Translations under genes and position numbers: made by a program
Assembly (NCBI GenBank): GCA_037441475.1
Contig: JBBISB010000002.1
Coordinates: 60,001 to 92,000, forward strand
Length of the DNA: 32,000 nt
From: Candidatus Iainarchaeum sp.
GTDB lineage: Archaea; Iainarchaeota; Iainarchaeia; Iainarchaeales; CSSED10-239
Direction of reading: 5' to 3'
In this document: in pieces, positions 1-32,000 of the stretch
How positions within the stretch are numbered: the first letter of the stretch is position 1
Layout of the letters: the number at the start of each line of letters is the position of its first letter
The notes under the pieces: model-generated
What the model saw: only the letters and a program-made list of their open reading frames with translations
What the model was told of the DNA's origin: nothing
Database searches by the model: none

Positions 1-1615
<1,615 letters not shown>

Positions 1616-1820
1616 AAATTTAAGAATCATTTTTATTAACCAAATAAACTTGCTTTTTGTTATTATTAGGCATTATTTCCTACTTCTTTCATTCCGTTAA
1701 ATTTAGAAAGTATTAAACGGTCAAACTCACTTGGAAAAAACTCCTAGTGGGTAATATAATCTTTAGAAGAGGTAAGTTTTTAAAGGAATCGTTTTCTTCC
1801 TTAGAGATTCTTAGAAATTG

Positions 1821-1847
1821 AAAAAAATAAGGTTTTTTAAGACCTTA
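1821..1847 (-). terminator. Hairpin plus T7 run downstream of the 1987..2367 gene, upstream of the 23S leader
   Basis: A 6-bp stem (1828-1833 taaggt with 1842-1847 acctta) encloses an 8-nt loop. On the minus strand it is followed directly by seven T (1827-1821). Oligo-T tracts are the usual archaeal termination signal. Confidence 0.3.
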
Positions 1848-1986
1848 AAAGTAATTTAGAGTATTAAAAACCACTTAATTTTGCTAAAAAGCAATAAAGG
1901 AGCTTTTTATATAGTAATCAACATACAAAAAGACTTAGAAAAAATCCCTTAAAAATTAAGAAATGAAAAATGTTTTAATACATAAA

Positions 1987-2367
1987 CTATTTAGCAGAGA
2001 TAAGCTCGCATTTAGGAGTTACCTTAACAATATGCTTAACATTTTTTTTATAATAACTCTCACATTGGTTTATTAGATTGTTATCTATTATATCTCTTTT
2101 TGGTTTATTTATAATATCACAAGCCCAACCTTTAACTATCTCTTGGGAAAGGCAAGGACCATCTGTTAATATCTTACCTAAGGCAAGTTCTTTTTCACAC
2201 TCTTTAAGGCAAGAAGATATAGCGCTATCTTCATTACCAGCATAAGAAGAGGGTTTGTTTAAAATAAGGTTTAAGATACCAGCTATAAGTATAAGTAAAA
2301 AAACAATAATGTATACTGAAAATGGAATCTTTGCTTTAAAGAAATTTACTTTCAAAAATCTATTCAC
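1987..2367 (-). CDS. Small N-terminally anchored, Cys-rich extracytoplasmic protein, function unknown
   Basis: 126-aa ORF with a hydrophobic N-terminal segment (FSVYIIVFLLILIAGILNLIL) followed by a domain containing several Cys. I recognise no family. Confidence 0.55.
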   Translation of the reverse strand: MNRFLKVNFFKAKIPFSVYIIVFLLILIAGILNLILNKPSSYAGNEDSAISSCLKECEKELALGKILTDGPCLSQEIVKGWACDIINKPKRDIIDNNLINQCESYYKKNVKHIVKVTPKCELISAK

Positions 2368-2483
2368 CTTTATTAATATATATATATTTAAAAAAATGTA
2401 TATTACTTATAAATATATCTATTAATATATAAATATAATGTAAATATATATCTTTCTATTTTAAAAAAAATAAATGATTAACT

Positions 2484-3317
2484 ATGGAAAAAAGAAAACA
2501 TCACATTTTAGCAATAATTGGAATTTTGATATTATTTGCAAGCATATATATGTCGGCTGTTTTAAAAATACCTAGATTCTATGTTTTCTTCTGTATAGGG
2601 TACTTAATAATTATTGATTTCATAAACTATAAATTAAGAAATGAATCAGTCATTGATCTTTTATTTAAAAAATCAAAAATAAAAGCAACATATTTTTTTA
2701 TAATAGGGTCATTAATATCAGCAATAGTTGTAGACTACTTTTATGGTGTGCTTTTATTTGAAATATGGGCCTGGAATAACTATACTTTATTTAATTGGAT
2801 TATTCTTTATACTGTAATTAACTTTTGTTTTATACTTTTAGTGTATGGAGTATATAAAATATTTGAAAAATACATGGATAATACTAAATATAAAAACTAT
2901 AAACCTAATCATAAATTAAGAAATACTTTACAAATAACAGGATTTATTTTTTTATTAATACCTTTAATAAACTATATTATATTTGGACAAATAGGTACAA
3001 ACTATACAATGATATTCCCTTTCCTTTCAATATGGTTATTTTCAGATTCTCTTTTATTAGAGTACAAGAAACCAATCATTACAAGATTTATTAAATCAAA
3101 ACATATCGTATACACAATACTTTTAACCTCTTTATTTTTAGTAATAACACATGAGGTTGCTAATGTTTTTTCCTTTGAATGGATGTATACAAATATACCT
3201 TTCATGCACTATATGTTATATAATATACCTGTTTTAGTTTTCATAGGCTGGATACCTTTAATTCTTTTCTGTATATCTCTTGTTGAAACATACATTGAAA
3301 AAACTAAGAAGGTATAA
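2484..3317 (+). CDS. Polytopic integral membrane protein, function unknown
   Basis: 277-aa ORF with multiple long hydrophobic stretches along its whole length. I recognise no catalytic motif. Confidence 0.6.
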   Translation: MEKRKHHILAIIGILILFASIYMSAVLKIPRFYVFFCIGYLIIIDFINYKLRNESVIDLLFKKSKIKATYFFIIGSLISAIVVDYFYGVLLFEIWAWNNYTLFNWIILYTVINFCFILLVYGVYKIFEKYMDNTKYKNYKPNHKLRNTLQITGFIFLLIPLINYIIFGQIGTNYTMIFPFLSIWLFSDSLLLEYKKPIITRFIKSKHIVYTILLTSLFLVITHEVANVFSFEWMYTNIPFMHYMLYNIPVLVFIGWIPLILFCISLVETYIEKTKKV

Positions 3318-3357
3318 AAATACTTGTTACATATAATATATAAGAAGTGAATTAATT

Positions 3358-4557
3358 ATGCTTATAGGTATTGTAGGAAAACCCAACGTTGGAAAAACAA
3401 CTTTTTTTAGAGCACTAACATTAATGGATGCTGAATCAGCTAACTATCCGTTTACAACCATTGAACCTAACAAAGGAGTTGGGTTTGTAAGAAACAACTG
3501 TATTGATGTTTTTTTTAATACTCAATGCAACCCAAGAACAGGGTACTGTAAGAAACATATTAGATATCTTCCAGTAGATGTTATTGATGTTGCAGGTTTA
3601 GTTCCAGGAGCTTCTGAAGGAAGAGGACTTGGAAATAAGTTTTTAACAGATTTAAATCAAGCAGATGCTTTGGTGCAGGTAATAGATGCTTCTGGATCAA
3701 CTGATGAAGAAGGAAAGACAGTTAAGGCAGGAACATATAACCCCTCCCTTGAGATTAAGTTTTTAGTTGAGGAAGTTGAAAAATGGTTGTTTGATATTTT
3801 TAAAAGAAACTTTATAAAGATTGGAACTGTGCAAAGAGTACAGAAGCTTAAGACATTAAGAGTTTTAGAGGAATACCTACATGCAACATTAGGTTCAAAG
3901 GAAGAAGAAATCTTTCAAGCACTTAAGAAATGTAGTTTAGTTGAAAAGAACATTGCTGATTGGACTGATGAGGAACTTCTTTTCTTTACAAAAGAGATTA
4001 GAAGACTTTCAAAACCAATAATTATTGCTGCAAATAAAATTGATCTTCCATTTGCAAAAGAAAATATTGAAAGAATGAAAGAAGAGTTTCCTGAACTTAC
4101 AATCATACCATGCTCTGCTGAATCAGAGTTTGCTTTAAAGGCAGCTGATAAAGCAAAGGTTATTAAGTATCTTCCTGGAGACTCAACCTTTAAGATATTG
4201 AAAGAAGACTTATCTGATAAACAAAAGCAAGCACTTGATTTTATTAAAAATAATATTTTAGATAAATATCAATCAACTGGGGTTCAGAAGATTTTAGATG
4301 TTGCTGTTTTTGATGTTTTAAAGTATATTGCTATTTACCCTGGAGGAACTAAGGGGTTAGGAGATAAAGAAGGAAACATCTTGCCTGATTGTTTCTTAAT
4401 GCCGCCTGGTTCAAAAGCCATTGATTTTGCTTTTAAATTACATACAGACTTTGGAAAAAACTTTATTAAAGCAATTGATGTTAAGACAAAGATGCTTCTT
4501 GGTAAAGATCATGCCCTTAAGAATGGAGACTGTATAGAGATTGTTTCTGGGAAATGA
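3358..4557 (+). CDS. YchF/OLA1-like Obg-family GTPase/ATPase with a C-terminal TGS-like domain
   Basis: G1 motif GKPNVGKTT, G3 motif DVAGL, G4 motif NKID, and a C-terminal ...FAFKLHTDFGKNFIKA...LKNGDCIEIV segment typical of TGS. The 399-aa size matches archaeal YchF-like proteins. Confidence 0.85.
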   Translation: MLIGIVGKPNVGKTTFFRALTLMDAESANYPFTTIEPNKGVGFVRNNCIDVFFNTQCNPRTGYCKKHIRYLPVDVIDVAGLVPGASEGRGLGNKFLTDLNQADALVQVIDASGSTDEEGKTVKAGTYNPSLEIKFLVEEVEKWLFDIFKRNFIKIGTVQRVQKLKTLRVLEEYLHATLGSKEEEIFQALKKCSLVEKNIADWTDEELLFFTKEIRRLSKPIIIAANKIDLPFAKENIERMKEEFPELTIIPCSAESEFALKAADKAKVIKYLPGDSTFKILKEDLSDKQKQALDFIKNNILDKYQSTGVQKILDVAVFDVLKYIAIYPGGTKGLGDKEGNILPDCFLMPPGSKAIDFAFKLHTDFGKNFIKAIDVKTKMLLGKDHALKNGDCIEIVSGK

Positions 4558-4564
4558 AAGGATT

Positions 4565-5068
4565 ATGAAAATAAAACTTTTAACAAAAATTACTTTAAAA
4601 GAAGATAAAGAACTTGAAATGCTTTATAAAAAGTATTTTAAAAAAGAAAAAGAAGAAACTAATCTAGATTTTAAAAAGATTAACTTGATTCTTAAAAAGT
4701 TTCCTAAGTCAGAAGCAATAGTTATTGATAAAAAAACTATTATTGGTGAAGTTACAACCATACCTACAAATAAAAAAATAATGAAAGAATTTTTAGAAAG
4801 TAAGATAACAGAACAAGAAATGATTGATAAATCTCTTGACAAAATATCACTTAAAAATTTTAATTCTCTTTACCTTTGCTACTTTATACTTGAAAAGAAA
4901 TATAGGGGAAAAGAAATAACTTCAAAAGCAATTGAGAAAATTATAGATTATTATATAAAAATAAATCCAAAAATTACTTTATTTGTTTGGCCTTTTTCAA
5001 AAGCAGGAGAAAAAGTGGCAATTAAAATATCAGAAAAATTTTATCTACCACTTATTATTAAAAAATAA
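4565..5068 (+). CDS. Small basic protein, possibly a GNAT-type acetyltransferase
   Basis: ORF in the 4541 frame. The ATG at 4565 avoids overlap with the upstream gene's stop. The segment FILEKKYRGKEITSKAIEKII weakly resembles GNAT motif A. The family call is tentative. Confidence 0.4.
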   Translation: MKIKLLTKITLKEDKELEMLYKKYFKKEKEETNLDFKKINLILKKFPKSEAIVIDKKTIIGEVTTIPTNKKIMKEFLESKITEQEMIDKSLDKISLKNFNSLYLCYFILEKKYRGKEITSKAIEKIIDYYIKINPKITLFVWPFSKAGEKVAIKISEKFYLPLIIKK

Positions 5069-5070
5069 AA

Positions 5071-5766
5071 CTATTTTTTAGATTTTTTCTTAGCAGCGTT
5101 CTTTATATCCAACTGCTTATCAGCTTCAGAAACATTTAATTCTTTTTTAACAACAATTCTTCCAGTCTTTATAAAGTCCTTTATACTAGCAATACCGTAT
5201 CTTGTTATTATAAAAGAACCAGTGAAGAAAACACCGGCAAGCAAAGGATTAAAGCCTAGAAGTAAAGAGGCTACCCCACTTGAAGTTGCAACCTGGATAT
5301 CTGGTTTTGAAAATAATTCACCTAATTTTTCAAAGAAACGTATGTTCTTTCCTGTCTCAGGATTAATCTCAGCCATTAAATTTCCATTTTGGAAAATTCT
5401 TATCTGTCCATCCTCTTCAGAAGAGATGATTGCCATAACATCTTTTTCTTGAGATATACCTCTTGCTGCAGAATGTCTTGTTCCATGACCAAAAAGTATC
5501 TTTGTTCTTTTTATTTTAGCACCATAACAAACAACCTTACCATCATCATTAACTATTATAGCACCATCCATTTCTGAGAGGTATAAAAGTAAAGTTTGTG
5601 TTTCTTTATCTTTGATATTAAAGTCCTTGCCTTTAAAAAGATCAGGGTAAAGAATATCGTATTTTTTAGAAATATCATTTTTAGTTATTACAAAAAAAGA
5701 ACCTTTCTTTTTTTTTGCCATTTCATTTACTAGTATCATTACTTGAGAAATTGTGTTTTTATTCAT
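5071..5766 (-). CDS. Diadenylate cyclase (DAC/DisA_N) domain protein with a C-terminal hydrophobic segment
   Basis: DGA motif (EMDGAIIVNDDG) and an RHR-region motif written as GTRHSAARGIS. The C-terminal part carries a hydrophobic stretch (VASLLLGFNPLLAGVFFTGSFII) and a Lys-rich tail. Confidence 0.8.
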   Translation of the reverse strand: MNKNTISQVMILVNEMAKKKKGSFFVITKNDISKKYDILYPDLFKGKDFNIKDKETQTLLLYLSEMDGAIIVNDDGKVVCYGAKIKRTKILFGHGTRHSAARGISQEKDVMAIISSEEDGQIRIFQNGNLMAEINPETGKNIRFFEKLGELFSKPDIQVATSSGVASLLLGFNPLLAGVFFTGSFIITRYGIASIKDFIKTGRIVVKKELNVSEADKQLDIKNAAKKKSKK

Positions 5767-5822
5767 ATATATTCACCTTATCTGTCTTATAGATATCTAT
5801 ATAGATGAAACAATATTTAAAG

Positions 5823-7223
5823 CTAATTTTTTAAAATAGACTTAAGTAATAAGGAGAACTTTTTTTTATTTTTTTTAACAAATAAAACCTCTCCATCTTC
5901 TTTCTTAAGAGTTACTTTCTTTGATCTTACAATCTTTATCTTATCTCCGTTCTTTAAGATATGCCCTTTATTAGCTATTATCTTATCATTGACCTCAGCA
6001 TAGTCATAAAATTTAGCAAAATCAGTGTGAAGAATAAAAGCAAAGTCAAGAAGAGTGGATTTTTTTGGAATAACCATCTCTTGGTTTGTTTGGGTGTAGA
6101 CAACTATGTAGTCTATATAGGAGACATCTTTTGGTTTTGTAAGCATATTATTTTCTTTTAAGAAATTTATTAAACGAGAGTCCTTTTCTGAAAATTCAAT
6201 GTTTTTATAGTGGAAATGAGCAGAAACACCAAACTCAGCATTGTTATGCATATCAATGGTTCTTATCTGTATCTCAAAAGGATAACCATTAAGCATTATA
6301 TTAAGATGTATTGACTGATAACCATTTTCCTTAGGATACTTTATAAAATCTCTTATCTTTACATCCTTGTTTTCAATAACCTCAAAGTTATCTTTAATAG
6401 CTTGAAGAGCTTTATAACATTCCTTTCTTGAATTGTAGATAAGTCTTAAAGCATAGATATCAAGAACCTCTAAAAGATGATTCTTTTCTTTCCTTATAAA
6501 GATCTTTTGATAAAGACTGCCTGGGCTTTTGTATCTGTAATTGTAGGTTACTGGTTTATGTCCTTTATTTTTTAAAAAATTAATAACAGTTTCTTTTAAA
6601 GTATTTAATTTTTCTACAGGATATTTTTTAGTTACTTCTTTATAGGTTTTATTAAAACTTTCTTTATACTTTAAAGCCATTAATTTTTCTAAAAACTCCT
6701 CTTTGAAGTTTTGCATACCTAACTGGTAGGCTAAAGGAAAGATAGCTTGTTCAATAACATCTAAAAATCTTGTTTTAAATTTTTCATCTTTAATTTTAGG
6801 AAAATAATCTAAGATAACTAAAGCTTCACCAAAAAGAAGAATAACAGCCTCTATCTTAAAGAAAGATTGAACAATCATTTTTTTTATTTTCTTAGGAGGG
6901 ATATCATAGTTGTGTATTAAATCATAAAAGTTTATAAAATAATAATCTTTAGATATCTTTCTTATAATCTTAGGAAAACCTGCACTCTTAATGTTTATTT
7001 CATATTTATAAGGGTTGTAAAGAACAGCAGTGATTATTATGTTTTCATCATAAACATTTAGTTTTTTTGCAATAGCTAAAGAATACTCTATTAAAGGGAT
7101 GTTTTTGAAAACATACTCAGAAGAATAATTGTTTTTAGAGATAGAGTAGGCTTTCTTAATATTTGAAGTGTACTCTTTTATAAGAGATGAATATTCTTTT
7201 AAAAAACTTTTTTTAATAACCAT
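5823..7223 (-). CDS. Long RelA/SpoT homologue: degenerate HD region, (p)ppGpp synthetase domain and TGS
   Basis: Synthetase core YRYKSPGSLYQKI...DIYALRLIY...FIKYPKENGYQSIHLNIML..PFEIQIRTIDMHNNAEFGVSAHFHYK. C-terminal TGS-like segment STLLDFAFILHTDFAK...LKNGDKIKIV. The N-terminal region aligns to the HD hydrolase region (PLAYQLGM), but the HD dyad position reads LYNP. Confidence 0.85.
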   Translation of the reverse strand: MVIKKSFLKEYSSLIKEYTSNIKKAYSISKNNYSSEYVFKNIPLIEYSLAIAKKLNVYDENIIITAVLYNPYKYEINIKSAGFPKIIRKISKDYYFINFYDLIHNYDIPPKKIKKMIVQSFFKIEAVILLFGEALVILDYFPKIKDEKFKTRFLDVIEQAIFPLAYQLGMQNFKEEFLEKLMALKYKESFNKTYKEVTKKYPVEKLNTLKETVINFLKNKGHKPVTYNYRYKSPGSLYQKIFIRKEKNHLLEVLDIYALRLIYNSRKECYKALQAIKDNFEVIENKDVKIRDFIKYPKENGYQSIHLNIMLNGYPFEIQIRTIDMHNNAEFGVSAHFHYKNIEFSEKDSRLINFLKENNMLTKPKDVSYIDYIVVYTQTNQEMVIPKKSTLLDFAFILHTDFAKFYDYAEVNDKIIANKGHILKNGDKIKIVRSKKVTLKKEDGEVLFVKKNKKKFSLLLKSILKN

Positions 7224-7260
7224 TTAATATCACTGTGTTTTTTTACCTTTCTGTAACGTT

Positions 7261-7300
7261 TTTTGTACTTTCGTATTATTTTTTGTCCTTTGGTATTATT
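7261..7300. repeat. Two tandem 20-bp direct repeats (18/20 identical) in the leuS/RSH intergenic spacer
   Basis: 7261-7280 ttttgtactttcgtattatt and 7281-7300 ttttgtcctttggtattatt. A weaker third copy (11/20) lies at 7241-7260. Confidence 0.8.
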
Positions 7301-7325
7301 TAATCTTCTTGTTTTTTTTATTTTT

Positions 7326-7334
7326 AAAAAAAAA
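7326..7334 (-). terminator. Oligo-T tract immediately after the leuS stop codon
   Basis: Nine consecutive A on the plus strand (T9 on the minus strand) directly follow the TAG stop at 7335-7337. This is an archaeal-style oligo-T terminator. Confidence 0.4.
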
Positions 7335-10202
7335 CTATTCCACTAAGAAACCTATCTTACCAGGAGTTGCACTCTTTGCTTTTTCATTTAAAGACTCTTC
7401 TGCCTTAACTATTAAAACCTCAGTTTCAAAGGTATTAGAGATGAAATCCTTTATTGAGGTTAAAAAAACCATATCCTCCTCTTGAGATTTTATGTTTTCC
7501 TTTAAAAGAGGTTGCTTTATAAGCTTTGTAATGGTTTTAGAAACTTCTTCTTTTTCCTCAGAATACTTAGACATATATTTAGAAATCAGTTGTCCAACAT
7601 TTCTTGAAACATCTAAATCAACTAAAACTTCTTGATAAAATAAATATTTCCAAGATGCAGAAACAATTAAGGTTATTTTATTTATTTTCTCAAGACCTGA
7701 AAGCTTAATAACATTTCTTAAATCTGAAACCATCTTTTCAACATTCTTTTCCTTATCATCAAGAGAAAGATTTATCTTTTCAATATCAACTATAGGGAAG
7801 CTTTGTTTTGCTACAAGAGTATTTTCTAAAACTAAGCTGTTAAGCTCTTCTGCTACATGAGGAGTAAACAAACCCATTGTTAAGATCCATTTTTTAAGTA
7901 AAGAAAAAATTAATTTTTTATTGTTTCCACCTCTTCTTAAATACCATGAAAAGTCATTATGGAAATTAAAATAAACTTCATCAGTTGCAGCCTTAAACTC
8001 TATTTTTTCCATAGCCTCTATAACTGTTCTAAGTCTTAAGTTAAACTTAGATTCAAACCAGCGGTCAAGCTCAGTTTCATTTGCATCTTCCTTAAAATCA
8101 TTTGAAGAAATAATATTTTCTATAAAGGAAAAGATTCTTTCAAGTCTTTGCTTATATGTTTTTAAATCATCTTCCTCAAAGGAGATATCCACAAATGGAC
8201 TTGCTACATTTGCATAGAAAAGTCTAATTGCATCTATTGAGTATTTTTCGGCCTCAGAGCCAATTGAACCTACACCACCCTTTGATTTTGAAATTTTTCC
8301 AGAACTTGAAACAACCCACCAGTTAACAAAGATACCTTGTGGGTAATATTTTTTATCTAAGATACCTACATGGTTCATTAAAAAGGTAGGAAAATGAACT
8401 GTTTGGTGTTCCTTACCGCCTAAGTTAATATCTAAAGGATACCAGTAAGAGACATCTTTTTTAATTTCCTCAACTAAAAGTTTATCTAAAGAAGTTTCTT
8501 TTATAACATTCTCTAAAGAACCTTTGTTTAAGAAAATATAATCAAAGAACGCTTCTGTTAATTGTTCAGTTTTTATTTTACCTTGGTTTACATAAAGAGA
8601 AACAAGGTAATAGATAGGGTAAAGAGTACTATCTGAAATTGGTTCAACTGTGTAAGAGGAATCAAATGGAAGCTTTGTTCCAAGCCAGGTTCCTTGTCTT
8701 GCACATGCTCTATCATCAAACCAGTTTAGAATATTTGAAAGATTCTTTTTAAAAGAATCAGGCAAAATAAGCATGTTCTTTGTATACTCAATTGTTTTTT
8801 CTGTTAAATCCTTGTCTGAATATTTAATAAACCATTGTCCATCTATTCTTTTAATTACAACTGGAGAAGAGCATCTACAAAGAACCTCTTCTGATAAATC
8901 ATAGAAGATGAATGCATTTTTTTCTTCAAGCATCCTTTCTTTTATTTTTTCTTTTGCAATTTCAACTTTCATGCCCTTATATTCATTACAGGTTTCTGTC
9001 ATAACCCCTGTATGGTAACCTTTCTTGTAAACTTCTTTTTTAGCTTCCTCTAATTTTTCTGTATCCTTTTGAGAAGCAATCTTCATTCTCTCACAAATCT
9101 CAACTGCAGGAAAATCTCCAAAATCTTTTGATTTAATTATTGGTATTAACTTAATATTTTTAATAGTCTCATAATCAAGAGAGTATTTATCACACTCTTC
9201 CTTTGATCTTTGCAAGTCATAAAGACCCATCCAGTCAGCAGGCGCATCAGAAGGAACAGAGGTGACTATGCCTGTACCTATCTTAGGGTCACAAAAGGAA
9301 GATGGAAGAATAATTATTTTTCTATCTATAATTGGTGGTTTTACATATTTACCTAAAAGATCCTTACCTTTTATTTTTTCATCAAGAAGAGAAGTATTAT
9401 CTATTTGGTATTTTATTTTTTCATAAAAATCTTTTGATGCAATCCAGGTTTCATTTTCATACTTTATCTTAACATACTCTTCCTCTGCTGAAAGCCAGAT
9501 GTTTGTTTGACCGTAAACAGTCTCTGGTCTTAGGGTTGCAACTAAGATATATTGATTTTCTTTTTCAAAATTAAGTTTAATGATTGTAAACTCTTGTTTT
9601 TCTGCATTTCCACCTTTTGATAAATCCATCTCTGAAGGATCAACTGCAACTGGACCACACTTTACACAAGCTGTTGCAAAGTAAGGCTTTTGTACAAGTA
9701 AGTCTTTTTCTTTTAGTTTCTTAAACTGCCATTCTATAAACTTTTGATAATCAGGGTAGGTTGTAACTGTAAATCTTCTAAAGTCACCTAGAAAGCCATA
9801 GGAGTTATAATCTCTAACATACATTTCAGAAAAGAAATTAACAAAGCCATCTGGAGTGGATATTTTATTTAAGTTATCATTTGTTAAGCCTTTACTTTTG
9901 TAATAATCAACAGTCTCTTTATCATTCTCTTTTACTTTTTGTGCTTTAGAAACAGCTCCGTTTCCTGAAGCATGCCCTCCAGCAGCAAGTAAAACATTAA
10001 AACCATTCATTCTTTTAAACCTACAGATAGCATCAGCATAAGAGTATCCTCTCATATGCCCTACATGATGAAAGCCTGAGACAGTTAAGTAAGCCCATAT
10101 TAAAAAGAACTTTGGTTTAGTTTCATCTCTTGTAGCAGAGCCTATGTTTTCCTCTTGCCATTTATCTTGCCATTTTTTTTCAAAGTCTGTATAGTTGTAC
10201 AT
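7335..10202 (-). CDS. leuS: Leucine--tRNA ligase, archaeal/eukaryal type
   Basis: 955 aa. HIGH motif as SGFHHVGHMRGY, KMSKS motif as GKISKSKGG. The N-terminal FEKKWQDKWQEE and the overall size are typical of archaeal LeuRS. Confidence 0.95.
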   Translation of the reverse strand: MYNYTDFEKKWQDKWQEENIGSATRDETKPKFFLIWAYLTVSGFHHVGHMRGYSYADAICRFKRMNGFNVLLAAGGHASGNGAVSKAQKVKENDKETVDYYKSKGLTNDNLNKISTPDGFVNFFSEMYVRDYNSYGFLGDFRRFTVTTYPDYQKFIEWQFKKLKEKDLLVQKPYFATACVKCGPVAVDPSEMDLSKGGNAEKQEFTIIKLNFEKENQYILVATLRPETVYGQTNIWLSAEEEYVKIKYENETWIASKDFYEKIKYQIDNTSLLDEKIKGKDLLGKYVKPPIIDRKIIILPSSFCDPKIGTGIVTSVPSDAPADWMGLYDLQRSKEECDKYSLDYETIKNIKLIPIIKSKDFGDFPAVEICERMKIASQKDTEKLEEAKKEVYKKGYHTGVMTETCNEYKGMKVEIAKEKIKERMLEEKNAFIFYDLSEEVLCRCSSPVVIKRIDGQWFIKYSDKDLTEKTIEYTKNMLILPDSFKKNLSNILNWFDDRACARQGTWLGTKLPFDSSYTVEPISDSTLYPIYYLVSLYVNQGKIKTEQLTEAFFDYIFLNKGSLENVIKETSLDKLLVEEIKKDVSYWYPLDINLGGKEHQTVHFPTFLMNHVGILDKKYYPQGIFVNWWVVSSSGKISKSKGGVGSIGSEAEKYSIDAIRLFYANVASPFVDISFEEDDLKTYKQRLERIFSFIENIISSNDFKEDANETELDRWFESKFNLRLRTVIEAMEKIEFKAATDEVYFNFHNDFSWYLRRGGNNKKLIFSLLKKWILTMGLFTPHVAEELNSLVLENTLVAKQSFPIVDIEKINLSLDDKEKNVEKMVSDLRNVIKLSGLEKINKITLIVSASWKYLFYQEVLVDLDVSRNVGQLISKYMSKYSEEKEEVSKTITKLIKQPLLKENIKSQEEDMVFLTSIKDFISNTFETEVLIVKAEESLNEKAKSATPGKIGFLVE

Positions 10203-10278
10203 ATTTTATCTTTTTCTATTATATTTTAGTATATAATATAAGTATAGAAACGTTTATAAAAACTCAAGAAAAACAAAA

Positions 10279-11094
10279 CTACTTAACTCTTTCAACAAAA
10301 AGATAAACATCAGGAAGATCAGGGGTTCTTTTCTTATACTCTAAAGGAAGATATGAAAAATCTGCTCTAAAACCTCTTTTTTCAAGACCACTAATAACTT
10401 GTGATCTATGCTCTTTACCCATACTTGTCTTTAATAGAAAAGTATTGAAACTAAAGATAGCAAGACCACCTTTGTTTAAGGAATAAAGATACTTAAGTAA
10501 AACCTCTCTTTGTAAAGAGGTCTGTGTGTAATGAAAACCACCATAAACAGAAAGAATTAAATCATATTTTCTTTCTGGCATGAAATTTAAGACATTACCT
10601 ATTTTCTTAAAATCAATATTTTTTGCAACCACACTTCTAGTTAAAGAAACTGCTGTTGTTTTTAGATCAGCAGAAACTAATTTTCTTTCTTTTAAAGAAT
10701 TCCATTTTTCTTTAAGTTCTGATAAAAAAGTGCCTTTTCCAGCACCATCATCTAAAACATTTATTTCTTTTTTTTTATATTTTCTTTCAAAAGCACTTAA
10801 AGTAGATATAATATCTCTTTTAAAAACAGAGCTATTTTCTAATATACTACTGGTTATTATTTTTTTAAAAATAAAATTATAATCATCATATTTTCTATTT
10901 AAGATGTATCTTCCAGACTTATCACTTTCTTTTAATTTCTTTTCAGAAACTTTTAATCTTGCTAGAATATCTTTATCTTTTAGTTTTTTAAAAATTAGAT
11001 CTTTTTGTAAAGACACCATACCATTTGCTTTTTCTTTAAGAGAAACCGGTTTCTTTGAAAATTTAGTTAATTTAGAAGGAGTTTTTTTAACCAT
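10279..11094 (-). CDS. Class I SAM-dependent methyltransferase-like protein, tandem paralogue 2
   Basis: Motif I-like VLDDGAGKG, post-I/IV-like YDLILSVYGG and LNKGGLAIF, plus a basic N-terminal extension. It clearly aligns with the upstream paralogue. The substrate is unknown. Confidence 0.6.
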   Translation of the reverse strand: MVKKTPSKLTKFSKKPVSLKEKANGMVSLQKDLIFKKLKDKDILARLKVSEKKLKESDKSGRYILNRKYDDYNFIFKKIITSSILENSSVFKRDIISTLSAFERKYKKKEINVLDDGAGKGTFLSELKEKWNSLKERKLVSADLKTTAVSLTRSVVAKNIDFKKIGNVLNFMPERKYDLILSVYGGFHYTQTSLQREVLLKYLYSLNKGGLAIFSFNTFLLKTSMGKEHRSQVISGLEKRGFRADFSYLPLEYKKRTPDLPDVYLFVERVK

Positions 11095-11872
11095 CTAAGA
11101 ATAACTTTACCCTCTCAATAACCAAATAATTACTAGGCAGTTTTTCAAAAATATTTTTTTTTATACTCATTAAATCTGCTTTAAAACCTCTTTTTTCAAA
11201 AGCATTCTGAATAGATGTTATCTTTGGAGGAAGAGTATATTCAATACCAAAGATTCCCACACCACCTTTGTTTAAAGCATAACAATATTTAAGTAAAACT
11301 TCTTTTTGTAATTCTGGAATAGTATACTCAAAACCACCAAAAACAGAAATAATCAGATCATATTTTTTTGTAGGCAAAAAATTAGCGACATTTCCTCTTT
11401 TTATTTCATCAATATTTTTTGAAATAATTGTTTTTGAACTTAATGTAACTGCAGTAGTTTTTAAAGAAGCCTTAACTTTTCCTTCTTTTTTTAGTGCATT
11501 CCATTTTTCTTTAAGTTCAGCTAAAAAATAACCTTTTCCTGCACCATCATCTAATAAACTTATTTTCTTCTTTTTGTGCCTATATGCCATTACTCTTAAA
11601 GTATGTACTACATCTCTTTTTAAAATTTTATGAGAAGAAAATAATCTATTAAAAATAGTATTATAACTTGCATAATTTCTATCAAGAACATACCCTGAAG
11701 TCCTGTTCTTTGAACGATTATAAGCTTCTTGCTCAAAATAAGAATATCTTATTTTATCTTGTTTTAATTTTTTTTTAATAAGTTCTTTTTGTAAAGCAAC
11801 CATGCCGTTTGGTTTTTCTTTAGATGAATTTACGTTAAAAAAATTACTTACTTTAGAAAATAATTTTTTCAT
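11087..11872 (-). CDS. Class I SAM-dependent methyltransferase-like protein, tandem paralogue 1
   Basis: LLDDGAGKG, YDLIISVFGG and LNKGGVGIF. It shares NGMV.LQK.L and LKTTAV.L blocks with 10279..11094. Its stop overlaps the next gene's start by 8 nt. Confidence 0.6.
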   Translation of the reverse strand: MKKLFSKVSNFFNVNSSKEKPNGMVALQKELIKKKLKQDKIRYSYFEQEAYNRSKNRTSGYVLDRNYASYNTIFNRLFSSHKILKRDVVHTLRVMAYRHKKKKISLLDDGAGKGYFLAELKEKWNALKKEGKVKASLKTTAVTLSSKTIISKNIDEIKRGNVANFLPTKKYDLIISVFGGFEYTIPELQKEVLLKYCYALNKGGVGIFGIEYTLPPKITSIQNAFEKRGFKADLMSIKKNIFEKLPSNYLVIERVKLFLDG

Positions 11873-11898
11873 ATTTTAAAATCCCCTATACAAAATAA

Positions 11899-12681
11899 TT
11901 ATTCTCCACCAAATATATTTGCCATAGCATCATAGCTTGCTCTAAACCTTGAATAAAGTTCATTAAAGTTATTTAGCATAGTTGCATTCAATCTTCCTTC
12001 AATACCAGAAACAGAATCGTTTAAAGAAATATTAAAATCTTGAACTTCTTGATTTAAGTTATATATTTCAGTCATAACATTGTTATCAATGTATGTTTGG
12101 ATACCATAAACCCTCATGTCAACAGAATTAATCTGTGCCCTTACATTTGCATCCAAGGCATTTATCTTAGCAACTAAATCATCATACTGTGCTCTCTGTG
12201 ATTGAGACATTTCAACAATTAAGTTAAGACCAGGAGAAACATGGAAGGAATAAGAGATGTTTAAGGTTCTTGGAGTATTGTTTCTTACAACAGTACATCT
12301 TATATGCTCTTCATATATACCAGGAGTTTGAGGGGTTATAAAGGCATGATAGTAGTTACCAGGAATTGTGGTTGGAATCATTGGAACATCTATTAAAAAG
12401 AAAGACTTATCAGGGAAAAGAAGAGAAAGAATACAGTTTGCATCTGTAATAGGCACACTTCTTGAATCTTCTAAACGAACAATTACTTGTCCTTGCTCAC
12501 CAGAGATATACTCTGTTCCAGATACCATTCTAATACCAGGTTCTGCAGTTTTTTCTCTTATAAAGAATATTAAAAAAATAATTAAGCCAATAACTAATAA
12601 AGCTATGACTATGTAAAGGATAGTTCTTTTATTTAAACTAGAAAATGAACTAAAATTATGATGTCTGAAACCTTTTTCCAT
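11899..12681 (-). CDS. N-anchored surface protein, short paralogue of the 746-aa repeat protein
   Basis: TM segment ILYIVIALLVIGLIIFLIFFI. The following globular module aligns with the large protein (VIVRLED..C...L.FPDK..F....PM.P..I.GN.Y....G.YE...C....S.SFH..P.L). An N/Q/L-rich helical tail follows. Confidence 0.6.
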   Translation of the reverse strand: MEKGFRHHNFSSFSSLNKRTILYIVIALLVIGLIIFLIFFIREKTAEPGIRMVSGTEYISGEQGQVIVRLEDSRSVPITDANCILSLLFPDKSFFLIDVPMIPTTIPGNYYHAFITPQTPGIYEEHIRCTVVRNNTPRTLNISYSFHVSPGLNLIVEMSQSQRAQYDDLVAKINALDANVRAQINSVDMRVYGIQTYIDNNVMTEIYNLNQEVQDFNISLNDSVSGIEGRLNATMLNNFNELYSRFRASYDAMANIFGGE

Positions 12682-12699
12682 TGTTTTACTCTTTTTTAT

Positions 12700-12746
12700 T
12701 TTTTTATAAAAAAATAAAAGAAAGCTTCTTTCTTTTAAAGAAAGAA
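12700..12746 (-). terminator. Hairpin plus T-run between the two surface-protein paralogues
   Basis: A 7-bp stem (12726-12732 ttctttc with 12740-12746 gaaagaa) encloses a 7-nt loop. On the minus strand it is followed by gctttcttttattttttt. It may act as a partial terminator or attenuator. Confidence 0.25.
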
Positions 12747-12771
12747 ACTTGTTATAACATTTTTAAAAAAT

Positions 12772-15012
12772 CTAAGAAATTATTCTTATATGTATTTCAG
12801 ATTCTTGATTTTCTAAAATCTTGTGAACAGTTGCATTGATGTCTGTTGTTTGTGCTTTAATGATACCAATATCTGTTAAAAGAGAATCAATCTTTGTTGT
12901 TATATCTCCACTTAAAAGATTCCATGTGTTAAGTGTAGTTTGATTAATTTCTTCTATCTTTTGTGCATGTGTTGTATCCATAATAGCTACTGCTGTCTTA
13001 ATGTTGTATACTTCTTGACATAATGGGCTATTATTTGTATCTTGATTTCCACAAAAGTTTTCAACTAATGCAAGGTTGTTATCAACAGATGTAAATCTAT
13101 TTCTGATCTCTTGCATGTCTTCTTGGTTAATTGCATTTGAAACAAGCCATGTGGTGTCTGCTTTAACAGCATCTAACTGTGAAGTTAAGTTAGCTAAAAG
13201 TTCATCCATTTGAACATCTATGTTTCCAATAACTAAACTTGTAATTAAGTTAGATAATGACTCATTAACATCTGTTATCTGTGTTTGGATAGTTTGACCT
13301 GTTGAAACTATTGTTCCGTTTACAGAAACCTCTAAGTTATTAAGTCTTGAAGCTAAAAACTCATTTGAATCCATGAAGCTTTGTGCAATCAATGCATTTG
13401 TGTTATTAAATTGATTTGTAATCTCACTTGCTAAATTAACATTAACAGTGTTTAAAAGATTTGTTAAAGAGGTTGTAGAGGTATTGATTTTTGTATTAAT
13501 TGATTCTCCAGTCTCTGTAACTGTTGCTGTTAATGATAAACTAACATTTGTAAGTTGAGATGAAAGTTCAGCAAATTTCAAATCTATTTTGGTTGAAAGA
13601 TCATTGTTAACTGTGTTTAAAAGATTTGTTAAAGAGGTGGTGGAAGCAGTGATGTTTGTATTAATCTCTTCTCCTGTCTCTTCTAATTTAGCATTTAAAT
13701 TAAGTTCTAAGTTTGTTAAAACACCAAATAACTCTTCAAACTTAAGATCTATTTTACTTGAAAGATCATTGTTAACTGTGTTTAAAAGATTTGTTAAAGA
13801 GGTAGTAGAAGAAGTGATGTTTGTATTAATCTCTTCTCCTGTTTCTTCAAGTTTAGCATTTAAACTTATATTAACATTTGATAAGTTTGTTTGAGAGGTG
13901 TTAAAGTCAGATGCAAGTTGACTTAATAAATCAGCATTAACTGTATTTAAAAGGTTTGTTAAGTTTGTTGTAGAGGTTGTAATATTTGTATTTATTGTCT
14001 CTCCAGTAGAAATAACAGTACCTGTTAAGTTAAGGCTTACATCATTTAAGTTTGCTGAAACTGCATTGAAATCTGTTTGAAGTTGATCTAAGATACTAGC
14101 ATTTACAGAACCTAAAAGATTTGTTAAGTTTGTGTTTGTGTTTGTTATATTTGTATTAATTGTTTCTCCTGTTGTTAAAACAGTAGCTGTTAAGTTTAAA
14201 CTTACATCATTTAAATTTGCATTTAAAGAATTAAAGTCAGTTGATAATTGATTTAAAAGACCGTTATTAATGTTTGTTAAAAGACCAGATAAGTTTGTAT
14301 TAACATTTGTTAAACTTGTCTGTATTGCTTCTCCAGTTGCTGCAACTGTTCCTGTAACAGAAACATTAACATTTGTTAAGTCTGTCTGAAGTGTTGAAAC
14401 ACCTTCTTGTAATTGAGAAGAAAGTCTTCCATTAACATCGTTTAATAAATCGTTTAAAGAAGTATTCATGTTTGTTATATTTGTTGTAATTGTCTCACCA
14501 GTAGATGCAAGTTGACCTGTAACTGTAACATTAACATCTGCAAGTTTTAAGTCTAAGTTATCAGACTTGTTTGTTAAAACACTTATTTGTTCAAGTGCTG
14601 GATTTAAGTGGAAGGATTGTGAACTTTTAACCTCATTTGCCCCTCTTTTACAAGTTACTTCTTGTTCATAAGTTCCAAGAGGGGCTGATCCTAAATAATC
14701 TGTTCTATACCAGTTACCTGCTATGTTAGAAGGTGCCATTGGCTGGTTGTTTACAAAAACAGTTTTGTCTGGGTAAAGAATTGTTACTTTACATTCATCT
14801 ATAGGGTATGGATTTCCCTTATAATCAGATAATCTTACAATAGTTGAACCATAATCATCTCTCCAGTATTCAGTGTGGGATACCCAAGAGAAGATTATTT
14901 CATTATCAACAACTGTTTTTCCATTAACATACGCTGTTGCTAAAAAAGCAATACCTATGAGAAGAATTCCTAGGACTGCTAATAATATTTTTGATTTTTT
15001 ATTTTTTAACAT
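12772..15012 (-). CDS. Large N-anchored, Asn/Thr/Leu-rich repeat (fibre-like) surface protein, no recognised family
   Basis: 746 aa. N-terminal anchor KILLAVLGILLIGIAFLA, a ~110-aa globular module, seven 55-aa tandem units plus one divergent unit, and a C-terminal region with a CGNQDTNNSPLC pair. I count about 27 N-X-S/T sequons. Confidence 0.7.
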   Translation of the reverse strand: MLKNKKSKILLAVLGILLIGIAFLATAYVNGKTVVDNEIIFSWVSHTEYWRDDYGSTIVRLSDYKGNPYPIDECKVTILYPDKTVFVNNQPMAPSNIAGNWYRTDYLGSAPLGTYEQEVTCKRGANEVKSSQSFHLNPALEQISVLTNKSDNLDLKLADVNVTVTGQLASTGETITTNITNMNTSLNDLLNDVNGRLSSQLQEGVSTLQTDLTNVNVSVTGTVAATGEAIQTSLTNVNTNLSGLLTNINNGLLNQLSTDFNSLNANLNDVSLNLTATVLTTGETINTNITNTNTNLTNLLGSVNASILDQLQTDFNAVSANLNDVSLNLTGTVISTGETINTNITTSTTNLTNLLNTVNADLLSQLASDFNTSQTNLSNVNISLNAKLEETGEEINTNITSSTTSLTNLLNTVNNDLSSKIDLKFEELFGVLTNLELNLNAKLEETGEEINTNITASTTSLTNLLNTVNNDLSTKIDLKFAELSSQLTNVSLSLTATVTETGESINTKINTSTTSLTNLLNTVNVNLASEITNQFNNTNALIAQSFMDSNEFLASRLNNLEVSVNGTIVSTGQTIQTQITDVNESLSNLITSLVIGNIDVQMDELLANLTSQLDAVKADTTWLVSNAINQEDMQEIRNRFTSVDNNLALVENFCGNQDTNNSPLCQEVYNIKTAVAIMDTTHAQKIEEINQTTLNTWNLLSGDITTKIDSLLTDIGIIKAQTTDINATVHKILENQESEIHIRIIS
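13390..14544 (-). repeat. Seven in-frame tandem 165-nt (55-codon) coding repeats inside the 746-aa ORF
   Basis: The T-G-E landmark recurs at residues 171, 226, 281, 336, 391, 446 and 501, an exact 55-aa spacing. Two adjacent units (~13590-13920) are nearly identical at DNA level, which the duplicated antisense ORF text ERSLLTVFKRFVKEVVE also shows. Boundaries are approximate. Confidence 0.85.
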
Positions 15013-15162
15013 AATTAATCTAACCTCACGTTTTTCTAAAAAATTTAATAAACAAGTAAGCAGTTATGTAGCTGTAAGATTATAACTTGTTTATAAAATT
15101 AAATATACTATTATATGTTGTATGTTATATTTATAAACATTTCCTTTTAAAAAAACTTTAAA

Positions 15163-15780
15163 TTAAGGCTTTAGGACTAAGAAAAACTTTCTTTTCTTTA
15201 AAGAATCAGAATTATAGATAAACATCTGAGAAGAAGAAAGCTCTCTTTTAAAGGAAGAAAAGATGGTTTGATAGACCTCTTCTGAGTCAGGGTAGAACTG
15301 TATTATTGAGAGGCCGTTTGGTTTTAGAAGCCTTTTAATCTCTTTTGCTATTTTTTTAATGATATTTTTAATCTCCATCTCAGATTTATTTGAAACAACC
15401 CATTGAAGAGCAGAGATTGAAAGAATAAGATCATATTTTTCATATATTTTTGATAAATCTTGAAAACCACCAAGCTTAACATCAAGTTTCTTGGATTTTG
15501 CTATCTTTATCATCTCTTTTGAAGGGTCAATACCTTTTAAAGAAAGAAAACCGTTTTCTTTTAAAAAATCTAAAGAAAACCCAGTTCCACAACCAACATC
15601 TAGAATGTCAATGGTTAAGTGGTTTGAGAGGGGAGAAGAGAGATCTAAAGCTATTTTTGTCATTTCCTCTTGTGTTTTTCTCATACCTGTGCTTTGGTTG
15701 TACCTGTTTGCTTCTTCTTCTGTATAAAAATCATTAGGGTTTGTGTAAACTTTCTCTGGAACCTCTGTGTTTAAAGACAT
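15163..15780 (-). CDS. Bud23/WBSCR22-like class I methyltransferase (small-subunit rRNA m7G MTase family)
   Basis: N-terminal PEKVYTNPNDFYTEEEANRYNQS resembles PE.FY.E.EA.KY of Bud23. Motif I is ILDVGCGTG. ISISALQWV, IQFYPDSEE and the C-terminal KKRKFFLVL match my memory of the human and yeast proteins. Confidence 0.7.
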   Translation of the reverse strand: MSLNTEVPEKVYTNPNDFYTEEEANRYNQSTGMRKTQEEMTKIALDLSSPLSNHLTIDILDVGCGTGFSLDFLKENGFLSLKGIDPSKEMIKIAKSKKLDVKLGGFQDLSKIYEKYDLILSISALQWVVSNKSEMEIKNIIKKIAKEIKRLLKPNGLSIIQFYPDSEEVYQTIFSSFKRELSSSQMFIYNSDSLKKRKFFLVLKP

Positions 15781-15793
15781 ATTAACAACTTCT

Positions 15794-16036
15794 TTATTTT
15801 ACATGCACAGTTCTTGTAGGGAAGGCAAACTCAATCTTTGATTTTTCAAATTCTTTTTTAATTGAAAGATTTATTTTATCTTTAACTATTAGATATTCCT
15901 TATAATCAAGAGCTCTTATCCAGTAGATGATTCTTATGTTTAAAGAAAAATCTCCAAAAGACTCAAAGACAACATGATAGCTATCTTTTTCTACATTTTC
16001 ATTTGTATTTAAAATATTAATTATTATTTTCTTACC
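15794..16036 (-). pseudogene. MscS C-terminal cytoplasmic domain, in frame with but cut off from the MscS ORF by a TAA at 16037-16039
   Basis: Directly after the TAA the same frame reads GKKIIINILNTNENVEKDSYHVVFESFGDFSLNIRIIYWIRALDYKEYLIVKDKINLSIKKEFEKSKIEFAFPTRTVHVK*. This is the typical MscS C-terminal alpha/beta domain pattern. It contains no Met and ends 14 nt before the next gene's start. Confidence 0.75.
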
Positions 16037-16861
16037 TTATTCTAATTTCTTAAGAGAAGTACTATAGATAACACCAATTGTGAAATTTTCTCTTTTTGCT
16101 CTTCTTGCAGAAATATTTTCAACAGCATTAAGAGAAAGGTTTCTGTTTGGAACAACAACTAAGGTGTTATCAAAGAATCTTATCTTTGTAGATCTTATAC
16201 CAATTTCTTCTACAGTTCCAAGACCATCTGAGGTTTTTAAAGTATCACCCATCTTAAATGGTTTTTCAACAAATATAACAATTCCTGATATAAAATTTTC
16301 TAAAATATCCTTAGAAGCTAAGGCAACTGCAAGACCACCAATACCAATACCTGCAAGCAAAGCACTTATATTAAATCCAAAGTTTGAGAGAACAACAAGA
16401 ATAGCTAGGATAAAAAATACAACTTTAACTAAGGATTTAAGTAAAGGTATTAATTGGTCATCATACTTTGATTCTGTTTTTTGTGTATGAGGTATTAGGT
16501 ACTCATCTATGATGTCTAAAAAAAACTTAATAATAAATAATGTGATTGCTAAGACATAAACAAAGAAAGAAGTGTTCTTAACAGCTGTTACCCACCATTC
16601 AGAAACAACTAAATATTTAAAACCAATGTTAAAGAAAATAGTCACAATTAATATCTTTAAAGGTAGAGGTTTTGATAGAATCTTAGAGATTATATCATCT
16701 ATCTTGTTTCTTGTATGCTTTGTTATTTTATTTAAAACATTTTTACTTATAAAAACAACAACTGCACTTACAACAAACCCTAAAAGAATAAAAAATATAA
16801 ACCACATGAAGTTTTTTAAGGGATTTTGTAGAAACACAAGATCAAGAATATTGAATAACAT
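16037..16861 (-). CDS. MscS-family small-conductance mechanosensitive channel (TM region plus beta domain), ORF ending at an internal TAA
   Basis: Several TM helices are followed by the conserved DILENFISGIVIFVEKPFKMGDTLK...GTVEEIGIRSTKIRFFDNTLVVVPN block. The ORF stops where homologues continue for about 80 more residues. Confidence 0.85.
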   Translation of the reverse strand: MLFNILDLVFLQNPLKNFMWFIFFILLGFVVSAVVVFISKNVLNKITKHTRNKIDDIISKILSKPLPLKILIVTIFFNIGFKYLVVSEWWVTAVKNTSFFVYVLAITLFIIKFFLDIIDEYLIPHTQKTESKYDDQLIPLLKSLVKVVFFILAILVVLSNFGFNISALLAGIGIGGLAVALASKDILENFISGIVIFVEKPFKMGDTLKTSDGLGTVEEIGIRSTKIRFFDNTLVVVPNRNLSLNAVENISARRAKRENFTIGVIYSTSLKKLE

Positions 16862-17034
16862 TTTAATAACACCTTCTAAAATTTTTATTTATAATACAAA
16901 AAAAATAAATATATAAATATATTATAAACCAAAATCTTTATATTTATATAGACATATAATATGTATGTAAAATTAACTTTAAGTTATTTACTTCTTTTTA
17001 TAAATAAATTACAATTAAATAAAAACGATTAAAC

Positions 17035-17745
17035 ATGATAGACAAACCAATAGTTGAACTTAAAAACGTCTCTAAGATATACAAGATGGGACTTGTTGAA
17101 GTAAAGGCAATAAACGATGTTTCCTTAAAAATATTTCCAAAAGAATTTGTTGCAATCATGGGAGCGTCTGGTTCTGGAAAATCAACAATGATGCATTTAA
17201 TTGGTGCACTTGATCTTCCTACAAAAGGAGAGCTTTCTATTCATAAGCATAAACTTTTAAGCTTTACAGAAGATGAACTTGCATCCTTAAGAGGAAAAAC
17301 CATTAGTTTTGTTTTTCAAGACTTTCATTTAATACCTACCCTTACAGCTTTTGAAAATGTTAGACTTCCTATACTCTTCCAAACAAACGAAGATGATGAA
17401 GAAACATACAACAGAAGATGTGAAGAACTTTTAGATGTTGTTGGTTTAAAAGATAGAATGGACCATAGGCCAGCTGAACTTTCAGGTGGTCAACAACAAA
17501 GAGTTGCAATTGCAAGAGCACTTGCAAATGATCCTGAAATTATTTTAGGAGATGAACCTACAGGAGCCCTTGACTCTAAGTCCTCTGCTGAGATTATTCA
17601 ACTTTTAAAAAAACTAAATAAATCTGGAAAAACAATAATCATTATTACACATGATATTAATGTTGCAAAAAATGCAAAAAGAATAATTACTTTAAAAGAT
17701 GGAAAAATAATTGAAGATAAAATAAACAAACAAGAAAACCCTTAA
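17035..17745 (+). CDS. ABC transporter ATP-binding protein, MacB/LolD-type
   Basis: Walker A GASGSGKST, signature LSGGQQQRVAIARAL, Walker B ILGDEPTGALD, H-loop ITHD. Confidence 0.92.
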   Translation: MIDKPIVELKNVSKIYKMGLVEVKAINDVSLKIFPKEFVAIMGASGSGKSTMMHLIGALDLPTKGELSIHKHKLLSFTEDELASLRGKTISFVFQDFHLIPTLTAFENVRLPILFQTNEDDEETYNRRCEELLDVVGLKDRMDHRPAELSGGQQQRVAIARALANDPEIILGDEPTGALDSKSSAEIIQLLKKLNKSGKTIIIITHDINVAKNAKRIITLKDGKIIEDKINKQENP

Positions 17746-17757
17746 GAAAAAGAAAAC

Positions 17758-18948
17758 ATGAAAAAACTAATTCCCTTTGTTATCTCAAACCTTAAAAGAA
17801 GGAAACTTAGAAGTTACTTAACAATCATAGGTATAATCGTAGGAGTTGTTGCTATCGTCTCTTTAATATCTTTGTCTGAAGGTCTTAAGAGTGGAGTTAG
17901 TCAAGAGTTTTCAAAAACAGGGGCACAGAAAATAACAGTTTCTTCAAAGTATGCACAAACCATACAAGGCTCCTCCTTTCCATTAACTGAAGATGAGGTT
18001 AAAGAGATTGAAAAACTGCCCTCCATTAACTTTGCAACCGGTTACCTTAATACCAGGGCCTCTATTGAGTTTAATAGAAGTAAAAAATTTGCAAGTGTTA
18101 GTGCATATGAAACAGATGTCTATAAAGAGATACTACTTCAAGAAGGAAAAGAAATATTTAGAGGAAAAATAATCACAGATGACAAGGCAAAAGAAATTGT
18201 TATTGGTTATGATTTGTTTAACAGTGATGAATTTTTTGGAAAAACAGTTAAGCTCGGAGATACAGTTGAAATATCAAACCAGAAATTTAAGGTGGTTGGA
18301 GTATTAAACGACTCTGGAAATAAGAATGCTGATAGAGCAATCTATATGTCAATGGATAACCTTAGAGAGATATCAAATATCAAAGATAAGGAAGTTGATG
18401 TTATTTATGCTGTTATTAAAGAAAATGCAGATATTGAAAAAACAGGGCTTGATATTGAAGCAAGACTTGAAAAATTTAGAAAAGTTGAAGACTTTGTTGT
18501 AACTACACCTGTTAAGGAAGCAGAGAGTAGAGAAGAAACATTAAAAGCAGTTTCAATTGTTGTGGTTGGAATTGCATCAATCTCTCTTTTGGTTGGAGGT
18601 ATTGGGATACTTAACTCCATGTACACCTCTGTTCTTGAAAGAAGAAGAGAGATTGGGATTATGAAGGCTATTGGTGCTAGAAGAGAGGATATCTTAAAAA
18701 TATTCTTAATTGAAGCAGGAATAATTGGTTTGATTGGTGGTATTATTGGCACCATAGGTGGTTTTTTAATAGCTTTTATAGTAAATACCATAGGAAAGTT
18801 TACAGGAACAGAAATATCAGCTTCCTTTGATCCAACCATTGTTTTAATTGCTCTTAGCTTTTCATTCTTGTTAGGCCTTTTAGCTGGTTTTCTTCCAGCA
18901 TACCAAGCATCTAAACAACAAGCAATTGATTCTTTAAGAGAGGAATAA
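17758..18948 (+). CDS. ABC transporter permease, FtsX/MacB-type
   Basis: An N-terminal TM, a large extracytoplasmic domain and three C-terminal TMs. Conserved LERRREIGIMKAIGARREDI segment. Confidence 0.85.
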   Translation: MKKLIPFVISNLKRRKLRSYLTIIGIIVGVVAIVSLISLSEGLKSGVSQEFSKTGAQKITVSSKYAQTIQGSSFPLTEDEVKEIEKLPSINFATGYLNTRASIEFNRSKKFASVSAYETDVYKEILLQEGKEIFRGKIITDDKAKEIVIGYDLFNSDEFFGKTVKLGDTVEISNQKFKVVGVLNDSGNKNADRAIYMSMDNLREISNIKDKEVDVIYAVIKENADIEKTGLDIEARLEKFRKVEDFVVTTPVKEAESREETLKAVSIVVVGIASISLLVGGIGILNSMYTSVLERRREIGIMKAIGARREDILKIFLIEAGIIGLIGGIIGTIGGFLIAFIVNTIGKFTGTEISASFDPTIVLIALSFSFLLGLLAGFLPAYQASKQQAIDSLREE

Positions 18949-18983
18949 AAAAAAATTATAATTTTAAAAGAAAAGGTGAAAAT

Positions 18984-19100
18984 ATGAACTTAAACAAAAT
19001 AATAATAGTTATTGCATTGTTAATGGTTATGATAATACCAGTTAATGCTGCAACAACAAACTATGACATCATAAACTTAAATGCAGATAGATACATATAA
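18984..19100 (+). pseudogene. 38-codon signal-peptide ORF, probably the detached 5' end of the 19081..20229 gene
   Basis: GGTGA (18975-18979) lies 4 nt before the ATG. The ORF reads MNLNKIIIVIALLMVMIIPVNAATTNYDIINLNADRYI*, a classic signal peptide. It overlaps the next ORF by 20 nt in a different frame. Confidence 0.55.
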
Positions 19101-20229
19101 CTACAACCCAACACCTGTAATCTCAGGAGAGGAGTTTGAGATATGGATACAACTTACAAACAAAAGTAATGTTGCTGCTGATAATATAGAATATTTTTTA
19201 GAAACAGCATACCCTTTCATTTTAATATCTGAAAATGAAGGGAAGATTTCAAAGCTTGAGGGCTTTCAATCAAAGATAATAAAATACAAATTAAAAACAA
19301 ACAACGATGTTTTAACAGGAACATACGATCTTGAGTTTAGGTATAAAAGAGAGGGTATTAGTATTTACAATATTAAAAAATACACTATAGACATTAAAGG
19401 TAAATCAGCTATACTTGAGATTGTTTCATCTAATGTCTTAGAAGCAAGTATTGGAGATGATTCAACTGTTCTTTTAAACCTTAAAAACTTAGGACAAAAA
19501 GACTCTAAGGATATCTTCATAACACTCGGAGACTCTGCAGACCAAACAATTAAGGTTATTGGTCTTAAGACACAATATCTTGAGAGAATAAATATTGGAC
19601 AAGAAACAAACGTTTCATTCATGATTAGTGTTTCAAAAAACGTTACTGAAACAAGCTACACTCTTCCAATAACTATTGAATATTCAGATATTGATAGAGA
19701 TTATAAGGTTACAAGAAACATAGGAATAAAGCTTAATGATCAGCCAAAAATGATTTTAAGTGTTATTGGTGTTGGAGATGACTTTAAAATAAAACCAAAC
19801 AGTAAAGAAACAATCACAATTGAGATTTACAATGTTGGTAATGTTGATACTGAGATATCATATGTAACTATTGAAGGAAGCGGTATTAACTCAACAAAGG
19901 ACTTTATAGGTTCTATTGAAAGAGATAATTACGATAAGATAGATGTTGTTTTAAACACTAAAGACATTAAAGAAAAAGAAACAGAAATTACTGTTACTCT
20001 TTTCTATAAGGACAACAACCTTAAGGAACAAAAGATAACACAAACAGTTAGTGTACAAACAGATTTTTCTGCAAATGGAAAGAATGCAAATAAAGCTGTA
20101 ATGTCTGTTCTTGGTATACTTGGTTTTATCTTAGGCCTTGCAGTATTTATTCTTCTTGCAAGATGGCTTATTAAGATATTAATAAAACCTGCATACCATG
20201 CTGTTGTTGGAATATTTAAGAGAAAATAA
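19081..20229 (+). CDS. Beta-sandwich repeat surface protein (COG1361/CARDB-like) with a C-terminal TM anchor
   Basis: Three repeats of the pattern ...V.PG/SGEEF.I.I.L.N.G... (for example PTPVISGEEFEIWIQLTNKS, DSTVLLNLKNLGQKD, KETITIEIYNVGNVD). C-terminal TM VMSVLGILGFILGLAVFILLA. As written it has no signal peptide, and a TAA sits immediately upstream of its ATG. Confidence 0.6.
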   Translation: MQIDTYNYNPTPVISGEEFEIWIQLTNKSNVAADNIEYFLETAYPFILISENEGKISKLEGFQSKIIKYKLKTNNDVLTGTYDLEFRYKREGISIYNIKKYTIDIKGKSAILEIVSSNVLEASIGDDSTVLLNLKNLGQKDSKDIFITLGDSADQTIKVIGLKTQYLERINIGQETNVSFMISVSKNVTETSYTLPITIEYSDIDRDYKVTRNIGIKLNDQPKMILSVIGVGDDFKIKPNSKETITIEIYNVGNVDTEISYVTIEGSGINSTKDFIGSIERDNYDKIDVVLNTKDIKEKETEITVTLFYKDNNLKEQKITQTVSVQTDFSANGKNANKAVMSVLGILGFILGLAVFILLARWLIKILIKPAYHAVVGIFKRK

Positions 20230-20285
20230 ATTTTTTATTTTCTTTTTTTTTATTTTATAAAAAATATAAAAATAATAATTTACAC

Positions 20286-21506
20286 ATGAACACAGAAAAA
20301 TACAAGCACCTTATAGATTTAACATTTAAAAATATTCTAAGAAGACTTAGATCAATTTTAACAATCATAGCTGTAGTGATTGGAATTGCAACCATTGTTG
20401 CCTTGTTTTTAATAAGTGATGGACTACTTAACTATGTTGAAGATGTTTTTATGACAATGGGGATAAACACTATTTTCATTTTTCCAGTAAGCTTTCAAGG
20501 TGGGGCAAACCAAACTATTAGTAGGGTTTCTGAGGATATTAAGATAACGCAAAGTGATCTCCGGCTTATTGAAAAAATACCTGAAATAGATTATGCAATT
20601 GGTTTTTCTTTCAGAACAGCAAAGTATGAGTATAAGGGGGAAGAGAGTTATCAGTTTGTGATAATGGTTGACCCTAAGCTTGCAGATAAAACCTTTGAAA
20701 TAATGGATATAGGGGTAAGGGAAGGAAAGAGCCTTCAAGGAAGAGAAGGGGCAGAAATTGTTGTTGGTTCATACTTTGCAGATAAACTTTTTAAAGAACC
20801 TATTAAGGTTGGACAAAAAATAAAAATTCAAGATAAAGAGTTTAAGGTAATTGGTATTTTAGAACCTGTTGAAAATATGCAAGATGACTCTCAAGCGTAT
20901 ATAACCATGAACAGTGGAAGAGAACTTTTTGATACTGGAGAAACCTTAGATCAGATTTATGCAAGTGTAAAGCCTGAGTATGATCCTTTAGTTGTTCAAA
21001 AAGAGATTGAAAAAAGACTTGAAAAGAAACATGGTAAAAATAAATTTTTTATAATAACAGCAAAACAAGTTTTAACAATGATAAAAACTGTATTAGGTCT
21101 TTTACAAACCATTTTAGTCTCAATCGGGCTTATATCCATTGTTGTTGGAAGTATTGGTATCATGAACTCAATATATACATCAGTTATTGAGAGGACAAGG
21201 GAGATTGGTATCTTAAAATCATTAGGGGCTAAAAAAGAAGATATTTATTTTATATTTACCTTTGAGTCTTTAGTGTTATCTTTAATTGGTGGAATCATTG
21301 GTTTGGGGCTTGGTATTGGAATTGCTAAGTTTGTGGAGTATTATGCAGCAAGCCAAGCCTTTATTACCCTTAATATAATAGTAACATGGCAAGTTGTGGC
21401 TCTTGCTTTAGGAGTATCCATTATTGTTGGAATTGCAGCTGGACTTTTACCTTCAAAATCAGCAGCAAAGATGAATGTCGTGGATGCTTTAAGAAAAACT
21501 ATTTAA
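20286..21506 (+). CDS. ABC transporter permease, FtsX/MacB-type (second copy)
   Basis: Same architecture as 17758..18948. Conserved IERTREIGILKSLGAKKEDI segment. Confidence 0.85.
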   Translation: MNTEKYKHLIDLTFKNILRRLRSILTIIAVVIGIATIVALFLISDGLLNYVEDVFMTMGINTIFIFPVSFQGGANQTISRVSEDIKITQSDLRLIEKIPEIDYAIGFSFRTAKYEYKGEESYQFVIMVDPKLADKTFEIMDIGVREGKSLQGREGAEIVVGSYFADKLFKEPIKVGQKIKIQDKEFKVIGILEPVENMQDDSQAYITMNSGRELFDTGETLDQIYASVKPEYDPLVVQKEIEKRLEKKHGKNKFFIITAKQVLTMIKTVLGLLQTILVSIGLISIVVGSIGIMNSIYTSVIERTREIGILKSLGAKKEDIYFIFTFESLVLSLIGGIIGLGLGIGIAKFVEYYAASQAFITLNIIVTWQVVALALGVSIIVGIAAGLLPSKSAAKMNVVDALRKTI

Positions 21507-21569
21507 GATAGATTTATAAGTATTATTATCTTAGATATTAATATACAATAAAACATAAAAAGAAAAAAT

Positions 21570-22025
21570 ATGATTAACGAAAGATTAATTGAGCATATAA
21601 ACGAACTTAAAAACAAAAGGATATCAGATGTTGAAATTACAGATATACTTCTTTTAAATAACTACACAGCAGAAGAAATTAAGGAAAATCTTAATCATTA
21701 TAATAACATACATGGCTTTTCTTCAAATAACTATATTGAACAGTATGAAAAGATACAGGGAAAGAAGTTTTCAGAAGCAGAAGTTGAAACTTTTAAAAAA
21801 AAAATTGTAAGTGATAAAAAGAACTATGATCAAAAGATAAAGGACATTAAAAGAGAAGAGCCTGCTGTTAAAGTTGAGAAAAAAGAACCTCTTGTAACTT
21901 CTGAGAAAAAGAAGATGAGTAAAGGGGATTTAATTTCAATAGTTGCAATCATTGTTCTTCTAGCCTTTATAATCTATGTTATAATCTCTTACGATGTTAT
22001 AAATAAGATAATTTTGAAAATGTAA
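21570..22025 (+). CDS. Tail-anchored Lys/Glu-rich protein, function unknown
   Basis: 151-aa ORF with one C-terminal TM (LISIVAIIVLLAFIIYVIISY). I recognise no family. Confidence 0.5.
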   Translation: MINERLIEHINELKNKRISDVEITDILLLNNYTAEEIKENLNHYNNIHGFSSNNYIEQYEKIQGKKFSEAEVETFKKKIVSDKKNYDQKIKDIKREEPAVKVEKKEPLVTSEKKKMSKGDLISIVAIIVLLAFIIYVIISYDVINKIILKM

Positions 22026-22085
22026 TTTTAGTTTTTATAAAAAATAGCAAAGCATTATGTTTTTAAAGTTTTAGTATATATAATA

Positions 22086-22110
22086 TTTATATAAAAGCTA
22101 TTTTTATATA
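22086..22110 (+). promoter_or_regulatory. TATA-box-like elements upstream of tRNA-Thr
   Basis: Two tttatata motifs (22086-22095 and 22103-22110) lie 20-45 nt upstream of the tRNA 5' end. This fits an archaeal TATA box centred about 26 nt upstream of the transcription start. I cannot tell which one is used. Confidence 0.35.
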
Positions 22111-22128
22111 TTTTAAAACAAAAATAAA

Positions 22129-22200
22129 GCCTCTATAGCTCAGTGGTAGAGCGGCAGTCTTGTAAACTGTAGGTCGAGGGTTCAAATCCCCCTAGAGGCT
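22129..22200 (+). tRNA. tRNA-Thr (anticodon UGU), no encoded CCA
   Basis: The cloverleaf folds by hand: acceptor gcctcta/tagaggc, D stem gctc/gagc, anticodon stem gcagt/actgt with loop cTTGTAa, T loop ttcaaat. The T stem gaggg/ccccc carries one A50-C64 mismatch. Confidence 0.9.
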
Positions 22201-22206
22201 TCTTTC
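22184..22206 (+). repeat. att-like direct repeat, copy 1 (3' end of tRNA-Thr plus 6 nt)
   Basis: aaatccccctagaggcttctttc matches 23075-23097 at 21 of 23 positions. Confidence 0.75.
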
Positions 22207-22304
22207 TAAAGGGTTATATGTATTTCTATTTTTTTGTACGCTTTTGTTATGTATTTATAAATTTAATGTAATTATATACTTATATAAAATATTAATTTTA
22301 AGGA

Positions 22305-22901
22305 GTGATTTATTTGACAATAAGAAATCCATTTAAAAAAACATTTAAACAAAAAAGAGAATCTATTGGTGTTGATAGAGAGTTTAATGATACAAGAACA
22401 AGGTTAGTTGGAAGTATGAAAGTTACAAATCATCCAAGTCATCGACAAGCAAATCCGAAGATAAGACAAATAGAAACTTTATCTGAAATTCAAATAAATG
22501 GAATAAAAAATAAACTAAAAGAATTATCTTCTAAAAAAACAAAAAATGAACTTGAGGCTAGAAGACAGAAAGAAGCTATCTCAAAATTAAAATCAAAAAT
22601 TAATAAATTAGAATTTTCCACAAAAAATAAAACTTCTCTAATATCAGCTAAAAGAAATGAAGAGAGAAAATTAAGACAAGGTAAATTAATTGAAAAAAAA
22701 CTAAAATCAATTATTAAAGATTCTGCTGCTTTTAAAAGAAATGCTTCTGACTATGTTAAATATAAATTTGATACTAAAATAGATCCTTTAAAATTAAGGC
22801 AAGAATATGAGTATTTTTTAAAAACAAAAAGAAAGTCATTTGCAGATATTACTCTTAACGAAGCAGTGGCCCTTTTAGATAGCGCTATTGTTAAAAAATA
22901 G
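22305..22901 (+). CDS. Lys-rich, probably coiled-coil protein of unknown function inside the tRNA-flanked segment
   Basis: 198-aa ORF preceded by AAGGAG (22299-22304). The start could be GTG at 22305 or TTG at 22314. I recognise no family. Confidence 0.5.
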   Translation: MIYLTIRNPFKKTFKQKRESIGVDREFNDTRTRLVGSMKVTNHPSHRQANPKIRQIETLSEIQINGIKNKLKELSSKKTKNELEARRQKEAISKLKSKINKLEFSTKNKTSLISAKRNEERKLRQGKLIEKKLKSIIKDSAAFKRNASDYVKYKFDTKIDPLKLRQEYEYFLKTKRKSFADITLNEAVALLDSAIVKK

Positions 22902-23074
22902 TTTTTTTAAAAAATTATATAAAAAAATAAGTAAAAAAGAAGAAAAAAGAGTTTTACTCTTCCACAACTCTATTCTCTTTTATTCTTTTAATAATCCTTG
23001 GAGCAAACTTTCAATTATCCTACAGATTGTAGAACCACAATGTTTATAAATAGTAGGCTTTTTACTTTTAGTAA

Positions 23075-23097
23075 AAATCCCACTAGAGGCTTTTTTC
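23075..23097 (+). repeat. att-like direct repeat, copy 2 (displaced partial copy of the tRNA-Thr 3' end)
   Basis: aaatcccactagaggcttttttc. Only the T-loop-to-acceptor portion is duplicated, and no tRNA body lies upstream of it. Confidence 0.75.
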
Positions 23098-23183
23098 TTT
23101 TTTTAATAAATTTAAATAAACCTAATTGTTATTAAATATAGGAATTATTTTTAAACAGGTATTAACACACAAAAAATTATTTA

Positions 23184-23759
23184 CTAAAAATTAATAGTGT
23201 CTATAATAACATGTAATGTTGTATCTTTAGATTTAATCTTTTCAACAACTGCAAAAGAATTGCACACAAAACTAAAATCAGATTTAATTTTATTTAAATT
23301 AATATTGTTATCAAAAAGATTATAAAAAATAGTCATGTGTGGATTATATCTTTCAAGAACATATATATCTCTGTATTTATTATAATAAATTTGAGATAAT
23401 TTATCCTCATATTTTTTAAAAGGTTTTTCAAAAAACATATGTTTTTCACAAAGCTTAACAATATCCTTTTCAATATTTAATAAATATTTTTCTTTTTTAA
23501 AAAGTAGAACTAATGTTTTTTTATTAAATATTTCATATTTATCACTAACTAAAACAAAAGGACTACATTTTTTAGAAAATCTTATTAGATGTTTTAAAAA
23601 AACATCATAATCCTTAACAACAAAACTAGACCTTAAGGTAATGTGTAAGGGATGATTAGTTATTTTAAGATCATATTTTTTATTATACCTAGTTTTAATA
23701 CTTTTTAGATATTTGTGTGTATTTTTATCTGGTAAAATAACAAGATATATTTCTTTCAT
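23184..23759 (-). CDS. 2H phosphoesterase superfamily protein (LigT/ThpR-like)
   Basis: Two H-x-T-x motifs at the expected spacing (HPLHITLRS near residue 39 and NPHMTIFYN near residue 140) in a ~190-aa protein. Confidence 0.6.
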   Translation of the reverse strand: MKEIYLVILPDKNTHKYLKSIKTRYNKKYDLKITNHPLHITLRSSFVVKDYDVFLKHLIRFSKKCSPFVLVSDKYEIFNKKTLVLLFKKEKYLLNIEKDIVKLCEKHMFFEKPFKKYEDKLSQIYYNKYRDIYVLERYNPHMTIFYNLFDNNINLNKIKSDFSFVCNSFAVVEKIKSKDTTLHVIIDTINF

Positions 23760-23870
23760 AAATAACTAATAGAATAGTAAAGAATAAAAAGCATGTAACC
23801 ATTTTTAAAAGGACATACAACAGAGGCTTTCTTGTTATATAATAGTTTTTAATCCCTTAAGATTTTAAAG

Positions 23871-24107
23871 TTATTTTTTACTTTTCTTTACAGGAAGAGA
23901 ATCTATTAAATTTTTAAAACCTAAATCAGACATCTCTAAAGGAACATTTAAACCTATACCTGCCTTCTTTAATTCCTCTAAAAACTCTCTTACAGAAAGT
24001 TTTGAAATTTCTGTGGCTGTAGAAAAATCAACCTCTTCTTTTTCATAAAGAGATAAGGCTTTGTTTAAATAATATTTATTTATATTTTTTGACATAAATA
24101 ACTTCAA
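23871..24107 (-). CDS. UPF0175-like small HTH protein (antitoxin-like)
   Basis: 78 aa. ALSLYEKEEVDFSTATEISKLSVREFLEELKKAGI resembles the UPF0175 (COG2886) consensus. No PIN/DUF3368 partner is adjacent. Confidence 0.5.
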   Translation of the reverse strand: MKLFMSKNINKYYLNKALSLYEKEEVDFSTATEISKLSVREFLEELKKAGIGLNVPLEMSDLGFKNLIDSLPVKKSKK

Positions 24108-24285
24108 AGAAAATTATTTTTATTTGATGTTAGAAGTTTATAACAAAATAAACTAAATATATTTATGTAGTTATATTTAAAAAATAAATGTTTTTGATAA
24201 AAAAACCAGTAATAAAAAGGTTTTGGTACCTATAATATATAACTATTTTTAAGAAAAAGAAACAGTATAAAAGGAAAAATTAAAC

Positions 24286-25032
24286 ATGCTTGAAATATAT
24301 TTATATACATTAATCAGTATCATACTTGTAAGCCTAATATCATTAATTGGTATCCTAACATTATTTACAAACAAAAAACATTTATCAAAAATGCTTTTGT
24401 TCTTAATAAGCTTTTCAGCAGGTGCACTTTTAGGAGATGCTTTTATTCATCTAATACCAGAAAGCTTTGAAAGCTTTAATCATCTAACAATCTCATTTTC
24501 AATAATTGCTGGAATCTTAATATTCTTTATTTTAGAAAAAATTATACACTGGAGACACTGTCATCTTCCAACCTCTAAGGAACATGTACATCCTTTAGGA
24601 AAAATGAACCTTATTGGAGATTTATTACATAACTTCTTAGATGGAATAATCATAGCCACAAGTTATATTGTTTCTATTCCTTTAGGAATAGCAACAACAA
24701 TTGCTGTTATCTTACATGAGATACCACAAGAGATTGGTGACTTTGGAGTTTTGATATATGCAGGATACTCAAGAAGAAAAGCATTAATCCTTAATTTTTT
24801 AATATCCTTAACTGCTGTTTTAGGAGGAATTATAGGTTTACTTCTAAGCAGATATATTGATACCTTTGCAAGCATAATGATAGCATTCACTGCTGGTGGT
24901 TTTATATATATAGCAACATCAGACCTTATGCCTGAACTTAAGAAAGAAACAAGTGTTAAGAAAACTATTATACAGATACTAGGTATTGTCTTAGGAATAA
25001 CTTTAATGGCATTATTAATATTTTTGGAGTAA
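24286..25032 (+). CDS. ZIP-family divalent metal (zinc) transporter
   Basis: The HNFLDGIIIATS and HEIPQEIGDFGVLI signature helices, about 8 TMs, and a His-containing loop (HWRHCHLPTSKEHVHP). Confidence 0.88.
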   Translation: MLEIYLYTLISIILVSLISLIGILTLFTNKKHLSKMLLFLISFSAGALLGDAFIHLIPESFESFNHLTISFSIIAGILIFFILEKIIHWRHCHLPTSKEHVHPLGKMNLIGDLLHNFLDGIIIATSYIVSIPLGIATTIAVILHEIPQEIGDFGVLIYAGYSRRKALILNFLISLTAVLGGIIGLLLSRYIDTFASIMIAFTAGGFIYIATSDLMPELKKETSVKKTIIQILGIVLGITLMALLIFLE

Positions 25033-25035
25033 AGC

Positions 25036-25557
25036 ATGATTGAAAATAAAAAAACCTCAGATAAACTATTGTATGAGATTGTTATCTTTATACTTATCTT
25101 TGCATTAATGATAAGTATTGTTTTTACCTTTGATAAGTTGTTTATAGAAAAACCAATTAATGAATGTTATGATATTTATCAAAAAGATTATAGAAACGAT
25201 AAATGTGAGTATGATAACATAGCTATGAACGAATGTTATGTAAAAGAAGGACAAGTAATTTTTAATAACGACTGCACTCTTACCTGTGATTATTGTTATA
25301 AAAAATATAATGGAGAGATTGAAAAGTATAATAACAAAACAAATCTTTTAAGAATCATCCTTTCATTTATGATTGCACTTTCCCTTGCCTTTATTAACCT
25401 TAAAGACAAGATCATAAGATACTCTTTATTATCTGGAAGTTTAGTATCTTTGTTTGTTTCAACAATAATTGCTATGCAGATGATTGGAATCTTGCTTCCA
25501 ATAGTTATTATTATTGAGTTTTTGTTAGTTTTATTTATTTATAAAAAAACTAAATAA
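25036..25557 (+). CDS. Membrane protein with a Cys-rich extracytoplasmic loop, function unknown
   Basis: 173-aa ORF starting 4 nt after the ZIP gene's stop. TM1 is followed by a ~70-aa loop with 7 Cys (including CTLTCDYCYKKY), then hydrophobic C-terminal helices. Confidence 0.55.
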   Translation: MIENKKTSDKLLYEIVIFILIFALMISIVFTFDKLFIEKPINECYDIYQKDYRNDKCEYDNIAMNECYVKEGQVIFNNDCTLTCDYCYKKYNGEIEKYNNKTNLLRIILSFMIALSLAFINLKDKIIRYSLLSGSLVSLFVSTIIAMQMIGILLPIVIIIEFLLVLFIYKKTK

Positions 25558-26272
25558 TTAATTTGGCTCTATTCTCTCTGAGCCATTTACTTTTTTCTTT
25601 ATGGTTTGGAAAAAACTTTTCAACAACTTTCCAAAAACTCCTTGAGTGGTTATGATGCACTGTGTGAGAAAGCTCATGCACAATTACATAATCAATAATG
25701 TCCTTTGGAGCAAGCAAAAGAGAAGTTGAAAAAACAAGCTTATGATCATGAGAACAAGATCCAAACCTTGAGGTATTGTTCTTTAAAGATACAGATTTTA
25801 TTTCCTTTTTAAAATAAAGACTATTAAAATAATCTACTCTTTCTTTAAGTAAAGGTAAAAGATCCTTTGAAAGAATCTTGTTTAATAGCTTTGAAACTAT
25901 TTCTTTTTCCTTAGAAGAGTTTAAAGGTATTTTAAAAATAATTTCTTTATCTTTAAGTCTTGCAAGAGAGTTTTTTCTTTCCTCTTTTATAATTGTTAGA
26001 AGATACTCTCTACCATAGATAGAAAAAACCTCACCAGAAGAATATGCTTTTAAAGAAATAGGAGAAAACTTCTCCTCGTTCTTTTTCAAGTAACTTATAA
26101 ACTTCTCTTTGATTTTTTTAATCTGCTCTTCTCTTTTACTCTCAAAGAAAAACCTAGGCACCCTTATGTTTACTTTCTTACCTATGGACATATAGGTAGA
26201 GTTTCTTCTCTCCACATATATCCTTATAATATACTCTTTGTTATTAAAAATAAGTTTATCTTCTCTTAACAT
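25550..26272 (-). CDS. DUF45/YgjP-like (M48-related) zinc metallohydrolase
   Basis: HExxH motif in the context YVIVHELSHTVHHNHSRSFWKVVEKFFPNHKE, typical of COG1451 proteins. Confidence 0.75.
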   Translation of the reverse strand: MLREDKLIFNNKEYIIRIYVERRNSTYMSIGKKVNIRVPRFFFESKREEQIKKIKEKFISYLKKNEEKFSPISLKAYSSGEVFSIYGREYLLTIIKEERKNSLARLKDKEIIFKIPLNSSKEKEIVSKLLNKILSKDLLPLLKERVDYFNSLYFKKEIKSVSLKNNTSRFGSCSHDHKLVFSTSLLLAPKDIIDYVIVHELSHTVHHNHSRSFWKVVEKFFPNHKEKSKWLRENRAKLII

Positions 26273-26342
26273 AATAAATCTTTCTACTTTAAAAAGAATA
26301 TGCTACAAATATTTTATATAGATATCATAAAATTGAGAAGAT

Positions 26343-27671
26343 ATGGATAACATAATAGATAGAGTAAAGAAGCTAAATAACTTTACAGAAATTAAAGAAA
26401 AACAAGAGATTGTTTACTGGATGACAAGAGAACAGAGGGTTAAAGACAACTACTCGCTTTTATTTGCAGAAGAAATCTCTATAAAACATAACTGTACTCT
26501 AAAAGTTATTTTTACCTTAACAGATAAGTTTTTAGAAGCACAAGAAAAACAATTTCTTTTCATGCTTGAGGGGTTAAAAGAGGTTTGTGAAAGTTTAAAT
26601 GAGCATGGAATAGAGTTTATTCTTTTAAAAGGAAAAGAAGCTTCTAAAGAGATTATAGATTACATTAATAAAAATAAAGTATCTTCACTTGTAACCGACT
26701 TTGATCCATTAAAGATAAAAACAAAATGGAGAGAAGAGGTTTTAAGAGAGATAAAAGTGCCTTTCTTTATGGTTGATGCACATAACATTGTTCCTGTCTG
26801 GATAGCATCCCCTAAACAGGAGTTTGGGGCATACACTATCAGGCCTAAGATAAACCACTTACTTTTTAGTTATTTAAAAGAGATACCTAATATTAAAAAA
26901 AGAAAAGAGATAGAAACAACCATTGATTGGGAAAAAATAATTACAAAAAAACATGATTATTCTTTTTTATCTGGAGAAAAGTTTGGAAAAAAAGTTTTAA
27001 AAGAGTTTATTGAAGAAAAACTAAACGATTATGCTGTGCTTAGAAACGATCCTTCAAAAGACTGTCAATCAGGACTCTCACCTTACCTTCATTTTGGACA
27101 GATATCCTCACAGAGAATAGCTTTAGAGGTTTTAAAACAAGAGAAAAATGAAGAGAGTAAAAAGGCTTTTCTAGAAGAACTTATTGTTAGAAAAGAACTC
27201 TCTGATAATTATTGTTATTATAACAAAGAGTATGATAACTTTAATGGATTTCCTGAATGGGCTAAAAAAACCATAGAAGAGCATAAGGAGGATAAGAGAG
27301 AATATCTTTACTCACTTAAAGAACTTGAAAATCATAAAACACATGATGTTTTATGGAATACATCTCAAGAAGAAATGGTAAAAATAGGGAAGATGCATGG
27401 TTATTTAAGGATGTACTGGGCAAAAAAGATATTAGAGTGGACAAAAGATGTTAAAGAAGCTCAAGAGGTTGCTATTTTCTTAAATGACAAATATAGTTTA
27501 GATGGAAGAGACCCTAATGGATATACTGGGATTGCATGGTCTCTTGGTGGAGTGCATGATAGAGCATGGAACGAAAGAGATATTTTTGGAAAAATAAGGT
27601 ATATGAGCTTTAACTCTACATCTAAGAAGTTTAACTTAAAAGGATATTTAAAAAAAATAGAAGAATTGTAG
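26343..27671 (+). CDS. phr: Class II cyclobutane pyrimidine dimer photolyase
   Basis: 442 aa. YWMTREQRVKDNYSL, SPYLHFGQISSQRIALEV, GKMHGYLRMYWAKKILEW and GYTGIAWSLGGVHDRAW are class II photolyase blocks. Confidence 0.9.
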   Translation: MDNIIDRVKKLNNFTEIKEKQEIVYWMTREQRVKDNYSLLFAEEISIKHNCTLKVIFTLTDKFLEAQEKQFLFMLEGLKEVCESLNEHGIEFILLKGKEASKEIIDYINKNKVSSLVTDFDPLKIKTKWREEVLREIKVPFFMVDAHNIVPVWIASPKQEFGAYTIRPKINHLLFSYLKEIPNIKKRKEIETTIDWEKIITKKHDYSFLSGEKFGKKVLKEFIEEKLNDYAVLRNDPSKDCQSGLSPYLHFGQISSQRIALEVLKQEKNEESKKAFLEELIVRKELSDNYCYYNKEYDNFNGFPEWAKKTIEEHKEDKREYLYSLKELENHKTHDVLWNTSQEEMVKIGKMHGYLRMYWAKKILEWTKDVKEAQEVAIFLNDKYSLDGRDPNGYTGIAWSLGGVHDRAWNERDIFGKIRYMSFNSTSKKFNLKGYLKKIEEL

Positions 27672-27689
27672 TTTTTATCTTAAAAAAAA

Positions 27690-28421
27690 CTACTTGTATT
27701 GAAGCATGAAGTAAGCACCTTCACAGGAGTTGTTAATCATGTCTCCTGATGAAGAACAAACTATACTGTTATCTTCTAAATAGAAACAATCAACTGAACC
27801 ATTAAAGGTTCCTTTTTCTTTTAAATCAAGATAATCTAAAAGAGATTGAGGGGTGTTAAAATAACAAGTACCTTCTGTTTTAATATCTTCTTTTGAAACC
27901 ATGCTTTCATTAAAGTTATCTTCACCAGTAATTTCAACATTAATATCATAAAGAGAAAGGTTTACTTTACAGTAGATATACTCAATACCCTGTATAGTGT
28001 ATTCAGTGGTTCTTGTAAAAAATTTATTTTCTGTTTCTATTATGTCTGTGAAAAGGAAACTATAACCTTCCTTACAAGCTGCAGCATATTCTTTAAAACA
28101 ATTTATGTTTGTTCCACAGTTTTCAGGGTTTTATGCATAAATTATTTCAACTGGTATTTCTTCTGTAAAAGCAGAGTTGTTATCAATAACTAAAGAATTG
28201 TTATCTACAAAACCATCTGGTGTTTGAGAAATATTTTAATAATTTAAAGAAGCATCGTTTGTTCTTACAAAAACAAAGAGAACAATTAAAACAAGGATGA
28301 TTATTATAATAATTACATATAACCATAGAAACTTTGATTTTTTAGAAACATTTACAATGGTTGTATTTTCATCCATATCTTTTTCATCTCTTTTAAATGT
28401 ATATATAAAAGCACATAACAT
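27690..28421 (-). pseudogene. N-anchored Cys-rich extracytoplasmic protein gene, one continuous frame interrupted by two TAA codons
   Basis: ORFs 28421-28236 and 27902-27690 share a frame. The stretch between them translates without other stops (NISQTPDGFVDNNSLVIDNNSAFTEEIPVEIIYA*NPENCGTNINCFKEYAAACKEGYSF...). The in-frame TAA codons are at 28236-28238 and 28131-28133. The middle piece has no start codon. Confidence 0.55.
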
Positions 28422-28466
28422 TTAAAAAGTTATATTTTAGAAGAAAATATCTTTTATTCCTTGAAA

Positions 28467-29594
28467 TTATATCTTTTTATTATAAAGCTTGTTTAGGTAA
28501 GCAATAATTTTTTTAGATTTATTTGCATCTATTCCTGGAACCTTTGAAAGATCTGCAAAGTTAAGGTTCTTTACATTATTAATTGACTTATGGGTCTTTA
28601 TTAAGCTTTCAATAGACTTTTCATCAATATCGTTTATTTTAGAAAGGATCCTATAACCTCTTGGAAAATCATTTGTTTTTCCGTTTACAAAGTTTGATAT
28701 TTCTAAAATCTCAATTAACTTGTCAGTATCAGCTATTCTTCTTATACCTAGTTGCTTTAATAAAGAGATTTTTTCAAAAGAAGCCTCTCTTGTTATTATA
28801 TTGTTTGAATAATCTCTTAAGATGAAAGATAGTTCCTCATCAATACCGTATGTTACTTCATATAAAGTGTTTGAAATATCTTGACCTTGAGACCCAAGCT
28901 CAACTACCAAGTCATTCACTTGTTTTTCATGTTTTATAAAGTAAAGGATGTTTTGAATAACATCTAAAATTTCTATCTTAAGGTTAGGGGTGTTGTTTAT
29001 CTCATAGGAAAGAATATTTCTAAGTTTCTTATCAAGCTTTGTTCTAAAGTCCTTTAGGTTGTTTATAGCATAACTTGCTTTAACCATTAGGATGCTAAAG
29101 TCCTGTAAAACATATTTTTGGTCCTTATAGTAAAGAGAAATAACACTTCTTCTATGGGAGATGGCTATTACTGGAACATTTGATTGTTTTGCTGTTTGTT
29201 CAGCTGACCTATGCCTCATTCCTGTTTCCTTTGAAGAGATTTCTTTGTCTGGCATTAAATGTTTGTTTGCACCTATTATTTTTGTTAAGTCTTTGGAAAG
29301 GACAATGGCACCATCCATTTTTGAGAGTTCAAAGAGCTTTTGAGAGGAGAAAGGGATATCAAGGTCTATTCCTCCTTTAAGGATAGGTTTTAGTTCCTCT
29401 GAGTTGCCTAGGACTATTAGGGCACCTAGGTTACCATGTAAAATCTCATCTAGGCCTTGTCTTAGTTCTGTTCCTGGTGTAACAAGCGGCAGGATCCTTG
29501 TAATATCTATGACTTCATTTTTATATATTTCATTTAAGAGTTTTGAAGAGAAGTCATCTTCTACAAATATTCTTTTTTTTGGTTTTGTAGGCAT
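28467..29594 (-). CDS. disA: DNA integrity scanning protein DisA (diadenylate cyclase with a C-terminal HhH domain)
   Basis: N-terminal DAC domain (GALIVLG, KMDGAIVLS, GMRHRSAEQ), a helical linker and a C-terminal helix-hairpin-helix-like segment DLSKVPGIDANKSKKIIAYL. The 375-aa size is typical of DisA. Confidence 0.88.
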   Translation of the reverse strand: MPTKPKKRIFVEDDFSSKLLNEIYKNEVIDITRILPLVTPGTELRQGLDEILHGNLGALIVLGNSEELKPILKGGIDLDIPFSSQKLFELSKMDGAIVLSKDLTKIIGANKHLMPDKEISSKETGMRHRSAEQTAKQSNVPVIAISHRRSVISLYYKDQKYVLQDFSILMVKASYAINNLKDFRTKLDKKLRNILSYEINNTPNLKIEILDVIQNILYFIKHEKQVNDLVVELGSQGQDISNTLYEVTYGIDEELSFILRDYSNNIITREASFEKISLLKQLGIRRIADTDKLIEILEISNFVNGKTNDFPRGYRILSKINDIDEKSIESLIKTHKSINNVKNLNFADLSKVPGIDANKSKKIIAYLNKLYNKKI

Positions 29595-29650
29595 GTTTAA
29601 TCGTTCTTTTTGTTTTTTTTAAAAAGTAAAAACAAGGTTATTTTTAGGTA

Positions 29651-29679
29651 AATATCATATATTTTATTTATATGATATT
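29651..29679. promoter_or_regulatory. Perfect 11-bp inverted repeat upstream of disA
   Basis: aatatcatata (29651-29661), 7-nt spacer ttttatt, tatatgatatt (29669-29679), located 57-85 nt upstream of the disA ATG at 29594. Confidence 0.3.
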
Positions 29680-29826
29680 ATAGTTGTGCAAATTATTTAA
29701 AAAGAGATGTTGTTTATTTTATAAGTTATCTTTCTTGAAAGAAGTTGTTTTTTTTTTAAAAAAGTAATTTAAGGTGATCTTTTGTAGAAAACTCATGCTT
29801 ATAAAAAAACTAAAAATTAATATAAA

Positions 29827-31065
29827 CTAACTTATTTTTTTAAAAAAAACATAAAAGTTTAAAAAAGAAAGAAAAGAAATGTTAGTGTTAAAATATTTCT
29901 TAGACTCATTTAAATTATCTGTAAATAAAAAACCCTCTTTAGGATTATACTTTTCAATAAAGCTTAAATAGGATCTTGAAATGTTTGTTTGTTTAAGAGA
30001 ATTTTTAACCTCTAAAGGATATATAGAAAATCCTTTTTCAATAATGAAATCAACTTCAGCACCATTATTAGTTCTCCAGTATTTTGGTTCAATAGATTTT
30101 TTAATTAATTCAGAGAAAATAAAATTTTCTTTTATAAAACCAATATCACTACCTTCTAGAGAAAAAGTATCTAATATAGCATTTCTTAGGCCTATATCAT
30201 AGAAATATATTTTTTTACTTTTAATTAATTCAGTTCTTTTATTTTTATAAAAAGGATGTATTTCTTTGCAAATATATGTTTTATTTAATAGATTCATTAT
30301 CTTCTTTAAAACAGGATAATCTAAGTTACTTAATGTAGAAAGCTCTTTATAATTTATGATATTTCCTGTTTGTAAAGATAGAGCTTTAATTAAATAATTT
30401 AATTTGAAATCATCTGCTAAGTTTGAAATATTTTGAACATCTCTTAGAGCATATGTATAATATATATCTTTTAATAACTTTATTTTAACATCTTTTTTTT
30501 CCTCTAAAACAACTCTTGGATATCCTCCAAAAAGTAAAAACTCTTCAAAATAAGGTTTTAATAATTTGAAATAAACATCAGCATTATCTGTTGTTTTATA
30601 AAGAATTGAAAGGTTTTTATCCTTTGCTAAAAGAAATTCATAAAAGGAAAAGGAATATAATTCAAAAATATTTACTCTTCCTACAAGGTATTTTAAACTT
30701 TGAATAGATAGATCTATACTTGAAGAACTAGTTATTATTATTTTAACTTTATTTTTGTGTAAATCATATATGTACTTTAATATCTTTCCTGAATCCTTAG
30801 CATAATGAATTTCATCAATAAAAAGTATATCTGTTCCTTGGATGTATAGTTTAATAAATTCATCTGTGTTGTTTACAAAAAGATCTTTAATATTTAGGTT
30901 ATTAAAACTTATTTGAATTATTTTTTTATTTGAAATACCACTTAGTATATGCTCTATCATTGTGGTTTTACCAACTTGTCTTGCACCCATTACTGCTATA
31001 ATCTCAGGAGTTGATAAAAAGTTTAATAATGTAAATTCTAGATCTCTAGGGATATATTGGTCCAT
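29827..31065 (-). CDS. AAA-type ATPase of the COG1373/DUF4143 family
   Basis: Walker A GARQVGKTT and Walker B ILFIDEIH. The ~410-aa length and the C-terminal EVDFIIE motif are typical of this archaeal ATPase family. Confidence 0.8.
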   Translation of the reverse strand: MDQYIPRDLEFTLLNFLSTPEIIAVMGARQVGKTTMIEHILSGISNKKIIQISFNNLNIKDLFVNNTDEFIKLYIQGTDILFIDEIHYAKDSGKILKYIYDLHKNKVKIIITSSSSIDLSIQSLKYLVGRVNIFELYSFSFYEFLLAKDKNLSILYKTTDNADVYFKLLKPYFEEFLLFGGYPRVVLEEKKDVKIKLLKDIYYTYALRDVQNISNLADDFKLNYLIKALSLQTGNIINYKELSTLSNLDYPVLKKIMNLLNKTYICKEIHPFYKNKRTELIKSKKIYFYDIGLRNAILDTFSLEGSDIGFIKENFIFSELIKKSIEPKYWRTNNGAEVDFIIEKGFSIYPLEVKNSLKQTNISRSYLSFIEKYNPKEGFLFTDNLNESKKYFNTNISFLSFLNFYVFFKKIS

Positions 31066-31258
31066 ATAGATAATTTATACCGAAAAGTATATAAATACCA
31101 ACGGAAAATTTAAAAAAATTAAATAATCCGGCGGTTAAAATTGTAAAAAATTAAATTATTTGGGGGTTGTTTTTTTAAGAAAAAGATAATTTTTTAAAAA
31201 AACATATAAAAAAAGGTTTTATTTTTTAAAAATAAAAGAAAAGAAGATATTTTTTAAA

Positions 31259-31483
31259 TTATCTTCCTAATTTGTTATTAGAGTTTTTATGCTTGATTAC
31301 AAAGTAAGCAATTATTCCTAAAATAACAAGAGCAATTAATATCCATACAGCTAGAGAAATACCTTTTTTACTATCAGTTGTTAAGTCATGAGTATAAGGC
31401 ATAACCTCATCTGTTGGAGGAGTAACTGCATCTGTAGGTGCTTGAACCTCTTGTACTTCTGCAAAAGAAAGAGTGTTTTGCAT
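31259..31483 (-). CDS. Small protein with a C-terminal TM anchor, possibly the frameshifted 3' end of the upstream gene
   Basis: 74-aa ORF with the TM ISLAVWILIALVILGIIAYFVI and a basic tail. Its frame is open back to 31531 and so overlaps the end of the upstream ORF. Confidence 0.4.
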   Translation of the reverse strand: MQNTLSFAEVQEVQAPTDAVTPPTDEVMPYTHDLTTDSKKGISLAVWILIALVILGIIAYFVIKHKNSNNKLGR

Positions 31484-31514
31484 ACTTAAAAACTCTTCTT
31501 CAGTAACTCTTTCA

Positions 31515-32000
31515 TTAATTACAAGGTATATTTATTGTTTGACCTATATCTAAGGATGGAAGAGTAAATTCTATTATTGGGTCATCTAATAATACTCTAA
31601 AAGCATATATTGATGAGATTTGAGAGGCACTCTGTGCTATTTCCTTATGGATAACTTCAACTATCTTAACTTCCTTTAAAGGTTTATTTGAGTTGTTTCT
31701 TACATTTATTGTAAAAGTTGAAGTAAAGCTTTCTTGTCCGGTTTGAGAAACTGTTCTTCTAACTTCAAGATTTCTTTCTATTGTTAAAAGACCATCTTGA
31801 GCAGTTTGCATGTACTCTTGTATTTCATCTTCAGTTAAGTTACTTCCTTGAAGCATTTCTCTTACTTTAGAAGGAGTTACTGTTTCAATTGTTGAAGAAT
31901 AATTTTGAACTGTTGTTTGGTCTTGTGTTGTTGTTCCTGTTGTTGAAGAACCTCCGCTAGAAGAACCTGAAGAACCACCTTCAGAGCCTCCACTTGAGCC
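31515..32000 (-). CDS. Secreted/surface protein, 5'-truncated by the window end (Gly/Ser/Thr-rich linker plus a globular domain)
   Basis: The frame stays open from 31856 to 32000 (GSSGGSEGGSSGSSSGGSSTTGTTTQDQTT...), so the Met at 31856 is internal. I recognise no family. Confidence 0.55.
   Translation of the reverse strand, partial: GSSGGSEGGSSGSSSGGSSTTGTTTQDQTTVQNYSSTIETVTPSKVREMLQGSNLTEDEIQEYMQTAQDGLLTIERNLEVRRTVSQTGQESFTSTFTINVRNNSNKPLKEVKIVEVIHKEIAQSASQISSIYAFRVLLDDPIIEFTLPSLDIGQTINIPCN

Follow-up and report, generated by a model that had tools for sequence, protein, structure and literature searches.

A putative synthetase-only RSH protein and a DAC-domain protein encoded side by side in a Forterrea-type archaeal genome

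Genomic context and gene content of the locus

The window, i.e. the whole stretch of 32,000 nucleotides that was analysed, comes from a tiny archaeon of the Candidatus Forterrea type within the Iainarchaeota (Diapherotrites), whose genome (G000) measures ~769 kb. The nearest named genome is that of Candidatus Forterrea multitransposorum. The habitat of Candidatus Forterrea, which is counted among the DPANN archaea, is groundwater. An archaeal LSU rRNA, an archaeal-type leucyl-tRNA synthetase (LeuRS) and a YchF-related GTPase identify the contig as archaeal and not bacterial. As described in an earlier, sequence-only reading of the window, a gene for an RSH protein of 466 aa is followed after 56 nt, on the same strand, by a gene for a DAC-domain protein, and both open reading frames were found exactly as claimed (Table 1).

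Table 1. Position of genes, protein domains and sequence elements in the window
Feature	Position	Strand	Basis
Archaeal LSU rRNA	1-1623		1232 bits
YchF-related GTPase with TGS domain, conserved end of the locus	3358-4557	+	NF007171 (516 bits), synteny
orf175, function unassigned, convergent with the DAC gene	4541-5068	+	
DAC-domain protein (231 aa), predicted c-di-AMP cyclase	5071-5766	-	Pfam, B. subtilis CdaA alignment, AF2, Foldseek
DAC protein, conserved Gly/Ser-rich hydrophobic C-terminal module (aa 158-209)	5140-5295	-	Hydropathy, motif conservation
DAC protein, catalytic domain (aa 13-129) with DGA, GHGTRHSAA and SSEEDG	5380-5730	-	Motifs at least 90% conserved, 92 homologues
RSH-DAC spacer (56 nt)	5767-5822	-	Sequence read directly
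Shine-Dalgarno sequence GGTGA, 6 nt upstream of the DAC ATG	5773-5777		
TATA-like TTTAAATA in the RSH-DAC spacer	5814-5821		
RSH protein (466 aa): pseudo-hydrolase, (p)ppGpp-synthetase domain and TGS	5823-7223	-	Pfam/NCBIfam, PDB alignments, AF2, Foldseek
RSH, TGS domain (aa 373-432)	5928-6107	-	Pfam; beta-grasp strands in AF2 model
RSH, RelA_SpoT synthetase domain (aa 230-341), catalytic set intact	6201-6536	-	Pfam, PDB and 86-sequence alignments
RSH, pseudo-HD (hydrolase-like) domain (~aa 20-200)	6624-7166	-	Fold superposition, motif columns
Tandem repeat, 20-nt unit, 2.2 copies, 91% matches	7259-7301		Tandem Repeats Finder
Leucyl-tRNA synthetase (leuS), conserved same-strand upstream neighbour of RSH	7335-10202	-	Pfam, synteny in L005-L009, L060, L061 and L063
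Second DAC protein of G000, DisA-like (DAC, DisA-linker, HhH)	28467-29594	-	

Domains, active sites and predicted function of the RSH protein

Membership of the 466-aa protein in the RSH superfamily follows from its match to the Pfam model RelA_SpoT (PF04607; 101.2 bits, cut-off 27), and a TGS domain as in long RSH proteins was also found (33.7 bits, cut-off 22.2). Pfam did not match HD_4 anywhere in the protein. Its score with the NCBIfam model TIGR00691 (spoT_relA) was 165.5 bits and thus below the cut-off of 499.2, and NF008124 gave 86 bits (cut-off 728), which places the protein outside the RelA subfamily.

The synthetase motifs had been described as intact on the strength of two quoted stretches, GYQSIHLNI and EIQIRTIDMHNNAEFG. 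Both are present in the protein, and the alignments bear the description out. The synthetase signature is complete, i.e. RxKxxxSxxxK, the Mg-binding Asp, GYQS(I/L)H and E-x-Q-I-R-T, with residues R230, K232, S236, K240, D255, R260, Y302, S304, H306, E317, Q319 and R321 in place. All residues that are near-invariant in an alignment of 86 RSH sequences are kept, in 15 of the 15 members of the Forterrea RSH clade; among them are the Tyr that stacks on guanine (Y302), the Asp that binds Mg (D255) and the Glu and Gln of EIQIRT. The hydrolase site, on the other hand, is lost. The position of the HD dyad reads YN, in the context LYNP that the sequence-only reading had pointed out. In the alignment Y-N takes the place of H77-D78 of RelSeq, H53 is replaced by Y, and E81-D82 have no equivalent, which means that none of the active hydrolase residues of long RSH proteins (His, His-Asp, Glu-Asp) is left.

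When only the first 200 aa were used as a profile, nothing was matched in the PDB, and AlphaFold and Foldseek were therefore used to show the HD fold, which sequence alone does not detect. The AlphaFold model (pLDDT 91.9) comprises a complete Rel-like fold of HD, synthetase (SYN) and TGS domains, and its agreement with the N-terminal halves (HD and SYN) of RelSeq and S. aureus Rel is reflected in TM values of 0.75-0.77. Foldseek returned matches to Rel, RelA and SpoT. The C-terminal ZFD/helical and ACT (RRM) domains are absent, the protein ending 34 residues past the TGS domain; ACT_4 is present in RSH proteins of the sister families. The designation 'long RSH' is thus appropriate for the HD fold, the synthetase and the TGS domain but not for the part beyond TGS, all of which is missing. 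With its hydrolase residues gone, its synthetase site conserved and a Rel-like model, the protein is supported, by alignment and structure prediction, as a putative RelA-like enzyme confined to synthesis.

RelA of E. coli has the same organization in that an HD-fold N-terminus devoid of catalytic residues precedes an intact synthetase and a TGS domain, and ribosome-bound RelA (5iqr) was matched by the model in Foldseek (E 9e-21). The archaeal protein differs from RelA in several respects: (i) the helical, zinc-finger and ACT/RRM domains by which RelA is held on the ribosome are missing; (ii) the motif preceding YI is K-I-R-D instead of the acidic ExDD; (iii) its host is an archaeon without a SpoT partner. 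The best matches in both sequence and fold were bifunctional Rel proteins of Firmicutes and Actinobacteria (B. subtilis 6yxa, phmmer 6e-26; RelSeq 1vj7), from which it is set apart by the destroyed hydrolase site, the missing C-terminal regulatory half and an identity of 20-23%. A common HD-SYN-TGS core is found in the long RSH paralogues of sister families within the same archaeal order, the Iainarchaeales (615-716 aa; HD_4, SYN, TGS, ACT); these retain ACT and a recognisable HD_4, and their identity to the 466-aa protein is 24-26%. The tree leaves the two groups unjoined and gives no proof that either descended from the other.

RelA/SpoT proteins of predicted bacterial origin were reported in 2021 for 69% of the Diapherotrites (PMC8407392). 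In our sample ~22 of the 41 relatives examined carry a long RSH, so that the supposed rarity of such enzymes in archaea does not apply to the lineage of the source genome. The Forterrea-specific clade consists of proteins of 455-470 aa, and in a tree of 117 sequences its very long branch separates it from all other RSH proteins by ~2.5 substitutions per site. Because of this branch the clade could not be placed in that tree, which showed neither descent from the long RSH proteins of the order nor transfer from a bacterial group of HD-SYN-TGS proteins of ~480 aa.

The long branch is also consistent with an RSH that no longer acts as alarmone synthetase and persists as a fast-evolving relic, which could either bind tRNA or the ribosome as a regulator or use another acceptor such as adenine nucleotides or the tRNA 3' end. 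The latter is used as acceptor by some toxic small alarmone synthetases. A weak match to the PADLOC candidate PDC-S33 and the absence of a hydrolase partner from the genomes point in the same direction. However, the residues that are near-invariant among 86 RSH proteins have been kept throughout the 15-member clade, dN/dS is ~0.16 (G003 versus G004), and the synthetase site is under purifying selection. The gene also holds a stable position of housekeeping character, with leuS on one side and ychF on the other and no mobile or toxin-antitoxin context. Loss of synthetase activity is thus unlikely.

A functional synthetase would most likely transfer pyrophosphate from ATP to GDP or GTP to give (p)ppGpp, and its TGS domain may sense uncharged tRNA. 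The hydrolase domain is retained solely as a structural pseudo-domain, and the C-terminal domains for anchoring on the ribosome are missing. The conserved genomic partner of the RSH gene is leuS and not the DAC gene. A search for HD_4 hydrolases in G000 and six congeners (G001-G006), a one-contig genome included, found none. Without an HD-type hydrolase in Forterrea genomes the product would have to be removed by another route, for example by the single Nudix enzyme, encoded on contig 1 of G000 at 70974-71372, or by dilution. A point against this reading is that in bacteria a synthetase in the absence of any hydrolase would be toxic.

No archaeon has yet been found to contain (p)ppGpp, and reviews rate the nucleotide as unimportant in this domain (PMC10249747). 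With an intact synthetase site, a dead hydrolase and carrier genomes that lack a hydrolase, the 466-aa RSH represents a compact and well-modelled candidate.

Properties of the DAC-domain protein

The 231-aa protein matches the Pfam model DAC (PF02457) with 67.8 bits (cut-off 27). The DGA motif is present; the second motif reads RHS where RHR is usual, and this Ser occurs family-wide. The AF2 model (pLDDT 85) was matched by Foldseek to CdaA and DacM (TMt ~0.7), i.e. the protein has the DAC fold. Scores with the five class-specific NCBIfam models for CdaA, DacZ, DisA, CdaS and CdaM were all far under the cut-offs (given in parentheses): 58 (430), 47 (189), 34 (225), 31 (225) and 26 (201) bits. 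The first of these values belongs to NF041371 for DacZ, an archaeal c-di-AMP cyclase of Haloferax, which is the best NCBIfam match (E 9e-16); the alignment is confined to the DAC domain, and the pyruvate-kinase-like N-terminus of DacZ has no counterpart. The second is that of the CdaA-type model TIGR00159. CdaA/DacA and CdaM share the fold (TMt ~0.7) and the DGA and SEE(D/T)G motifs with the protein described here, which differs from them by the lack of N-terminal transmembrane helices, the N-terminal location of its DAC domain, the RHS motif and a conserved C-terminal module of 50 aa without a match in the PDB. Its architecture is thereby distinct from that of each named class.

Hydropathy of the C-terminal module reaches a Kyte-Doolittle peak of 1.77, and the motif NP..A..FTGS.I.T..G is conserved. 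AF2 draws beta strands in this part (pLDDT 60-88); a membrane hairpin and a small beta domain are both conceivable for the module. The DAC gene is under purifying selection, with a dN of 0.08 versus a dS of 1.07 and dS values in the comparison close to saturation. Its composition (GC 30.6%, GC3 0.21) resembles that of the genome and gave no foreign signal.

The protein would be a DAC-fold cyclase of a family limited to the archaeal family of Forterrea and one neighbouring family, and it probably makes c-di-AMP for ion and osmotic homeostasis; the family-wide Ser of the RHS motif counts against this reading. G000 encodes a single RCK_C protein, a candidate c-di-AMP receptor, and a single DHH protein, a candidate phosphodiesterase. 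The window thus also records a lineage-restricted DAC variant. What is new here is this odd variant, with its RHS motif and conserved C-terminal module, together with the reduced, hydrolase-less RSH clade.

Conservation of the RSH-DAC neighbourhood

The sequence-only reading had interpreted the two genes as a co-regulated dual-messenger module. Comparison with related genomes did not uphold this view. The conserved locus of the genus is leuS-RSH-orf17x-ychF, which occurs without a DAC gene in L005-L009 and L060-L064, and in the DAC-less relatives the counterpart of orf175 directly abuts the RSH stop codon. A DAC gene between RSH and orf17x was found only in G000 and on one metagenome contig of 1.6 kb (L053), i.e. 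in two of ~12 loci of the RSH clade, leaving ~10 without it; neither G001, G003-G006 and G011 nor lineages P0095, P0096 and P0101 have the two genes side by side. Since the flanks of L053 group with the DAC-less P0096 lineage (support 95/96), the two lineages that share the arrangement are not sisters. The tandem is not conserved among relatives.

Each gene also occurs without the other. The sister genera g4 and g5 have kept DAC and lack RSH, the DAC gene adjoining a Na_H_Exchanger gene in a conserved context; in nine of ten g4 genomes it occupies a fixed chromosomal site beside this Na+/H+ exchanger gene. Most of g1 has RSH without DAC. The DAC tree roughly tracks genus boundaries, and neither the tree nor a ranking of identities against YchF and DisA revealed a recent transfer from g4 or g5. 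Inspection of the flanks of the DAC cassette gave no sign of mobile elements, and a search for direct and inverted repeats yielded only AT-rich chance matches.

DAC may be regarded as an optional cassette of 750 bp that sits in the convergent RSH/orf175 junction of two Forterrea lineages which are not sisters. The gene would owe this place to gain, loss or recombination within a compact genome and not to operon logic. The recurrence of the same insertion site could stem from selection for adjacency or, alternatively, from recombination via homologous flanks.

In G000 the DAC gene is preceded by a Shine-Dalgarno sequence and by a TATA-like box that presumably serves as a promoter of its own. 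The RSH-DAC spacer of L053 (64 nt) is poorly conserved and has an AAGGAG of its own. Tandem repeats of 20 bp had been noted in the presumed RSH promoter region. The repeat does exist, within the 111 nt that separate the leuS stop codon from the RSH start, but it is specific to the source genome: none of the five congeners whose loci were compared has it. The leuS-RSH spacers of congeners measure 0-43 nt.

The best explanation, to which we assign a probability of about 0.7, is that RSH and DAC are two separate nucleotide-signalling genes which are neighbours by chance. They do not form a fixed two-messenger unit because DAC is an optional insert among related genomes.

A co-transcribed and co-regulated module that links (p)ppGpp and c-di-AMP by Firmicutes-like cross-talk would account for the common strand and the 56-nt gap, for the same arrangement at the same site on L053, and for a Rel-DarB complex (8acu) among the structural matches of the RSH model. 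In B. subtilis, cross-talk is established between Rel and DarB, a receptor of c-di-AMP. Such a module is nevertheless improbable, given that ~10 of the 12 loci in this RSH clade do not have the adjacency, and given the occurrence of DAC without RSH and of RSH without DAC, the promoter-like box and Shine-Dalgarno sequence of the DAC gene, and the lack of conservation of the 20-bp repeat. In addition, no CBS-domain protein was found in G000, and therefore no DarB-like coupler. The two-messenger module, from which the locus derived its apparent specialness, fails on comparison with relatives. A combined reading is likewise quite doubtful, namely that Forterrea-type DPANN archaea possess a working alarmone system built on a synthetase-only RSH without C-terminal domains and with no dedicated hydrolase, and that, in addition, RSH has in a sub-lineage become coupled transcriptionally to a c-di-AMP cyclase of a new class. 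If true, (p)ppGpp signalling would be demonstrated in Archaea for the first time, and it would be directly wired to c-di-AMP.

Finally, the patchy, cassette-like spread of DAC within the genus and a weak NCBIfam match to DS2_3_antiphage (E 0.005) recall the minimal DAC proteins employed in PanDA defence (PMC13640721), but an antiviral gene of this kind moving among lineages is highly implausible in view of the missing PADLOC match, the absence of an adjacent effector gene, the rough agreement of the DAC tree with genus boundaries and the fixed location beside the Na+/H+ exchanger gene in g4.

Gene assignments and the host genome

The two open reading frames of the tandem are complete and lie 56 nt apart; their coordinates, their motifs and the 20-bp repeat were all correct in the sequence-only reading. 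In Pfam searches, the 466-aa RelA/SpoT homologue (RSH) matched RelA_SpoT (101 bits) and TGS (34 bits) with no match to HD_4, and the 231-aa protein matched the diadenylate cyclase domain DAC (68 bits). Neither protein qualified for a named NCBIfam equivalog: RSH scored 165 against spoT_relA (cut-off 499), and the DAC protein scored 58 against DacZ (cut-off 430) and 47 against CdaA (cut-off 189).

The host belongs to the DPANN archaea (Iainarchaeota/Diapherotrites); its assembly comprises two contigs totalling 769 kb (completeness 89.5%, GC 28%). A bacterial contig was ruled out, as the window opens inside an archaeal 23S rRNA gene and the nearest named records are Candidatus Forterrea multitransposorum (complete genome) and "Candidatus ainarchaeum sp." (RSH 76% identical in each).

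Features of the window and of related loci (L, extracted loci; G, genomes)
Feature	Location	Strand	Remark
orf175	4541-5068	+	small gene between DAC and ychF
Related loci compared for orf175	L005:2887-3000; L007; L063
DAC ORF	5071-5766	-	231 aa; Pfam DAC
RSH ORF	5823-7223	-	466 aa; Pfam RelA_SpoT + TGS
leuS-RSH spacer	7224-7334		111 nt
Tandem repeat	7259-7301		20-nt unit x 2.2, within the leuS-RSH spacer
DisA-like protein	28467-29594	-	DAC + DisA-linker + HhH; second DAC protein of the genome
AAA_14/DUF4143 ATPase	29827-31065	-	adjoins DisA gene
ORFs of 141-148 aa behind g4 DAC	L024:7271-7696; L027:1801-2247; L025:6230-6670
KaiC-family ATPases behind weak-HD RSH	L011:237-977; L014:224-976; L015:3295-4035; L019:3096-3839
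Stand-alone HD_4 proteins, g4/g5	G015:C4:7614-7985; G010:C1:68543-68908; G013:C50:4100-4453

A predicted synthetase-only RSH and its relatives

Motifs of the RSH were read from phmmer alignments to solved Rel/RelA proteins and from an alignment with 28 archaeal relatives. In both, the hydrolase-site His of ...THPL... is replaced by Tyr and the HD dyad by YN, and the ED following the dyad is missing. The synthetase motifs RYKSPGSLYQK, PKENGYQSIH, EIQIRT and NNAEFGVSAHFHYK are present, as is the Mg-binding Asp within LDIYALR. None of the 15 members of the 455-470-aa RSH clade has lost these synthetase motifs, the protein agrees with an 86-sequence RSH alignment at all invariant and nearly invariant columns, and dN/dS between two close congeners is approximately 0.16. 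An AlphaFold model built on the RSH alignment (pLDDT 91.9, pTM 0.89) matches B. subtilis Rel, ribosome-bound RelA and SpoT at full length. It superposes on RelSeq and S. aureus Rel across their HD+SYN halves (TM 0.75-0.77); the N-terminal 200 residues thus retain the hydrolase fold, although a profile of these residues alone gave no sequence match. The chain stops 34 residues past TGS and therefore lacks the zinc-finger/helical and ACT/RRM domains. With hydrolase residues replaced and synthetase motifs intact, the assignment as a synthetase-only, RelA-like enzyme was borne out, its activity being predicted.

A search for HD_4 gave no match in the window's genome (G000) even at E ≤ 1, and none in the six congeners, which include a single-contig genome. 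G000 carries one Nudix gene. The sister genera g4 and g5 encode stand-alone HD_4 proteins of about 190 aa that resemble small alarmone hydrolases, but these genera have no synthetase, the reverse of the window's genus g1, in which a synthetase is present without HD_4.

The view that long RSHs are rare in archaea is outdated for Iainarchaeota/Diapherotrites. Real RSH matches were found in about 22 of 41 relatives, and a 2021 survey reported RelA/SpoT, of predicted bacterial origin, in 69% of Diapherotrites (PMC8407392). According to a 2023 review, no one has ever detected (p)ppGpp itself in an archaeon (PMC10249747). Most sister families encode full long RSHs of 615-716 aa (HD_4+SYN+TGS+ACT), often as two paralogues. 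Among 5.8 billion database proteins, the Forterrea clade amounts to a tight group of 14 clusters; its branch is very long, and the tree does not fix where it attaches.

Many sister-family genomes of the same order (loci L011-L023) carry two long paralogues. The first (570-613 aa) has a strong HD_4 domain; in the second (615-645 aa), the HD motif is degraded (HN/HE/HH) and an acidic, ExDD-like FDDYI motif is found. The pair looks like a RelA/SpoT-style split within archaea. A KaiC-family ATPase (about 246 aa) is encoded directly 3' of the weak-HD RSH, in the same orientation, in four or more families of the order. HD_4+SYN+TGS proteins of about 470-500 aa without C-terminal domains (P0107-P0153, one labelled Candidatus Pacebacteria) form a clade of their own; therefore, truncation after TGS occurred at least twice in small-genome organisms.

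The DAC protein and the conservation of the tandem

Residues 13-129 of the DAC protein align to B. subtilis CdaA, with DGA, GTRHSAA and SEEDG present. With DGA, GHGTRHSAA and SSEEDG conserved to at least 90% across 92 homologues, the Ser that replaces the final Arg of RHR characterises the family as a whole. Downstream lies a conserved hydrophobic, Gly/Ser-rich module (aa 158-209) of borderline hydropathy for a membrane segment, modelled by AlphaFold as beta strands with moderate confidence and without a PDB match. Within the order, DAC proteins are confined to the window's family and one other. The DisA-like protein, found here in an archaeon, is carried by five of the six congeners and also by g4/g5; the ATPase adjoining its gene strongly matches the PADLOC candidate defence family PDC-S01 (258 bits).

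The conserved locus of the genus reads leuS > RSH > < orf17x < ychF and was seen in three congeners (G001, G003, G004) as well as in three more lineages from metagenomes. At DAC-less loci, the RSH and orf17x stop codons are 2-6 nt apart or overlap. Genomes G005, G006 and G011 retain RSH, but different genes lie downstream of it and DAC is missing; a search of all six congeners found no short DAC. It occurs in 9/10 g4 and 1/2 g5 genomes, genera without any RSH synthetase, where it occupies another, conserved site and is oriented divergently from a Na+/H+ exchanger gene; the G000 homologue of this exchanger is on the other contig. The adjacency is confined to G000 and one further contig, in substance the outcome that the sequence-only reading had named as refuting its idea, and a co-regulated (p)ppGpp/c-di-AMP module is not supported. 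Two things stay of interest: the RSH clade of these minimal archaeal genomes, which is reduced and hydrolase-less, and an uncharacterised DAC variant behaving as an optional cassette.

The second RSH-DAC-orf17x-ychF case is L053, a 1576-bp contig of an NCBI metagenome assembly. Its DAC is 87% identical to that of the window, its flanks just 51-64%. These flanks group with the P0096 lineage (support 95/96), the locus of which lacks DAC, placing the cassette in two non-sister lineages. Either an old cassette was cleanly lost on several occasions, or recombination carried it from lineage to lineage; with dS near saturation, the two are indistinguishable. Neither composition nor flanking repeats gave a foreign signal, and on the tree the window DAC forms a separate branch at genus depth.

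The product of orf175 belongs to no family and evolves fast (about 51% identity among congeners). All that is left of the gene in G004 is a 38-codon remnant, and G001 and the P0101 lineage lack it altogether; in these genomes, the RSH and ychF ends lie close together.

Spacers and possible signalling partners

The RSH-DAC spacer opens with TTTAAATA directly after the RSH stop codon, and GGTGA stands 6 nt upstream of the DAC ATG, elements that would fit DAC having an archaeal promoter and a ribosome-binding site of its own. The corresponding L053 spacer differs (64 nt, with its own AAGGAG). The 20-bp repeat upstream of RSH is present as described, but is missing from G003 and G004 (43-nt spacer) and the other congeners (0-40 nt); it looks like a local duplication, not a conserved operator.

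The leuS gene is always the same-strand upstream neighbour of Forterrea RSH, at 0-50 nt in relatives (L005-L009, L060-L064), which suggests a leuS-RSH transcription unit. The longer spacer of 111 nt, in which a T9 run follows leuS, is peculiar to G000.

No CBS-domain protein was found in G000, and therefore no link between c-di-AMP and Rel like that of B. subtilis DarB. The single RCK_C and single DHH protein of this genome could be candidates in c-di-AMP signalling. Behind the short DAC of g4, in the same orientation, lies a conserved ORF of 141-148 aa; it has neither a Pfam match nor a G000 homologue and could encode a partner or regulator of the cyclase.

What the first reader, a model, noticed from the sequence alone, without database searches (positions are those of the whole stretch)
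12772..15012. Fibre-like surface protein with seven exactly 55-residue tandem units, dense in N-X-S/T sequons, no recognisable family
The 746-aa ORF has an N-terminal membrane anchor and a ~110-aa globular module. A T-G-E landmark then recurs at residues 171, 226, 281, 336, 391, 446 and 501, an exact 55-aa (165-nt) period, with one divergent unit at 571. Two neighbouring units (~13590-13920) are almost identical at DNA level, which points to recent expansion or concerted evolution. I count about 27 N-X-S/T sequons, mostly within the repeats. That would fit a heavily N-glycosylated rod, because archaea glycosylate this sequon. The strict unit length and regular hydrophobic spacing suggest a long, length-tunable stalk projecting from the cell. 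In a reduced, probably episymbiotic archaeon this is a candidate host-contact or cell-cell bridging structure. I cannot assign it to any described adhesin, S-layer or pilin family.
Basis: partly seen in the sequence, partly recalled or inferred. Interest (0 to 1): 0.72.

Follow-up and report, generated by a model that had tools for sequence, protein, structure and literature searches.

The report
Variable-length archaeal surface stalk protein
This gene encodes a so far unnamed surface protein of tiny symbiotic-type (DPANN) archaea: two conserved end domains joined by eight copies of a 55-residue unit, whose copy number runs from 0 to 10 among relatives, so it probably acts as an adjustable spacer on the cell surface; its real job is untested.

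Summary
The ORF (12772-15012, minus strand, 746 aa) and its repeat are real. It has 7 units in exact 55-aa register plus an eighth after a 15-aa insert. Two details do not hold:
- The "almost identical" unit pair is 80% identical at DNA level.
- The 27 sequons are what the N/T/S-rich composition predicts (23.5±4).

No curated family or solved structure matches. The protein does belong to an unnamed family of more than 100 proteins from Iainarchaeia, Woese-, Pace- and Aenigmarchaeota MAGs.

Architecture:
- an N-terminal hydrophobic segment
- a highly conserved Ig-like β-sandwich with a Cys pair
- the repeat units
- a conserved 128-aa helical C-domain with a Cys-Cys loop

A short paralog (same N-terminal part, ~108-aa tail) lies directly downstream in nearly all loci.

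Each unit most likely forms a β-hairpin plus a ~32-residue amphipathic helix. The family-wide residue pattern and two low-confidence AlphaFold models agree on this. A continuous coiled coil is less likely. Unit number is mostly 0, 2, 4, 6, 8 or 10, with one 9-unit variant.

Best reading: a variable-length extracytoplasmic spacer. Glycosylation, rod shape and host contact remain untested.

The parts
12772..15012 (-). Whole ORF, 746 aa plus stop codon: the long member of a conserved long/short gene pair
   Evidence: ORF list. It has 42 close homologs of 410-643 aa. Family anchoring with N- and C-domain HMMs.
14932..14988 (-). Hydrophobic segment, residues 9-27 (ILLAVLGILLIGIAFLATA), preceded by MLKNKKSK. 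It is either a signal-anchor or a cleavable Sec signal peptide. A conserved [AV]-x-A|Y motif follows it.
   Evidence: Read from the sequence. AlphaFold predicts a helix at 2-37. Y28 is nearly invariant and G31 invariant. Alignment columns are shown. Cleavage could not be tested.
14593..14901 (-). Ig-like β-sandwich, residues 38-140. Motifs: WVSHTEYW, GNWYRTD, GTYEQEVTC, SQSFHLNPAL. Invariant C74 and C121.
   Evidence: AlphaFold pLDDT 85-95. Foldseek finds only generic filamin, macroglobulin-MG and S-layer Ig-like domains, with TM 0.6-0.68 normalised to the target and E about 1e-4. About 29 columns are invariant.
14533..14592 (-). Linker, residues 141-160, predicted helical
   Evidence: AlphaFold helix 138-154. 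The layout is conserved in relatives.
13378..14532 (-). Seven 55-aa units in exact register, residues 161-545. Each unit: β-strand (h-x-h-x-G/A-x-h), T-G turn, β-strand, then a ~32-residue L-rich amphipathic helix.
   Evidence: Family-wide unit profile from 305 units. AlphaFold predicts hairpin plus helix for each unit at low confidence.
13333..13377 (-). 15-aa insert (FMDSNEFLASRLNNL), residues 546-560, specific to this clade
13159..13332 (-). Eighth, divergent unit, residues 561-618, with T-G-Q at 571
   Evidence: Unit HMM hit at 561-616, E 4e-18
12775..13158 (-). Conserved C-terminal α-helical domain, residues 619-746. It begins DTTWLVSNA, carries a C654-C665 loop, and ends in the conserved ...IxIIS.
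   Evidence: Invariant W622, F640, C654, T659, S662, C665. AlphaFold helices 633-653, 663-701 and 703-738, pLDDT 65-84. No PDB match.
12722..12750 (-). Terminator-like hairpin (13-bp stem) with a T-rich tail, between the long and short genes
   Evidence: Consensus scan. RNA fold -15.5 kcal/mol, z = -3.55.
11899..12681 (-). Short paralog, 260 aa: a hydrophobic anchor, the same Ig-like domain, and a ~108-aa tail with ~3.65-residue hydrophobic periodicity. It lacks the C-terminal domain.
   Evidence: BLASTP to the long protein, E 1.6e-22. It lies directly downstream of the long gene in nearly all loci. Tail periodicity. Weak unit similarity.

Best explanation
The ORF encodes the long subunit of a two-gene surface module found in DPANN archaea.

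The protein is exported with its N-terminus in or at the membrane. A highly conserved Ig-like β-sandwich sits next to the membrane. Eight tandem 55-residue units follow. A conserved 128-residue helical domain with a disulfide-closed loop ends the chain.

Each unit most likely folds as an amphipathic β-hairpin with a T-G turn, followed by a ~32-residue amphipathic helix.

Both end domains are conserved while the number of units changes by gain or loss of single 55-aa units or 110-aa double units. The repeat region therefore most likely works as a spacer. It would set how far the C-terminal domain is held from the membrane-proximal Ig-like domain.

The short paralog encoded immediately downstream has a clear membrane anchor, the same Ig-like domain and a short unit-like tail. 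It probably pairs with the long protein at its base.

Shown: the domain anatomy, the family, the gene pair and the copy-number variation. Inferred: the export topology, the ββα unit fold, the spacer role and the long/short pairing.
For: - The repeat is real and regular.
- Topology cues: a basic N-terminus followed by a 19-residue hydrophobic segment, and two invariant Cys pairs.
- The Ig-like domain is modelled with confidence (pLDDT 85-95). It matches only generic Ig/filamin/MG/S-layer Ig folds.
- Family size: 42 close homologs. About 116 proteins carry both end domains among the session's sequences, and 54 more come from metagenome contigs. Source taxa are Ca. Forterrea, Iainarchaeum, Woese-, Pace-, Aenigmarchaeota and Nanoarchaeia MAGs.
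- Stalk length between the conserved anchors clusters at ~30, 132, 242-249, 355-368, 466-478, 533 and 588 aa, which is 0 to 10 units.
- Among the closest relatives (86-96% identity in the end domains) the unit count is 6, 8, 9 or 10. The differences lie in two hot-spot unit types.
- Unit fold: in 305 units, positions 55, 2, 4, 6 (G/A) and 8 alternate hydrophobic and polar and are V/I-rich. Positions 11-12 are T-G. Positions 15, 17 and 19 read I-T-I. Positions 26 to 52 are L-rich with ~3.6-residue spacing. Two independent AlphaFold runs place a hairpin plus a helix in every unit.
- The short paralog lies directly downstream in almost every locus examined.
Against: - The repeat region has pLDDT below 50-60 in both models, and no oligomer could be modelled. 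The 3-D arrangement could be a rod, beads on a string or a compact solenoid, and it is unknown.
- No expression, proteomic or imaging data exist for any family member.
- Whether the N-terminal segment is an anchor or a cleaved signal peptide is unresolved.
- The long and short genes are separated by a terminator-like hairpin, so co-expression is not assured.
- Distant subfamilies show stalk lengths that are not clearly quantised.
- The spacer role is an inference from conservation patterns, not from any functional signal.
Confidence: 0.5

Rival explanations
1. Host-contact adhesin or cell-cell bridge. The stalk projects the C-terminal domain to reach and bind the host cell. Its length is tuned to the thickness of the host envelope.
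For: - The lineage is DPANN.
- The protein is surface-exposed, and its length varies quickly between near-identical relatives at 6, 8, 9 or 10 units. Bacterial adhesin stalks vary in the same way.
- The family was found only in DPANN-labelled MAGs.
Against: - The C-terminal domain and especially the Ig-like domain are conserved across several DPANN phyla whose hosts must differ. Host-binding tips usually diversify.
- No adhesin, lectin or toxin domain was detected.
- Some members have 0-2 units and would barely project.
- Nothing links the gene to contact sites.
Confidence: 0.2
2. Continuous right-handed (hendecad, 11-residue) α-helical coiled-coil fibre in the manner of tetrabrachion. The whole 478-residue stretch would be one long oligomeric helix bundle about 70 nm long.
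For: - Hydrophobic periodicity over residues 146-620 shows a single peak at 3.67 (11/3). Its power is 13.8, against a shuffle mean of 0.2 and maximum of 1.8. Nothing appears at 3.5.
- Two positions per 11 are hydrophobic in 33/35 and 35/35 hendecads.
- Profile matches to the all-helical 11/22-mer apolipoproteins: Pfam 69 bits, and PDB 9hx4_F at E 1.7e-14.
- Distant homologs lack the turn glycine and are Ala-rich.
Against: - The family-wide unit profile has conserved hydrophobic residues at i, i+2, i+4 and i+8 (positions 55, 2, 4, 8), with G/A at position 6. That is a β-strand pattern, and one 94%-conserved hydrophobic residue would fall on the wrong face of a helix.
- V/I/T enrichment and a T-G turn occur in the first 22 positions, against an L-rich remainder.
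- AlphaFold puts hairpins there in both runs.
- The 3.67 peak is explained by the helical two-thirds of each unit together with 55 = 15 × 3.667.
- The PDB sequence searches listed no tetrabrachion chain.
Confidence: 0.15
3. Antiparallel fold-back stalk. The first half of the repeats pairs with the second half, within one chain or between two chains. Length can then only change by one unit on each arm, and the C-domain returns to the Ig-like domain.
For: - In the window's clade the two expanding unit types occur as (1,1), (2,2) and (3,3) copies. The boundary between them is the exact midpoint of the stalk: 185/368, 240/478 and 295/588.
- Even unit numbers dominate the family.
Against: - A (3,2) variant with 9 units exists in two independent metagenome contigs, 96% identical to the (3,3) protein in the end domains.
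- P0013 has about 5 units.
- Even numbers are also explained by tandem duplication of a 110-aa X-Y double unit, which is seen directly in other clades.
- No loop or phase break occurs at the proposed apex.
Confidence: 0.1
4. Apolipoprotein-like lipid-binding protein. The 11-residue-periodic amphipathic helices would bind or shuttle lipids, which DPANN archaea cannot make.
For: The only sequence-level matches are to apolipoproteins A-I, A-IV and E, apolipophorin-III and LEA-type 11-mer repeat families.
Against: - The Pfam score of 69 bits is below the curated cut-off of 90.
- The same profile also hits heterogeneous 11-mer repeat giants from unrelated proteins, so the match reflects periodicity and not homology.
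- The hydrophobic stripe is narrow (about 30% LIVMF) and the polar face is N/T/S-rich with only 4.6% K+R. It lacks the K/R-E pattern of class A lipid-binding helices (plus general knowledge).
- Each unit also carries a β-hairpin signature.
Confidence: 0.05

Closest known systems
Bacterial surface proteins with conserved ends and variable tandem stalk repeats (e.g. trimeric autotransporter adhesins such as YadA/BadA, SasG, Rib-domain proteins). Comparison from general knowledge.
   Same: Conserved terminal domains are joined by tandem repeats. Copy number differs between close relatives and so changes the reach of the distal domain.
   Different: There is no sequence or fold match. The protein is archaeal, with an N-terminal anchor or signal and no β-barrel or LPXTG anchor. 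The unit is a 55-aa predicted hairpin plus helix, not a known stalk domain.
Archaeal S-layer stalk or anchor proteins: tetrabrachion (Staphylothermus marinus) and SlaB (Sulfolobales). Comparison from general knowledge.
   Same: All are archaeal, extracytoplasmic, membrane-tethered and N/T/S-rich with many sequons. All have an elongated region with ~11/3 hydrophobic periodicity. SlaB also works within a two-gene module.
   Different: Tetrabrachion and SlaB are anchored at the C-terminus and have continuous coiled coils. Here the hydrophobic segment is N-terminal and each unit carries a β-strand signature. The PDB sequence searches listed no tetrabrachion or SlaB chain. No canopy-type partner is encoded nearby.
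Apolipoprotein A1/A4/E domain (Pfam PF01442) and related 11-mer repeat families (ApoLp-III, LEA)
   Same: Shared 11-residue-periodic amphipathic helices. These are the best profile hits (69 bits in Pfam; PDB 9hx4_F at E 1.7e-14).
   Different: The score is below Pfam's gathering threshold (90 bits). There are no Pro-punctuated 22-mers. Composition differs. There are extra β-hairpin segments, an Ig-like domain and an export signal. The resemblance is analogy of periodicity, not membership.
Archaellum FlaF/FlaG (ArlF/ArlG) pair. Comparison from general knowledge.
   Same: Two adjacent paralogous genes, each encoding an N-terminal hydrophobic helix plus an extracytoplasmic β-sandwich. In one subclade the pair sits just upstream of a T2SSE-type ATPase and two membrane proteins.
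   Different: No Pfam hit to archaellum families. FlaF and FlaG are not among the Foldseek hits listed. The ATPase neighbourhood occurs in only 10 of 95 loci. FlaF and FlaG have no 55-aa repeats and no C-terminal helical domain.

Membership tests
Apolipoprotein A1/A4/E (PF01442) | Profile score at or above Pfam's gathering cut-off (90 bits) | tested here: not met
   69.3 bits for the window protein. Homologs score 36-58 bits.
Apolipoprotein A1/A4/E (PF01442) | Tandem 22-mer (2×11) amphipathic helices, typically punctuated by Pro, all-α | tested here: not met
   The period is 55 aa. Pro makes up 1.1% of the protein and is near zero in units. Unit positions 55-22 show a β-strand pattern.
Baculo_PEP_C (PF04513) | Profile score at or above the gathering cut-off (38 bits) | tested here: not met
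   36.5 bits for the window protein. One homolog, P0033, reaches 39.1 bits. The match lies in the repeat region only.
Hendecad (right-handed) coiled-coil stalks, tetrabrachion type | Uninterrupted 11-residue hydrophobic repeat compatible with one continuous helix | tested here: inconclusive
   There is a strong 3.67 periodicity with unbroken phase. However, each unit has an i/i+2 alternating V/I segment and a T-G turn, and AlphaFold predicts hairpins.
Hendecad (right-handed) coiled-coil stalks, tetrabrachion type | Oligomeric parallel helix bundle | not testable with these tools
   Only monomer prediction was available
Trimeric autotransporter adhesins | C-terminal β-barrel translocator/anchor in an outer membrane | tested here: not met
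   The C-terminal 128 aa are predicted helical. No YadA-type Pfam hit. The host is archaeal.
Archaeal type IV pilins / archaellins | Class III signal peptide with cleavage before the hydrophobic stretch, after a short basic leader ending in G/A/S | tested here: not met
   The leader MLKNKKSK runs directly into ILLAV with no G/A at -1. No pilin or archaellin Pfam hit. Judged by eye, without a dedicated predictor.
[quoted passage not shown] | 2 or 4 TM segments, PF07760 match, neighbourhood with MoxR ATPase, vWA protein and arCOG01314 | tested here: not met
   One hydrophobic segment. No PF07760 hit. No MoxR or vWA genes in the window or in related loci.
N-glycosylated archaeal surface protein | Sequons enriched beyond composition, or conserved in position | tested here: inconclusive
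   For the window protein, 27 observed against 23.5±4 expected. Homologs mostly have z of 0-2.5 and a few reach 3-5.5. A sequon at unit position 1 occurs in 50% of 305 units. The sequon at N726 is conserved in most homologs.
N-glycosylated archaeal surface protein | Glycans actually attached | not testable with these tools
   Needs glycoproteomics
Unnamed DPANN long/short Ig-stalk family (defined here) | N-terminal Ig-like domain with the SHTEYW...GNWY...GTYEQxVxC...SFHxNPAL motifs, plus the C-terminal DTxW...FC(x10)C...IIS domain | tested here: met
   Domain HMM scores of 169 (N-terminal) and 179 (C-terminal) bits. The invariant columns include all of these motifs.
Unnamed DPANN long/short Ig-stalk family (defined here) | Short paralog encoded immediately downstream | tested here: met
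   The 260-aa paralog lies at 11899-12681 (-). The same arrangement is seen in L001-L028.

The most novel reading that the evidence does not exclude
The long/short gene pair could be a conserved, DPANN-specific envelope or contact apparatus built from a previously undescribed 55-residue β-hairpin-plus-helix repeat.

In this reading the repeats assemble, probably as an oligomer, into a stalk whose length is set by unit number. That length would be adjusted on short evolutionary time scales to the distance that has to be spanned, such as the organism's own envelope width or the gap to a host cell. There would be a preference for even unit numbers because two units form one structural module.
Probability: 0.2. 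Interest if true: 0.75.

Novelty: new variant of a known kind. Interest (0 to 1): 0.5.

Why it matters
DPANN archaea depend on contact with other cells, but the proteins that build their surface and contact sites are almost entirely unknown.

This family was found in several DPANN lineages and is always paired with a short paralog. Its end domains are strongly conserved, and its middle changes length between near-identical relatives. That makes it a concrete, testable candidate for a structural element of the DPANN envelope.

The 55-residue unit has no match among solved structures, so it may also be a new repeat fold.

If the protein turns out to be an ordinary spacer with no role in symbiosis, the finding is of modest interest.

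Tried and rejected
1. Continuous hendecad coiled coil. This was my first reading, based on the 3.67 periodicity. I downgraded it after the family-wide unit profile showed a β-strand/turn/β-strand segment in each unit, in agreement with both AlphaFold runs.

2. Antiparallel fold-back stalk, with strict lock-step growth of the two unit types. It was weakened by the 9-unit (3,2) variant L029/L030 and by the 110-aa X-Y double-unit duplications seen in other clades.

3. Sequon enrichment. Shuffles show none for this protein.

4. Curated families. Pfam, NCBIfam and PHROGs give only sub-threshold repeat-driven hits: Apolipoprotein, Baculo_PEP_C, the ZorA tail and phrog_9415.

5. Solved structures.
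- The profile of the whole family hits only apolipoproteins.
- The profile of a single unit hits nothing (best E 0.15).
- Foldseek against PDB and BFVD returns only generic Ig-like hits.

6. Viral origin. No relatives were found in IMG/VR.

7. Literature.
- No paper was found on this family.
- The predicted arCOG01314/arCOG02884 secretion system does not fit.
- A link to the DPANN cluster cls.004306 (NEQ255; PMC6393860) could not be tested, because I had no sequence for it.

8. Functional linkage to neighbours. The T2SSE ATPase cluster occurs in only 10 of 95 loci. The methyltransferase, ABC transporter and LeuRS neighbours are limited to the Iainarchaeia-like clade.

9. Names in databases. 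Only 'hypothetical protein'.

10. The exact window protein is not on record elsewhere, so independent assemblies of this 8-unit allele could not be compared.
Full report
**The observation**

The ORF at 12772-15012 on the minus strand encodes 746 aa. T-G-E recurs at residues 171, 226, 281, 336, 391, 446 and 501, and T-G-Q at 571.
- 161-215, 216-270, 271-325, 326-380, 381-435, 436-490 and 491-545, in exact register
- 561-616, after a 15-aa insert
- each hit has E between 1e-17 and 1e-22

Tandem Repeats Finder reports 165-nt arrays over 13607-14262 at 75-77% matches.

Pairwise unit identity is 31-65% in protein. The exception is units 5 and 6, at 82% protein and 80% DNA identity. Their identity reaches 94-97% only in the central 66 nt, and the longest identical run is 46 nt. 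"Almost identical" is therefore overstated. This level of divergence also makes collapse or inflation of the array by an assembler unlikely, though reads were not available to check.

The protein has 27 N-X-S/T sequons, 23 of them in the units. Shuffling gives 23.5±4.0 for the protein and 21.3±3.6 for the unit region. The density (5 per 100 aa in the units) follows from a composition of 14% N, 14% T and 9% S.

**The organism**

The window carries the 5' half of an archaeal LSU rRNA at 1-1623 and has ~28% GC. The closest relatives of the protein and of its neighbours come from MAGs labelled Ca. Forterrea multitransposorum and Ca. Iainarchaeum. The two methyltransferase-like genes between the pair and LeuRS are shared only with those loci. 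The source is thus a Forterrea-like DPANN archaeon.

**Anatomy of the protein**

- Residues 1-8 are basic, and residues 9-27 are hydrophobic.
- A conserved [AV]-x-A|Y motif follows. It would suit signal peptidase I, so anchor versus cleaved signal peptide stays open.
- Residues 40-136 are a β-sandwich with pLDDT 85-95. Foldseek matches only generic Ig-like folds: filamin, α2-macroglobulin MG domains, and Sap and Nitrosopumilus S-layer Ig domains, with TM 0.6-0.68 normalised to the target.
- This domain is the most conserved part of the protein. About 29 columns are invariant, including SHTEYW, GNW, GxYEQxVxC, SxSFHxNxAL and the pair C74/C121.
- The last 128 residues form a conserved helical domain (pLDDT 65-84) with invariant W622, F640, C654, T659, S662 and C665 and a conserved ...IxIIS end.

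**No known family**

- Pfam gives Apolipoprotein at 69.3 bits (cut-off 90) and Baculo_PEP_C at 36.5 bits (cut-off 38).
- NCBIfam and PHROGs give only weak repeat-driven hits.
- A family profile searched against all PDB sequences hits only apolipoproteins A-IV, A-I and E in the repeat region (best E 1.7e-14). Nothing matches either end domain.
- A single-unit profile hits nothing.
- Databases call the homologs "hypothetical protein".
- I found no paper on the family.
- The predicted archaeal secretion system with Ig-like membrane proteins (PMC5898192) does not fit by domain or by neighbourhood.

**An unnamed family with a partner gene**

The first search returned 42 homologs of 410-643 aa. A full HMMER scan of 1.8 billion representatives, plus genome and metagenome scans, raised this to well over 100 proteins carrying both end domains.

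The ORF directly downstream (11899-12681, 260 aa) is a paralog. It has a hydrophobic anchor without the A-x-A motif, the same Ig-like domain, and a ~108-aa tail. The tail shows ~3.65-residue periodicity and weak unit similarity. It has no C-terminal domain.

A homologous short gene follows the long gene in almost every locus examined, from Iainarchaeia-like to Woese- and Aenigmarchaeota contigs. No other neighbour is conserved across the family. The T2SSE ATPase cluster occurs in 10 of 95 loci, and the methyltransferase, ABC transporter and LeuRS neighbours occur only in the Iainarchaeia-like clade. A terminator-like hairpin lies between the long and short genes.

**What a unit is**

My first reading was a continuous hendecad coiled coil. 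Hydrophobic periodicity over residues 146-620 peaks only at 3.67 (power 13.8, shuffle maximum 1.8), and two positions per 11 are hydrophobic in 33 and 35 of 35 hendecads.

The profile of 305 units from 70 non-redundant family members changed that view:
- Positions 55, 2, 4 and 8 are 94-100% hydrophobic and V/I-rich, with G/A at position 6. This i, i+2 alternation marks a β-strand.
- Positions 11-12 are T-G.
- Positions 15, 17 and 19 read I-T-I.
- Positions 26, 29/30, 33, 37, 41, 45, 48 and 52 are L-rich with ~3.6-residue spacing over about 32 residues.

Two separate AlphaFold runs were made, one on the window protein and one on a 410-aa relative. Both place a β-hairpin and a helix in each unit, though at pLDDT below 50-60. 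The 3.67 peak is explained by the helical two-thirds of each unit and by 55 = 15 × 3.667.

I therefore take each unit as a hairpin plus a helix. How the units pack is unknown. They could form an oligomeric stalk, 110-aa two-unit modules, or a compact solenoid.

**Length variation**

The stretch between the end of the Ig-like domain and the start of the C-domain is ~30, 132, 242-249, 355-368, 466-478, 533 or 588 aa in members with strong end-domain scores. That corresponds to 0, 2, 4, 6, 8, 9 or 10 units.

Among the closest relatives, the end domains are 86-96% identical while the unit count is 6 (P0001), 8 (window), 9 (L029/L030) or 10 (Forterrea). The differences lie in two unit types, which I call C and D.

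The C and D copy numbers (1,1), (2,2) and (3,3) suggested a fold-back stalk that must grow on both arms. The (3,2) variant, found in two independent metagenome contigs, shows this is not a strict rule. In other clades the duplicating block is a 110-111-aa X-Y double unit, which alone explains many of the even numbers. A preference for even numbers remains unexplained.

**Interpretation**

The evidence for the best reading is:
- conserved ends
- a fast-changing number of middle units
- cues for an extracytoplasmic location
- a constant short partner

Together these best fit a surface spacer. It would hold the C-terminal domain at a set distance from a membrane-proximal base, probably shared with the short paralog.

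The host-contact idea is not excluded. However, conservation of both end domains across phyla argues against a host-specific tip. Lipid binding in the manner of apolipoproteins is unlikely: the match reflects periodicity only, and the same profile also hits unrelated 11-mer repeat giants.

No viral relatives were found. Glycosylation is plausible but untested. One sequon recurs at unit position 1 in half of all units, and the sequon at N726 is conserved in most homologs.

**Verdict**

The protein is a member of an undescribed DPANN family. It appears to be a new variant of the familiar "conserved ends plus variable tandem stalk" type of surface protein. Its function and three-dimensional form remain open.

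Noticed in passing
window 11899-12681 (-): A 260-aa paralog of the finding's protein, with the same hydrophobic N-terminus and Ig-like domain and a short tail, lies directly downstream. This long/short gene pair is conserved in nearly all related loci.
   Followed up: yes
window 5823-7223 (-), 5071-5766 (-), 28467-29594 (-): Three bacterial-type nucleotide second-messenger genes sit in an archaeal window: a RelA/SpoT-domain protein with a TGS domain, a DAC (diadenylate cyclase) domain protein, and a full DisA-like protein (DAC + DisA-linker + HhH). This is unusual for archaea and worth a separate look.
   Followed up: no
window 10279-11094 (-) and 11087-11872 (-): Two tandem paralogous methyltransferase-like genes (48% identical, overlapping by 8 nt) lie between the gene pair and LeuRS. 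They occur only in the Forterrea-like loci. In another subclade the same position holds a T2SSE ATPase plus two membrane proteins.
   Followed up: partly
window 17035-21506 (+): A MacB/FtsX-type ABC transporter cluster (ATPase and two MacB_PCD+FtsX permeases) has a 382-aa CARDB-domain protein inserted between the permeases. It is transcribed on the opposite strand to the stalk gene and lies beyond the methyltransferase and MscS genes. It is syntenic in the Iainarchaeia-like clade only.
   Followed up: partly
window 13589-13894 (+): A 101-aa antisense ORF lies inside the repeat array. It is itself repetitive and is almost certainly a by-product of the repeats, not a gene.
   Followed up: no
window 12722-12750 (-): A 13-bp hairpin followed by a T-rich tail sits between the long and short genes, and an AT-rich stretch follows it before the short gene's start. 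The two genes may be transcribed separately.
   Followed up: partly
window 1-1623 (-) and 2376-2451: The 5' half of an archaeal 23S rRNA gene runs off the window edge. An (AT)n microsatellite of about 39 copies lies about 750 nt away.
   Followed up: no
loci L029/L030 vs L008/L031/L035: Proteins 96% identical in the end domains differ by exactly one 55-aa unit (809 vs 864 aa). This suggests very recent gain or loss of a unit in Forterrea-like populations.
   Followed up: yes
proteins P0184-P0195; P0062-P0106 class: Two further classes share the same Ig-like domain. One is ~150-aa proteins with only the hydrophobic segment and the Ig-like domain. The other is ~300-320-aa proteins with both end domains and almost no units. 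The domain family is broader than the long/short pair.
   Followed up: partly
proteins P0069-P0181: The repeat part of the family profile also matches giant proteins of 1,100-7,162 aa with 11-residue periodicity from unrelated sources. One of them, P0073, has a 55/110-aa super-repeat and a Glucodextran_B domain.
   Followed up: partly
homologs P0017, P0023, P0028, P0033, P0040: The precomputed Pfam annotation lists PF28217 on five homologs. That accession is newer than the Pfam copy available here, so I could not identify what it describes.
   Followed up: partly

Follow-up and report, generated by a model that had tools for sequence, protein, structure and literature searches.

The window, which is the whole analysed stretch of 32,000 nucleotides (C2:60001-92000), carried a gene for a channel of the mechanosensitive MscS family in which the reading frame was interrupted by a single TAA at codon 275. 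It is probable that this TAA is a genuine stop that is not read through, and that the window copy of this conserved YnaI-like MscS gene is a nonsense allele of recent origin. The event is of an ordinary kind, a young pseudogene or truncated allele. The genome in which it was found is 769 kb long in two contigs, with 28% GC and a completeness of 89.5%, and the labels of the named homologues ('Candidatus ainarchaeum sp.', archaeon or Nanoarchaeia) indicate that the host is a DPANN-type archaeon.

An MscS gene interrupted by one in-frame stop

The ORF began at the ATG at 16861, and its frame remained open for 80 codons past the TAA at 16039..16037, as far as a second TAA at 15796..15794 (Table 1). 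A first-pass annotation of this DNA had ended the ORF at the same internal TAA and had put the full-length gene at about 355 codons. The ORF list and the translation agreed with this: there were 274 codons before the stop and 355 sense codons in all, and close orthologues are 351-356 amino acids long. The gap to the start of the next gene, given in that annotation as 14 nt, measured 13 nt, the next ATG being at 15780.

Table 1. Positions of the interrupted MscS gene, its parts and neighbours, and of the other nonsense codons verified in the genome. Positions refer to the window unless they are preceded by a contig name.
Feature	Position	Strand	Basis or remark
Complete gene for the MscS/YnaI-type mechanosensitive channel; 355 sense codons, one internal and one terminal TAA	15794..16861	minus	translation, Pfam, PDB phmmer, AlphaFold/Foldseek, orthologue lengths
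Truncated ORF of 274 codons ending ...SLKKLE; N-terminal membrane helices, pore helix TM3 and complete beta-domain	16040..16861	minus	ORF list, Pfam
Internal stop TAA in place of codon 275 (coding strand G>T; plus strand C>A at 16039)	16037..16039	minus	GAA (Glu) in sister strain
Stranded 80 codons (GKKIIINILN...PTRTVHVK), most of the alpha/beta (cage) C-terminal domain, no usable start	15797..16036	minus	PF21082, start-codon scan, model
Original terminal stop TAA of the full-length gene	15794..15796	minus	sequence; one more Lys codon precedes the stop in the aligned sister strain
Putative Shine-Dalgarno-like motif AGGTG, 8 nt before the ATG	16870..16874	minus	read from the sequence; conserved in sister strain
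Next gene, methyltransferase, ATG at 15780	15163..15780	minus	ORF list; 13 nt beyond the terminal MscS TAA
Codons of G116D, L172I, T229F and R256K, in that order	16516-16514, 16348-16346, 16177-16175, 16096-16094	minus
Nonsense codon in CorA gene (L039)	C1:40154		TAA; GAA in congeners
Nonsense codon in DsbA-like thioredoxin gene (L038)	C1:508681		TAA; GAA in congeners
Nonsense codon in GlmS-like gene (L040)	C1:46378		TGA; GGA in congeners

Pfam searches recovered the hallmark arrangement of the MscS family, in which a TM3 helix (PF21088, MS_channel_1st; residues 144-184, 35 bits against a cut-off of 23.1) precedes a beta-domain (PF00924; residues 185-251, 78.7 bits against a cut-off of 20.2). 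The AG-GIGGLA motif was conserved in the orthologue alignment. The MscS C-terminal domain (PF21082) matched residues 259-345 of the read-through translation, with 57 bits when scored across the stop. The TAA is therefore situated within this domain, at about position 18-20 of the 88 in the profile. The 80-codon tail alone still scored 43.9 bits against a cut-off of 21, which bears out the earlier reading of these in-frame codons as an MscS C-terminal domain. In other words, the alpha/beta domain is encoded in the DNA and can be modelled, and the TAA at codon 275 cuts it from the ORF; judged from the sequence, the domain is part of the ancestry of the gene and is absent from the predicted product. 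No in-frame ATG was present in the tail, as the first-pass annotation had also noted, and the sole in-frame GTG or TTG was a GTG at codon 76 of 80. A split gene with a separately translated C-terminal piece was considered and was ruled out by the missing start codon.

In a phmmer search of PDB the read-through protein matched solved YnaI and MscS channels with E values from 5e-34 to 1e-23. An AlphaFold model of the read-through sequence, based on an alignment of 43 sequences, had a mean pLDDT of 83, and its top Foldseek matches were again YnaI and MscS (E about 1e-19, probability 1.00), with an overall subunit fold like that of the solved channels. In the model, the strands of the beta-domain ran from residue 207 to 238, and the alpha/beta domain was made up of a strand (256-264), a helix (270-286), two further strands (296-302 and 307-315) and a second helix (320-340). 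Codon 275 falls within helix 270-286, and the stop thus cuts the first helix of the alpha/beta, or cage, domain. The cytoplasmic cage of MscS, with its side portals, is formed by the alpha/beta domains of the seven subunits (PMC12334622). Loss of 80 of the roughly 97 alpha/beta residues should abolish this cage and would probably destabilise the oligomer. Since the 274-residue product would consist of the membrane helices and the beta-domain only, loss of function of the channel is likely. The genome contained one other MscS-like gene, which was intact but divergent, with a product of 287 amino acids in which only the beta-domain was recognisable; MscL was not detected in this genome (89.5% complete).

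Conservation of the gene and of codon 275

The product of a sister strain (P0121, 356 amino acids), encoded on L003, a Logan contig of 3.3 kb from SRR14932604, fell in the same 90% cluster as the window gene. Amino acid identity between the two was 95%, DNA identity was 93.4% over the 3.3 kb, and the order MscS, methyltransferase, large surface protein was common to both. The alignment with orthologues that the first-pass annotation had proposed placed GAA (Glu) in the sister strain against the TAA of the window. In the 39 further orthologues the same column held K (26 sequences), E, T, V or D, and a stop in none.

Homologues found by database search, down to about 35% identity, were almost all 348-360 amino acids long and had all three domains; the close ones were without exception 351-356 amino acids long, and the only short homologues were the 274-residue product of the window itself and a few cut fragments. 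Orthologues that naturally end at this point, which the first-pass annotation had named as a ground for refutation, were not seen among the close homologues. An MscS-family match was present in 38 of the 41 related genomes, and the orthologue was uninterrupted in all six congeners searched, which, together with the GAA of the sister strain, supports a recent nonsense mutation, one of the origins that the annotation had offered. Among the 41 genomes the TAA at codon 275 was confined to that of the window. The only other full-length match with a stop was a distant one in another genome of the order (37% identity; G036, C1:760714-761745), which contained an in-frame TAG. No match was obtained in JGI metagenomes with a degenerate 36-mer covering the stop, and a protein-based scan of the same metagenomes returned only relatives at 69% identity or less and no further strain-level allele.

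Age of the lesion

Comparison with the sister strain showed 43 synonymous and 14 non-synonymous changes in the first 274 codons (dS 0.28, dN/dS 0.079), and 3 synonymous and 5 non-synonymous changes in the last 80 (dS 0.07, dN/dS 0.38); the difference had a Fisher p of 0.04, with only 8 changes in the downstream part. The five downstream replacements (I/V, T/K, V/I, I/L and S/A) were conservative and lay at variable columns. With a dS of 0.28 between the strains and only about 19 amino acid differences in total, the lesion appears to be young relative to the split, and the small numbers of changes would fit a very young lesion. At synonymous sites the window copy differed from the sister strain four times less downstream of the stop than upstream (0.07 against 0.28). 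This could be due to chance or to a recombination tract that ends inside the gene.

Four private replacements (G116D, L172I, T229F and R256K) were found at columns at least 95% conserved among 41 sequences, one of them (L172I) within the Gly-rich motif of the pore helix. The sister strain had one private change at such columns (T229S), and intact close orthologues mostly had none to two, with four in one of them. In addition, the window copy lacked the last Lys codon (AAA, part of an A-run) that the sister strain and the majority of orthologues have. In the sequence, the four private changes and the lost Lys codon give only a hint of relaxed constraint. The first-pass annotation had seen no other lesion in the downstream part and no secondary decay. 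This is partly right, but slightly overstated with respect to the terminal Lys codon and the four conserved residues.

Other nonsense codons in the same genome

The genome was scanned, on the basis of codon usage, for pairs of coding-like segments parted by one stop, and candidates were confirmed where a single Pfam domain spanned the stop. Nonsense codons were found in this way in the genes for CorA, a DsbA-like thioredoxin and a GlmS-like protein, the frame of the last being only 416 codons long against about 610 in the congeners. Two TGA sites, at C2:4316 and C2:4655, were also flagged as candidates by the codon-usage scan. With several verified lesions in the genome, the MscS stop is one of a set of young lesions and not an isolated case. 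Other members of the group also have genes broken by nonsense codons, as shown by the TAG in the MscS gene of G036 and by TAA stops in the GlmS gene of a congener (G001).

The congener codons (GAA, GAA and GGA), together with the GAA of MscS, indicated that all four polarised nonsense codons had arisen by G>T on the coding strand. Under the codon usage of this genome, G>T makes up 17% of the single-base paths that create a stop, so that under uniform mutation the p for four out of four is about 9e-4. With mutation restricted to G and C, the share of G>T among the stop-creating paths rises to 45% and the p for four out of four to about 0.04. By these path-based values the pattern is compatible with strong AT-biased, transversion-rich mutation pressure.

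A G>T signature common to the whole genus was considered and rejected: the GlmS stops of G001 (C21:3838-4890, L060) derive from TTA>TAA and AAA>TAA, and the apparent stops in the CorA gene of another congener (G002) lie upstream of its start. Missing repair of 8-oxoG as the source of the G>T lesions was likewise not retained. One HhH-GPD glycosylase was present, and the search for AGOG matched nowhere, the control included. As a separate observation, the broken CorA, DsbA-like and GlmS-like genes are all envelope-related or feed envelope synthesis.

Alternative explanations

The alternative that fared best is that the truncation left a working channel, the 274-residue product forming a heptameric, tension-gated pore without a cage, like a miniature MscS; on the present analysis this would be unlikely. 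The short ORF does retain the complete pore helix and beta-domain, PDB chains of 171-174 amino acids match residues 102-250 of the query only, and TcMscS, which consists of TM2, TM3 and a beta-domain without an alpha/beta domain, is a functional heptamer (PMC12334622). However, such an architecture was found in no close relative, all of which have products of 351-356 amino acids, and the truncation occurs in one strain only, beside several other nonsense lesions. In the model, moreover, strand 256-264 would be left dangling in the product, along with one third of a helix, both of them remnants of a domain that is normally packed between subunits. In E. coli MscS, recovery from inactivation is already disturbed when no more than the last 20 residues are missing, according to Schumann et al. 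2004 as cited in PMC4440785.

Next to be weighed is a sequencing or consensus error, in which case the organism would really have GAA or another sense codon and an intact gene. The many other lesions of the genome could in principle come from a poor consensus, and contig C1 contains 300 N. Against this, a 24-kb Logan contig (SRR11582162_2266), retrieved by look-up of two flanking gene products, was 100% identical to the 7 kb of the window from 13774 to 20745 and had the same TAA, and the exact 274-residue product was on record from both NCBI and Logan, on two contigs as counted. Logan contigs are built directly from the reads of a run by a different pipeline, which makes an artefact of the assembler or of polishing unlikely; the agreement does not cover systematic read error or a mixed population, because the NCBI and Logan assemblies probably rest on one run. 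In MscS a base was substituted at a site that is not part of a homopolymer, clean substitutions of one type account for the other nonsense codons of the genome, and the neighbouring genes are intact. The assembly error that the first-pass annotation had kept among its options is thus disfavoured, chiefly by the identical TAA in the separate Logan assembly, and an error of any such kind is very improbable.

Exact-match searches gave no record of the window product with Glu at position 275, nor any of the neighbouring 746-residue surface protein. One further Logan contig, of 5-10 kb, carried the exact products of both flanking genes (window 15163-15780 and 17035-17745). Given the count of two contigs for the 274-residue product, this contig may lack the same MscS call.

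A broader proposal would combine a working cage-less MscS, as a prokaryotic counterpart of TcMscS, with the G>T lesions in the CorA, DsbA-like, GlmS-like and surface-protein genes, and would see in them selected remodelling of the envelope and not mere decay. There is little reason to expect that this is so, and it is rated about as low as a consensus error.

Least credible of all is that the C-terminal domain is still made, by programmed read-through, recoding of TAA or re-initiation. Past the stop the frame is indeed open throughout, and its translation is still recognised as an MscS C-terminal domain, and a weak AGGT is followed by ATA, ATA and ATT codons just past the stop, but re-initiation would find no in-frame ATG, GTG or TTG in the first 75 codons of the tail. 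At genuine gene ends TAA is the most frequent stop of the genome, closing 206 of 307 long ORFs (67%; 64 end in TAG and 37 in TGA), and both TGA and TAA occur in the other broken genes. ARAGORN found 36 tRNAs in this 89.5% complete genome, none of them with an anticodon that reads a stop (TTA, CTA or TCA), a count that may miss intron-containing archaeal tRNAs. The release factor aRF1 was canonical in its NIKS, YWCDSTF (YxCxxxF) and GGQ motifs. No significant RNA structure was predicted in the 96 nt 3' of the stop (MFE -11.7 kcal/mol against a mean of -9.8 kcal/mol for shuffled sequences, z = -0.81). Finally, the stop is missing from the sister strain and from all congeners. The read-through that the first-pass annotation had considered has accordingly found no support in stop usage, tRNAs, aRF1 or downstream RNA folding.

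The same ARAGORN search reported a tRNA-Ile with the anticodon TAT at C1:255853-255928 and a tRNA-Ile with the anticodon GAT about 3 kb away. In archaea AUA is usually read by a modified CAT anticodon.

Proposed course of events

Taken as a young nonsense allele, the gene would have the following history. A single, recent G>T change would have turned GAA (Glu275) into TAA in a conserved YnaI-like MscS gene, in a genome where nonsense lesions of the same G>T kind appear to be building up elsewhere. Translation would now end at codon 275, where the cytoplasmic alpha/beta domain has its first helix, and the last 80 codons would no longer be translated. The product of 274 residues would be expected to have the membrane helices, the pore helix and the beta-domain, and to lack the cage that forms the side portals. 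We infer that the channel is lost or severely impaired, which would make the gene a young pseudogene or a truncated allele.

Comparison with known systems

The main value of this locus is as a clean negative: where a DPANN genome shows an in-frame TAA with an undamaged domain beyond it, recoding or read-through could be suspected, and neither finds support here. The fitting annotation is a truncated or pseudogenised YnaI-like MscS gene. As a smaller point, the locus is a dated instance of gene loss still under way in an archaeon with a very small genome, and, added to the three verified cases, it suggests that the nonsense load of this strain is biased towards G:C>T:A. Should the truncated product prove active, nature would have tested whether MscS can do without its cage.

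Among solved structures the best match was YnaI, a low-conductance member of the MscS family from E. coli (PDB 6zyd, 6urt, 5y4o and 9h95), with an E value of about 4e-33 over residues 104-354, and YnaI was also the top fold match (Foldseek E 4e-19). The two are similar in length and share extra N-terminal membrane helices placed before the core of TM3, beta-domain and alpha/beta domain. They differ in that identity is only about 24-28% and that the archaeal gene is interrupted at codon 275, leaving the alpha/beta domain untranslated. With E. coli MscS the gene has in common the domain order of pore helix, beta-domain and alpha/beta domain. The MscS delta266-286 mutant is a precedent for a C-terminal truncation that alters channel behaviour (Schumann et al. 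2004, in the account given in PMC4440785), although it removes only the terminal beta-barrel, whereas here 80 residues are missing, nearly the whole alpha/beta domain.

TcMscS of Trypanosoma cruzi (PDB 9BGQ, 9BGS and 9BGT; PMC12334622) resembles the truncated product in that it ends shortly past the beta-domain and has no cytoplasmic cage. It is, however, an evolved and conserved short protein with two short membrane helices and a special gate in the beta1-beta2 loop (PMC12334622), whereas the 274-residue product would result from a one-step truncation of a full-length channel and would keep a fragment of the lost domain. There is a likeness in kind to the young nonsense pseudogenes of reduced or symbiont genomes, which also show a single stop in an otherwise intact frame, intact orthologues, and several cases per genome. 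There is no essential difference from these pseudogenes; in the present genome, all four nonsense codons that could be polarised were G>T changes.
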